From Mobula hypostoma (Eukaryota), in the NCBI RefSeq assembly GCF_963921235.1, contig NC_086110.1, forward strand, positions 13,640,001 to 13,704,000: a DNA stretch of 64,000 nucleotides. Reading direction: 5' to 3'. Within the stretch, counting starts at the first letter, position 1, and the number at the start of each line of letters is the position of its first letter. The notes under the pieces were generated by a model, which saw only the letters and a program-made list of their open reading frames with translations, had not been told where the DNA came from and ran no database searches. Shown here one piece after another: positions 1 to 64,000 of the stretch. A program made the translations under genes and the position numbers.

Positions 1-3000
1 CAACCCCGGGCCTCCAATGACCCCCATACAGACACTTCCCTGAATTCTTTAGATCTACCCAACCTCATGGATTTACAAAATGAATGCCTATTAGAACCAA
101 TAACTGCCAAAGAACTGAAAGCGGCCGTCTCTGATTAAAGGCTGGAGAATCTCCAGGCTCAGATGGGTTTACCTCAGAGTGGTACAAATCGCTGAAGACT
201 CAGCTAGTTCCATTATTACTCAACACCTTTAATTGGATCTTGCAGAGGGGAGAAATTCCAGATGATTCACGGGGGGGGGGGTGCGGGGGGCAACGGCTTG
301 GTGCGAAACGGGTTAATACAATTAAGGTGCCCAATATTTAAGTGTGTATTGATTAGTTGGGAGGGGTGAAATGTCGACTGGCATGTGGTGTGTCTACCGA
401 CCAGGTAGAGGGCAGTGCTGAGCCGTGACAGTCGCGGCTCTCTGGAAACAAACTACAAATTACTTACATCTATATTAGCGTGTAGACTGTACAAGCTTCT
501 ACCTGGCCTCATCCACTTAGACCAGACTGGATTCATTCAGCAAAACAAAATCAGGACAACATAAGGAGAACTTTACACCAACTGGAACAGGTTTTTAAGA
601 ACGGGACAGAGAAAGTGATGTTGGGATTAGACGCTGAGAAAGCTTTTGATTCAGTTAGTTGGGTATTGCTTTAGAGAATGTTAGGAAGATTCGGCTTTCA
701 GGAAAGTTTATTAAAGTAATCCAGACTTTATATGACAGCCCTGCAGCTCTAATTAAGATAAATGGAGACCTCTCTAACTCTTTTATTTTGGAGAGAGGAA
801 CTAGACAGGGATACCCAATTTCGCATCTCATTTTTGTATTAAACATTGAACCTCTTGCCCAACAAGTAAGACAGAGCGAAATTGTGAAAGGTATCAAGGT
901 GGCAGGGATTGAAAAGAAAATGGCGCTATTCGCAGATGGAGTTTTAGTCTATTTGAGTGAACCAGAAAAATCATTTAGAGGATTGATTACACTGTTGGAC
1001 GAGTTCGGGAATATATCAATTTATACAATTAATGTAAAGAAAACACAGGTTTTGTCCTTAAATTATACAGCATCAAAAAACTGCAGGATACATATGATCT
1101 TAAGTGAGAAGCTAAATCATTAAAATATTTAGGAATAACCCTGCCAAAAGATCTTTCAACATTGTCACAGGTAAATTAATTTCAGAGATAAATGCAGGTA
1201 TACATAGGTGGAAACTTATCCCCTTTTTAAGTTTAAATTCAACGATAAATACCATAAAATGAATATTCTCCCTCGTTTACTTAACCTTTTCCGGGTTTTA
1301 CCTGCGGAGGTGGACGATAATCAATTTAAAGAATGGGACAAATGGATTTCCCGCTTTTTCTGGCAAGGGAAAAAAAAACCTAGAATCCGATTTAACACCT
1401 TACAGTTAGGAAAGGAAGGAGGAGGTATGGCATTTTCTTGTTTGAGAAATTATTTTTGTGCTTCACGGATAACCCCTCTGTTATATTGGTGCAATAGTGT
1501 ATATAGGGCTAGATGGAAGGAAATAGAATTTGGATTGATTGACAGTTTTCCTCTACAAGCCTCAATAGCGAACAAAGGATTGATGGCCCAATTGGAAAAG
1601 ATTAAAAACAGCTGCATAAATCTCATATTGAAAGTATGGCAGAAGGTGGCTAATTCATCTGGAATTAATAACATACAAAACTTTTCAAATGGTGTGGTTA
1701 TGATACCGAATTTCCTCCCAGCAGAGGAGACAAAAGATTTGAACTGTGGATCAGGAAAGGACTTACAACCTACCTCTTATTCACACATAAAAGTGTATTG
1801 CAAAGTTTCCAATCCCTGCAGGACAAACATGGCCTAGAAAAGAATGACTTTTCAGGTACCTTCAAGTACGACATCATGTTAACCAGAGTTGTAGATATAC
1901 AGACTTATCAACAGTAGGATTAGAATTTTTTCAAAATTCACAATTCGGCTTACAGTTCAATACTAAGTAAATCAGTTTCTCGATTATATAATGCCCTCTC
2001 ACATGCCAGAAAGAAAAGGAAACACATTGTATATTAAAGAGAAGTGGGAGAAAATGCAGTGTTGGTACTTTCAGAGGAGGCTGGGGAAAAACTATGCAAC
2101 TTCCAGTGGTCTTCGACTAACTCTTTGATTTGTAGAGAACCTTGTTGGAAAAATATTATAAGATACTTCAAGACGCTATACCAGGAAAAAATATAATGTA
2201 TTGGGTGGGCACAGGAATACACTCAGCCAGAGACTCATTCTACTGAGATGCAGCACAGAGAGACATAGGAAGGCATTCCTCCCTGTGGCCATCAAACTTT
2301 ACAACTCCTCCCTTGGAGGGTCAGACACCCTGAGCCAATAGGCTGGTCCTGTACCATTTCATAATTTACTGGCATAATTTACATATTACTATTTAACTAT
2401 TTATGGTTCTATTACTATTTATTATTTATGGTGCAACTGTAACGAAAACCAATTTCCCCCGGGATCAATAAAGTATGACTATGACTACTATGACTAATAT
2501 AAAGACACAAACGTGTCGTGTTGAAGAAGGTGTGGCTCCAAGGAGGCAAATCATTTCCATATTTTTTAGGATTGCCCTAAATTACGTTTATATTGTGAAG
2601 GTATTCACAGAACATTAATTAAGGTATTTAAGACTCAGATAACTCTGAACTTTGAGGCATGTATTGTTTTTTGAAACTCAAGAAAGATATAAAGCTGCTG
2701 CATGCCTTTTTAAAGGCAAGTAAGAAATCAATCGCCAGAAAGTGGTTAAATCCAACATCACCTACAGCAGAAGATTGGCATGAAATCATTTTAGAAATAT
2801 TTAACATGGAAAAGATGACCTAATCACAGAGAATTCAAAAGAAAAAAAATCAAATCGGCAATAAATGGATTGAATTTATAACCACAGAGCGATCAGACTT
2901 TAGATGACTCTCCTAATGGTTTATACTGTTTAATGCAGCAACATAGTAATAATGTTAACGTAAGGACCCTTCGCTCAAATATCTACCGATTTTTTTTTTT

Positions 3001-3330
3001 TTTTTGGAAAATGTGGAATTAATACAAGTAAAGAAAAGATCTGTGGAAATTTTGGACCAGAAGAGACACATGAAAATTAATATTCAACCTCTATTATTAA
3101 TATTTTGTAACAACTATTATCATTATTTAGTTTAATAGCGTGGAATTACAATTGCACATAAACATCTATTTGATTGTCTAATTATTTTCTCTTTGATCTC
3201 AATGTGCACTTGTGAATGTACAAATTAATATAGATTTACTCACATAAAAATAGAAAAGGTTATGTATGAAAAAAAGTTTGTGTATTACTTGTGAATACCT
3301 TATCCAAATAAAAATAAAAGAAAAAATAAG
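1..3330 (+). mobile_element. L1-clade LINE, 3' part (degenerate ORF2 RT, C-terminal Cys-rich region, 3' UTR); interrupted at ~270-450 and 2222-2496
   Basis: ORFs 659-1123 and 1208-1837 read as L1 RT (LERGTRQGYPISHLIF, LFADGVLVYL, KMNILPRLLNLFRVLP); DAEKAFDSV motif at ~630; CGSKEANHFHIF near 2530; frameshifts and stops. Confidence 0.9.
2222..2496 (+). mobile_element. Rex1/Babar-type LINE 3' end inserted in the L1
   Basis: Reads TERHRKAFLPVAIKLYNSS, then caatttcccccgggatcaataaag and a (tatgac)n tail. Confidence 0.7.
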
Positions 3331-3474
3331 AAAAAAAAGGAATGATTGGGTCTGTGCAATAGACCGGAAGAGGAGATTCCGACTGAGCATATCAGACATT
3401 ATCACCTTGAACGGCCGGGCAGTAGACAGGGACGGAATGGCTTGTTGGTGTTCTTTTAATTTTCTTTCTTTTAT

Positions 3475-3480
3475 TTTATT
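3475..3480 (-). terminator. Candidate polyadenylation signal of the Ig-superfamily receptor gene
   Basis: AATAAA on the minus strand ~165 nt after the stop at 3643. Confidence 0.4.
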
Positions 3481-3642
3481 TTATGACAATTGTCTCTAAT
3501 GAATCGGAAAAATAACCATTTATCTTGCCAATTGTTACATGTGATATCCGTCTTCGATGAATGCAAGAAACGAAACGCAGCGATGCTCTGGCCTGCACTC
3601 ATCGATAATCTATAGCTCTGAACCGCAATTGGATTCTCAGCT

Positions 3643-3774
3643 TCACAGCTTCTTTGATGTATTTACATCTGCGTATAATGTATGTTTGCTTTGATCTTTG
3701 GATGCCGGTGCGTATTTCGAATCGGGAATCTGCAGAGCGACATAAGTCAGTTTGTCAGCTCCACTTCCAGTAGT
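3643..3774 (-). CDS. Terminal cytoplasmic exon: TTGSGADKLTYVALQIPDSKYAPASKDQSKHTLYADVNTSKKL* (ITIM LTYVAL, ITSM TLYADV)
   Basis: Acceptor ttttgcattaatttcacag, phase 0, 44 codons ending TGA; absent from the ORF track because it is short. Confidence 0.8.
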   Translation of the reverse strand, partial: TTGSGADKLTYVALQIPDSKYAPASKDQSKHTLYADVNTSKKL

Positions 3775-4325
3775 CTGTGAAATTAATGCAAAATCAGTGG
3801 TCAGTCGAGCACCTAGTGACTAATTGAATCACACGATTGTAAAATAATTTAGAGATGTACTCATAAGTAATGAACTTTAGGTTGCTTTCACTTTGTATAC
3901 AATTTATGTCAATGTTGTTTCAAGATTTCACTTTATGATTTATATATTAGAGTTTCTTTCCTTACTTAAAAAGAACTTTAACCAAATCAAGTTAGGACAG
4001 CAAAGAAATTCTTGAAGTAGCAGTAATGGTACAAACTAACTGGCTAACTTATAATAACATCGCATATTCTGTCATTTGAGTCTGATTACCGCATCCTGTT
4101 TCATCTCTAGAGATCACAGGTGTTTACTCAGCTACACCTGCCAACGCAGTTCCAAATGCACATGGGCGTTGTCGTCAATGGACAGCGCATAACTGATAGA
4201 ACTGTTATGCAGCTGATAATGGGCGTTGGGATGGACGACATACCCAGTTTCGTGCTATTTGGCGTTTCCTCACGTGAAAATTACATGTGAAATTAAATTC
4301 GTAAAGGAAAGGAAAAAGTAATCTC

Positions 4326-5520
4326 TAGAGATTCTGCAGATGTTGGAAATCTTGAAGACTGCAAACAACATACTGAAGGAAATCATTAGGTAAGACAACA
4401 TGCAAGTAGGTAAATGAACTGCCGGTTGTTTCTGGCAAAGACGCTTTATCGGGATTGGAAAAAAAGGGGCCAGAACCTAGAATATAAACTATGGCGGGGG
4501 TGCGGGAAAAATAGCAGGTGACAGGTGAAACCAGGTAAATGCTAAGGTATGTGCATGATTGGTGAAAGAATGACGTAAGAAGCTGGGAGGTGACGGGTGG
4601 AAAAGGTAAACCGTGTTTAATGGGTTTCTCCTTTATGATACTGTTTAGGCTAATCAAAATGGTTTCTTTGTTATGTTACTGCTGAGAAAGTGCTTCTCTC
4701 TCTCGCAGTTTGTTTGGGTTATAAAGAAAATTGTATTCATTTGCTAACCAATTGGGATATATGCTATTCTTTCTTGTGTGTACGTAAGCTACTGTTTTCG
4801 CGGGCTTTGGGCGAGAATGCGCTGTGGGGACAGAGACAGGAGACGCGATGTTGTAAATTTAGCGGCGGGACGGACCCCGAGTGGGAGTCCGAGGCCCGGG
4901 GTCTTCGGCGAGGAGAGGAGACGAAGACAGACTCGTGTGTAGCGTCTGGTCGCCACCGTGGTTGGTCCCAGGCGGCGGTTCGAGGAGAGGATCGAACGGT
5001 GGAAAGAAGACTACCTTAGCTGAGCTCCAACTGTTGAGCACGAAGTAGTTGAGCTTTGAGAGGTTTGGCGCCTTTTACTTCCATTTTTTTTATTTCTATT
5101 AATTACATAGTTCCAGTAACATCTATAAAGTGTAATCAGTTAATCACATATGGTGTATGGTCTGTTATTTGGCGGGGTGGGGTACATCACACAGCATCCA
5201 CACAAACTAGATTACCCAGCTTGGCGGGGCCGAACACTGCTCCCCCTAGACGAAAGCGAGCTGAGCGAGCCTGAGGCTTAGCAGGAGGCTACACGTGTCT
5301 GAAGGAATCGGATACGGAAGGACTGTGGTCCCTGCAAAGCAAAAGAAGGAGGAGCCCGAGGGTGGGCACAGCCTGATGAGCACATGACGAGAAGAGAAAA
5401 TGTGAAATGCAGAATAAAGGAAAAAGAACGGAATGATAGGGAAATTCCCATAGGTTAGAGAAATCGAAGTTTATGCCTTCAGGTTGGAGTTTCCCGAGAT
5501 GGAAGAAAATATTATGCTTT
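4326..5520 (-). mobile_element. Old Penelope terminal-repeat remnant split by a solo LTR
   Basis: Degenerate match to the Penelope end at 47900-48350 (attctgcagatgttggaaatc; ttagagaaatcgaagtttatgccttcaggttggag). Confidence 0.6.
4616..5293 (+). mobile_element. Solo LTR in the last intron, antisense to the gene
   Basis: 4-bp TSD CGTG (4612-4615 / 5294-5297); ends GCTACA; shares blocks (aaaatggYttctttgttatgtt, tgagctccaactgttgWgcacgaag) with the LTR at 25142-25757. Confidence 0.75.
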
Positions 5521-5731
5521 TACCACAATATTAAATTGTATGAGGAGATAGGCTACTTTTCACTGAAAGGGGATTAGCTATGACGCGTTTTATATTTTGT
5601 TACAGTGTCAGTGGTATGCTTAAGTTTGTAAAATTAACTTCCTCTTGGATGATGATTTTATATATGAACCCTTTGGGGTACTCCGGTTTCCAACCAGATT
5701 CCAAAGACTTAGCGGTTAGGATGTCAATTGA

Positions 5732-5953
5732 TCACATGGGTGTTACTGAGCTGCATGGGCTAATTGTACCGGAAGAGCCTGTAACTGTGCTACATCTCTG
5801 ACGTAAGTCTATATCATAATCATGCTGATCTCCCTGCTTTACCTGGGAATAGATAACGCGCTCCTCCGGTTGTCGATCTTTGCGAAATCGTTTGCTGACG
5901 CTGTGGTTTAGTGAAGCGTAGGCAGTGGTGTGCTCAACCGGTGCTTGTTCAGC
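5732..5953 (-). CDS. Cytoplasmic exon AEQAPVEHTTAYASLNHSVSKRFRKDRQPEERVIYSQ; either splices at 5843 or reads through VKQG...TPM* to 5732
   Basis: Acceptor atatttttttctaacag, phase 0; TAYASL (5926-5909) and VIYSQV (5857-5840); internal donor CAG|GTAAAG at 5843. Confidence 0.85.
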   Translation of the reverse strand, partial: AEQAPVEHTTAYASLNHSVSKRFRKDRQPEERVIYSQVKQGDQHDYDIDLRQRCSTVTGSSGTISPCSSVTPM

Positions 5954-7559
5954 CTGTTAGAAAAAAATATTTAATACAGCTAACTGAGACGGAACTTAGT
6001 GATCATAAACTAAATTAGAGTTGTAAAACCGAGGATAAAAAAATATGTTGGAATAACATTTTGTCTGCGCACAATGATACTGTCCATACATTATACCGGA
6101 GGTGCGATCTCGACCGTTTCAGGCTGGAAATCGCTATGTTTAGATTTTCAGAACACCGCTTATAACAGTCCTAGGGAGAGGATGGTGTTCTCAGTTCTGG
6201 CCATCTCTGTTTTCTTCATCTCCTAAATCCTATCTCTTACATCGCTTTAAATTCTGTGCATGGGCACAGGCCTATCTTGGCACAGGTTCTATCTTTTACG
6301 CATGCGTCGCATTATTGTACTCATTGTCCTAATCAGAATTCGTCTGAAACTCTGACCCTTACCGCTCATATTATTTAAGTTAAGGATATTGGAACAAATG
6401 GCAAGTCCTGATGCTAAGTGTCGCTTAACTCAAGCCCATAACACGGGAGCGGCATCCTGGGCTTCTGTTGATTTCATTGGTTTTCCTGGTAAATCACTTA
6501 AACTGCGATCGAAGTAGGTAGAGCCAATGGACGTAGTCGTTGCAGTAAATGATAAAAATGGTAATTGCTTTGCTGAAATAATGGCATAGCATTCCAGAGT
6601 AATAAAGTAACAGTAAAAATGTAATCATAAATGCTTCAGCTTCAACTTAAATATTACTGTAAGAAGTAGCCCTAAATTTCTGGAAGTTTTACAAACACTG
6701 CTAGAAATTTTAGCGGTATTCTACCATTATGAAATCAGTGATGTGTGCATGACTACCTTATCTTAGCTGCTGCAGTCGCTTCATTTGCACCTGAAGTCTT
6801 TAGGTAAAATTAAAACGAAATTTGTTGAACTGGGGAAAGTGATTAATGAAACACTAGAAGACAAATGTTATCAGGAGAATGAATCCAGGCAGAAAAAAAA
6901 ACATTGAAGTGCGGGAAACATGAAGTAAAACAGAGAAATAGAATACAGAAAATTTTTGTAGATCAGGAAACACCAGTTAAACAGAAATAGTTAACGTTCA
7001 CTTTGCATTCTGCGGTCGTCAATCTAGAGTGTCAACTGGTTCCCTTTCCAAAATCGGTCGGTAGCTACAGATTATTTTCTGCTTTGAATCCAAATGGGAG
7101 AGGACAATACTTTTATCCGTTTTAGGCTTTGCTTCCCAAATTGAGGATGATAATCATTCAGCGTAGCATCGTGAACTAGAAGGTGTCATGTGGGGTTTCG
7201 TTTAACATGCGGTTATCATTGTTCACCACATACTACAAGGTCTTGTTGCAAGTATATTCGATGCCATTGCAGGTTACGCACTGCTGTGCGTATCTTTTTG
7301 CAGATCGGGGTTAAAACTATTTAATATTGCAAGAACCATTTCAATAAAACAAGATTCCGTTACATTTTTACCTTGATGCTGTCCGTCAGTCAAATATAAC
7401 ATACATTACGAATTGATTCGTGCACGTACGGTACTTTCCCATTGTCCAGTCAACTGTGATTCTCGTAAACTAGCATTAAGTAGTTTCTCACACTCTCAGA
7501 TATGTGTTGAATTACTCGTCAAAACAACTTACCTTTCAATGGTAAATATTACCGTTCAC

Positions 7560-7594
7560 CTGGCAATCCAACCGGTTATGAACTGGTCTGGAAC
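7560..7594 (-). CDS. Cytoplasmic mini-exon B: (G)SRPVHNRLDCQ
   Basis: Acceptor cttcctgtaacctttcaag, donor CAG|gtgaac; 35 nt, phase 1 to 0. Confidence 0.65.
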
Positions 7595-7787
7595 CTTGAA
7601 AGGTTACAGGAAGCAGATGCAAGGAGAATATTCAAATAAATCTTGGATGCATACTTGAAAATAAATAATTGACGGGGAAAATTGTTTTATTTTCCCCACC
7701 ACGCTCCAAAGTGTTATGCAATAAAATACATTCATAATATCTTTGCTTTGCAAATATCCCGCTCTGAAACAAGACGAGTCACTTCAC

Positions 7788-7835
7788 CTACCGGGTCTTC
7801 ATTCTGACATCCCTCCAAAGAATTTGTGTTACCCC
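7788..7835 (-). CDS. Cytoplasmic mini-exon A: (G)GNTNSLEGCQNEDPV
   Basis: Acceptor tttgttctcttttctgaag; donors CCG|gtaggt (7792, phase 0) or TAG|gtgaag (7788, phase 1). Confidence 0.6.
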   Translation of the reverse strand, partial: GVTQILWRDVRMKTR

Positions 7836-8476
7836 CTTCAGAAAAGAGAACAAAAATAAATGATTTGCATTGTAAACACTGAACATTATTCATTTGATAC
7901 CAATCGAATTAATACTGTAAGTGGAACTGCTGAAGGTACGGATCTTGCAGAAAATATTTGTTGGTAACAGTCGTGCTAATATACTGTGTTCGCATTAAGT
8001 TGGTGCTAAGCTCAAAAGGCATTGACTTCCAACGAGGTTGTAAAGTTATCATAGCATAACAGCGGCGGTGCTGTATTTAAGTATGGCAAACAAAATGGAA
8101 ATTAAAAGCAATGAGACGTGCATAAGTTGGTCAATGTTCTTTGCACAATCAGAGGGAATTTAGATATACGCCAAGACGTTAATGTTTCAAAATACGGATC
8201 TACCATTGTATGGAAAAGACATTTGAAGAACTCCAAAGGGATATAACGGCATTCATAAATGAGATATGAAATACTTCCAGTGGAATGGTGAAATAGTTAA
8301 ATTTTAAGATCAGGCATGTATTGTGACAGAATATTATCACTGAAATCCGACTTCGAAAATCGTGATCCATGTCCAATCATTCTGTAAATGTCATTTACTG
8401 TTTTGAAGTTAAATAACATCAAAGCTTCTATTTTATACGAATAGAGGTGATGTTTAGAAGCGATCAGTTTCCTTAC

Positions 8477-8575
8477 CGTGTGATCTCTTTAACTTCAGTC
8501 TCAGCGAAAGTATTATCAGAATTAAAATTGCCGATCCGCCCGCTGCACATTCGAGAATCAATATGGTATCAGCGC
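8477..8575 (-). CDS. Transmembrane exon: (G)ADTILILECAAGGSAILILIILSLRLKLKRSH
   Basis: Acceptor ggtttctttttcaag, donor G|gtaagg, 99 nt, phase 1-1; hydrophobic run followed by basic stop-transfer RLKLKR. Confidence 0.88.
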
Positions 8576-9827
8576 CTTGAAAAAGAAACCGTGAACCATT
8601 CATACAACTAAACATAAATCCACACATGACAATCAATAGTGCAAACTATTTTTTAGGCTCCTTTCAAATCTCACCACACAATGATTGGAAAAAACATAGA
8701 ATATACAATATAGAACAAAGATATCCGATTTTTAGTTTCTCCAGACACATACGAGCTATTTTCTGAGACTAAGAATAGGCTCGGCTGCATCTTCCTATAC
8801 TTCTCTTGACAATAGATATCAGCAAAACTATAGAACGTGTAAACATCAAACCAGATACGAATCTGATCTCGATTCAACCGGTTAAATCATGTCTGTCACG
8901 AAGATTCTTTCGTATGATCAAAACCTAAAGGTAACTCGCTGACTCGCCACAGGAGTCCCGGTGCAGCAACAATTCGCTTCCGCATTACATGCTGAAATTA
9001 CTCGTTAACTTCATGAGTTTATAACACTGTACTCTCTAAGTCTCCTGAATGTGCATCGAGCATATTAAACGTATATTCCGACTGTTATGGTTTCCACAGG
9101 TTTAGGAGTGACAAACCCGAGTTCATGGAAAACTGCGTAATGAAAACATAGACCAAACTCGAGTCATCCATTTGAATTGTGTTGCCTACTATTATTGGAA
9201 GGTATTACGCGGAGACTAAATTTTGACAAAGTCTGTCCACAGTTTCGCTCCCTATGCATTCGTGTCAGGTGGCAATTAAGTGTCACGCCTCAGTGTTCAG
9301 GAATTCCTATCTTGATTCAGATTTTGCTCCATCTCCACATTTTTTCCGGTAAAGCTATGTCAATTAAGTACACCTTCGCTCATCAGCAGATGGTTTCCCC
9401 CGTTGTTATATCACCATGAGTTTCAGAGTTTGTTTTACTTTGCCTCATCTTTGACTAATATCCAGAATTTTGTTAGCTTACAAGTACTACACGAATTTAA
9501 TTTCTTAATTCATCCAACACGATTTAAAATGAGGGTATAAGAAATTTGTTTGTAACACCATTCACATTGAATGTTTACTGCAAACAAGTAATCTTAAAAT
9601 TTCGCCCTTCTCTGTTTGGTTAGCTATTCCGCCCCTGTTCTTAACCAGGTTTGATCTACCCACCTGTATCGTTTCAAACTTCTCGGAACGCTAGAGATTC
9701 TGAAAGTGTTGAAAACTCAGAGTAGCACATAAAATACTGAAGGTACGCAGCAGATCAGGAGAGGAATAAAGTAACGACGTTTAGATCCGAGACCTGATGT
9801 CAGGACGCAATCAAGACACCATCTTAC

Positions 9828-10121
9828 CTTGCTCCAGGATGTGGCTGAAACAAGCAGGCACCGTGAGGGAGACATGCAACACCAGACAGATGTAAACATC
9901 TTTTCCCCAAGCAGACTGATTAATTTCCAATAAACTGTAAGCCTCATATAAACCCTCCGCCGTCCGGTTAATATCTGTTTTTATTCCAGTGAGAATTTGC
10001 CTGTTATTTTTTTGCCAGACGATTTGTAATTCCTTCGGGTAGAAGGCAGCTGTTTTACAAAGGAGCTTCCGAGGAGACGAAAACTCTGCAATAGGAACGA
10101 TTTCCAATGGAGTTGGGGGAG
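9828..10121 (-). CDS. Ig C1-set domain exon
   Basis: LLCKTAAFYPKELQIVWQKN...GLYEAYSLLEI...YICLVLHVSL (C-x4-FYP, W, YxC-x3-H); acceptor ctctttttattcaag, donor G|gtaaga; 294 nt, phase 1-1. Confidence 0.92.
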
Positions 10122-10261
10122 CTTGAATAAAAAGAGAGTTATATTGGGTGTTACCATCCATTTAGTTCAAATAAATTCCTTTATCTTCCCGTCAATTACA
10201 ATGACATCTCACTATCAAATTAGTTACCCGCCATAGGTTCACAGCATTTTATAAATTATTT

Positions 10262-10570
10262 TAAGTTCAAGTTCAAGTTCATAGTTAATAAACCACACAG
10301 ATGTACATGGCTAAATGAAACATCCTTCTTTATACTTTATACTATATACTTACATTGTCTTCTGGGGTCAACTGCAAAATGCAGTCCATGTATTCACACA
10401 CAGCACGTGCAGTCACCATCCGGCAGATCCAGTGAAAAATAAACGAAGCAAAATCGAGGCACCGTGCAGAGACAGATGAAAGGAAGAATTCGAAGAAGGC
10501 AGCGAGAAGGCGAATCGAAGGGGTGAAAGGTGAGAAAGACCTTCTGTTTTGAATGGTCTTTCAGCTTTAC
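10262..10570 (-). mobile_element. Non-autonomous SINE-like repeat with (ttgaac)n tail
   Basis: aagttcaagttcaagttc tail and body resembling other copies in the window. Confidence 0.4.
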
Positions 10571-11389
10571 CACATGATTCTCTTTGCGGCAGCGCGTTGG
10601 CTTTGGAAAATATTCCTTTCTGCATTTTTTTTTAGTTCCAATAAAAACTGACCGATAAAACCCAAAATATACAGATGTCCACACTACGAACGCAAGAAGC
10701 TCTTGCAAATTGGTTTAATATTCTGGCGACTCATTTGTTCAGGTAGCTTTTCAGAGCTTACGTTGGAGCTTTCCAGTTATAAACATTCACTGATAGAGTT
10801 TTCCTCGGAATGTATATCATTGCTAGAAAATTTCTCCCGCATCTAATGTGTTGAATTTGGCAAATCATACCCTCCATGAAACAACTAGGAACGGGAAAGC
10901 GGAGATGATGTTAAACGCATTTATTCTACATTTCTATTCTTTCATAAACCTGTCGGCCTGCAGCAAAATGGTCGAAAATGACCTGGCACTGCTATACGAA
11001 CGATGGTGCCCTGCAGAGAGGCAACCGAGGAACTGAACGAACTCCGCTTCTCCCTACAGAGATTTCACTGAAAGATAAGCCCAAAATTCACGATTTTGTA
11101 AACTTGGACCGCTTCCGCTGCAACTATGGTCCGTATCTAACTTAGGAAAGTCTATTTTCAGATTTCTTTATAAATATTTCACAACATTTAGCATTTCACT
11201 CTGCCTACAATGGCCATCCTGAGATCACGGTTGCCCCCACAGCACTGCCATGGACCATATACAGATGGCAGATGTTTATGTGCTTGTTGCCATGAGGCAA
11301 ATTAGTTTGTATAAATCCTCATGGCCCGAGATGGAGTCCCATCCGAAGTCTTGGGAGGCTCGTGCATAATTTGAAGGTGCCTTGATAGA

Positions 11390-11825
11390 GGTATTCAAAA
11401 TATCCTGACCCACGGGTGAGGAGCCGGAGGACTGGATATGACTAATGTTTTTTAGGTGTTCAAGAAAAGTTCTAAGAAGACGCTGGGATCTTTTAGGCTG
11501 GTAAGACTGACGATTGTAAATGATAACTTGTTACAAATATTCCAAGTGACAAGATACATAACTATTTAGATAGAAGGTGGAATAGCCATCAGGATTTTGT
11601 GCATGGTAAGTAGTGTCTGGCTAATCTTGAAGAGCTTATCGAGGAGTTTACCAGAGATCATGTTGAAGGAAATGCAGGGGATGTTGTCTACGTGGCAATC
11701 CCTTAGGCAAAGTCCGTAATGAGAGGCTGATCAAGAAGGTTCGGTTGGCATTCATGATGTAGTAGTAAACTGCATTCAACATTGGCTTGGCGGGAAAGCC
11801 AGGGAGTGGTTGTCGACGGCTGCGG
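11390..11825 (+). mobile_element. Ancient CR1 RT fragment in the V-C1 intron
   Basis: Degenerate match to RT segments of younger CR1 copies (gaggactggatatgactaatgtt; ggatgttgtctacgtgg). Confidence 0.6.
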
Positions 11826-12724
11826 GGATCGGTGCTGGCTACGTTGATACTTCTTAATTAATTTTTTATGACAATGGATTAAACTGATTCAGAATTTTTT
11901 TCAGATCTGCACAGTGGGTAACGAATGCAGACAGCTGTAAAATGGGCTGTAAAATGACAGCTGGAATTCATTCGCTTTCGAATTCCATTCGTGCTCAGCT
12001 CTCTACCCTTTACATTATAACCCTATCAAAATTGATCTCGATATTACGATTACTATTTCTCTCCCTATTTTGAATGGGAAAAGAGGTATAGGTATTCAGA
12101 AATTTTGCAAAGCACATTTGAATTGATAATTTGCAGCGCGTGCGACAAATAGGTGCATTATATTGCTATTAATTCTTTTGGATCTGGGTGAGTTTGTAAC
12201 CTTGACATATCCTATAAGAGAGTTGATAAAATTGTTCATGATTTGTATCCTGTGTGATGGGAAATCGAGCTTTCCAACTACAGCCACTCACATTAGTAAC
12301 AATATTATTTCAACATCTTGCCTGCAAAGCAAACATTACTTCACTTGAAAATTAATTCCTTGTTTTTGAAGCACCTTCTCGATAATAATGCTAAAATCGA
12401 AGGGCATCACTAACGTTGGACATTAGCTTTAAATAGGAGATTGCCGATCGATAGGTCTGCACTGACAGCAGTTGTAAGGAATACGATACAACAAACAGAA
12501 TCAGCGTTATTTCTCGTCCAGCTGACCCTGCCTAAAATGTGATTATTTTATTCTGTTCTTTTTAACTCTACAATTGCAGCTTGTAGAATGGGGTTTCCTT
12601 TGACGAGTGAAACAAATCCACTCTCGCTTTTTGTTTTATCAAATAGTAACATTACATATTAATCTCATCATGAGCTTTAATTTAAATTGCACAAAAGCGA
12701 AAATCTCCTCGCAGCCGCACTAAC

Positions 12725-13030
12725 CGAACACAGTGAGCTTGGAGCCAGTTCCATTCCAGAAAGATTGTTCCCGATACTTTGCTCCACAGTAGTAAATTCC
12801 GGAATCGGCGAATTTCACATCCAGAAGAACAAGCGTTCCTCTTGTCTTTTCGAGACTAAATTGTTTTCTGCTGTCACTTTCTAAAAATGCATTCTCGCCT
12901 TCCCTCCACCAAAGAAAGCTAACAGTATCTTTTGATATTTGAGTATTGCAGTGCAAGGTAACATTCGTCCCGCCCGGAACGTCCAAGTCCGTAGGGAATT
13001 GATATACTCTGAACGCAGGCACTTCGACTA
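12725..13030 (-). CDS. Ig V-set exon with germline-joined J-like G strand
   Basis: VEVPAFRVYQFPTDLDVPGGTNVTLHC...FLWWREG...LVLLDVKFADSGIYYCGAKYREQSFWNGTGSKLTVF; acceptor tttatttttccggcag, donor G|gttagt; 306 nt, phase 1-1. Confidence 0.93.
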
Positions 13031-13239
13031 CTGCCGGAAAAATAAACAAGAGCATTAATAACAGCTACACACAGGGAATAAATAAGAACCTAAAGACGTG
13101 CTGGATATTACTGGATAACAAAGAGACAAAGACGACTGAATTGCTCAACCGCTGAAACTAGGTATGCAGCGCGAACCCAGGTTTAAATTTTTTTAAATAA
13201 AATACTCAGTTCAGAAACGGAACATTTAACTTAGCATAC

Positions 13240-13267
13240 ATAGACAAGTAATAGCCAGGAGCGCCAT
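13240..13267 (-). CDS. Leader exon MALLAITCL
   Basis: ATGG start, donor T|gtatgc (phase 1); joined to the V exon gives a signal-peptide-like MALLAITCLLVEVPA/FRVYQ. Confidence 0.7.
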
Positions 13268-13289
13268 GTACGAAACCGTAAATTTCTCT

Positions 13290-13415
13290 GACATATTACA
13301 GAAACCGAACCGAGCAATTTTGGGATACAAGTGATATTCTGAAGAGTTTGCGGAAGGAATAGAAATTCAAGAGTAAATATATGAACCGTGTAATCATGAC
13401 GTAGGATGACGCCTC
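13290..13415 (-). promoter_or_regulatory. Putative proximal promoter with IRF-, ETS- and CRE-like motifs
   Basis: GAAACCGAAC (13301-13310), GCGGAAGG (~13350), TGACGTA (13397) and TGACGC (13407) just upstream of the ATG; short motifs only. Confidence 0.3.
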
Positions 13416-13679
13416 AACAAGACAGAAGCAGGTGTTTCAAAGATCCTTATACTGGGCAGACAGGGCAGTGAGATCTCTTCCCTTTTCAATTGTTAAAGGA
13501 CTATCTAGTGCTTTCAAAATTGTGTTCAGATTTTGTGCACTATGTTGAGTTCAGGAATTATCCATTTCTTTATTTCGAACTAAATTCAAATCTGTTCTCT
13601 GCCAAGTAATTCCAGATGTGGAAATCCGCATTGTAGTCATAAATATCTAATAAAATTTGCGGTTTTGAATTGGGTGGGT

Positions 13680-14480
13680 AAGATGGCACTAGCGACCAAT
13701 GCGACTAACGGCAAATTCTTGCAAACGTCGACGATTTTTTTCTTCTTCTTTTCCTTCTTTTAAAAAGCATCTAAATGTTATTAATGTGTGCGCGATTGGA
13801 GCCTGTAATAAACAATTTGATAATGTGCCTTTAGGCCGACTGAGGGATCTGGCGCTTTTGGTCTCTCCGACTGGATTCGGCGTGTTTGAGAACGTAGTAT
13901 GCGGCTTACTAGCGGAAAGTGGATCCAATCGGCTCAGTTATTCCCACATCTCGTAATAAAAGCGTCGAGCAAGATTAAAAGTCAAGAAGGACAATAGCGC
14001 AAAGCGAACGAGTTTTCAAAGCATCTGCCCGCGTTTGACTTGTATCACTCTCCATCTCGGTTGCCCGAAGAAGATCATGGAGACTTGGATCATGGGCAAG
14101 ATTTGTAGATTGGAGTCATTTTCTGAGGTCTGTTAGTTCAGGTTATGTGTATTTTTGGTTACACCGTTTATATTGCTATTTAGCACGATTTTGATGGAGC
14201 ACTTCGACGCGAATTGGTCCTGCGGCCTGCAGCGAAATTTTACACCGAACTCAAAGACACTGAACGTTCCGAGAGTGTTTCAAGGACTCGGCTTTGATGT
14301 TTACTAGTCTGTGTGTTATTCGTTCCTTTTTGCCGTCTGCACGAACTGCTCTTTTATCCTCGTTGGTTTTTTGATATATTTTTTTTAAAGTTTCCATGAT
14401 GTTTATTTTTTTTTACCGGCTGCCTGCGGGAAAACAAATCTCAGGGTTGTATATTGCTTACATAATTGATAGCAAATGTA
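13680..14480 (+). mobile_element. Unclassified non-autonomous retroelement (SINE-like, LINE-type tail)
   Basis: 3' end aaacaaatctcagggttgtatat...acata resembles 48350-48555. Confidence 0.4.
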
Positions 14481-15719
14481 CGTTGATGTTCAATCGGACA
14501 AAAATAGTAACAACCTTCCTTCACTATTTATCTTCGTTGTGTTGTTCCGTTTCTATCATATACCATCGGTCAATTATCATCCCGCTGGTTGCAAACCGCA
14601 AACGCAAACCCCCACTTCACGTCCTCTACATTCTCTTGATTATATTTTAGCTCGTCTCCCTCTCTTGTTCGAACTCTAGCTGCTCCTGCAAAGACATTCT
14701 GGACCTCCAAACTGAAATTTGATAGCTATGAATTCTATTGTTCTTACAATCACCATTGCAGTAAGATTTGCAGAAAACGGGGAGGGCAGGTGCACTTTTA
14801 CGGCAAGAATGGCTTTAACGGTTTTTCTGTCCTGATAATTTCCTTTAGGGTTTGTTTATAAAAGTCCGACTGATGAATTACTGTTTAATAGCTGGAAAAA
14901 CAACCGAAAAGAAACTGATGGACGAGACTGGTTTGAACAGTAAGTACATTACCTCGGACACCGTCATTCACACGTCTCCGGTACAATGTGTGATTTTGGA
15001 TTCTGAGCATTCATGAAACTGCACAAGGGAAGCGACATATGGTCGAGGAGTAGGCCTGTTATTTCAGCAATTCTCATCTAATTTAAATACTTGATCATTT
15101 CGAGGCTACATACTTCTTATGAAATAAAAACTTAATACTAAATGTTACTTCATAAATTTATTCCACCGATGGATTTGTCGTTTTTTTTGTACCAAGTTGC
15201 CCCCATAGTACTCAGGTTCCTCGCTTGCTGCTCTGGCTAGTTCGCACGCAGAACTCGGCGAGAAGCAACAGCAAGTGTTGTCTCTGATGGAAAACTATAC
15301 CGGATGTCGGATGATAATCACAGAGAAGAGCGTGCTTAGAGTTGAAACTATACGTTATTCAGTTTAATGATTATGGTAACACAGAGATTTAGGAGGCATT
15401 GCGAGAAAATTTATAAAGCGAGCATGGAGGACACCTCAACTGATAGAATGCAGTTCCGAGGCTCCATTTTAAGTCCAATCAGCACGAGCGGAATTGTGGG
15501 TAATGCTGCTATTTCAAATATCTCTTAAATGTGCACAAAGTAAAAGATGCAGAATCAATCTGAGCTAATGTTTAACCAGGTACAGACAAAACAGGCATCG
15601 GAATGATAATCATTTGTCTGACTCGGCAGCGCATACACGCTTACCCGTTTCCAATATGAGAATACCGAATATTCTTCAAATCATCGTGGTTGGCGGTCAA
15701 ACTATACTGAATTTCTCGC

Positions 15720-16295
15720 GAAAGTAGTAAAGACTCTGATTATCATGCCGATCACCGCCCTATTTTGAGTTGTTATGCGTCTGGAATTGCCACGATTTGG
15801 CGGGGACGTTGCGCTGTTTTCATTGACACGTTATCGCCATCATTGAATTGCATCTCCTGCCCTGTCAGAAATGAAATCTTTTATGTGTATCGAGCGTGAG
15901 GTTGTTCACAGTAACACGCATTTAGTCCATTGGATCCCACTGGACGTAATTAAGTTCGGGTTGTTGAGGAGTTTGTCGAGTAGAGGATAAATCAATGCTC
16001 AGCTTCCATGTGCTTCCTACGTTCAGAGTCAATATTCTGATTTCCATGCCAATCACCACACCATTTTACCCAGTTATGTATTGGGAATTTCCACGACTCG
16101 TTTGGGATGTTATGCTACTTTCATGGACACATTGTCGCCATCATTGAATTCCATCTGATGTCCTCTCAGAATTGAAATCGATTGCAGAAACACATATTTT
16201 GTCCATTGGTACAGCTGGATGTAATTGAGGTGGGGAAGTTGAGGAGGCTGGCCGGATGAGGACACCGACTTAGTTAATTTTACCCTGCTGTTGAT
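15720..16295 (-). repeat. Diverged ~300-bp tandem duplication containing ITIM-like LNYIQL / LNYVQW
   Basis: Anchors ccacga 15790/16091 and gtccattgg 15926/16201; roughly 75% identity by eye; strong acceptor before 16295. Confidence 0.75.
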
Positions 16296-16379
16296 CTGGA
16301 TGATGTGTAAGGGGGGAAAAAAACTAATAAGAGACAGTTCAATATTACCTTTCAAGTGATTTCAGATGCCTAACACAGA

Positions 16380-18410
16380 AATGCGACTGCGGTTTAAAAC
16401 ACCGCTTCCAGTAGGTAAGTTTTCAGCCGAGACGCGGTGGGGGTGGGGAGGGTTGGGGGACTGGTCTTCATCTTCAGATATTCCTTTTTTCGACACATAA
16501 ATACCAAAGGTGACAGGACTGTGATTAATTTCCCATGAACCACCGTCTGTTCACTATTGGTCGATTCTTCATGGCGTGTAGGAATTGAACAGTAACTTGG
16601 ATAGATCACTAATCATTTAAAAATAAGCTGGCTGAAAAAAAAATAACCTGGTTTGAGCACTTGTGAGATTGTCGTGGTTGCTGTTAGGTGACAATTAATT
16701 AAGACGGCACATGCATCATTAATTGTAAATGCTTTGGAAATAGTCCCTGTATCTCTTGAGTTTAGCTTGCATATATATTGTTCATTGTTAACTGGCCTGG
16801 AAAAGCACAGGACAGTATAAGAAAAAATGTGTTTTTTAAGTATTTAATTTATCAGTTTATTAATTCAAATGCTTGAATATTTCTGATAATGTCAGAAAAA
16901 TCAAGAGATTTCCAACTGTTAAGCACAGCTCTGGCTATGTCTACGGGCTGACTGTGCATCTAGATTTGTAATTTATGAGACACTTCTGTCCACTTCACGA
17001 CGAAATCCATTGTAACGTCGCGCCTTTAAATGTCTTTACCTTCATTGGAAACATAATCCCAAATGTTCTCAACAAAATCTTTCTATAAGTGAACAGAACA
17101 GGAAGAGGCCACTGACCCACAATGCTGCGCCAAACCAGCTAAAAAGCAAATCAAAACACACAAACACTAATCACATCCACCTGACCCATGTTAATCCTTA
17201 CATCCATATGCCTATCCAAATGACTGTTGAAATCCTCTATTGTCCTTGCCGCTAGGACCATACCAGGCATCCACAACTCTGTAAGTAAAAGACTTTCCCC
17301 CTTTGAACCTGCCCCCTGTCACTGTCAATGTTTGTCCTCTGGTATTAGACATTTCAACTCTGGGTAACAGATGCTCTCTGTACACTTTATCTATGCCTCT
17401 CATAACCTTGTAAATCTCTATTAGATCTCCCTTCAGCATGCAACGCGCCAAAGAAAACGACCCAAGTTTATGCTGCTTCTCGTGATAGCATAAATATTTC
17501 AACTGAATTTTCATTATTATTTTGGTAAAATAATAGGGTGCTGTGTTGGAGTACTCTGACTGCAAAATTAAAGCTATTGTTTTATACTCTTGGGCCAGGT
17601 GACGGGAATATCCCAGAACGCTAGGCTCCATCGTCTGAGAGAGAAATCGTGATACCACTTCCTTGATAGTTTTCCCCTCTTCAGAGAACGTTCCTGACGG
17701 GCCTAGGATTTCCAGAGTTTTCTGCTTAATTTCGGCTTACAAACATCGGCAGTGCTATTTAACGTTATTACCCTTCTTTTCATGAACGATCTAACTAGAT
17801 ATAAGTTGAACACATGAAGGCATGACCTTCCTCCCACTTTCATTCGTCTTTAAATGCATCGTGGAAATATTTTGGTTAAAAGACAGCTCTCGACATTGTC
17901 TCATCATGCTATTTGTCAACCTGCTCCTTACCCCATTAACACTGCTTTTAATATAAAATGGACGAGTACAGCACAGGATTATGACCTTCGCCAAATCAAA
18001 CTAAATGCTTGCTAGCTGCGTATGATCTGCAACTCTCAAGTCACTGCACGTTTGTGTCTCTATCCAAAAGCCTCTTTATTACAATATCTTCTTCTGATTT
18101 CATTTTCTTTAATGTACAAGGAGTTTTGTTCCATTCCTGAGGGTAAGGTCGCTCTAATTCCCGGCGCTCCTGCATTTCATGCGAATTGAAGTCTTTGTAA
18201 CAATTTGACACGTTTTTCTGCGCGTCCGTAGAAAAAAAATCATTCCGGTTAAGTGAAGGGACAGGACTTTCAAATAATTGTCAAATGTATTTTTCCAACT
18301 CGTCTTAGTCTGGAACACCTTAAAGTCATCAATTAACAATCTAATACTCAGTGACCCGAAACGGATATTATTTCATGTAATTACGAAATCTGACATGATT
18401 TACACCACCA
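16380..18410. repeat. Old segmental duplication, copy A (paralog ~29740-31600)
   Basis: Collinear unique sequence plus the same truncated CR1 3' end and Penelope remnant at matching junctions. Confidence 0.8.
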
Positions 18411-18461
18411 TCACTTTGGAAAGATATTGTCTAATACACATAAAAGTTATACCGACATCCT

Positions 18462-20813
18462 ATATAACCATATAACTATATAACAATTACAGCACGGAAG
18501 CAGGCTATCTCGGCCCTTCTAGTCCGTGCCGAACTCTTACCTAATCCAACCGACCTGCATTCAGCCCAAAACCCTCTATTCCTTTCCTGGCCATAAAGCT
18601 GTCCAATCTAACTTTAAACGACAGCATCGAACCTGCATCAACCACTTCTGCTGAAGCTCATTCCACACAACTACGACTCTCTGAGTAAGAAGTTTCCCCT
18701 CATGTTACTTCTAAACTTTTGCCCTTTAACTCTCAACTCATGTCCACTTGTTTGTATCTCCCCCACTCTCCACGTCAACTCTATCTATCCCACTCATAAT
18801 TTTAAATACCTCTATCAAGCCCCCCTCAACTTTCTGCGTTCCAAAGAATAAAGACCCAACTTTTTCAACCTTTTTCTGTAACTTAGATAATGAAACCCAG
18901 GTAACATTCTAGTAAATCTTCTCTGTACTCTTTCTATTTTGTTGACATCTTTCCTGTAATTCGGTGACCAAAACGGTACACAATACTCAAAATCTGGCCT
19001 CACCAATGCCTTGTACAATTTCAACCTTACATCCCAACTCCTATACTCAATGCTCTGATTTATAAAGGCCAACATATCAAAAGCTTTCTTCACCACCCTT
19101 TCCACCTTCAATGAATTATGCACCATTATTCCTAGATCCCTCTGTTATAATGCATTCTTCAATGCCCTAGCATTTACCATGTATGTCCTATTTTGATTAG
19201 TCCTACCAAAATGTTTCACCTCACATTTATCAGCATTAAACTCCATCTTTCACCCCACTCTTCTAACGGGCCTAAATCTCTATGCACCCTTTAAAAACCT
19301 GCTTCATTATTCACAACTCCACCCATCTAAGTATCATGTACATACTTACTCATCCAATTTACCACCCAATCATCCAGATCATTAATGTATACGACAAATA
19401 ACATTGGACCCAGGACAGATCCCTGAGGCACCCCACTAGACACTGGCCACCAATCTGACAAACAGTTATCCACCACCACTCTCTGGCGTCACCCATCCAG
19501 CCACTGCTGAATCTATTTTACTACTTCAATGTTAATACCTAACGATTGAACCTTCCTAACCAGCCTTCCGTGTGGGAACTTGTCAAAGGCCTTACTGAAA
19601 TCCATATAGACAACATCCACCGCTTTACCCTCGTCAACTTTCCCAGCATCCTCGTCAAAAAATTCAATAAGATTTGTCAAACATGACCTTCCATGCACAA
19701 ATCCATGTTGATTGTTTCTAATCAGACCCCGTCTATCCAGATAATTATATATACCATATCTAAGAATACTTTCCAACAATTTACCCACCACTAACGTCAA
19801 ACTCACAGGCGGATAATTGCCAGGTATACTCTTAGAACCCTTTTTAAACAATGGATCAACATGAGCAATACTCCAATTCTCCGGCACCATCCCCGATTCT
19901 AATGACATTTGAAATATTTCTGTCAGAGCCCCTGCTATTTCCACAATAACTTCCTTCAATTTCCCAGGGAATATCCTGTCAGGACCCGGAGAATTATCCA
20001 CGTTTATATTCCTTAAAAGCTCCAGTACTTCCTCTTCTTTAAAAATCATAGTTTCCATAATTCCCTACCTGTTTCCCTTATCTTACACAATTCAATGTCC
20101 TTCTCCTCAGTGAATACGGAAGAGAAGAATTTGTTCAGAATTTCCCTATCTCCTTTGGCTCAACACATAACTGTCCACCCTGATTCTCTAAGGGACCAAT
20201 TCTATCCCTCACTATCCCTTTGCTAATAATATAACGGTAGAAACCCTTGGGATTTATTTTCACCTTACTTTCCAAAGCAACCTCATATCTTCTTTTAGCT
20301 TTTCTAATTTTATTTCTTAAGATTCTTTTTACCTTCTTTATATTCCTCGAGAACCTCATTTACTCCATGCTGCCTATATTTATTGTAGATATCTCTCTTT
20401 TACCGAACCAATCTTCCAATATCCCTTGAAAATGGTGGCTCTCTCAAACTTTTAATCTTTCCTTTCAACCTAACAGGAACATAAAGATTCTGTACTCTCA
20501 AAATTTCACCTTTAAATGACCTCCATTTCTTTATTACTTTCTACCCATAAAACAAATTGTCCCAATCCACTCCTTTAAAATCCTTTCACATCTCCTCACA
20601 GTTAGCCTTTCTCCAATCAAAAATCTCAACCCTGTGTCCAGACCTATGCTTCTCCATAATTATATTCAAACTAATAACATTGTGATCAGTGGACCCGATG
20701 TGCTCCCCAACACAAACCTCCTTCACCTGACCAATCTCACTCCCTAGCAGCAGATCCAACACTACCCCTTCTCTCGTTGGTACCTCTATGTATTGCTGCA
20801 AAAAACTATCCTG
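18462..20813 (-). mobile_element. CR1 LINE, 5'-truncated (endonuclease end, RT, 3' UTR)
   Basis: ORFs 18815-19126, 19513-20058 and 20586-20801 (YMDFSKAFDKFPHGRLVRK, HGFVHGRSCLTNLIEFF). Confidence 0.95.
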
Positions 20814-21020
20814 AGGGCTAACTTATCCGGATGAGAGAAAAAAAATTGCACTACCTTACTTTCCCTTTTCTATTTTATATTTGTGATTTATAATTTAAAT
20901 TTTTACTATTTACTATCGATTTGTAATCCAGAGAGCGCGAAGCGCCGAGTCAAATATCACTGTGATGATTGTACGCTCTAGTATAAATTGTTTGGCGACA
21001 ATAAAGTAAAGTAAAGTAAA
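20814..21020 (+). mobile_element. LINE-type 3' tail ending (taaag)n
   Basis: ggcgacaataaagtaaagtaaagtaaa; abuts the CR1 truncation point. Confidence 0.45.
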
Positions 21021-22054
21021 ATTATTGTCTATGTTTACATGTAGTTCCTTATTTAAGTAATCAGAAAGGAAAATGTGTTACCCCACTACCGTGATCAAGT
21101 TCACATTGCCTTTTAATTTGTGAAGTTATTTCTTCATCATTCAATTTTCTCAGAGAATGAGTCACACATGAATAGCAACTATTTAGCTATTCTTAAAAAC
21201 ATTGTTTCGTGTAGTTATCTCCATATTGAACATGACGTAGAATCAGGAAGCATAGACGCCGCTGCACAGCTTCAGGAACATTTAACTGACAGAAGCAGGC
21301 TTTCAAAAAAGAGTTATTTTTAACTTATTGTCCTTCTCTTAAACGCAAACGAGCAGTCTGCAAAATACGTGTTTCAGAGAGGCGCAATCATTGACCACAG
21401 ATCTTCCATGATGTCACAAGCAGATTCGCGCGTGCAGTTCTGTTCTCAGACGGTGTGTTAGTTCCCGTAAACGCAAATTATAATGACCTTCTTGGTAAAC
21501 TGATACTTAATTAAAACCTGCATTCCGACCAGCTTTTTATAGAAAACTTGCACAAGCTCGCAGGCAAACATTCGCATTTGCAAATTAAGAACAGGAAGTT
21601 AGCAGATATCTGCTTTGAGAGGATATGACAACTCATCGGAAAGGAACATAGTAATGTAATCTGATTGCATTTCAAATGGGCAGTGGAAATAGAAAAGGAA
21701 AATACCAAGGTACCCACGGATACACTCATTTAAATATTTTAATATGTTAAAGTAAATGCTTCGATTCATGACTCACGGATGTGGGGTTTGAATTTGGGTC
21801 TCCAGAAACAGAATTCCTTGCACATATTCATAACATTCCATATTCAATAGTCAGCAAGCTGAACCGTAACTCTATTTACTTATCTATTTTGTTAGGCCAC
21901 TTAATATTCATTGAATATGGAATTTTAATATCTGGTTCTTACTCTACCGTAATCCATAAAGCTCCTGATCTCCGCAGGTTTAAATGATCCGCGAGTTAAG
22001 TACGCCATTTGGAAGAACATTCATCTGCTGAGGCACATGGCGTGAAACGATGAT

Positions 22055-22268
22055 TGGGTTCCTAGATACAGATTATGGAGTGCTGGAATCTAACAAATAA
22101 AGGAGAGGGATAATGGGAGCCATTAGAGGAGAAGTGAAAGCCAGATGAAACCTTCCTTCAGTTAGTCCTGACGAAGGGTCTCGGCCTGAAACGTCGACTG
22201 CACCTCTTCCTAGAGCTGCTGCCTGGCCTGCTGCGTTCACCAGCAACTTTTACGTGTGTTGCTTGAAA
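22055..22268 (+). mobile_element. Penelope terminal repeat fragment
   Basis: Close match to 48200-48320. Confidence 0.85.
22164..22199 (+). ncRNA. Minimal type I hammerhead ribozyme motif
   Basis: AGTC-CTGACGA-AGG(gtctcgg)CCT-GAAA-C-GTC^-GACT: intact core, stem I AGTC/GACT, palindromic ACGT stem III. Confidence 0.75.
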
Positions 22269-23460
22269 CCAGGGGCAGATGGGGACGGGGAAGACTTTGT
22301 GTGAAATATATGTGTGGTGAATGGATGGAACTAGGAGGGGGCGATAACGAAAACGAGTACGTAGACACTGAGGTAAGAAAGTGTTAATAGCAATTAACCT
22401 ACAACAGCAAACACAGTGTGTAATTTCGTGGTTTGTAGAATATATAGGTGGAATATGAAGCTAGATATAAGCCACAAAATGCTAACCTTCATTGAAAAGG
22501 ACTTGGTGTATGACCAGAAAGACATGCTGCAGCATGATACAATGAATTGGTTTAGCACTTACAAACTATTTTGAATATTTTTTTGGAAGGAGTACAGCCA
22601 AGTCTCTCTAAATTGGGTCAAGCAAAATCTATGTAGCGAAGTGGAAGGTCGACTTTTCTGGACTAGACTCGATCAGGACTGAAAAGAAAGAGGAAAGTTA
22701 GTGTTAAAAGGTCACGAAAAAGCTGAGCAATAGTTGGAGATTAATAGGTGGATCCAGGTGAGGAGGTGACAGCCAGTAAAAGGGGCGAGATTTAGTGTGA
22801 TCCATGAGTCTGGTAGTCATAGATGGAAGCAACAAAGACTGAAGAAGTCAGACGACTTCAGCAGTGAAGAATTCCATTTTTTTACACGCGTGAACTAACA
22901 GCTCTAGATCATGTGATATATTGCAGGTGTATCCCGCATTTAAACAAATTCCCCCGCGTCAGCGGCCCACTTACAAATATTTGGAATTTTATTTGCACGT
23001 ATACTCCAAGATTAGGAGCTTCGAATGGTAGAATGCACAATATTGACTACTCTAAGCAGTTTACAGAAGACCATAAAACTTCGTTTTTTTTCAGCTCTCT
23101 CCTAAATCGCTATGATCGTCATTTTTTTCTTCATTCGTTCCTCTGCATACTCACAAGTAACAGGGTAGCTTAACAGGACGAAGATCCTCCCCCTCGATCA
23201 TGGCCGATGCAGTCACATTCTCAGGCGACACTTTCTTTTTCATCTGATGTTCATATCGGTATTGTGAAATTCCTCCATTACTTTGTGTGTATTGCTTTGA
23301 TTTCCAGCATCTGCAGAATTTCTCTTGTTCATATCGGTATTAGTCAGCTTTACCTTGCTTTCGAAAAATCTCCAGCGAATTATTGTTATGAGTTTGGTCT
23401 TGTAAGTTAACAGGCTGGATCAATGAAGAAAATTTTTTCTTTAAATTATTACTTACGATA

Positions 23461-25982
23461 ATTCAAAAAACTAGGTAATGATCAATAACTGGAAGATTAT
23501 GAGGCTAGCAGGAAGGAGTTTAGGAATCAAATTAGGAGAGGCAGAAGGGGCCATGAGAAGGCCTTGGCAAGCAGGGTTAAAGAAAATCCCAAGGCATTCT
23601 ACAAGTATGTGAAGAGCAAGAGGATAAGACGTCAGAGAATAGAACTAAACAAGTGTGATAATGGAAAAGTGTGTATGGAACTGGAGGAGAAAGCAAAGGT
23701 AGTTAATGAATACTTTGCTTCGGAAAAGTATTATGACGATTGTGGGGATGACTTCAGCGGATTGAAAGGCTTGAGCATATAGACATTAAGAAAAAGGATA
23801 TGCTGGAGTTTTTGGAAAGTATCAAGTCTCCGGAACTGGACGAGATGCACTCCAGAATACTGTGGGAGGCGAGGGAAGAGATTGATGAGCTCTGGCAATG
23901 ACCTTTGGATCATCAGTTGGGACGGGAGAGGGTCCAGAGGATTGGAGGGTTGTAGATGTTGTTCCATTATTCAAGAAAGGGAGTAGACTAGTCAATCTTT
24001 CTTCTGTGGTTGGTAAATTGATGGAAAAGATTCTGAGAAGCAGGATTTATGAGACATCTGGAGAGGCATAATATGATTAGCAAAAGTCTACATGGCTTTC
24101 TCAAAGGCATGTCGAAACTTACGAGCCTGGTTTAATTTTTTTGGAGGATGTGACTAAATACGTTGATGAAGGCAGAGTAGTAGATGTAGCGTACATGGAT
24201 TTCAGCAATGCATTTTATAAGGTATCCCATGCGAGGCTTATTGAGAAAGTGAGGAGGCATGGGATCCAAGGGACCTTGCTTTGCCGAAGCAGAACTGGCT
24301 TGCCCACAGAAGGCAGAGTAGTTGCAGACTGGTCATACTCTGCATGGAGGCCCGTGACCACTGGTGTGCCTCAGGGATCTGTTCTGCGACCCCGTCTCTT
24401 CGTAATTTTTATAAATCACCTGGATGAGGAAGTGGAGGGACGGGTTAAAAAAATTGTTGATGATACAAAGGTCGGGGGTGTTGTGGATAGTGTGGAGGGC
24501 TATCAGAGGTTACAGCAGGACATCGATATGGTAAAAAAAATTGGGCTGAGAACTTCCAGATAGAGTTCAAAACAGATAAGTCTGAGGAGATTCATTTTGG
24601 AAGGTCAAATATGATGGCAGAATAAAGTATCAATGTCAGGCTCTTGGCAGTGTGGGGGATCAGTGCAATCCTCGGGTGCGAGTCTATTGGACACTCAAAC
24701 ATGCTCCGCAGGTTGACTCTGTTCATAAGAAGGCGTACGGTGCATTGACCGTCATAAACCATGGAATTGAGTTTAAGAGCCGAAAGGTAATGTTACAACT
24801 TTATTGAACCCTTGTCAGACCCCACTTGGAGTACTGTGCTCTGTTCTGGTCATCTCACTAGAGGAAGGATGTGGAAACTATAGAAAGCGTGCAGAGGAGA
24901 TTTTAAAAAAGGTTGCCTAGATTGGGGAGCATGCCTTATGAGAATAGGTTGAGTAAACTCGTCCTTTTCTCCTTAGAGCGGCGGAGAATGAGAGGTGACC
25001 TGATAGAGGTGTATAAGATGATGAGAGGGATTGATCGTGTGGATAGTCAGAGGCTTTTTCCTAGGCCTAAAATGGCTCGAGAGGGCACAGTTTTAAGTGT
25101 CTGGACGTAGGTACAGAGGAGATGTCAGCGTTTTTTTTACGTGTAACGCTCAGTTATATTGTCTCGTATATGTCTAGCGGAAATCCCACCAGGCACCTGC
25201 CTGAACGCTTCCCACTGAGTCGGTTGCTGCACCAATAACGCCCGAATCAATCCCAAACATCAATCATCAGCCAGCACACACAGTACGTTTTACCCAGTAC
25301 ATTGTATACATATCACTAGGTCTATGAAATTAGTATAAATTCCATACAGAAAAGGAAGTAATGGGGGAAAAAAGGCGCCAGTCTTATCAAAGTCTAAGTT
25401 CTTCGTGCACAACAGTTGGAGCTCAATAAATTCCTGACGACCACCCTGATCCTGTCGACTCATGGCTTGGGACCACCCGGAGTGATCGACCGGAGCCTTT
25501 CGCACCGTCTGCTGTCCTCTCCGTCTCTCCTCTGACTCCCCGCCAAAAACCCCGTTCCCAGTCATATGAGACAGCATTATCACCTGAAAAAAACGATAAC
25601 ATGAATACCCATCGGCTAATAGCACCCTGCTATCTGTATTCACCCAAGAAAATGTCTAGCTAGAGATTTTCTCAGCATTTAACATAACAAAGAAGCATTC
25701 CCAAGTATAACATAACAAAGAAGCCATTTTAAATTTAACACAAAAAAAACCCATACATACGCAGTGAGTGGAGCGGTGAGTGCTTGGAATGCGGTGTCGG
25801 CGACAGTGGTGGAGGGGGATACCATAGAGTCTTTTAAGAGACTCCTGCATAGGTACATGGAGCTTCGAAAAATAGAGGGCTATTGGTAACCCCAGGAAAT
25901 TTCTAAAGTACATGTTCGGCACAGCATTGTAGGCCCAAGAACCTGTATTGTGCTGTAGGTTTTCTATGTTTCCATGTTTCTA
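23461..25982 (+). mobile_element. CR1 LINE fragment (RT to 3' tail) interrupted by a solo LTR
   Basis: ORF 24141-24563 (YMDFSNAF, GVPQGSVL, IVDDTKVGG); (tttctatg)-type tail at 25960-25982. Confidence 0.95.
25142..25757 (-). mobile_element. Solo LTR
   Basis: TG...CA termini and 4-bp TSD TACG (25138-25141 / 25758-25761) inside CR1. Confidence 0.85.
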
Positions 25983-25984
25983 TT

Positions 25985-27180
25985 ACAGTCACAAAACATG
26001 GGGTCAAGCAGCATATTTCCACAAATCGCCCTCCAGCCCACGCCTGCGTGTGTAGACTGGATCCTTTAAAGCTGGCTGGCAACCGCGAAGGCTGAGTTTG
26101 ACAAAATGGAAAGAGTTGGCTTTGTACGCCGGTCGAATGGCCCTTGGGCCTTGCCTCTCTATATGTCCCCACGTCCGATAGTGGTTGCCGCCCATGTGGC
26201 GATTACGGACACCTTCATGAGGTGACCACCGCAGATCGTTATCCGGTCCCACGCACGCATGACTTTTCGGCACATTTAGCCGAAAGTAATTTTTTTTTGC
26301 CGAAGATGTCTTAGTTCGAGGCTACCATCAGGTACTTGTGTGCTCTGAGGATATTCCCAAAACGGCTGTGTTAATCAAATTTGGACTCAGAGTTCCTGCG
26401 CATGCCGTTTGGGCTGAAAAATGCAGCACAGATTTTCCAGCTGTTGTCGGGCATTGCATTAAAAGACGCAAACTCTATTTTTGTTTACCTGGATGACTTG
26501 CCAGTGCATCCAAATCCGAATATACATCTCATCTCCGCACACGCTCTGAGCATTTTTGCCAACAAGGGATTGATTATTAACCGTAATAAATGTCAGTTTG
26601 GGTTGTCAACTATGACGTTTCTCGCTATCGCATCTCCGCAGAAGGTACGAAACCCACCCCCCACCCCATCGAAAGTAGCCTCTATTATGGTTTCCTACCG
26701 CCCTGTAGTATTAGAAAGCACATTCGGTGTTCGGTGTGGTGAATTTCTGTCACCGCCTTATTCTGTGAGCTGCTGAACTGAAGCTTCCCCTGTAAAGGCA
26801 ACACCCCTAATCATGTGCTTAACTGGTCAGCGGACGTGGCTGGGCATTTAACAACACCAAACACGCCATTCCATGCGCTCCTTATGGTGCACCCGCTCCG
26901 CAGCGCACCTATAACCATTACTGCTGATGCTTCAGACTCTGCTGTGTGCGATGTGGACGAACAGTTGGTCGGAGGAATGTGGCAATCGCTCGCCTTCTTT
27001 AGCCGGCAGCCCCGTCGCCCCGAAAGGAAGTGCAACATGTTTGACCGTGAGTCTTCCGGTCTCTATCTGATTGTCTGCCACTTTCGTTTTCTTCCGCAAC
27101 GTCGCCATTTCGCAGCATTCTTTGACCACGAACCCCTCGTGCACGCGATGCCGAAAATATCATCCAACGTGTTGCCTCGC
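25985..27180 (+). mobile_element. Degenerate Ty3/Gypsy pol fragment (RT-RNase H)
   Basis: KAEFDKME, PCGDY, DRYPVP, MPFGLKNAAQIFQ, VYLDD, TADASDSAV, MFDRE motifs across frames. Confidence 0.9.
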
Positions 27181-27629
27181 ATACGGCGGACTTTTTTTGT
27201 GGAGTGATGTGTAGAATTACTCGAAAGTAAAATAGTTTCCGTTTTTGCGCTATGCTTACACTGTCATGTTTCAAATCAAGTACATTTGTCTTTATTATTC
27301 CGTCTCCTATCTTCAAATGATTTCCCCGTATGAAACAATTGGTTACTACAGTGATTTAACAAAACAAAAGTAATTATTGAAGACCCACCTCCAATTGCAT
27401 AAGGGCCAAGCATTTGAGTCTTAAAGAGGAGGCTGAACAATTTATACAGTATTCATTCCGAAGCGCGAATACATAAAACTTGTTGTCTTGCTTCTGAGAG
27501 TATCACCGTTCCGGAAGCTGGGTTGCATCCAATTCGATTCACATCATCTAAGAGTACATATGACCGCGTGGACAGATGTATCGAGTCCTTTCTGTAAAAC
27601 TATAACGTCGCACTCCAGAAACAACTCCG

Positions 27630-28015
27630 CCTTTAAAGTCCAAAGTTCCAATTTAATGTCGGAGAAATATATACAATCTACATCCTGAAATGCTTTTTCT
27701 TCGCAAACATCCACGAACGCAGAGAACTGCCCCAAAGAATGAAGGACAGTTAAACGTGAGAATCTGAAAGTCCCCCACCCCAGTTCCCCGTCCCCCGCGT
27801 AAAGGACAATGAGCAGCGATCACCCCCCCCCCCACACACCTCGCACCCCAGCAAAAAAAAGCTCACCCGCTACCATGCGCAAGTCTGAGCTCGGCATAGC
27901 AAAGTCACAGACCTTGCAGTTGCCCCAAAGACTATCGCATTTCATCCGGCATTGGAGAAAGCACAGGTTCACTCTCTCCCTAGTAAAGGAGGGGGAGGTG
28001 TCCCCTATTTTCACG
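27630..28015 (-). mobile_element. Unclassified non-autonomous repeat (same family as 41085-41850)
   Basis: Shared atttaatgtcggagaaat...acatcctgaaatgctttttcttcgcaa...gcagttRccccaaagacta. Confidence 0.75.
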
Positions 28016-28169
28016 TTACTTCAGTACTTTTACAGTAATTACATGATCATTGCTATGCCCAGATATATCCATTACAAAACAAAACTTTTCCCACAAGCCA
28101 TGGACTCACTTTCAAGGACTGCTCATCTTATGTTCTCGATAATTATTTCTTATTATTATTATTATTATT

Positions 28170-28866
28170 CTAGTTGTTGTATTTTTTTCTGAGCTCAAGC
28201 TGGTAAAACTTGACCTACTGGCATAACTAAGCAGACCGTTTTTCAACTGCTAGGAACTTTCGGACTATTCTAGTGGCTTTCTGAAGAATTACGGAATCTG
28301 AAGATTTACATTAATATTGCTATGTAGGCCTAATGGTTTAATGCTATTTTGTAGTGACTTTGGGATGACACCTGCTGTGGATATTGCTATTTGGACAATG
28401 TATCTCAATCCATAGACTTTTCATTTCCTGTCTTAATCCAGCATTATTTCTGGTGTTAAATTCTTTATGCTCTGTGTGTGTTCCGAATGGCTATATCTGT
28501 TCATTAAGTTGTTCTTACTGGTTTATTCCAGGCAGTTATTATTGATTGTTCTGTCTGTAATAACATATTAGTCGGAATGTAATTTGTGGAATTCTGACTC
28601 TAAAACTGGATTGGGCTTGTATTTATCGTAAGGTACCGTGGCTTTTATGAGTTTGTATTTTAAATCGAGAGTTTGGGGAATGGTGTTTGCAACTGGATTG
28701 TGCTTGTGAAAGTAATCAGATTGATTTAAACTGCGGCAAGATTATGTAATGTGTTGGATATTTCTGGTTTCTCTTGGCATTTATCGTCATCAATGTGTCA
28801 GTATTTTCGACATTTTTTTGTATTAAACATCTACTTCATTGCTATAAGAAATCTATCTGTTCCCAA
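28170..28866 (-). mobile_element. R4/Dong-clade non-LTR retrotransposon, 5'-truncated (REL endonuclease end)
   Basis: Minus strand reads HNPVANTIPQTLDLKYKLIKATVPYDKYKPNPVLESE...ITDRTINNN...ISTAGVIPKSLQNSIKPLGLHSNINVNLQ; flanked by (TAA)n on both sides. Confidence 0.8.
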
Positions 28867-28867
28867 C

Positions 28868-28904
<37 letters not shown>

Positions 28905-28918
28905 GTTATTATTGTTAT
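28868..28918. repeat. (TAT)n microsatellite
   Basis: Direct reading. Confidence 0.95.
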
Positions 28919-28925
28919 AATTAGT

Positions 28926-29735
28926 CAGTGTTGGCTCGTGGCCAAGCGGTTAAGGCGTTGGTCTAGTGATTTGAAGGTTGGCTGAGTCAGTGGGTGTGTC
29001 CTTGAGCAAGGCACTTAAGACTGATTTATAACTCTGCGTCAAAAAGATGCCGTAGGTGGCGTAACCGCGAACCTTACGCAGATCCTACGCGAATCCCTAC
29101 GCCGTAGCCTGACGCAATCTCCCAAAAAGTAACTACGCCTCGCGGCAACGCAGACCGCAACAACTGTGATTGGTCCGCTTAGTAGCATCGCATTTCCTCC
29201 TACGCTGCAATAACTTCCCATTGGGCGACTGAAGGGCAGGGAAGGAACTCTGGCTGCAATGTTTTCCAGAAAGCTTTACAGATCTCCAAAATGATGAAGG
29301 ACACATTTCGCTTTTACGAAATAAGATGCTTGCTTTAAACTTGTTTACCCCAAGAAAGACTACCATGACCATGAAGCCTTGCACGGCAGGTGTGTGCGCA
29401 TACGCGACGTGCCCGAATTACAGAGCTACGCAGACACACCAACGCACAAGTATTAATACTGTCAACGCCCGTATGTTACTTTCGTAGGTTACGACTTCCA
29501 TTTGATGCAGAAGTATAAATCAGCCATTAAGCACACATTGCTCTGCGACGACACCGGTCCCAAGCTGTATAGGTCCTATGGCCCTTCTCTTGGACAACAT
29601 TGGTGTCGTGGAGTGGAGAGGATTGCAGCATGGGCACCTGCTGGTCTTCCATACAACCTTGCCCAGGCCTGGGCCCTGGAAACCGTCCAAGGCGCAAATT
29701 CATCGTCTCATGAGACTGATGGATGCCTATATATA
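28926..29735 (+). mobile_element. tRNA-derived SINE split by a MITE
   Basis: A-box-like tggccaagcggttaaggcg; body resumes after the MITE (gcacacattgctctgcgacgacacc); tail catcgtctcatgagactgatggatgcctat. Confidence 0.75.
29018..29526. mobile_element. PIF/Harbinger-type MITE (509 bp)
   Basis: Imperfect TIRs AGACTGATTTATAACTCTGCGTCAAA / TTTGATGCAGAAGTATAAATCAGCCA; 3-bp TSD TTA. Confidence 0.8.
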
Positions 29736-29739
29736 TCAT

Positions 29740-31600
29740 TAGTCAAACGCCTGCTCCGGCAGCAGGAGGTTGAGTTTGGAAAGCCTCTTGAACGGTGAGT
29801 CATTCAGCCGCATCGACTTGGAGAACAGGTGAGGAACTGGGGCATCGGTTTCGGGGAGAAGACATCCTCTGTGTAACAATAACCACGCCCCTCCCCTAAT
29901 CCCGGTCCTGAAAAAAAGAATCCAGATATCATCTGTATCCAGATTCAGCAATGCTCTGGTCAGCGTCTGTTCTCCATGTTCGGTGCGGCTGAAAATAAAA
30001 TGTGTCTGTAGATTTAAAAAAAAGCTAACCTCTTTCATTTTAGAAACGGAAAAATGTCTACGGAACAGAGTGATACGGCTGATGACTGGCGATCACCAGG
30101 GCATAACAGTAAGCGAGCCGCTAGAGGCGCAGTAGAGAATAGGCGGACAGGTACCGGGAAACCGCAGAGAAACACTGCCAGTACTTAAAGTAACCCATCG
30201 GCACCACAGGCTGCGACTGCTGCAAGCGTTGCTCAGGGGAGCAGTCCAATTTCAACTGAGAATACCCAAGGCGCTCCCACATAAGTCATTTCCCTTTTCC
30301 CCCATCATCCTTACATCCAGGTTCGCTCCAAACGTCTATTAATAGCCCCTATTGTACTTGCTGCTAGCACCTAACCAGGAAGGGCATTCCAGGCACCCAC
30401 GACGCTCTGAGTAAAAAGTTTACCTCTCACATCCCCTTTGAACCAACCTCCTCCCACCTTCAATTTCATTTCACGTTCCAAACTTGGGCAACAGATACTC
30501 TCTATACCCTACATATGTCTCTGATATTTTTTGTGAATCTCTATCAGGTCTCCCCTTAGCCTCCGACGCCCCAAAGGAAATTACCCAAATATATCCAGCC
30601 CCTAGTGATAGTATAAACGTTTCACCTTGTATTTTCGTTATTCTTTTGGAGAGATAATAGGGAGCTGTGTTGGACTTAGTCCGATTGAAAAATTAACGCT
30701 ACTGTTGGAAACCATTGGCAGAAGTGACAGGAATCTCTCAGGACGCTCGGCTGCATCGGCTGAGAAAGAAATCGTGCTAAGACTTCAAGTTGATAGATTT
30801 TCACTCCGGCATGAACCGCAATGTTTCGTATTTTCCCCTCTTTGGGGAAGGTTCCTGACCGGTCAATGCTTCCTCATGTTTTTTGCTTCATTTCTGGATA
30901 CAATCATCTACAATGCTATTTTCCATTAATTACCCTACTTTCCATTAAGAATCTAACTTGATTTGCGATAAACCCATGGAGGCATGAGGCTCCTTCCGCT
31001 TCCATTCGTCTTTAAATGCATCGTGGAAATATTCTGGAAATATTCGTCTTTAAATGCATCGTGGAAATATTCTTGACATTGTCTAATCACGGCAGTTTTC
31101 CACTTGTTCCTTACACCATTAGCACTGCATTTAATATAAGATGGATGAGTACAGCACAGGAATAGGACCTTCGGCAAAGCTGCCTGTCGCGAACACAATG
31201 TCAAATGAAACTAAATCTTTGCGAGCTAATTGCTCTATATCTCATAATTCACTGCATGTTCGTGTGCCCATTCAAAAGTATCTTCTGATTTCACCTTCTT
31301 CATGTATAAGGAATTTTGTTCCAATCCTGCCAGTGAAGCACGTCTCGTTCCCTGCCCTCCTGCATTTTATGCGAATTGATTTTATTTAACAATCTTGTAC
31401 CGTGTTGTTGCGAGTCCGCAGGAAGAAAAATTATACCGTTTAAGTGAAAGGGCAGGAATTTCCACTCATTCTGAAATGTATTTTCCAACTCGTTTCAGAC
31501 TGGAACACGTGAAAGTCACCAAATGACAATCTAGTTCTCACTGACCTGATGCGGATATTATTTCATGTAATCTATGAATTCTCATATGACTTGCACCATC
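29740..31600. repeat. Old segmental duplication, copy B (paralog ~16380-18410)
   Basis: e.g. cattcgtctttaaatgcatcgtggaaatatt, gaaatcgtg, atgtatttt(t)ccaactcgt and cggatattatttcatgtaa shared with copy A. Confidence 0.8.
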
Positions 31601-33190
31601 TAGAAATTACAAGGCTGCCAGTAAGGAGCTTAAGGATAGAATTAGGAGAGCTAGAAAGAGCCATGAGAAGGCCTTTGCGAGCAGCATTAAGGAAAGCCCC
31701 AAGGCATTGTACAAGCATGTGAAGAGCAGGAGGTAGAGCCATGGAGAATGGGACCAATAAAGTGAGAGTGGAAACATGTGCATGGAACTGGAGGAGCTAG
31801 CAGAAGTACTTATTTTGCTTCAAAATTCACCAGTGAAAAGGATCTTGGCAATTGGAGGGATGACTTACAGCGGACTGAAACGTTCAGTGTATCGACATTA
31901 AGAAGCAGGATGTGCTAGAGCTTTTGCAAGGTATTACCACAGAAACGGTAGAAATACTGGAAGATTGGAAGGTTGAAAGTGTTGTTCACTTCTACGACAA
32001 AGGGAACAGAGATAACCCGGAAAGTTATAGACCAGTGAATCCGACTTCGGGGGTGGGCCAATTGTTGGAGAATTTACTGAGGGGCAGGATTTGTGAGGAT
32101 TTGGAGAAACACAATCTCATTAGGGATAGTCAACGTGGCTTTGTCAAGGGAAGATCATGCCCTACGAACCTTATTAAATTCTTTGACGATGTAACATTGA
32201 TGAATGTAGAATTGAATTGAATGTTTAAATACATGCTCATCTCAGTCCAAAGGTGCAATGCGCAAACTATAACAATTTATGATAAATGGTATGTACAACA
32301 GGATAGTCGATATAAGATAGAAATGCAGTTGCGTCAGCATAAGGTAAGCAGTTTGATGATCTGGTGGAAGAATCTGTCCTGGAGCCTGTTGGTCCTGGCT
32401 TTTATGTTGTGGTACCGTTTCCCAGATCGTAGCAGCTGGAAGAGTTTCTGCCAAAAGCTTTCTTTACGACCCTATCTACCTGTGACGCCATTTTCAGCAA
32501 ATTAGGCAGCTGTATTCCCAGATCCTTTTGTTCTACCACCCTCCTCAATGCCCTGCTATTCACGGTCTAAGACCCACACTGGTTGGTCCCGCCAAAATGG
32601 AACATCTCGTACTTGTCTGCATTAAATTCCAACTGCCATTTTCAGCCAATTTTTTTCCTGCTGATCCAGATCCATCTGAAGCCAGGAAAGCCTTACTCAC
32701 TGTATAGTACATGCATCATCCTGGTGTAATCCGCAAATTTGCTGATCTACTTATTCACATTATTTTCCAGATCGATAACATTGATGACAGACAGGAAAGG
32801 ACCCTGCACAGATCCGTGCGGCATGCCACTAGTCCTCCGACCAGAGAAGCATCCATATAATTTTTATATGTTAAATGTTTTTTTTTTGCTTCTCCCACAA
32901 AGTCTATGGCCAATCAAATTTACTACATCACTTTGAATACCAAGAGACTGAATCTTGTTGACCAACCTTCAAAGTGGGCCTTGTCAAATGTCTACTAAAG
33001 TCGTTGTTGGCAACATGCACTGTCTTCTCTTCAACCACTTTCCTGGCTCAGAAAACTCTATAAGATTGGTTAGATATGATCTATCATGCACGAAGCCATG
33101 CAGGCTCTCCTTCATCAGTCCATGTCTATCCAAATACTTCTACTGTGTATCCAATCACTTAGAATAGCTTCCAATACTTTCGCACTACTG
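31600..33190. mobile_element. CR1 fragments (plus 31600-32200; minus 32460-33190) around a Rex1-type 3' end (minus, ~32200-32447)
   Basis: ORF 31912-32220 (YRPVNPTSGVGQLLE, QRGFVKGRSC); (attga)n tail and rev-comp Rex1 terminus. Confidence 0.8.
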
Positions 33191-34110
33191 CTGTCAAGCT
33201 CGTTGTTGTTCAGTCGTTAAGTCGAGTCAGACTCTTCGTGACCTGACAGAATCCTGCACACTAAGTCTTCTTGTTGGAAACTGTCTCTCTAAGTTCCCCC
33301 GAACATCGTACGCATTTGCTGAGTATTATTATCTATCCATTATAGCCTCTGCTGCCCTCTCCTTCTCTTACCCTCTGTTTTACCTCCATGACAGTGTTCT
33401 CCAAGGAATGCTGTGTTCTCCTGATGTGGCGTAAATATTTCAACTTTTGTCTCATAATGAAGCGTCGAAATGAGCAGGCTGGCTGTATCTCTTCAAGTAT
33501 TTTCTTGTTGGATCTTCTTGCTGTCCAACGAACTCTTTACACTTTCCTCCAGCAGCCAAGTCAAAGGCATAGATTATTTTGTATTCAGCCTTACTAATTG
33601 TCCAGCTCTCACAGCCATTCAGCACAACTGGAAATACCATAGACTTGACCATACGGATCTTCGTAGACAATGTTATATTTCTGTTCTTCAGGATTTTAAC
33701 TAAATTTGCCATTGCTTCCCTCTTGAGAAGTAGGCGCTGTTTAATTTCATGGCTGCAGTTACCATCAATAGAAATCTCTGAACGTAGGAAAACAAAATCC
33801 ATCACTGTTTACATTTGCTTGCCATTTATTAATAAGGCTAATAAACATAATGTTGGCTTTCTTCATATTGAGCGAAAGCCAGCCTTTGCACTTGTTGCTT
33901 TCACTTTGCTAGAAGCTTCCTCAGATCCTCTTACATTCAACCATTGGAGTAGTATCATCTGCATATCTGAGTTGTTCATATTTCGTCCGTCAATTTTGAT
34001 TTCAACATTTGAGTTCTCCAGATCAGCATCCCTCATGATGTGTTCAGCATGTAGATTAAATAATTAGGGTGACAGTCTGCACCTTTATCGTACTCATCCG
34101 AATCCTGAAC

Positions 34111-34745
34111 CTTTTTTTTTAGATTGTGAAGACACGCAGTCCTCTTTTATTGTCATTTAGTAATGCATGCATCAAGAAATGATACAATATTTCCTCCGGT
34201 GTGATATCACAAAATACAGGACAGACCAAGACTGAAAAAAAACTAACAAAACCACATAATTATAACATATAGTTACAACAGTGAAACAATACCATAAATT
34301 GATGAAGTCCATGAGCACAATAAAAGTTCAAAGTCTCTCAAATGTCCAATATCTCACGCAGACAGGAGAAGGAAGAAAAATTCTCCCTGTCATACTCGAC
34401 CACGATCCGACTCTGAATCATCCGAAGACTTCGAGCTCTGATCAGCTTTCCGACACCGATTACTGAGCGCCATCTCTATCCGAACGATTCGACCTCCATC
34501 TCGGTCGCCAACAGCAGGCAAAGCGGGGATTTTGAGGCCTACTCTCCGAAAGATTCCTGACCGCGCAGTAACGACAGTAGCGAACGAGCGTTTCAGAATT
34601 TTTTTCCAGATGTTCGTCTGTGCTTTCACGTCCATCATCATCAAATCAGAATTGTCCACGGCCCATATTTAACGGATACGATATGATTCTTCACCGCAGT
34701 GCTGCGCACGCGCGGTGCGCTGCTTCTCTCTTCTCCCGCCATTTT
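34111..34745 (-). mobile_element. Non-autonomous SINE-like insertion within BovB
   Basis: Poly-T tail at 34112-34120; BovB homology resumes at ~34748. Confidence 0.6.
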
Positions 34746-35224
34746 TGTTCCGTGTTCGGTCCTAATTATTTATTCTTGAACTTAGTTTCTCACAAGGCAG
34801 ATCAGATGTCCATGTGGCCCCAGTTCTTTAAAGATTTACTATAGTTCATTATGGTCGACACTGTCGAAGGGTTTATAGTAGTGAATAAAACATAGATAAA
34901 TACTTTCTTGGAGTTCCCTCGATTTCTCTATTTTCCAGTGTAGATTAGTAATTTTGTGTGTGGTGCCCCGCCTCTTCTAAAACCAGCTTCTAAATCTGGC
35001 AGTTCTCGTTCCATATATTGCTGGAGTCTTGCTTGCATGACCTTCAGAATTACCTTGCTAGCATGTGAAATTAATGTAACTGTCAGGTAATAGGAACATT
35101 CCTTTACATTTACCTTTTTGGGAAATAGGATATGAACTGATCTTTTCCAGTCTAAAGGCCATTATTGGGTTTTCCAGGTCTGCTGGAAAATTGCATGCAA
35201 CACTTTTACACAGCATCGCCTTTT

Positions 35225-35450
35225 GAAGTAGTGAATTTAAAAACGCAAACACGAGAAAATCTGCAGATGCTGGAAATTCAAGCAATACACACACAATGCT
35301 GGTGGAACGCAGAAGCCAGGAAGCATCTATAAGAATAAGTACAGTCGACGTTTCGGGCCGACGGTCTCGGTCCGAAACGTCGACTATACTTCTTCCTATA
35401 GATGCTGCCAGGCCTGCGGCGTTCCACCAGCATTTTGTGTGTGTTGCTTG
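35225..35450. mobile_element. Inverted pair of Penelope terminal repeats within BovB
   Basis: ~80-bp arms 35279-35361 / 35368-35450; 10-bp TSD ATCGCCTTTT / ATCACCTTTT. Confidence 0.8.
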
Positions 35451-36739
35451 ATCACCTTTTAAAGATTTAAACAACTCAACTGGAATCCTGTCACATCTTG
35501 CAGTCTTCTTATTGGCAATGTTTTCTAACGCCAATTCGATTTCACATTGCAGAACATCTGGCTATAGATCGATGAGCGAATCATTGCAGGCATCTTCACT
35601 GAATGAAACCTTCCTTTGATTTCTCTAATCCTCTTGAATAAATCTCTTGATCCTCCATTTCTTTTGGCGGCTTTAGCTTCTTTGCATCACTCCTTAAAGT
35701 ACGTTTGCTTATTTTTCCTTGAACCTTCTTGAAAATTGTGTTCGATTGAAGGCATTTGTCCCAATCTGTATTGGCCTTCTCTTCACTTCGCTGCTCAGCT
35801 CCTTATGGTGCTTCGGCAGAAAGCCATTTTGCTTTCATGGTCTTCTTTTTGTTTGCAATTTTCCTTTGATCCACCTGTTCTATAATGCGCATTACTTCTA
35901 TCCATAGTTCTTCTGGATTTCCCTCTGGTAGGGTTAATCCATTGAATCTGCTCTTCATATTCTTACGGGATGCTATCAACATCAAACTTTGCTGGTACAT
36001 TGGTTTTCCTGAAGTCGTCAGTTTCATTCTGAATATTGCAACAAGCAGCTTCGCCTCACTTCTACTGAATGTGTGTCTATCTCTGGCTTAAATACGCATA
36101 AGATGTCTTCCAGCTCTTCTGATTCACTACGTGGATGACCATGCCAATTTTCCAGAGGACCAATTTTGTCCCTTGCAATCCTTCCCATCTTAACATATCT
36201 GTAGAATCCTTTAGGATTCTCCTTTACCTTGTATGCTATGTCAAACTCATGCCTTCCTTTATTCTTTTAGTCCTGGTAATTTCTTTCTTAAGTATTCTCT
36301 TGCATATTGTATACTCCATAAGCACCCCATTTTCCTACATGCTCATACCTGCTATGCAGTTTTTCTTTCCATAACCAGGGTCTCAATAGCTCTTGAAAAC
36401 GAATGTTCCCGACACGTGTAATCTTTACCTTTTATTCGGACAGGCATATCCAAACTTTGTACTCTCAAAATTTCGCGTTTGTAGACCTTGCTTTTCCCAA
36501 GTATATTTTGGCAATAATTTCCTGTCCTAATCCACAATTGCCATATCCTTTCTGATACCATAAAAAAAATCACCTGTCTGCAATTTAGAATATCAACCCA
36601 CGGACTAGAGCTATTATTTTGCATATTTACTTTTAAACTAATGGAAATGTGATCACTACATACAAAGTCTTCTCTGACGCAAACTTCCGTGAAATGCCCC
36701 TTCTCATTTCCTAATAGCAGGTCAAGTATCGTTGGGACG

Positions 36740-37200
36740 TCTAATAATTATGATGATAACGACATTTGTCTCTCTCGAATGTCAATGAATTTACGGCACT
36801 GGAGTGACATCTCGAGGACACGTCTGGGTGGAAGGTATGCAGAGCTTCACATCGTCACGATCTTCCACTTGGTCTCACCGGGCTCACTGGGCTCACAGTT
36901 GCAGTACAAAGAAAATCGAAGGAATATGTTTAGCACCAGCTTGGCTGCTAGAGATGCCGGAAGGATGCTTAGTGACGTCCAGCCCCCTTAGATAGTCCAC
37001 TCTGGATTTTCTCCCTGTGTTTCATTCCGTAGGATTTATCCCCACCGTGGCTGCCCACAAGGCTGTGCATCTATTTTTCCCTATCTGTGGATCTGGTTCT
37101 CGAGCACCAGGACATGTCCACGCGCCGATGGGCCTGCGTGCAGGGCAAGACCTCCTCCCCATCCTCTGTAGCTTAGCATGCGTCCGAAATGCTTTCGGTT
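36740..37200 (-). mobile_element. Probable RTE-associated 5'/non-autonomous repeat
   Basis: ccagcttggctgctagagatgccggaaggatg-type segment; family uncertain. Confidence 0.35.
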
Positions 37201-38107
37201 TCCATTGTCATTAGCGAGGTGGCACCAGATGAGGCTTTCTGTAGAGAGGCTATGCTTTGGTAGTGGTACACTTGAACATTCAAGTCCACTAAAGTAATAA
37301 CATCACCCCTTCCCTTAATCCCATCCGCTCTGTCTCGTCTAAACAAAGGACCTCGGAATATTAAACCGTTGGTCCTGCAACTCTCGGCACAAAGTCGCGC
37401 CAGTGGCTACAATAGCACAATTCCGGGCGTTGGTCCATGCCCTGAGTTCACCGAACTTTCCCACTATACTTCTTTTATTGACATATATGCTGATCAGTAG
37501 TTAGTCACGCCATGCTCAACCTTGTGGTTCCGGACTTTATCTGAGGACTTAATGACATCTGCCTTCAGAACCTCTCCACGAACTGTTCCAACACAATCGT
37601 TCCTATGCCCTAAATTCTTGCTGCAATCTCACCGCACAGCACGAGCAAACCTCCGCGCTGGGACATTATCGCCTTGCCTCCTACACGAACTCCTCAGCCA
37701 GGTACTAAACTGTGTAATCTTTCTAATCTGGCCTCAATACCACGTGACACAGGCAGCAATCCTGAGATTACAAACCCAGAGATCCAGCACTTTAATTTAG
37801 CTCCTGACTCTGAACCCATCTTGTGGAACGTTGTCACTCACCCTGCTTATGTCGGTGGTAGCTACGTGAATGACACTTCTGGCTGTTCACGCTCACATTT
37901 AAGAATACAAAGGACTCAATCCGAAATGTCCTGGATCCTAGCATCCGGGAGGCAACATCATCGGAAATCTCGTTGTCGTCCACAGAAACTCCTTTCTGTT
38001 TTCCTAAAGAACCAACCCATGAACAGCTCGGCTCTTCCCCGCTCCCCTCCCCCTCATTCCTTCTGAGTCGCAGAGCTTGGCTCAATGCCAAAGACCCGAC
38101 TTGTGTG

Positions 38108-40617
38108 TGTCCTGGTCCGGTCCGTGAAATCCGCATTCCGGTTCACGGTCCGGTTCATCGATCGTTATTCTGGGTTTTCCTATTTCCCTTGTTCCATTGG
38201 GTGCTTTAATTGAGGCCCCTGATTCTCATTTTCGGCTGGCACATAAATACGTCTGCAAACCAAGGATTCCCGACTGGACTGTTCCCTCCCCTTCCCCATC
38301 CAAATCACCGACGGTTACCTCGGCAATTTACTTCGGCAGTTTACCTCGGCAATTTACTTCGGCAGTTTACCTCGGCGGTTAACCACGGCAGTCACCTCGG
38401 CAAGTATCCTGAACAGTCATCCCGGCACTGGGTCCAAGAAAGGATCCTTGCCCCGCGTCGAGAAAGGGTCCCGGCCCTGCGCTCCAAGAAGGGGTCCCGG
38501 CTCCGTCCCCAAGGGCCTAACCAAATCCGGTCCAAGAATCGTGTCAGACCTAGTCCAAAAGCCTTGTCCTGTGCTGGACTTCCTCGTCCTGTGCTGGAGT
38601 TCCTCTTCCTGTTCTGGATGTACCTCGTGTTGTACAAGCCACGTCCAAGTACCTCGTCTAGTCCAAGCCTAGTCCAAGAACCTCGTCCTGTCCAAGTCCC
38701 GGCTTTGTGTTCTCGTCCTATCAATGTGCCTAGTCCTGTGCAGGAGTTCCACGTCCAGTCCTGTAGCCACGTCTTGTCCTCGCCTAGATCCGGGGTCCGA
38801 GCCCGGATCAAGACCCAGGTTTCGAGTCCCTGTCCAGTCTCTGCCTCGGAGTCCTAGCCCAGGCTCCTAGTTCCAAGTTCCTTGTCCTGGTCCCGCTTTC
38901 CTAGTCTTAGTCTTAGCCCAGGCCCGCTGTCCTTATCTCGTCCAGAGCCAGTGCCCATACCGAGCGTCGTTTCCTCCTGACTCCCTTTGCTTTCCTGATA
39001 AACCTTGTCCTGTTCCTAGTACTTCAGTGTCTGTGTCTTGCATTTGGGTCCGTTCCCAACGCCCCCTTATGACAGAACAGCCCAGTCATACATCGAGCCA
39101 GCAACACAGACGCTGTCGTTTAACTCTCGCCATCCTGGGTTCCCTCCTGTTGAATAGCCCGCAACGTGCCCGAGTCATCCTTAGACCTGGAGAGCCTGTT
39201 CGGTCGCCAGGAGGTTCCCATATAGGGGGTGGGGGGTTACTATCATGGTCCGGTCCGTGAAATCCGCTTTCCGATTCACGGTCCGGTAAATCGATCCTTA
39301 TTCCTGGTTTTCCTGATTTCCCTTGTTCCATTGGCTGCCTTAATTGAGGCACCTGATTCTCATTTTGGGCTGCAAATTAAATACCTCTGCAAACCAAGGA
39401 TTTCCGGCTGGACTGTTCCCTTCCTCTCCCCATTCGAATTCCAGACAGTTAGCTCGGCAGTTAACCTCTGCAGTTTTTTGGCAAGTATCCTCAGCAGTCA
39501 TCCAGGCCCTGCGTCCAGGAAAGGGTCCAGGCCCTGCGTCCTAGAGAGGGTCCCGGCCCTGTTAAAGCATTCCGGCCCTGCGTCCTAGAAGGAGTCCCGG
39601 CCGTGCGTCCTAGGAGGGTCCCGGCTCTGCGCTCCAAGAAGGACTCCCAGTTCCGTACCCAAGGGTCTAACCAAGCCGAGTCCAAGAACGAGCAAACCTA
39701 GTCCAAGAGCCACGTACTATGCTGGTGTTCCTCTCCCTGTGTTGGAGTGCCTCGCCCTGGGCTGGAGATCCTCGTCCTGCGCTGGTGTTCGTGGTCCTGC
39801 GCTGGAGTTCCTCGCCCAGCCCAAGAGTACGTCGCCCAGCCCAGGAGTACGTCGCCCAGCCCAGGAGTACCTCGCCCAGCCCGGTGCTGGAGATTCCTCG
39901 TCCTGCGCTGGAGATTCCTCGTCCTGCGCTGGAGTCCCCTCATCCTGCGCTGGAGTCCCCTCGTCCTGCGCTGGAGTCCCCTCGTCCTGCGCTGGAGTTC
40001 CCTCGTCCTGTCCTGGAGTTCCCTCGTCCTGCGGTGGAGTTCCCTCGTCCTGCGGTGGAGTTCCCTTGTCCAGTCCTGGAGTCTGTCGTCCAGTCCAGAA
40101 GTCTCACGTCCAGTCCAGGAGTCCCTAGTACAAGCCATGTGCGAGAACCTCGTCTAGTCCAAGCTACGTCCAAGAACCTCGTTAGTCTAAGCCTAGTCCA
40201 AGAACCTCGTCCTGTCCAAGTCAAGGCTTGGTGTACTCGTCCTGTCCACGTGTCTTGTTCCACAGGAGTTCCACGTTCAGTCCTGTAGCCCAGCCAAGTC
40301 CAGTCCTGTAGCCACGTCTTGTCCTCGCCTAAATCAGGGGTCCGAGCCCGAGTCAAGACCCAGGTTCTGTGTCCCTGTCCAGTCTCTGGCTCGGAGTCCA
40401 AGCCCAGGCTCCTAGTTCCAAGTTTTATATCCTGTTCCCGCTTTCCTAGTCTTAGTCCTAGCCCAGGGCTGGTGTGCCTGTCTCGTCCAGGGCCTGTGTC
40501 CCTGCCCAGTGTCGTTTCTTCCTGACTCCCCTTGCTTTCTTGCTGAACCTTGTCCTGTTCCTAGTAGAGTGTCTGTGTCTTGCATTTCGGTCTGCCATCA
40601 ATGCCCCCCGTATAACA
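38108..40617 (+). mobile_element. Non-autonomous LTR element: LTR 38108-39074, 166-bp internal part, LTR 39241-40617
   Basis: Both LTRs start T(G/A)TC(C/A)TGGTCCGGTCCGTGAAATCCGC and end T(G/A)ACA; purine-rich PPT agggggtgggggg before LTR2; near-TSD gtgtg/ctgtg. Confidence 0.85.
39770..40075 (+). repeat. 21-bp minisatellite (CCTCGTCCTGCGCTGGAGTYC and related) inside LTR2
   Basis: 7-aa periodicity in all frames (e.g. LESPRPA, RRTRELQ). Confidence 0.92.
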
Positions 40618-41084
40618 CTGTGACTTTCCCCTGATAGGTCACTCTCTCCAACAATATCCAAAGTAGTATCCCTGCTTTTGAGGAGGATACTCTGCGCTGG
40701 CTGTTTAGATCCTTCCCCTTTCCGACTGTCGTCCAAATATGAATTGCAAATAAACATTCTGCAAGAACAATGATATTACCTGATTCGTGCTTTCAATAAG
40801 AAACAGGTAATGAAAGACGCACCTTCAGCAGTACACAGATATAGGTGACTTGCAGAACCACAGGCTGACCAGTGGCACAAGACACAAATGGCAAGTCCAT
40901 TAACCATATTCAGAAAAGGCTGAAGTACAAACTCGATGGATATCCTGGTTAGAATGCACAACTGAAAAAATGGAAGGAAATAACAGACATAGCATAACAA
41001 TCAAAGCGCAGTTAACGTAGATTAATGACCTTTTTGTGTAATTAATTGAAATTCTCGTTTTTACGCAACAATTAACATTGTTAA

Positions 41085-41850
41085 AGGTTCGGAGGTAAAA
41101 TTTAATGTCGGAGAAATGTATACTATATACATCCTGAAATGCTTTTTCTTCGCAACCAACCACGAAAACAGAGGAGTGCCCCAAAAATGAACGACAGTTA
41201 AACGTTAAAACCCCGAAGTCTCCTCCCCCCAGCTCCCCTCCCTCCCGCCCGTAAGCGGCAGTTAGCAACAATCCCCCTCTCCCCACCGGCAAGCGTGATC
41301 AAAGCAGTAGCAAAGACACAGACTTGCAGTTACCCCAAAGACTACATTTTTCACCCGATAATTCGACATGCTGCAGGCTCTCTCTCTCCTAATAAGCGAG
41401 AAATAGGTGACTACATTTTCCAAAGAGCGGGGGGACAGAAGAAACAAATCACTAGTTTACGATGTCAGAAATCCGTTACGTCGCTTTTTTGAGCTTTGTG
41501 CTTGAAGATCGCCAAGATCCCGGGTCTCCAGACCCACAACGGATGTTCCGACTCCGTCAACGACACACGGGTCTCTTGTGGCGACACCGATCCTCGATCC
41601 GCCCGTCTCCAGCTCCTGGAGATCCCATGCTTCTGAATCCGTGCCAAAGGGTAAGCCGAGACTTTGGCATGCCGAAAAGCAGCCGATTATGGAACCCCGA
41701 GAGTCCCATCCCAGAAAGAACCGTAGTCAGCGTGTAACTCCAGGTCAGGGTCTTCAAAAGAACACTGAAAGGGAAAAATAGAGATACTAACGATGGAAAA
41801 GAACTGTTTTCGAAGATGCAAGCAAATGAGTCGCTGTTGGACACCATAAC
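41085..41850 (-). mobile_element. Unclassified non-autonomous repeat, longer copy
   Basis: Homologous to 27630-28015. Confidence 0.75.
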
Positions 41851-43489
41851 TACTTAGTTCCGCCTCCTTCTTACAGATAACACGATCTAAACGAGTCTTT
41901 TAAATATATAAACGTAAAGCTTTAGAGTAAAATATACTGTGTTTGCATGGAATTACTAAACAAACCCCGTTGTTCCTCGGAATATTTACAAGCATCTTTG
42001 AAAATATCAAATAATAATTGAAATAAAAGGAAACTACCCGACGAATTCGGTGAGCCAGGTTGTGCGGGTGAATGCAGCCAGTATTTAATGTTTTGAGCTG
42101 GAGACTCGTGAGTTAGTATATAGAGGGAATATACGCATTATATTAATGTGAAAAGGAGGTGTGTGACCGGTGATAGTTGGAACCAAGCTCCTGGGGTGGA
42201 ATAGTGGAGTGTTTGCAAGCGTAGCGAGAGAAGTTTGATTCAATTTGCTCATTGCCGATTCCCGCAAAGACATATAACAACGGTCGAGTCAAACATGTTT
42301 TATTAAGATTGATTAAAGAATATATGTTGGGCAGTTAATGGGAGATAACGTTATCATCCAGGAAAACGATACCATGGGACAAATGCTGCTCAGTCGGCAG
42401 TACAAAGCGGCCTTTATTTAAGATGTTTAGTGAAACGCATTTTGCGTGTAATGCACCCTCAGAGATTCTCCGAAGCATTTTTAGCCGAGATTTCGTCCTC
42501 TGATTCTGAAATGAACTAAAGTGAGAAGCCAAGAATCAAAATCACGTCTGGTGTTCAGAGAATGAGATATCGTTTATCGTTTAATGGATTATTTATTAGT
42601 ACAGGAGTTTTTCTCATTTGATTGTAACAAATCGAAGCTTTAGAATTGGAGGCGGTGTGGAGGTATCGTTGTAGCAGCGTAGCAATCCGAGATGGCGCCC
42701 TCTCCAGGCCGTCGCAGTGACAGAATGCACTTGATTAGGATGATTTAGAGGAATTTACAAGTTTACAGATATTTAAAATCCCTGAACCCGTTATCGTTTA
42801 TGTTTACTTTCTGTTTGTATTTATTTACTTTCTTCGCCTGACTGTACTGATTTTTTTTCCAAGTAAATGTAGTACACACGTCCTTTTGCATCAGTATTAG
42901 AGAACACTTTTTTTTTTGCACAGGGCATTCACCAATGCGAGCAAATAATGACACCGGCTTGAAACGACGTTGAGCTGAGCTGAAACCAAATACGTCCTGA
43001 AAAGCACTTTAGAAAATATCACCAGCACTTCGCACGTTTGAGAAATTGTTCTACGCTTGTGACTTTGCCCTTCTGAAAAAATGAAAAACAGCTATTTGTG
43101 TTTTTAATGAGTAGATGGAAGTGACGTAGAAGGAAGTGAATAAATGATTCTCAAAGGGAAATCTATCCCAGCCAACATATTCCGCTGAACAGGTCGAAGC
43201 GGTCCACTCTTGCTTCCAAGCTTGTACGTTTCTATTATTTTCGCGAATTTATCTGTATTACTGAAACTCCTTCAGAGAATAGATTGTTGTTTGCGCAATG
43301 AGACAGAGGATTTACTTCACTGTTGGTGTTCTCTGTACCTTCTCCCCACCTTCCTGAGTCCCGCACCTTAACCACCAACCACGCTGACCTGATGAGCAAC
43401 AATAATGTATTGGTATACCAGGATGCTCACCCTGTTGTGTCACACATACATCTACCAGAACCAGAATTAAGCCGTCAATTAACTGACTA

Positions 43490-45890
43490 TTATGCTGAGG
43501 GTGGAGAGGGCACAGGAAGGATTCACTAGAATGATTCGGGGAATGAGAGGGTTAACATATGAGGAACGGTTGTCCGCTCTTGGACTGTACTCCTTGGAGC
43601 TTAGAAGAATGAGGGGAGACCTCATAGAAACACTTTGAATGTTGAAAAACATGGACCGAGTGGATGTGGCAAAGTTGTTTCCCATGATGGGGGAGTCCAG
43701 TACGAGAGGGCATGAATTAAGTATTGAACTGCGCCCATTCAGAACAGAAATGCGAAGATTTTTTTTTTAATCAGAGGGTGGTGAATCTATGGAATTTGTT
43801 GCCACGGGCAGCAGTGGAGGCCAAGTCATTGGGTGTATTTAAGGCAGAGATTGATAGGTATCTGTGTAGCCAGGGGCATCAAAGGTTATGGTGAGAAGGC
43901 GTAGGAGTGGGACTAAATGGAAGAATGGATCAGCCAATGATAAAATGGCGGAGCAGACTCGATGGGCCGAATGGCCGACTTCTGCTCCTTTGTCTTATGG
44001 TCTTATGGTCTTATGGTCTATGGCTTCTGCAGATACACGAAACACAAAGGGATAGCGACAGACAAAATTGATCACTTGAAGATCAGCGAGTTCAACACTG
44101 CTTGCATTCACTCTATCCATACTGTTCATAATTTTGTATACCTCTATCAAATCTCCCCTCATTCTTCTACGCTCCAGGGAATAAAGTCCGAACCTATTCA
44201 ACCTTTCTCAGTCACTCAGTTTCTCAAGTCCAAGCAACAATACTCCAGATTCAGCCTCACCAATGCCTTATACAACCTCACCATAACATTCCAACTCTTA
44301 TACTCAATATTTTGAGTTATAAAGGCCAATGTATCAAATACTGTCTTTACAACCCTATCTACCTGTGACGCCACTTGTAGGGAATTTTGTATCTGAATTC
44401 CCAGATCCCTCTGTTCTACTGCTCTGCTCAGTGCCTTACCATTTACCTTGTGTGTTCGACTGTGATTTGTCCTTCCAAAGTGCAATACCTCACACTTGTC
44501 TGCATTAAAATCCATCTGCCATTATAGAACAAGGAAGATAGAATAGTACAACACAGTACAGGTCCTTCGGCCCACAATGTTGTGCCGACCCTTAAACCCT
44601 GCCTCCAATATAACCTCCCACGTTAAATTCCTCCATATACCTGTCTAGTAGTCTCTTAATTTTCACTAATGTATCTGCCTCCACCGCTGACGCAGCCAGT
44701 CCAAGCACCAACCACTCTCTGAGTAAAAAACCTTCCTCTAATATCCCCCTTGAACTTCCCACCCCTTACCTTAAAGCCATGTCCTCTTCTATTGAGCAGT
44801 GTTACCCTGGGGAAGAGGCGCCGTCTATCCACTCCATCTATTCCTCTTAATATCTTGTATTCCTCTATCATGTCTCCTCTCATCCTCCTTCTCTCCAAAG
44901 AGAAAAGCCCTAGCTCCCTTAATCTCTCATCAGAACGCATACTCTCTAAACCAGGCAGCATCCTGGAAAATCTCCTCTGTACTCTTTCCAATGCTTCCAC
45001 ATCCTTCCTATAGTGAGGCGACCAGTACTGGACACAATACCCCAAGTGTGGCCTAACCAGAGTTTTATAGAGTTGCATCATTACATCGCGACTCTTAAAC
45101 TATTTCCCTCGACTTATGAAAGCTAACACCCTATATGCTTTCTTAACTACCCTATCCATTTGTGAGGTAACTTTCAGGGATCTGTGGACATGTATCCCCA
45201 GATCCCTCTGCTCCTCCACAGTACCAAGTATCCTGCCATTTACTTTGTACTCTGCCTTGGAGTTTGTCCTTCCAAAGTGTACCACTTCACACTTCTTCGG
45301 GTTGAACTCCATCTCAGGCTGTCCTGGGCCTGGAAAGCGTCCATGGGCGCTTCACGAAAATATTACCAGAAATGAAAGCATTCACAGCGAGAGGCGTCCG
45401 TTATCACAGTACCCACAGTGGATGGAGCTCATATGATCATAAAACTATAAGACGTAGGGACTGAATTAGGCCATTTGGCCCATTGAGCCTGCTCTGCCAT
45501 TTAATCAAGGATCATCGAATTTTCCTCTGAGCTCCAACATTTGCCTCCTCCCTGTATCCCTTCATGAACTGACCAATTAACAAATATATCAATCTTTACC
45601 TTAAATATATAAAGACGTCGCCTTCACAGCTGTTTGTGTTCAATAGTTACCCGGATTCTCCACCTACTGCCTAAAGAAATTACTCCTCATCTCCATTCTA
45701 AAAGGACGCCCCTCTATTTTGAGGCTGTGTCCTCTCGTCGCAGACTCGCCCATCATAGGAGATATCCTGTCCATTCTATTCACTCTATCAAGACCCTTCA
45801 TTATCTGAGAGGTTTCAATAACGTTACCCCTCGTTCTTCTGAATTCTAGTTAATATAGTCCCAGAGCCGTCGAACGCTCTTCATATGAGG
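43490..45890. mobile_element. Cluster of CR1 3' fragments (plus 43490-44012; minus 44060-44525, 44525-45316, 45440-45890)
   Basis: ORFs 43995-44201, 44216-44515, 44656-45081 and 45100-45312 (LERRRMRGDLIE, LVRPHLGYCVQYWSP); (tcttatgg)n tail at 43992. Confidence 0.9.
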
Positions 45891-46554
45891 GGTGGGGGGG
45901 GGGCGGATACCGCGAGTGATCTCAATCAAACATGCCAGATAATGAGAAGCCCAAGGAGAGTAGACGTGGAGAGGTGTCTGTTTTCGAGTCCGAGACTAGG
46001 ATCGAAGTTTACAGATGCACATTGAAAGGATATGCGTTGGAATTAGCAAGAATTTCTTCTTGGCAGAGGGTGATGAATCTGTGGAACTTGCTGCCAGAGC
46101 AGGCTGCGGGGGCTAAGTTTTTGGACGTATTTAAGGCAGAGATTGAAATGTTCTTGACTGGTAATGCATTTAAAGGTTACGAGTAGAAGACGGGAGAACA
46201 GGATTGAAAAATATCAGACTGAATTCAACGGCAGAGCAGAATGGATGAGCTAAGTTTCCTCACCTGTTCTCATAATATTATGGTCATTGCAGAACTTAAA
46301 CTTGCTCATGACAGGTCTTTGACGGAATTATAGTGAGGCGTAAAGAATTTGTTGGATCAATAGTCAACGACCAGAATTTTGTTATCTATTTGTAGATTGC
46401 CCAAAATAGAATGCAACCAAAATGAATCACTTCTTTTTCCTTTCGTATTTCAGCATTGCTGTCCTTAAAGGCAGTTAAACTAATCAGACTCAAAAGCTTT
46501 CACGTATTGCTACAAATGGAATCTATTTATCAGTTCAATTACTATTTATTTATT

Positions 46555-48350
46555 TTGGATGTCCAGTCCCTATATACTTCCATCCCCCATCAGGAACGTC
46601 TGAAAGCTCTGCGCTTCTCTTTGGATTCCAGACCTAATCAGTTCCCCTCTACAACCACTCTGCTCTGTCTAGCGGAATTAGTCCTTAGTCTTAATAATTT
46701 CTCCTTTGGCTCCTCCCACTTCCTCCAAACTAAAGGTGTAGCTATGGGCACCCGTATGGGTCCTAGATATGCCTGCCTATTTGTCGGGTTTGTGGAACAA
46801 TCTATGTTCCGTGCCTATTCTGGTATCTGTCCCCCACTTTTCCTTCGCTACATCGACGACTGCATTTGCGCTGCTTCCTGCACGCATGCAGAGCTCGTTG
46901 ACTTTATTAACTTTGCCTCCAACTTTCACCCTGCCCTCAAGTTTACCTGGTCCATTTCCGACACCTCTCTCCCCTTTCTAGATCTTTCTGTCTCTGTCTA
47001 TGGAGACAGCTTATCCACTGATGTCTACTATAAGCCTACTGACTCCCACAGCTATCTGGACTATTCCTCTTCTCACCCTGTCTCCCGCAAAAATGCCATC
47101 CCCTTCTCGCAATTCCTCCGTCTCTGCCGCATCTGCTCTCAGGATGAGGCTTTTCATTCTAGGATGAGGGAGCTGTCCTCCTTTTTTAAAGAAAGGGGCT
47201 TCCCTTCCTGCACTATCAACTCTGCTCTTAAACGCATCTCCCCCATTTCACGTACATCTGCTCTCACTCCATCCTCCCGCCACCCCACTAGGAATAGGGC
47301 TCCCCTGGTCCTCACCTACCACCCCACCAACCTCTGGATCCAACATATTATTCTCCGTAACTTCCGCCACCTCCAATGGGATCCCACCACTAAGCACATC
47401 TTTCCCTCCCCCGCTCTCTCTGCCTTCTGCAGGGATCGCTCCCTACGCGATCCCCTTGTCCATTCGTCCCCCTCCCCCCCATCCCTCCCCACTGATCTCC
47501 CTCCTGGCACTTATCCGTGTAAGCGGAACAAGTGCTACACATGCCCTTACACTGCCTCCCTTACCACCATTCAGGGCCCCAAACAGTCCTTCCAGGTGAG
47601 GCAACACTTCACCTGTGGGTCGGTTGGGGTGATATACTGCGTCCGGTGCTCCCGATGTGGCCTTTTATATATTGGCGAGACCCGACGCAGACTGGGAGAC
47701 CACATTGCTGAACACCTACGCTCTGTCTTCCAGAGAAAGCAGGATCTCCCAATGGCTACGCATTTTAATTCCACATCCCATTCCCATTCTGACATGTCTA
47801 TCCACGGTCTCCTCCACTGTAAAGATAAAGCCACACTCAGGTTGGAGGAACAACACCTTATATTCCGTCTGGGTAGCCTCCAGCCTGATGGCATGAACAT
47901 CGACTTCTCTAACTTCCGCTAATGCCCCACCTCCCCCTCGTACGCCATCTGTTACTTATTTTTATACACACATTCTTTCTCTCACTCTGCTTTTTCTCCC
48001 TCTGTCCCTCTGAATATACCCCTTGCCCATCCTCTGGGTCCCCCCCCCCCCCGCGTCTTTCTTCCCGGACATCCTGTCCCATGATCCTCTCGTATCCTTT
48101 TGCCAATCACCTGTCCAGCTCTTGGCTCCATCCCTCCCCCTCCTGTCTTCTCCTATCATTTTCGATCTCCCCCTTCCCCTCCAACTTGCAAATCTCTTAC
48201 TCACTCTTCCTTCAGTTGGTCCTGACGAAGGGTTTCGGTCTGAAACGTCGACTGCACCTCTTCCTAGAGATACTGCCTGGCCTGCTGCGTTCACCAGCAA
48301 CTTTGATGTGTGTTGCTTGAATTTCCAGCATCTGCAGAATTCCTGTTGTT
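46555..48350 (+). mobile_element. Penelope-like element, 5'-truncated, with open RT + GIY-YIG frame to the stop at 47922
   Basis: DVQSLYTSIPH, KGVAMGTRMGP, RYIDD, GVIYCVRCSRCGLLYIGETRRRLGDHIAEH; terminal repeat to ~48350. Confidence 0.95.
48218..48253 (+). ncRNA. Minimal type I hammerhead ribozyme motif in the Penelope terminal repeat
   Basis: GGTC-CTGACGA-AGG(gtttcgg)TCT-GAAA-C-GTC^-GACT. Confidence 0.7.
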
Positions 48351-48555
48351 TACTATTTATTTATTTCCATTTTTAATTGTATTATGTTCCACGTTCATTA
48401 TTTGTCAATATTTCTCTGCAGTTTTTATTGGTTCTATTGAATTTCTCAGGTGTATTTTAAATGCATGCAAGGAAATGAATCTCAAGATTGTATATGGTGA
48501 TATATACATACTTTAAAAATATAGATACTTCCAACTTCGAACTTTTGAAAACTTT
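48350..48555 (+). mobile_element. SINE/LINE-type 3' tail
   Basis: gaaatgaatctcaagattgtatatggtgatatatacata...aacttcgaacttttga. Confidence 0.5.
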
Positions 48556-51468
48556 TAAAGACACTCATGAAGTTTTTCATACTGGTAGGTCTGCCGAAGG
48601 AAATTCAATATGACCAGGGTAGTAACTTTACTTCGGGAACATTCCAGCACATAATTTATGTGCTGAGGGCTAAACAAATTGTGTCACCTGCCTACCACGG
48701 TGCTTTGGAGTGGTTTCATTCCACTTTAAAGACCATGATTAAAACCTACTGTCATGAGAATGACAGGGACTGGGATGAAGGGATACACTTATTAGTTTTT
48801 GGCGTGTCCATTCCAGAATCCCTGGGGTTTATTCCATTTGAGCTCATTTTCGACCATAGGCCCAAAGAATCTTTGACATAGCAGTGGTCTAACCCAAAAG
48901 TGTGTGTCAGTGTGTTAGATTATGTACTGAAATTCTGGAAAAGACTTAATAGGGCAAGTGACCTTGCAAAACAGAATTTACAAAACTCCCAAGTTAAAAT
49001 AAAACATTGGTATGATAAAAGAGCGAGGGACAGGTGTTCGAGGTTGGAGATAAGGTATTGGTCTTGTTCCCTCTGGTGACCAACCCCGTCCAAGCGCAAT
49101 TACATGGACCATGTGAAATAATTAAGAAAATTGATTCTTTGAATTATGTTATTCAAACTCCTGACAGAAGAAAGGCCACCCAATTAGTGCATGTAAATAT
49201 GGTGAAGCCTTATTATGACTCTGAGATGGTACCAGTAAGTACTGTTATGAAAAAAATGGGTTGTAGAATGTGGTAATGAGGTGCAAGATCATTTTAACAA
49301 GCTGAATATCATAACAACCAGACTTGAGAATTACAGTATTCTGACAGACCTTACTGATAAAGTCTGTCATCTGGAGCATGGACAGAGAAAGCAATTGAAA
49401 GAATTAATTAGCAAGAATAAAGATTTATTTTCAAGACGGTGTACAGCTGCAGTGCATGACGTCATTGTAAATTCTGGCCAGCCAATCAAACAGCAGCCTT
49501 ACAGAATGATTTTAGAGAAAAGTGAAATGGTTGAACAAGAAATTGGAAACAAGAAAGAACAAGGAAAGAGAGTGGATGACTGTATTGCTAGAGTGAGAAT
49601 GGCTAAATACCTTACAAAGATTGAGCTGGTGAAAGGATACTGGGGTGTTCCTTTAAAAGAGAGGGTTATAGAAATATCTATATTTGTGACACCATCTGAA
49701 CTGTATGATTACGTACAATGGTTTACCCTTCAGGATGAAAAATGATCCAGGGACATTTCAAGGAATGATCAACTTTATGATTAGAGGTCTAGAAAACACA
49801 GGGGCTTATATTGATGATTTAGTGGTCTGCAATGACACGTGGGAAGAGCATATTGCAGCGGTCGAAAAACTGTTTAAAAGGCTGCCCAAGGTCAATCTTA
49901 CTGTGAACCAGACAGAAGTGAGTTTGGTCATGCCACAGTTACATATCTGGGCTATGTAGTAGGCCAGAACCAACCGGCTCCTGTACAGGCCAAGGTTCAA
50001 GCTATTGCTGAGGTTCCCGTTCCACCGGGCAAGATAGCGTTAAGAAGGTTTTTTGGAACGCATTGGTATTACCGAAAGTTTTGTAAGACCTTCGCAGATA
50101 ACGCTCTCCCCCTTACGAAACTCCTAGGGAAGAGTGAAAGATTTGTATGCAGTGATCTTTGCCAGGAGGTATTTGAACGCCTGATAACCATCCTTTGTTA
50201 TCATCCTGTGCTCAAAGCCCCTGATTTTTCCAAGTCATTTTCCATAGCGCCAGACGCTATTGACGAAGCTTCTGGGGTAATACTGTTACAGAGGGGTGAG
50301 GAAGAGATTGAACACCCAGTAGCTTATTTCTCAAAGAAATTTAATGTGCATCATAAAAAATTATTCCACTGTTGAAAAGGAGTTGATATCACTTATTTTG
50401 GCTTTACAACATTTTGAAATCTACGTTTCTCCTGCGCAGAAATCACTTGTGGTTTCCACGGATCACAATCCATTAGTGTGTCTGATGAAGATGAAGGATA
50501 AGAATAGAAGGTTATTAAAGTGGAGTCTGATATTGCAAGAATATGACCGGCAAATAAAACATGTGAAAGGTACTGACATCATTATAGCTGATTGTTTATC
50601 CAGTTGTTAAATTAGAAACTATACACGTTTTTGCTCTGTTATCTGATGATTATACAGATATTGTTTAAACTTTGTAATCTACAGTTTTTTTCCTAAAAGG
50701 AAGGAAATGTAACGGGATCCTGAATAATCCCTATGAACTGTGCTTTCAAAAAAGAGAGAGCGAGAGAGGGATCCAACACAGACACCTTGTTATTAAGAGA
50801 GAGAGAGAGAGCGAATGCTGATTGGAGATGGTGTTATGGTTTCTCTGCAGCATGTTTATACCTCTGCAAGGACACTGGCAGCTTCAAAGTTCTTACAGAG
50901 AGAGAAGGGAGGAGCTACTTGATGGACTGCTGGTGTTCAACATGGTAAGATAAAGAGAAGGTCAGATGATAGACTTACAGACACATGATTTTGGACACTG
51001 GATGAGCTTTGTTGTGCCCACAGAAAGGATGGGTTTTTGGAGTATCGATCAGAAGAATCGGTCAGTGGTTCTCGCAGTGTGTAAAAGGTGTGACCGGTGG
51101 GGAGTTGTCCGTGTGTCCAACCCCGCCTACGTTGATAACTCCACCACAGAAGAACGGCCCCCTTTGTTGTGGTCGCATTCGGTGAATTCTGAAGGATTTC
51201 GGTGGACAACGGGAAAATCGACGGCATCAGCTCACTGGAAGACTCAGACCTCTCTCTCTCTCTCATTTACCCCTAGGCTTGAAGAAACTTGTTTTTTTTT
51301 TAAATTTCCACACTTATATTTATATAATCATTGCTAACCTGTGGATTTATCTGATTATATATTACTGTTTTGCGGAGTTACTAATAAATACCATTAGTTA
51401 TTAGCATTACCAGACTCAAGTGTTTTCCATTTCTGCTGGATCTTTAACCCGTCACCGGGTACGTGACA
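48556..51468 (+). mobile_element. Gmr1-type Ty3/Gypsy LTR retrotransposon (INT-RT-RH order), 5'-truncated, 3' LTR 50708-51468
   Basis: Integrase core and GPY/F region at 48567-49276 precede RT (AYIDDLVV, 49705-49959) and RNase H (NYSTVEKEL, 50344-50610); PPT aaaaggaaggaaa then TGTAAC...GTGACA. Confidence 0.9.
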
Positions 51469-51679
51469 GGGTCTATTCATCACTAGAGCACAGGTGGTTG
51501 CACGATAACCATATATAGGTAATGTCAGGATGGGCTGGGCAGGGCTATGATTATAGTCTTTTACCCAAAATTGGTTATCTGAAAATGAGAATACTTCGAT
51601 TCCAGGCGAGAGAGAAAATATTTAAGAGGAGTCTCGGGAAAGTTTTTCAACGAAAGAGGTTTGTAAATGCTGTCAGAGC

Positions 51680-54600
51680 GGGCAGCGGATTGAGTGGTAG
51701 CATGATGTAGGGCTTTGGCTTCAACGGGCTTCGGCGGTAACGGGAAGAGGCGAGAGCGAAGCACCAACTCTTTTTTCCCCCTTGTCAAATCGGCCCTGAC
51801 AGACAAGAACAGCAAGGCTCACCCAGCTAACGGCACGAGATAATGGTTTAAAAAGTACGCCTGTTTGGCGAGCTAAGTGGGTGAGTAGACTTATTTTTCC
51901 TGCTTCATTCCTGTAGAATTAGATAGCATGCCTGCAGAGTCAGTGCTTCGTTCACGGTGTCAAATGTGGGAATCCTAGGAGACCTCCAGCTTCCCTGATG
52001 GCCACATCTGCACCAGGTGAACCGCGATGCAGCTCCTCAGAGACCGTGTTAGGGTTCTGGAGCTGAAGCTTGATGACCTACTGCTTAGTAGGGAAAGTGA
52101 AGAGGTGATAGACAGGAGCTACAGGGAGGTAGTCATCCCTAGGCTACAGGGGTAAGAAAACTAGATGACTGTCAGGAGAGGGAGAGAAAATGCCCGGATA
52201 GTGGAGAGCACACCTGTGGCTGTCCCCCTCAGCAACAAGTATCTTGTTCTGGATGCTGATGAGGGGGATGACCTGACAGGAGACGCTCACGGTGACCGGG
52301 TCTCTGGCACTGAGCCTGGTGCTGTTAGGCAGGGATTAAACGGATTTGACAGGGGGATGGGAACCGGAATGATAGAGCGGAGAAAGGGGAAAACAGAAAT
52401 AAATCTAAGATAGTGAGCAGTGAAGATGTCAGGAGACAGTCAGGAGATGGGGCAAATTAGCCATTGGGATCAGTTGCAGTGCAACAAAGTTTCACTGAAA
52501 TCAAAGCGAAAAATACCAAATACTGGTCTTATGGTGTGGTACTTAAAGGAAAGCAGCATAAGGAATAAGGTGGATGATCTTGTTGTACAGCTACAGATTG
52601 GCAGGTATGATATTGTGGCCATCACTGAGACGCGGTTAAAGGATGCACGTCTCTGGGAGCTGAACGCCCAAGGATACACGGTGTATCAGAAGGATAGGAA
52701 GGAAGGCAGAGTGGGTGGCGTGGCTTTATTGGTAAAAAATGATATTAAATCATTGGAAGGAGGTGACAGGATCGGAAGGTGCAGAATATTTGTGGGTTGA
52801 GCTAACAAATCGCATGGGGTAAAAGGACCCTCATGGCAGTTATTTATAGGCCTCCAAACAGCTGCAGTGATGTGGACAAACAAATTACAGCCGGAAATAA
52901 AAAAGGATTGTCAGAAGGGCAGTGTTATGACAATTGTTGGGGATTTTAACATGAGAGTGGATTGGGCAAATCAGGTCGGCAGTGGATCTCAAGAGAGAGA
53001 ATTTGTAGAATGTCTGCGAGATGGCTTCACAGAACAGTTTGTTGTTGAGCCCACTAGGGGATCAGCTGTACTGGATTGGGCATTGTGTAATGAACCGGAG
53101 GTGAATAGAGAGAATGAGGTGAAGGAACCCTTAGGAGTCAGTGATCATAACATGATTGAGTTCTCTGTCAAATTTGAAAACGAGTAGCCGAAATCTGATG
53201 TGTCGGTAATACAGTGAAGTAAATGAAATTATAGTGGTATCAGAGAGGAAATGACCAAAGTTGACTGGAAAGGGACACTGGTGCGAAGGATGGCAGAGCA
53301 GCAGTGGCTGGAGTTTATGCTAGAAGTGAGGAAGGTGCAAGACTGGTATATTCCAAACAAGAAGAAATTTTCGAATGGAAAATGGATGCAACCGTGGCTG
53401 ACAAGAGAAGTCAAAACCAAAGTTAAAGCAAAGGAGAGGGCATACAAGGAAGCAAAAATTAGGGGGAAGACAGGAGATTGGGAAGATTTTAAAAGCTTAC
53501 AAAAGAAAACTAAGAAGGTCATTAAGAGGGAGAAGATTAACTAAGAGAGGAAGAATAGCAAATAATATGGAAGAGGATACTAAAATCTTTCTCAAGTGTA
53601 TAAAGAGTAAAAGTCAGGTGAGAGTAGATATAGGACCGATAGAAAGTGATGCTGGAGAAATTGTAGTTGGAGATAAGGAGATGGCGGAGGAACTGAACGA
53701 GTATTTTGCATCAGTCTTCACTGAGGAAGACATCAGCAGTATACCGGACTCTCAAGGGTGGCAGGGAAGAGAAATGTGCGTGGTCACAATTACGACAGCG
53801 AAAGTATTCAGGAAGCTGAATAGTCTAAAGGTAGATAAATCTTCCGGACCAGATGGAATGCACACTCGTGTTCTGAAGGAAGTAGCTGTGGAGATTGTGG
53901 AGGCATTAGCGATGATCTTTCAATAGTCGATAGATTCTGGCATGGTTCAGGAGGACTTGAAAATTGTAAATGTCACTCCGCTATTTAAGAAGGGGGCAAA
54001 GAAGCAAAATGTTGGAGTCGATTGTCAAGGATGAGGTTACGGAGTACCTGGAGGCATATGACAAGATAGGCATAATTCAGCATGGATTTCTTAAAGGAAA
54101 ATCTTGCCGTACAAACCTATTACAATTTTCTGAGGAAATTACAAGCAGGCTAGACAAGGGAGATGCAGTGGATGTTGTATAGTTAGATTTTCAGAAGGCA
54201 TTTGACAAGGTACCACACATAGGCTACTTAACAAGATAAGACCCCACAGAATTACGGGAAAGTTGCATACGTGCATAGGGTTTTGGCTGATTGGCAGGAA
54301 ACAGAGCGTGGGAATAAAGGGATACTATTCTGGTCGGCTGTCGGTTACCAGTGGTGTTCCACAGGGATCCGTGCTGGGGCCGTTTCATTTACGTTATACC
54401 TCAACGATTTAGATTATGGAATAGATGGTTTTGTGGCTAAGTTTGCTGATGATAAGAAGATAGGTGCTGAGGAAACAGAGAGTCTGCTGAGAGACTTGGA
54501 TAGATTGGAAGAATGGGCAAAGAAGTGGCAAATGAAATGCAATGTTGGAAAGTATATGGTTATGTACTTTCGCAAAAGAAATAAACGGGCAGAAGAAATA

Positions 54601-55800
54601 AACGGGCAGACTATTATTGAAATGGGGAAAGAATTCAAAGTTCTGAGATGCAACGGGACTTAGGAGTCCTCGTACAGGATACCCTTAACGTTAACCTCCT
54701 GTCATAAGGTTGTGGCTGGGATGGGCCCATGGGCAAGGCAGAGACACTGAAGTACTAGGGACAGGACTAGGCTACAGAGGGAGGGCTAGGATATGGACAG
54801 GAAAATCGAGAAACCCGAACAGGACTGGACAAGAGAGCTAGAAGCCAGGGCTTGGACTCCGAGCCAGAGATTGGACAAGGACCCAGAACCTGGGTCTTGC
54901 CTCTGTCTCGGACCCGAGAACTAGGCAAGTATGTGACTTAGCTGACAGGCAGGACGAGGCTGGAGTCTTCAGGCTTGAGGCAAGGCTGGAGACTTGAGTC
55001 TTGAGGCGAGGCTTGAGACTAGAGACTTGTGGCGAGGCTTGGGACCATAGACTTGAGGTGAGGCTGGAGACCAGAGATTTGTAGCCTAGGGTCTTGAAGC
55101 TTGGCTTGAGGCGAGGCTTGGCGAAGGATTTGAGGCGAGGCTTGGCTAGATATTTAGGCGAGACTTGGCTGGGGACTTGAGGCGAGGCTTGGCTAAAGAC
55201 TTGGGGCTTGGGGGTTTGAAGCTCTTCCTGGGCAGGGCAAGACTTCAGGCAATGCAAGGCGAGATAAGAACTTCAAGGCGAGACGAGAGTTACCGGCAAG
55301 ACAAGGTAAGGCTTCAGGTAATGCAAAGCGGGGCAAGAACTTCAAGGCGAGGCAAGGGTTACCGGCAAGACAAGGCAAGGCTTCAGGCACGGAAGCAGAA
55401 GGCAGAGGAAGGGAAACGAGGAGTAAGGACAAGAACAACCCAGCACCCCGCCCTAGTCTCTGGAGTTATTTATGCAGCCAGCCCCAACGAGTGCTCAAAC
55501 AGGAACAGAAACAGGGTAGACAGGAAAACCTGGAGCAAGGGTCGAAGGATGCACCGTGAACCGGAATGCGGACTTCAGGGACAGGACCATGACGCCTCCA
55601 GGTTGAGTCGGTGGTGAAGAAATCGAAAGCAATGTTGGCATTCATTTCTAGAGGAAACGAGTATAGGAGCAGGGATGTGATGCTGAGGCTCTATAAGGTG
55701 CTGGTGAGACTTCACTTGGAGTACTGTGAGCTGTTTTGGTCTCCTTACTTAAGAAAGATTGTGCTGACTTTGGAGAGGGTACAGAGAAGATTCACTAGAA
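51680..55800 (+). mobile_element. Near full-length degenerate CR1 (5' UTR, Zn-finger ORF1, EN, RT) interrupted by a solo LTR
   Basis: ORFs 52420-52800, 52867-53187, 53567-53926 and 54271-54663 (DIVAITET, IVGDFN, KFADD). Confidence 0.92.
54700..55594 (-). mobile_element. Solo LTR of the minisatellite-bearing family
   Basis: 5-bp TSD CCTCC (54695-54699 / 55595-55599); termini match the rev-comp of the LTRs at 38108 and 39241. Confidence 0.88.
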
Positions 55801-56532
55801 TAACCCAAGCCTCGAAGATACCGCAGTCAAGCTCCAAGAACGCAAGCCTCGAAGATCCCGGAGCCAAGCTCCAAGAACGCAAGCCTCCAGCATCCCGCAG
55901 CCAAGGTCCGAAGAACCCAAGCCTCCAGGATCCCGCAGTCAAGCTCCAGGAACACTAGCCTCGAGGATCCCAAGCCAAGCTCCAAGAACACTAGCCTCGA
56001 GGATCCCAAGCCAAGCTCCAAGAACACTAGCCTCGAGGATCCCAAGCCAAGCTCCAAGAGCACTCGCCTCGTTGATCCCAAGCCAAGCTCCAAGAACACA
56101 ATCCTCGACGATCCCAAGCCAAGCTTCAAGAACATAAGCCTGAAGTCCCCAGCCTGCAGCCAAGCTCAAGACCCAAGACCCCAGCATCAAGCCTCAAGAG
56201 CAAAGACCCCAGCCTGTCTCCATCTCAGGCCTCTAGACCCCAGCCAACGTCCTGTCCTGAAGGCATGTCATGTCTTTGCCTGGTTCTGGGGTCCGAGCCT
56301 GAGGCAAGACCCAGGTTCTGGGTCCTTGCCCAGGTTCGGGCTCGGAATCGAAGCCTTGTCTCCTAGTCCCTGGTTTCTCGTCCTGGCCCTGCTTTCCCGA
56401 GCCCAAATCTGCATTCTTGTCCCTGCTCCCTGTCTGTATCCTGTCACGTCCCTACTCTAGTCAAGTCCTGTTCCTTGTACTTCATTGTCTGTGTCTCGCA
56501 TTTGGGATCGTTCACAGCACCCTAGTGTGACA
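55801..56532 (+). mobile_element. 5'-truncated LTR of the same family with a 36-bp minisatellite
   Basis: (GATCCCAAGCCAAGCTCCAAGAACACTAGCCTCGAG)n at ~55805-56130; ends gtgtctcgcatttgggatc...TGTGACA. Confidence 0.8.
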
Positions 56533-56719
56533 ACCCAAGAAAGACCATGATTTGCAGTACAGAAAAACTAATCGCCCTGCCAACGAATTCAACGTGCCCC
56601 ATCTCCCTCTTTCCCTAATAAAGGGACAGAGATTTGTCAGGAGCGACAGAGGGGAACAACAAAGCAAACAGTTCGATGAGTTACGGTGTTCAATCTGCTG
56701 TATCGCTCTTATTCGAGAG

Positions 56720-56725
<6 letters not shown>

Positions 56726-56771
<46 letters not shown>
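56726..56771. repeat. (AG)n microsatellite
   Basis: Direct reading. Confidence 0.97.
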
Positions 56772-56772
<1 letters not shown>

Positions 56773-57399
56773 TCCAGCGAATCAGTAAAAAGTGGAACCC
56801 CACCTATGAAATCAATTTGAGTGCAAAACTACCTACCTGGAGTTTAGAACTGCAAGGTATATTGTCCGACTGGAAGGGAATGGTGGGAATCACATTTAAG
56901 GGGAAAACAAAGTACAGATACCTTATCAGTTCCAAATACACTTTACAAATATTGACCAGATTGTTTTTAATTCAACAGGTGCTTGTTAATTGAAACTTGT
57001 ACTGGAAAAATGTATTCTGGTCTTTGAAAGTAGAGATAACAAAGAAAAACATCTATTTGCCTGTTGGGATGAAAGATCTTGGATGCTTTAAATTTAGCCC
57101 CAAAAAAATGAATCACCCGTTTAAATCGATTTCGATTTGACAGTCGGAGTTAACACTGGAGACTACTGAACTAATTTTCTCAAGATACGTATCGGACTAT
57201 TGATGTAAGACCATGCATTATGTAATATTATTCATGTGCATGGTTTTATCACATAAAATCTTTCCCTGGCCATCGGGATCGATGACATAATTGAAGAGAT
57301 TTTTTTTACAAACCACTTGCAATTGCGGCAAGTTCCACGATACTTTCGGTTATTACTTAAAAGGTTCTAGGGAGAATCAAAGGTGAGAAACAAAGTTAA

Positions 57400-60300
57400 A
57401 ACAAAGGTTTAAAAAGAGAAATTTTCAACGGTCCTTGTTTCAGTCGAAGCAAGCAGCTGAGAAAAAGAGAGTGAAAAAATCGGGTACAAAGAGTCTTTTT
57501 TTTAAACACTGCTCGGGGAGAAGGGTCTGCACTGCGTAGGCGCGTGACGTAGCGCGCCAAGTTTTAAAAAGAGAAATTTTCAACGGTTGTTGTTTCAGTC
57601 GAAGTAAGTAGCTGAGAAAAAAGGAGTGGAGAAATCGGGTACAAAAAGTATTTTTTTAAAAACACTGCTCGGGGAGAATGGTCTGCACTGCGCAGGGCGT
57701 GACGTAACGCGCCAAGGTTTGAAAACAGACCACCATATACAGCGGGCAGCATTGTGAGCGGGCAGCGGAGTAAGAGAGAGCAGAGTGGGGCGGCTTTGGC
57801 TCAGCAGGCTTCGGCGAGAACAGGTAGAGGCCAGGGTAGGTTCCGGTAAGTTTTTTTTTGTCCAGAGTAGAGAGAATGCGAGGCAGGGTGTTAGAATGCT
57901 CCTCTTGCAGGATGTGGGAGGTCATGGAGCCCTCCGGTGTCCCTGACAACTACACCTGCAAGAAGTGCATGCAGATGCAGCTGCTAACAAACCGCTTTAG
58001 GGAACTGGAGCAGGAACTGGATGACCTCCGGATCATTCGGGAGAATGAGGAGATTATATATAGTAGCTACAGGAAGGTAGTTACACCAAAGGAGCAGACC
58101 ACAGGAAATTGTGTCACTTTCAGGCTAGGGAAGAGGAAGGGGCAGGAAGAGTACGGTTCCCCTGTGGCCATTCCCCTCAACAACAAGTATACCGAATTGG
58201 ATACTGTTCAGGGGCGGGGGGTGGGACGACTTACCTGGGACAAGCTGCAGCAGCCAGATCTCTGGCACTGAACCTGGTTCTGCAGTGCAGAAGGGAGGGT
58301 GGATAAAGAGGAGAGCAGTAGTGATAGGGGACTCAATAGTTAGAGGTACAGATAGGAGGTTCTGTGGTTGTGACAGGGAATCCAGGATGGTTTGTTACCT
58401 CCCGGGTGCCAGGGTCAAGGATGTCTCTGATCGATTGCATGACCTTCTGAAGTGGGAGTGTGATCAGCCCGATGTCGTGGTGCACATCGGTACCAATGAC
58501 ATAGCAAGGAAGAGTGAGGAGGTCCTGGAGAGTGAGTATAGAGCTTGGCAGGAAGTTGAAAAGCAGGACCTCGAGGGTGGTAATCTCAGGATTGCTACCT
58601 GTGCTACGTGCCAGTGAGGGTAGGAATAGGATGCTCTGGAGGATGAACAAGTAGCTGAGGAACTGGTGTAGGGGGCAGGGTTTCAGATTTCAGGAACATT
58701 GGGACCTCCTCTGGGGCAGATGGGACTTGTACAAGAGAGACGGGTTACACTTGAACTACAAGGGAACCAATATCCTTTCAGGGAGGTTTGTTAGTGCTAT
58801 TGGGGAGGCTTTAAATTAGATTTGCAGGGGGATGGGAACCAAAGTGCCAGAGCTGACAGTGGGACGGGTGTGAAAATAAATGATGTTAAATGTTCAAGCA
58901 AAGCCGCTAATAGAAAGGTTGTGAGTGGTGGTAAAAATATTCTGAGGTGTATATATTTCGAAGCTAGGAGTATTGCCGGGAAGGCAAACGAGTTGAGGGT
59001 GTGGATTGACACGTGGAATTATGATGTTATAGCAACTAGTGAAGCTTGGCTACAGGAGGGACAGGACTGGCAGCTTAATATTCCAGGGTTCCGATGTTTC
59101 ATATGTGATAGAGGCAGAGGAATGAAAAGTAGGGGGGGGTGTAGAATTGCTTGTCAGGGAAAATGTTCAGGCAGGACAGATTAGAGGATTGTCAACTGAG
59201 TCCTTATGGGTGGAGCTGAGAAAAAGGAAAGGTATGGCCACATTAGTGGGGTTGTATTATAGACCACCCAATAGTCAGCGAGATATGGAGGAGCAAATCT
59301 GCAGAGAGATAGCTGGCACTTGTAGGAAACATGAAGTTGTGGTGTTAGGGGATTTTAATTTTCTACATATTGATTGGGACTCCTATACAGTTAGGGGTCT
59401 AGATGGGTTAGAGTTTGTAAAATCTGTTCAGGAAAGTTTTCGAAATCTATATATAGAGGTACCAACTAGAGGGGATGCAATATTAGGTCTCCTGTTAGGA
59501 AACGAATGAGGGCAAGTGACAGAAGTCTGTGTAGTGGAGCACTTTGTTTCCAGTGATCAAAACACCATTAGTTTCAACTTGATCATGGATAAAGATAAAT
59601 TTGGTCCTAGGGTTGAGGTTCTAAACTAGAAGAAGGAGAAATTTGAAGAAATGGGAAAGGATCTGAAAAGCGTGGATTGGGACAGGTTGTTCTCTGGCAA
59701 GGATGCGATCGGTAAGTGAAAAGCCTTCAAAGGAGACATTTTGAGAGTGCAGAGCTTTCATGTTCCTGTCAGGATTAAAGGCAAAGTGAATAGGAATAAG
59801 GAGCCTTGGTTCTCAAGGGATATTGCAACTCTGATAAAGAAGAAGAGAGAGTTGTATGACATGTATAGGAAACAGGGAGCAAATAAGCTGCTTGAGTAGT
59901 ATAAAAAGTGTAACAAAATACTTAAGAAGGAAATCAGAGGGCCGAAAGAAGACATAAGGTTGCCTTGGCAGTCAAAGTGAAGGATAGTCCAAAGACCTTT
60001 TACGGGTATATTAACAGTAACAGTAAGGGCTAAAATTGGTCCTCTTGAAATCAGTGATCGGCTGTGGGTGGAACCAAAAGAAATGGGGGAGATCTTAAAT
60101 GGGTGTTTTGCGTCTGTATTTACTAAGGAAACTGGCATGAAGTCTATGGAATTAACGGAAACAAGTACTGAGATCATGGAAACTGTACAGATTGAAAAGG
60201 ATGAGGAGCTTGCTATCTTGAGGCAAATTAAAGTGGATAAATCCCCAACACCTGACAGGGTATTCCCTCGGACCTTGAAGGAGACTAGTGCTGAGATTGT

Positions 60301-61805
60301 AGGGGCCCTGGCAGATATATTTAAAAAGTCAGTGTCTACAGGTAAGGTGCCGGAGGATTGGAGAATGGCTCATGTTCTTCCGTTGTTTAAAAAAGGATCG
60401 AAAAGTAATCCGGGAAATTATAGGCCGGTAAATTTGATGTAAGTAGTGGGTAAGTAACTGGAGGGAGTACTAAGAGACAGAATTTACAAGCATTTGGATA
60501 GACGGGGACTTATTAGGGAGAGTCAACGTGGCTTTGTGCGTGGTAGGTGATGTTTAAACAATCTATTGGAGTTTTTCGAGGAGGTTACCAGGAAAGTAGA
60601 TGAAAGGAAGGCAGTGAATGTTGTCTACATGGACTTCAGTAAGGCCTTTGACAAGGTCCCGCATGGGAAGTTGGTTAGGAAAATTTAGTCGGAAGGTATA
60701 CATGGAGAAGTGGTAAATTTGATTAGAAATTGGCTCAATGGAAGAAGCCAAAGAGTGGTAGTAGAGGATTGCTTCTCCGAGTGGAGGGCTGTGACTAGTG
60801 GTGTGCCACAGGGATCAGTGCTGGGTCCGGTATTATTTGTCATCTATGTCAATGATTTGGATGATAATGTAGTAAATTGGATCAGCAAATTTGCTGATGA
60901 CATACAGATTGGAGGTGTAGTGAACAATGAGAAAGGATTTCAAAGCTTGCAGAGGGATTTGGAAGATCTGGAAAAACGGGCTGAAAAATGGCAGATGGAG
61001 TTTAATACAGACAAGTGTGAGGTATTGCACTTTGGAAAGACAAACCAAGGTAAAACATACAGGGTGAACGGTAAGGCACTGAGGAGTGCAGTAGAACAGA
61101 GGGATCTGGGAATACAGATGCAACATTCCCTAAAAGTGGCGTCACAGGTAGATAGGGTCATAAAGAGAGCTTTTGGTACATTGGCCTTTATTAATCGAAG
61201 TATTGAGTATAAGAGCTGGAATGTTATGATGAGGTTGTATAAGGCATTGGTGAGGCCGAATCTGGAGTATTGTGTTCAGTTTTGGTCACCAAATTACAGG
61301 AAGGATATAAATAAGGTTGAAAGAGTGCAGAGAAGGTTTACAAGGATGTTGCAGGGACTTGAGAAACTCAGTTACAGAGAAATGTTGAATAGGTTAGGAC
61401 TTTATTCCCTGGAGCGTAGAAGAATGAGGGGAGATTTGATAGAGGTATATCAAATTATGATGGGTATAGATGGAGTGAATGAAAGCAGGCTTTTTCCACT
61501 GAGGCAAGGGGAGAAAAAGAGGACTTGGGTTAAGGGTTGGCGGGGGAGTTTAAAGGAAACATTAGGGGGCGGCTTCTTCACACAGAGAGTGGTGGGAGTG
61601 TGGAATGAGCTGCCAGACGAGGTGGTAAATGCTGGTTCTTCTTTAACATTTAAAAATAAATTGGACAGATACACGGATGGGAGGTGTATGGAGGGATATG
61701 GTCCATGTGCAGTGCAGTGGGACTAGGCAGAATATGGTTCGGCACAGCCAAGAAGGGCCAAAAGGCCTGTTTCTGTGCTGTAGTTTTTCTATGGTTTTCT
61801 ATGTT
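57400..61805 (+). mobile_element. Full-length degenerate CR1 (5' monomers, ORF1 Zn finger + SGNH esterase, ORF2 EN + RT, tail)
   Basis: CSSCRMWE...CKKC; VIGDSIVRG...HIGTNDI; ORF 60710-61726 (GVPQGSVLGP, KFADD); (tttctatg)n tail. Confidence 0.96.
57406..57725 (+). repeat. Two 155-bp tandem monomers at the CR1 5' end
   Basis: aaaaagagaaattttcaacgg at 57411 and 57566. Confidence 0.9.
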
Positions 61806-62039
61806 TTTTTTCTAAAGCCTTAGGTTTATAAACTTTCATCAGGTTACTGATCATAAATCTCTGTTATCTTTCCTGCTCCATCAAAATTCAGGCAGAGAAG
61901 TGTTGTCACGAGAATGCGTTGTGAATATTCGAATATCGTCCGATCTATATTTCCGTCGGTTGAACGTTGACATTAGTGTGCAAGAATATTTTCTAATTGG
62001 CGGGTTTTCCCTGTCAAAAAAATTGTTTTAAAAATTCTC

Positions 62040-62872
62040 GCCGGTGGTGGCGAATCTCTGGATTTATTTTTCATCCTGTAAGGTTTGTGGGGACTAAACT
62101 ATTGGGTCGTTCGAGGGGAAGAAAGTTCTTTTGTCTTTGAATGATCGGATCTGTGGGGAGGACTTCAGGGTCACCAAGAGAATAGTAGCGTAGGGAAAAT
62201 CTCTCGACAAAAAAGAACGTAAACTGCTCCAAAGTCGAAATTAGACAAATATTTAGTATTGTATAACTATATCAATAAAAGGGGCATGGATGGAGTCTAA
62301 GTACAAGAATAAAAAGTCCGTTCAGAAGGCTGATATGTATAAACAGACGCAGCAAGACGAGGGGCCTAGCTCCACTCACGGAGAGCCAGGACGGATATAA
62401 TGTGGAAGAATCGGTGAATCTGACTTTGACTCTTAGCGAAATTCGTGATTTCTGACAAGATATCAACAAACAGCTGGAAGATATTAAAGGATAAATAGGG
62501 AAAACCAATCTGTGTTTAGATGAAGCCGAAGCGAGGGTTGTAGGGACTGAGGAGAGGCTGCAAAACGCAGAGGAAGTGATAGAAGAAATGCTGAAGCTAC
62601 AAGAGCAGCTCCAGTGGAGGCTAATTGACCAAAAAGGTCACTCTAGAAGGGAAAATATGACGATCTAGGAGTTCCCGAAGGAGTTGAAGGTAAGCCCGGA
62701 CTGGTGATTCCATTCGTGGAGAAGCTGCTTCGAGAGAACCTTGAAAGACCAGACGCAAAAGACCTACAGAGACAAAGGGCCTACCAAGCGTTGGCACCCC
62801 ATCCCCCGGTTGATGCCCAGCCCAGATCGATTTTAGTCAGATTTCCCAGTTACAGAACGAAGGAAGAAGCTA
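62040..62872 (+). mobile_element. L1-clade 5' end with degenerate ORF1
   Basis: LDEAEARVVGTEERL...SRREN...GVPEGVEG...FVEKLLRENL...QPRSILVRF; cut by CR1 at ~62873. Confidence 0.8.
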
Positions 62873-64000
62873 GTACTACGTGACAGTGATGGTAAAAATT
62901 AGAGGAGATGGCAGTTGAATGCGTGGCTGAGGAGTTGGTACAGGGAGCAGGGATTTAGATTTTTAGATCATTGGGATCTCTTCTGGGGAAGGTGGGACCT
63001 GTACAGATTGGATGGGTTGAACCTGAACTCGAGGAGGAGCAATATCCTTGCAGGTAGGTTTGCTAGCATGGTTCGGGATGGTTTAAACTAATTTGAGAGG
63101 GGGATGGGACCCAGAGCGATGGAGCAGTGAAAGAAGTGCATGCAGTAAAGCCAGATCTAACATACAGAGAGGCTTTGAGCAAAGAGAAGCAGAATAAACG
63201 GTGTAAAGACAGTAAGGTAGAAGGGCTGAAATGTGTGTACCTCAATGCAAGAAGCATCAGGAACAAAGGTGATGAAAGGTGAGCTTGGATACATACATGG
63301 AATTATGATGTAGTGGCCATTACAGAGACTTGGCTGGCACCAGGGCAGGAATGGATTCTCAGTATTCCTGGATTTCAGTGCTTTAAAATGGATAGAGAGG
63401 GCGGAAAAATGGGAGGAGGGTTGGCATTACTGGTCAGGGATACTATTACAGCTACAGAAAGGGTGGGTAATGTAGCAGGATCCTCTTTTGAGTCAATATG
63501 GGTGGAAATCAGGAACAGGAAGGGAGCAGTTACTCTACTGGGGGTATTCTATAGGCCCCCTAGTAGCAGCAGAGATACAGAGGAGCAGATTGGGAGGCAG
63601 ATTTTGGAAAGGTGCAAAAATAACAGGGCTGTATTCATGGGTGACTTTAACTTCTCTAATATTGATTGGCACCTGATTAATTCCAAGGGTTTAGATGGGG
63701 CAGAGTTCAAGTGTGTCCAGGATGGATTCCTGTCACAGTATGTGGACAGGCCGACCAGGGGGAATGCCGTACTAGATCTAGTAATAGGTAATGAACCGGG
63801 TCAGGTCACAGATTTCTCAGTGGGTGAGCATCTGGGGGACAGTGACCACCGCTCCCTGGCCTTTATAATTATCATGGAAAAGGATAGAATCAAAGAGGAC
63901 AGGAAATTTTTTAATTGGGGAAAGGCAAATTATGAGGCTATAAGGCTAGAACTTGCGGGTGTGAATTGGGATGATGTTTTTGCAGGGAAATGTACTATGG
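62873..64000 (+). mobile_element. CR1 fragment (ORF1 end and ORF2 endonuclease), runs off the window
   Basis: YLNARSIRNKGDE, YDVVAITETWL, YRPP, MGDFN motifs. Confidence 0.92.

Follow-up and report, generated by a model that had tools for sequence, protein, structure and literature searches.

Gene structure of the receptor locus

The 64-kb window, the whole stretch of 64,000 nucleotides of Mobula hypostoma that was analysed, contains a receptor gene on the minus strand from 13294 to 3643. Apart from this gene, only transposon ORFs are present, and Rfam returned no matches in the 64-kb window. The reading frame starts at the ATG at 13294, or at a second ATG at 13267, and ends at the TGA at 3645-3643. 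Seven coding exons join in frame to encode a product of 346 aa, with the 1041-nt ORF open and every intron bounded by GT-AG. From its N-terminus, the product has a leader, a V domain to which a J-like strand is fused in the germline, a single C1-set domain, a transmembrane (TM) segment and a tail with four tyrosine motifs. The features of the locus are listed below, including the read-through extension of the current annotation.

Coding exon 1, 13240..13294, minus strand: start codon (13292-13294) and most of the signal peptide
Coding exon 2, 12725..13030, minus strand: V-set domain with the J-like G strand ..YYCGAKYREQSFWNGTGSKLTVF, phase 1-1; supported by Pfam and cDNA
Coding exon 3, 9828..10121, minus strand: the one C1-set Ig domain, PPTPLEI..LLCKTAAFYP..YICLVLHVSL; supported by Pfam and by RNA junctions on both sides
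Coding exon 4, 8477..8575, minus strand: short stalk, TM helix TILILECAAGGSAILILIILSL with a Glu, and a basic stop-transfer stretch
Coding exon 5, 7792..7835, minus strand: 44 nt, phase 1 to 0, GNTNSLEGCQNEDP, donor CCG/GTAGGT
Exon-5 read-through, 7733..7791, minus strand: RefSeq model of 285 aa ending in ..ICKAKIL and a stop; tail without tyrosine motifs
Coding exon 6, 5843..5953, minus strand: 37 codons with the first tyrosine pair, TAYASL (Y278) and VIYSQ/T (Y301)
Coding exon 7, 3643..3774, minus strand: the second tyrosine pair, LTYVAL (Y314, ITIM) and TLYADV (Y337, ITSM), and the stop codon TGA at 3645-3643

Exon 1 ends in phase 1 at the donor CTAT/GTATGC. An RNA contig from run X2 covers 13331-13240 and is spliced onto the V exon, so that the 5' UTR extends at least to 13331. 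The leader is 18-23 residues long, and the mature receptor begins directly with the V domain. Coding exon 4 is supported by its sequence, by an RNA overhang and by homology to paralogues. Exon 5 is colinear with P0158 and P0005 and is covered by no RNA contig. The locus is a functional, transcribed seven-exon gene encoding a 346-aa type I membrane receptor. An earlier sequence-only reading had joined eight exons in frame; the in-frame joining was correct but the count was not, as seven coding exons were found, and an eighth, looked for at the receptor locus, was not found. The arrangement given in that reading, leader-V(J)-C1-TM-tail with four tyrosine motifs, is borne out by the exon joins, the Pfam domains and the motifs themselves. 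A second C1 exon is absent from the 64-kb window, where tblastn with eight family proteins detected one C1 exon only.

Transcript evidence and the RefSeq model

Splicing across the junctions, for which RNA-seq mapping had been proposed as a check, is seen in RNA contigs at four of the six: 13240/13030 (leader to V), 12725/10121 (V to C1), 9828/8575 (C1 to TM) and 5843/3774. At the C1 to TM junction, the evidence is an 11-nt overhang past 9828 in an X1 contig, which is an exact match to the first bases of exon 4. At the 3' end, an X1 contig follows 5954-5843 without mismatch, splices to 3774 and continues to 3631, the junction reading CT..AC (GT..AG when read along the minus strand). The remaining two joins, those on either side of exon 5, are placed by their splice signals and by comparison with homologous annotated genes, both orthologous and paralogous (P0158, P0005); no RNA contig connects exons 4, 5 and 6.

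RefSeq predicts a truncated 285-aa "NCR3LG1-like" protein (P0001) for this gene, in which translation continues past the exon-5 donor. As far as that donor, P0001 agrees with the window at 100% identity, and it then stays in the read-through frame; the RefSeq gene span of 5563 nt agrees with the read-through model. If such a tail-less protein were the main product, this copy would be a non-signalling or decoy receptor, or would signal via its charged TM residue and not via ITIMs. We consider this improbable. RNA splices exons 6 and 7 together with zero mismatch to the locus, even though the link between exons 5 and 6 is absent from the RNA contigs, and the read-through form is itself absent from them. 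RefSeq models this gene without a tail, but it models the orthologue P0158 and the paralogues P0005 and P0157 with 5-6-7 joins identical to ours. A Glu in the TM helix and an extra membrane-proximal Cys in this copy would suit a tail-less form; against this, the exon-5 donor CCG/GTAGGT is strong, and exons 6 and 7 keep open frames and intact motifs. The seven-exon model corrects RefSeq in that the annotated 285-aa protein leaves out a signalling tail whose exons 6 and 7 are shown by RNA to be spliced.

Ig domains and the germline VJ exon

Both Ig domains exceed the Pfam cut-offs, the V-set domain with an E-value of 1.4e-9 and the C1-set domain with an E-value of 1.4e-10 (41.8 bits vs a cut-off of 21). 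The J-like strand, ..NGTGSKLTVF, lies at the end of the V exon, and V and J form one exon that is contiguous in the cDNA and ends in a splice donor. No RSS-like heptamer/nonamer was found between 9500 and 13400 at the receptor locus, when a heptamer match of at least 6/7, a nonamer match of at least 6/9 and a spacing of 12/23 ± 1 were used as the criterion. The receptor gene needs no DNA rearrangement, and it is rightly described as encoding a cartilaginous-fish receptor in which a germline-joined VJ-C1 ectodomain is combined with an ITIM/ITSM tail. An extra Cys (..PACFSH) is located close to the end of the C1 exon. The AF2 model of the ectodomain, with a pLDDT of 87.3, has two beta-sandwich domains.

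Taken at face value, the RefSeq names of the receptor gene and of several paralogues would place it with the B7-family ligands (NCR3LG1/B7-H6-like or PD-L1-like) or with tapasin-related proteins, and Foldseek returns PD-L1, B7-H6, CD276 and TAPBPR with E-values near that of SIRP and TM-scores of 0.63-0.71. Such an identity is very unlikely. The butyrophilin/B7-type C2-set_3 profile reaches 20 bits against a cut-off of 27, whereas the C1-set profile passes. A J-like GxGxxLxV strand in the V domain and ITIM/ITSM motifs in the tail are not defining features of the B7 family. With respect to tapasin, the receptor does not have the large N-terminal domain of tapasin/TAPBPR, its V domain following directly after the leader.

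Cytoplasmic tail and proposed mechanism

The tail motifs are TAYASL, VIYSQT, LTYVAL and TLYADV. Two of the four are canonical (LTYVAL, an ITIM, and TLYADV, an ITSM), one other is ITIM/ITSM-like and one is degenerate. The tails of the ray receptor and of Rhea SIRP alpha have four tyrosines each, spaced 23/13/23 and 24/17/26 residues apart, respectively. A shark tail agrees with the SIRP alpha unit YA-LD..LSKA-K-P..EE..YA in 14 of 28 positions. Single comparisons of the tails give E-values of 8e-4 to 0.07, which is weak, and ITIM tails arise convergently. Judged from its motifs and their spacing, the ray receptor appears to have a SIRP alpha-type tail with four tyrosines in two pairs. Pfam gives nothing specific on the tail exons of the receptor; weak matches to Pfam SIT occur in the tails of Rhea SIRP alpha and Callorhinchus P0180 only, and not in that of the ray receptor.

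We propose that the CDR-like loops of the V domain would bind a cell-surface ligand, with the C1 domain serving as a stalk. Upon ligand engagement, Src-family kinases would phosphorylate the tail tyrosines, and each tyrosine pair, about 23 residues apart, could then dock the tandem SH2 domains of SHP-1/SHP-2. The phosphatases so recruited may dampen the activation of the cell carrying the receptor, presumably a leukocyte.

A family of cartilaginous-fish receptors

More than 80 relatives of the receptor were recovered, all from sharks, rays or chimaeras. The 30 and 50 matches listed in two protein searches were 100% Chondrichthyes, many of them labelled SIRP-alpha/beta-like, and 84 collected proteins score 75 bits or more with the C1 profile of the family. 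V-C1-TM is the layout of most family members. Some have the four-tyrosine tail, and others have a short tail together with an Arg in the TM helix, as in paired receptors; the latter include P0162, P0159, P0071, P0173/4, P0170, P0172 and P0187. P0162 is encoded on the same 80.6-Mb chromosome as the ray receptor gene, and the TM helix of the ray receptor has its Glu at the column where the short-tailed paralogues on that chromosome have Arg. In Callorhinchus, the flanks of family members contain only further family genes. The receptor is one copy of a large, Chondrichthyes-wide multigene family of paired receptors, with clear orthologues.

RefSeq labels within the family include SIRP, B7-H6, PD-L1, tapasin-related, TCR beta, Ig lambda and MHC II. 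Because close paralogues bear six different names, these labels are automatic best hits and not assignments, and they all denote a single family. P0179, P0024 and P0178 were considered as a SIRP-type three-domain form with a V-C1-C1 layout, which was rejected as the two C1 copies in these proteins are near-identical, a sign of recent duplication of an exon or of gene models that were merged.

Relationship to SIRP and to antigen receptors

PDB whole-chain E-values cannot be used to rank families because they are inflated by multi-domain chains, and per-domain scores and trees were used for ranking instead. In the tree of C1 domains, the family is found in a clade with SIRP d2 and d3 with a support of 93/91, and the IgL, IgH, MHC-I and UrIg2-like domains are separate. 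The V+C1 tree also joins the family to SIRP (95/85, starred). Reference sampling in these trees was limited, with TCR C, tapasin, TAPBPR, NKp30, CD79 and MHC-II sequences left out. The best trees, phylogeny having been suggested for placing the receptor, group it with the SIRPs, but trees joining the family to IgL, MHC-I or UrIg-like domains are unrejected by AU tests (p 0.11-0.30).

Superposition of the predicted ectodomain gives the highest whole-ectodomain TM-scores with SIRP beta-1 and SIRP alpha d1-d2 (0.75-0.76, rmsd ~4 Å). The scores against TCR beta and IgL are 0.40-0.46, the predicted elbow geometry being different from that of the antigen-receptor chains. The nearest named clusters in the language-model search are those of SIRP alpha (0.97 and 0.96). 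In BLASTP with the full model, C1-TM-tail is colinear with d3-TM-tail of Rhea SIRP alpha with an E-value of 1e-12. Bony-vertebrate SIRPs were never directly among the matches of the word-indexed protein search; they were reached via an exhaustive HMMER search and a coelacanth protein. In that HMMER search with the C1 exon, SIRP-like proteins of coelacanth and lungfish were within the best 150 of 1.84 billion representatives.

SIRP alpha/beta, known as "don't-eat-me" receptors, are the closest named relatives of the family in the trees, in structural superposition, in the pattern of the tail and in the language-model search. The sequence-only reading had not assigned the receptor to a named family; this no longer stands, given the clear Chondrichthyes orthologues, mostly labelled SIRP-alpha/beta-like by RefSeq, and the proximity of the SIRPs. 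The receptor is probably an inhibitory one of SIRP-like type with just one C1 domain, belonging to a family of paired receptors, and not a new kind of receptor. Its orthology to SIRP is putative.

It is less likely, but deserves weighing, that the family is an independent non-rearranging VJ-C1 lineage and a direct pre-RAG relic, to which SIRP would be no closer than TCR, Ig or UrIg, with an ITIM tail acquired by convergence or exon shuffling. V-C1-TM is the exact layout of a TCR or IgL-type chain, and no bony-vertebrate protein with the single-C1 layout was recovered in the protein searches. The V exon alone is nearest to antigen-receptor V domains and CD79b: its best full-length PDB matches are CD79b (E 7.6e-8) and TCR alpha, and its nearest atlas cluster is 'putative antigen receptor'. 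The C1 profile scores of the family lie at 40-50 bits for SIRP, Ig lambda, MHC-I alpha-3 and UrIg2-like domains alike and fail to separate SIRP from Ig, MHC and UrIg2. The unrejected alternative placements in the AU tests fit such an origin as well. However, the best C1 and V+C1 trees join the family to the SIRPs, the receptor is colinear with SIRP alpha through the TM helix and tail, the spacing of the four tyrosines agrees with SIRP alpha, and SIRP is favoured by the language-model and structural rankings.

Comparison with known receptors

The reading as a SIRP-like receptor is consistent with the organization of SIRP alpha/beta (SHPS-1), which also have an N-terminal V domain with a germline J-like strand followed by C1-set domain(s), a single TM helix, and a tail with four tyrosines as two pairs at similar spacing. 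As in SIRP, inhibitory members of the family exist alongside short-tailed ones that have a basic residue in the TM helix. In contrast to the V-C1-C1 layout of SIRP, with two membrane-proximal C1-set domains, the ray receptor has one C1 domain, and V-C1 is the norm of the family. Ectodomain identity to SIRP is about 25%, and the ray copy differs further in its TM Glu and the extra Cys after C1.

Like TCR chains and IgL, the receptor has the V(J)-C1 order, with TM next as in TCR chains, and its V and C1 domains have strong PDB matches. In contrast to these chains, the ray gene lacks an RSS and does not keep V and J as distinct segments, and its product ends in an inhibitory tail. NKp30/NCR3, chicken PRARP and CD79b likewise have a germline VJ-type V domain, which in them stands alone, with no C1. 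NKp30 signals by a charged TM residue and CD79b by an ITAM.

Non-rearranging VJ-C1 genes of sharks have been described as UrIg and UrIg2, in which a VJ exon is followed by three to eleven C domains, giving Fc-like dimers with no ITIM tail (PMC12227049, PMC10751288). They share with the ray gene their occurrence in cartilaginous fishes and a common exon for V and J, with C1-set sequence after it, and UrIg2 (PDB 9dmx) is one of the best sequence matches to the C1 exon in the PDB. The ray receptor differs from them in having one C1 domain and an ITIM tail, and the UrIg-like multi-C1 proteins lie on the opposite side from the ray family in the trees. SIRP alpha, of the V-C1 type, has long been argued to be a relative or relic of an antigen-receptor precursor (Hatherley 2009, PMC2785349). 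The pre-RAG-precursor architecture noted from the sequence is an idea already published for SIRP alpha. The single-C1 layout is new, and no description of the Chondrichthyes V-C1 family was found among the papers searched, which included part of the UrIg literature.

Implications for antigen-receptor evolution

To our knowledge, C1-set domains are nearly restricted to MHC molecules, antigen receptors and the proteins that assist them. The SIRP-like family described here belongs to the oldest jawed vertebrates, and its V(J)-C1-TM layout is exactly that of one TCR or light chain. A far more speculative proposal, to which we give little credence, is that the single-C1 family is the closest living form to a V-C1-TM ancestor of SIRPs and rearranging receptors, and that its chains pair as a charge-matched, disulfide-linked heterodimer. 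The ray receptor has a TM Glu against the Arg of its paralogues and an unpaired Cys just outside the membrane, and could therefore form a germline VJ-C1 heterodimer. If true, this would be a TCR-like dimer of two germline VJ-C1 chains, made without RAG. The family is clustered and expanded, with inhibitory and putatively activating forms, and it provides a concrete gene set for asking what role non-rearranging V-C1 receptors may have had before or beside RAG-based immunity.

Gene structure and transcription

Sequence reading and exon joining reveal a spliced minus-strand gene at 13294-3643, with the coding exons listed below.

Coding exons of the receptor gene (window positions)
13294-13240, minus, exon 1: leader
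13030-12725, minus, exon 2: V domain (Pfam V-set, E 1.4e-9)
10121-9828, minus, exon 3: C1 domain (Pfam C1-set, E 1.4e-10, 41.8 bits vs cut-off 21)
8575-8477, minus, exon 4: stalk and TM
7835-7792, minus, exon 5: first cytoplasmic exon
5953-5843, minus, exon 6: second cytoplasmic exon
3774-3643, minus, exon 7: last exon, stop codon at its end

All introns of this model are GT-AG, and phase 1 applies to the first four exon boundaries, the common arrangement in Ig-superfamily genes. The sequence-only reading had described eight exons joining in frame. The exons do join in frame, giving an ORF of 1041 nt, but the coding exons number seven, and tblastn with eight family proteins found no additional exon in the window. 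The 346-aa product has the leader-V(J)-C1-TM-tail layout with four tyrosine motifs, its V and C1 domains being those assigned by Pfam.

Intron-crossing contigs are present in two RNA runs from Mobula hypostoma. A 652-nt contig from run X2 crosses the junctions 13240/13030 and 12725/10121; having about eight differences from the window, it is ascribed to an allele or a very recent copy. From run X1, a 306-nt contig reaches 9828 and then carries 11 further bases that match the TM exon start exactly, and a 256-nt contig spans 5843/3774 with 0 mismatches and extends 12 nt beyond the stop. RNA bears out these four junctions. The exon 4-5-6 joins are indicated by strong splice signals and by colinearity with the annotated Hypanus orthologue P0158 and, within this genome, the paralogues P0005 and P0157, no contig in the RNA runs covering exons 4-5 or linking exon 5 to exon 6. 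Since intronic contigs occur at similarly low depth, the libraries include pre-mRNA or DNA, and the evidence for splicing is taken from contig joints, not from read depth.

The C1 exon matches at 100% identity a 285-aa Mobula hypostoma RefSeq model, "natural cytotoxicity triggering receptor 3 ligand 1-like"; hence the gene was already predicted but misnamed. The RefSeq model agrees with ours through the TM exon and exon 5, then continues beyond the donor of exon 5 and stops at 7735-7733, without any tyrosine motif. Its 3' end is probably mis-modelled.

Intron 6 carries a GC-richer interspersed repeat (4288-5391) under many short RNA contigs. Its word depth is very high in each of the three RNA runs, reaching about 3000, and Rfam gives no match; it is an abundantly transcribed repeat family. 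From 14000 to 64000 there is no sign of another cellular gene; ORFs on both strands are reverse-transcriptase or LINE-like fragments, so that the receptor genes of the cluster are spaced by tens of kilobases of transposon debris. Two of the tandem arrays, of 21 and 36 bp, produce long spurious ORFs with repetitive peptides.

Other features of the window
39721-40082: 21-bp minisatellite, about 16 copies, in the GC-rich stretch at 38-40 kb
46456-47922: reverse-transcriptase/LINE-like ORF, 488 aa
55802-56141: 36-bp tandem repeat, 9 copies
57404-57729: 155-bp tandem repeat, 2 copies
60710-61726: reverse-transcriptase/LINE-like ORF, 338 aa

A germline-joined V-J exon

The V domain and its J-like strand (..NGTGSKLTVF) lie within one exon with a splice donor at its end. 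Through this exon cDNA and genome are colinear, no RSS-like heptamer/nonamer pair was found in window 9500-13400, and the fused V-J exon is conserved in all relatives. The proposal of a non-rearranging germline VJ gene therefore stands.

The J-like strand also holds an N-glycosylation sequon conserved family-wide (NGT in GNGTGS; about 12740-12760), located at the G-strand bulge. In antibodies and TCRs this bulge mediates V-V pairing.

A cartilaginous-fish receptor family

Whether the query was the RefSeq protein or a 17-member alignment, every protein returned came from a cartilaginous fish. Members occur in rays (Mobula, Hypanus, Hemitrygon, Pristis, Amblyraja, Leucoraja, Narcine), sharks (Heterodontus, Scyliorhinus, Heptranchias, Mustelus, Chiloscyllium, Hemiscyllium) and a chimaera (Callorhinchus), and 84 collected proteins reach 75 bits or more against the family's C1 profile. 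The gene, previously considered not placeable in a named family, is thus a member of this one, which we call SIRP-like. Differing automatic RefSeq names (SIRP-alpha-like, SIRP-beta-1-like, NCR3LG1-like, PD-L1-like, tapasin-related-like, TCR-beta-like, Ig-lambda-like, MHC-II-like) mask a single family.

Members are typically built as leader-V-C1-TM. In many of them the four-tyrosine pattern recurs on a long tail; others combine a short tail with an Arg early in the TM helix, within its first third. Long ITIM-type tails beside short-tailed Arg-TM forms are a signature of paired inhibitory/activating receptors. The 80.6-Mb Mobula chromosome that carries this gene holds at least seven members, and paralogues diverge more in V than in C1 (56% vs 72% identity to P0005). 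Three models, P0179 (Chiloscyllium), P0024 (Amblyraja) and P0178 (Callorhinchus), show two near-identical C1 domains or V-C1-V-C1, reflecting either very recent tandem exon duplications or merged neighbouring genes.

Non-rearranging VJ-C1 genes are a recognised class that includes SIRP, UrIg, UrIg2 and several tetrapod genes (PMC10751288, PMC12227049), and the link of SIRP to antigen-receptor origins is already published (PMC2785349). We found no description of this chondrichthyan single-C1 paired-receptor family in the literature searched, which covers the key papers incompletely.

Probable relationship to SIRP

By score alone the C1 sequence is about equidistant from several groups, as the second and third Ig domains of SIRP (d2/d3), Ig lambda C, MHC-I alpha-3 and UrIg2-like domains all score 40-50 bits. 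The V exon by itself resembles a generic antigen-receptor V; its best PDB matches over the full length are CD79b and TCR alpha.

Several independent lines nevertheless point to SIRP. With the C1 exon as query, coelacanth and lungfish SIRP-like proteins were among the best 150 of 1.84 billion representatives, and the coelacanth protein in turn retrieved bird SIRP alpha and mammalian SIRP beta-1. In a tree of 73 C1 domains the family node (100/99) falls inside a clade with SIRP d2 and d3 (93/91), apart from IgL, IgH, MHC-I/CD1 and UrIg2-like domains; a V+C1 tree groups family and SIRP at 95/85, and the V tree weakly agrees. These trees were built without TCR C, tapasin, TAPBPR, NKp30 or CD79 sequences, and topologies uniting the family with IgL, MHC-I or UrIg-like domains instead are not rejected in AU tests (p 0.11-0.30). 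Superposed whole, the AF2 model of the ectodomain (pLDDT 87) best matches SIRP beta-1 and SIRP alpha d1-d2 (TM-score 0.75-0.76, ~4 Å rmsd) vs 0.40-0.46 for TCR beta and light chains, a soft line because the inter-domain angle is itself predicted. For a full-length paralogue, the nearest named language-model clusters are SIRP alpha (0.97 and 0.96). In BLASTP the C1-TM-tail segment forms a colinear alignment with d3-TM-tail of Rhea SIRP alpha (E 1e-12), both tails having four similarly spaced tyrosines, and a shark tail agrees at 14/28 positions with the SIRP alpha repeat unit. In contrast, a second C1 domain, one of the defining SIRP features, is missing from the family. We consider it fairly probable that the family shares a specific common ancestor with SIRPs. 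Given the AU results, the missing C1 and the limited tree references, it is termed SIRP-like, not SIRP.

Membrane and tail modules

This copy has a Glu within the TM helix (ILILECAAGG; exon 8477-8575), four residues before GG. At this column Arg is found in P0162, a short-tailed paralogue on the same chromosome, and Ala in P0005; the other ITIM-bearing members P0152 and P0168 have a TM Asp. An extra unpaired Cys at the C1 end (PACFSH vs PASFSY; 9828-9870) is common only to the closest orthologues.

A transcript in run X2, with a loose contig end at 9828, is nearly the same at the 3' end of C1 (2 mismatches in 48 nt) and then enters a different TM exon start (GADLRLI..) resembling the Mobula birostris orthologue P0151. 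It stems from a closely related paralogue or from an allele carrying a different membrane module. Together with the TM Glu and the extra Cys, this transcript suggests that a near-identical ectodomain is borne on different membrane and tail modules, a classic paired-receptor trait; pairing between chains is conceivable but more speculative.

In the tail, LTYVAL is a canonical ITIM, TLYADV a canonical ITSM and TAYASL ITIM/ITSM-like, while VIYSQT is degenerate at +3. Were the 5843 donor read through, this motif would become VIYSQV, but the RNA has the spliced form. On the model of SIRP alpha (PMC2785349) and general knowledge of ITIM receptors, we infer from sequence that the V domain would bind a ligand on another cell, Src-family kinases would phosphorylate the tail, and the pairs Y278/Y301 and Y314/Y337 may each dock the SHP-1 or SHP-2 tandem SH2 domains, so that the cell would be restrained.
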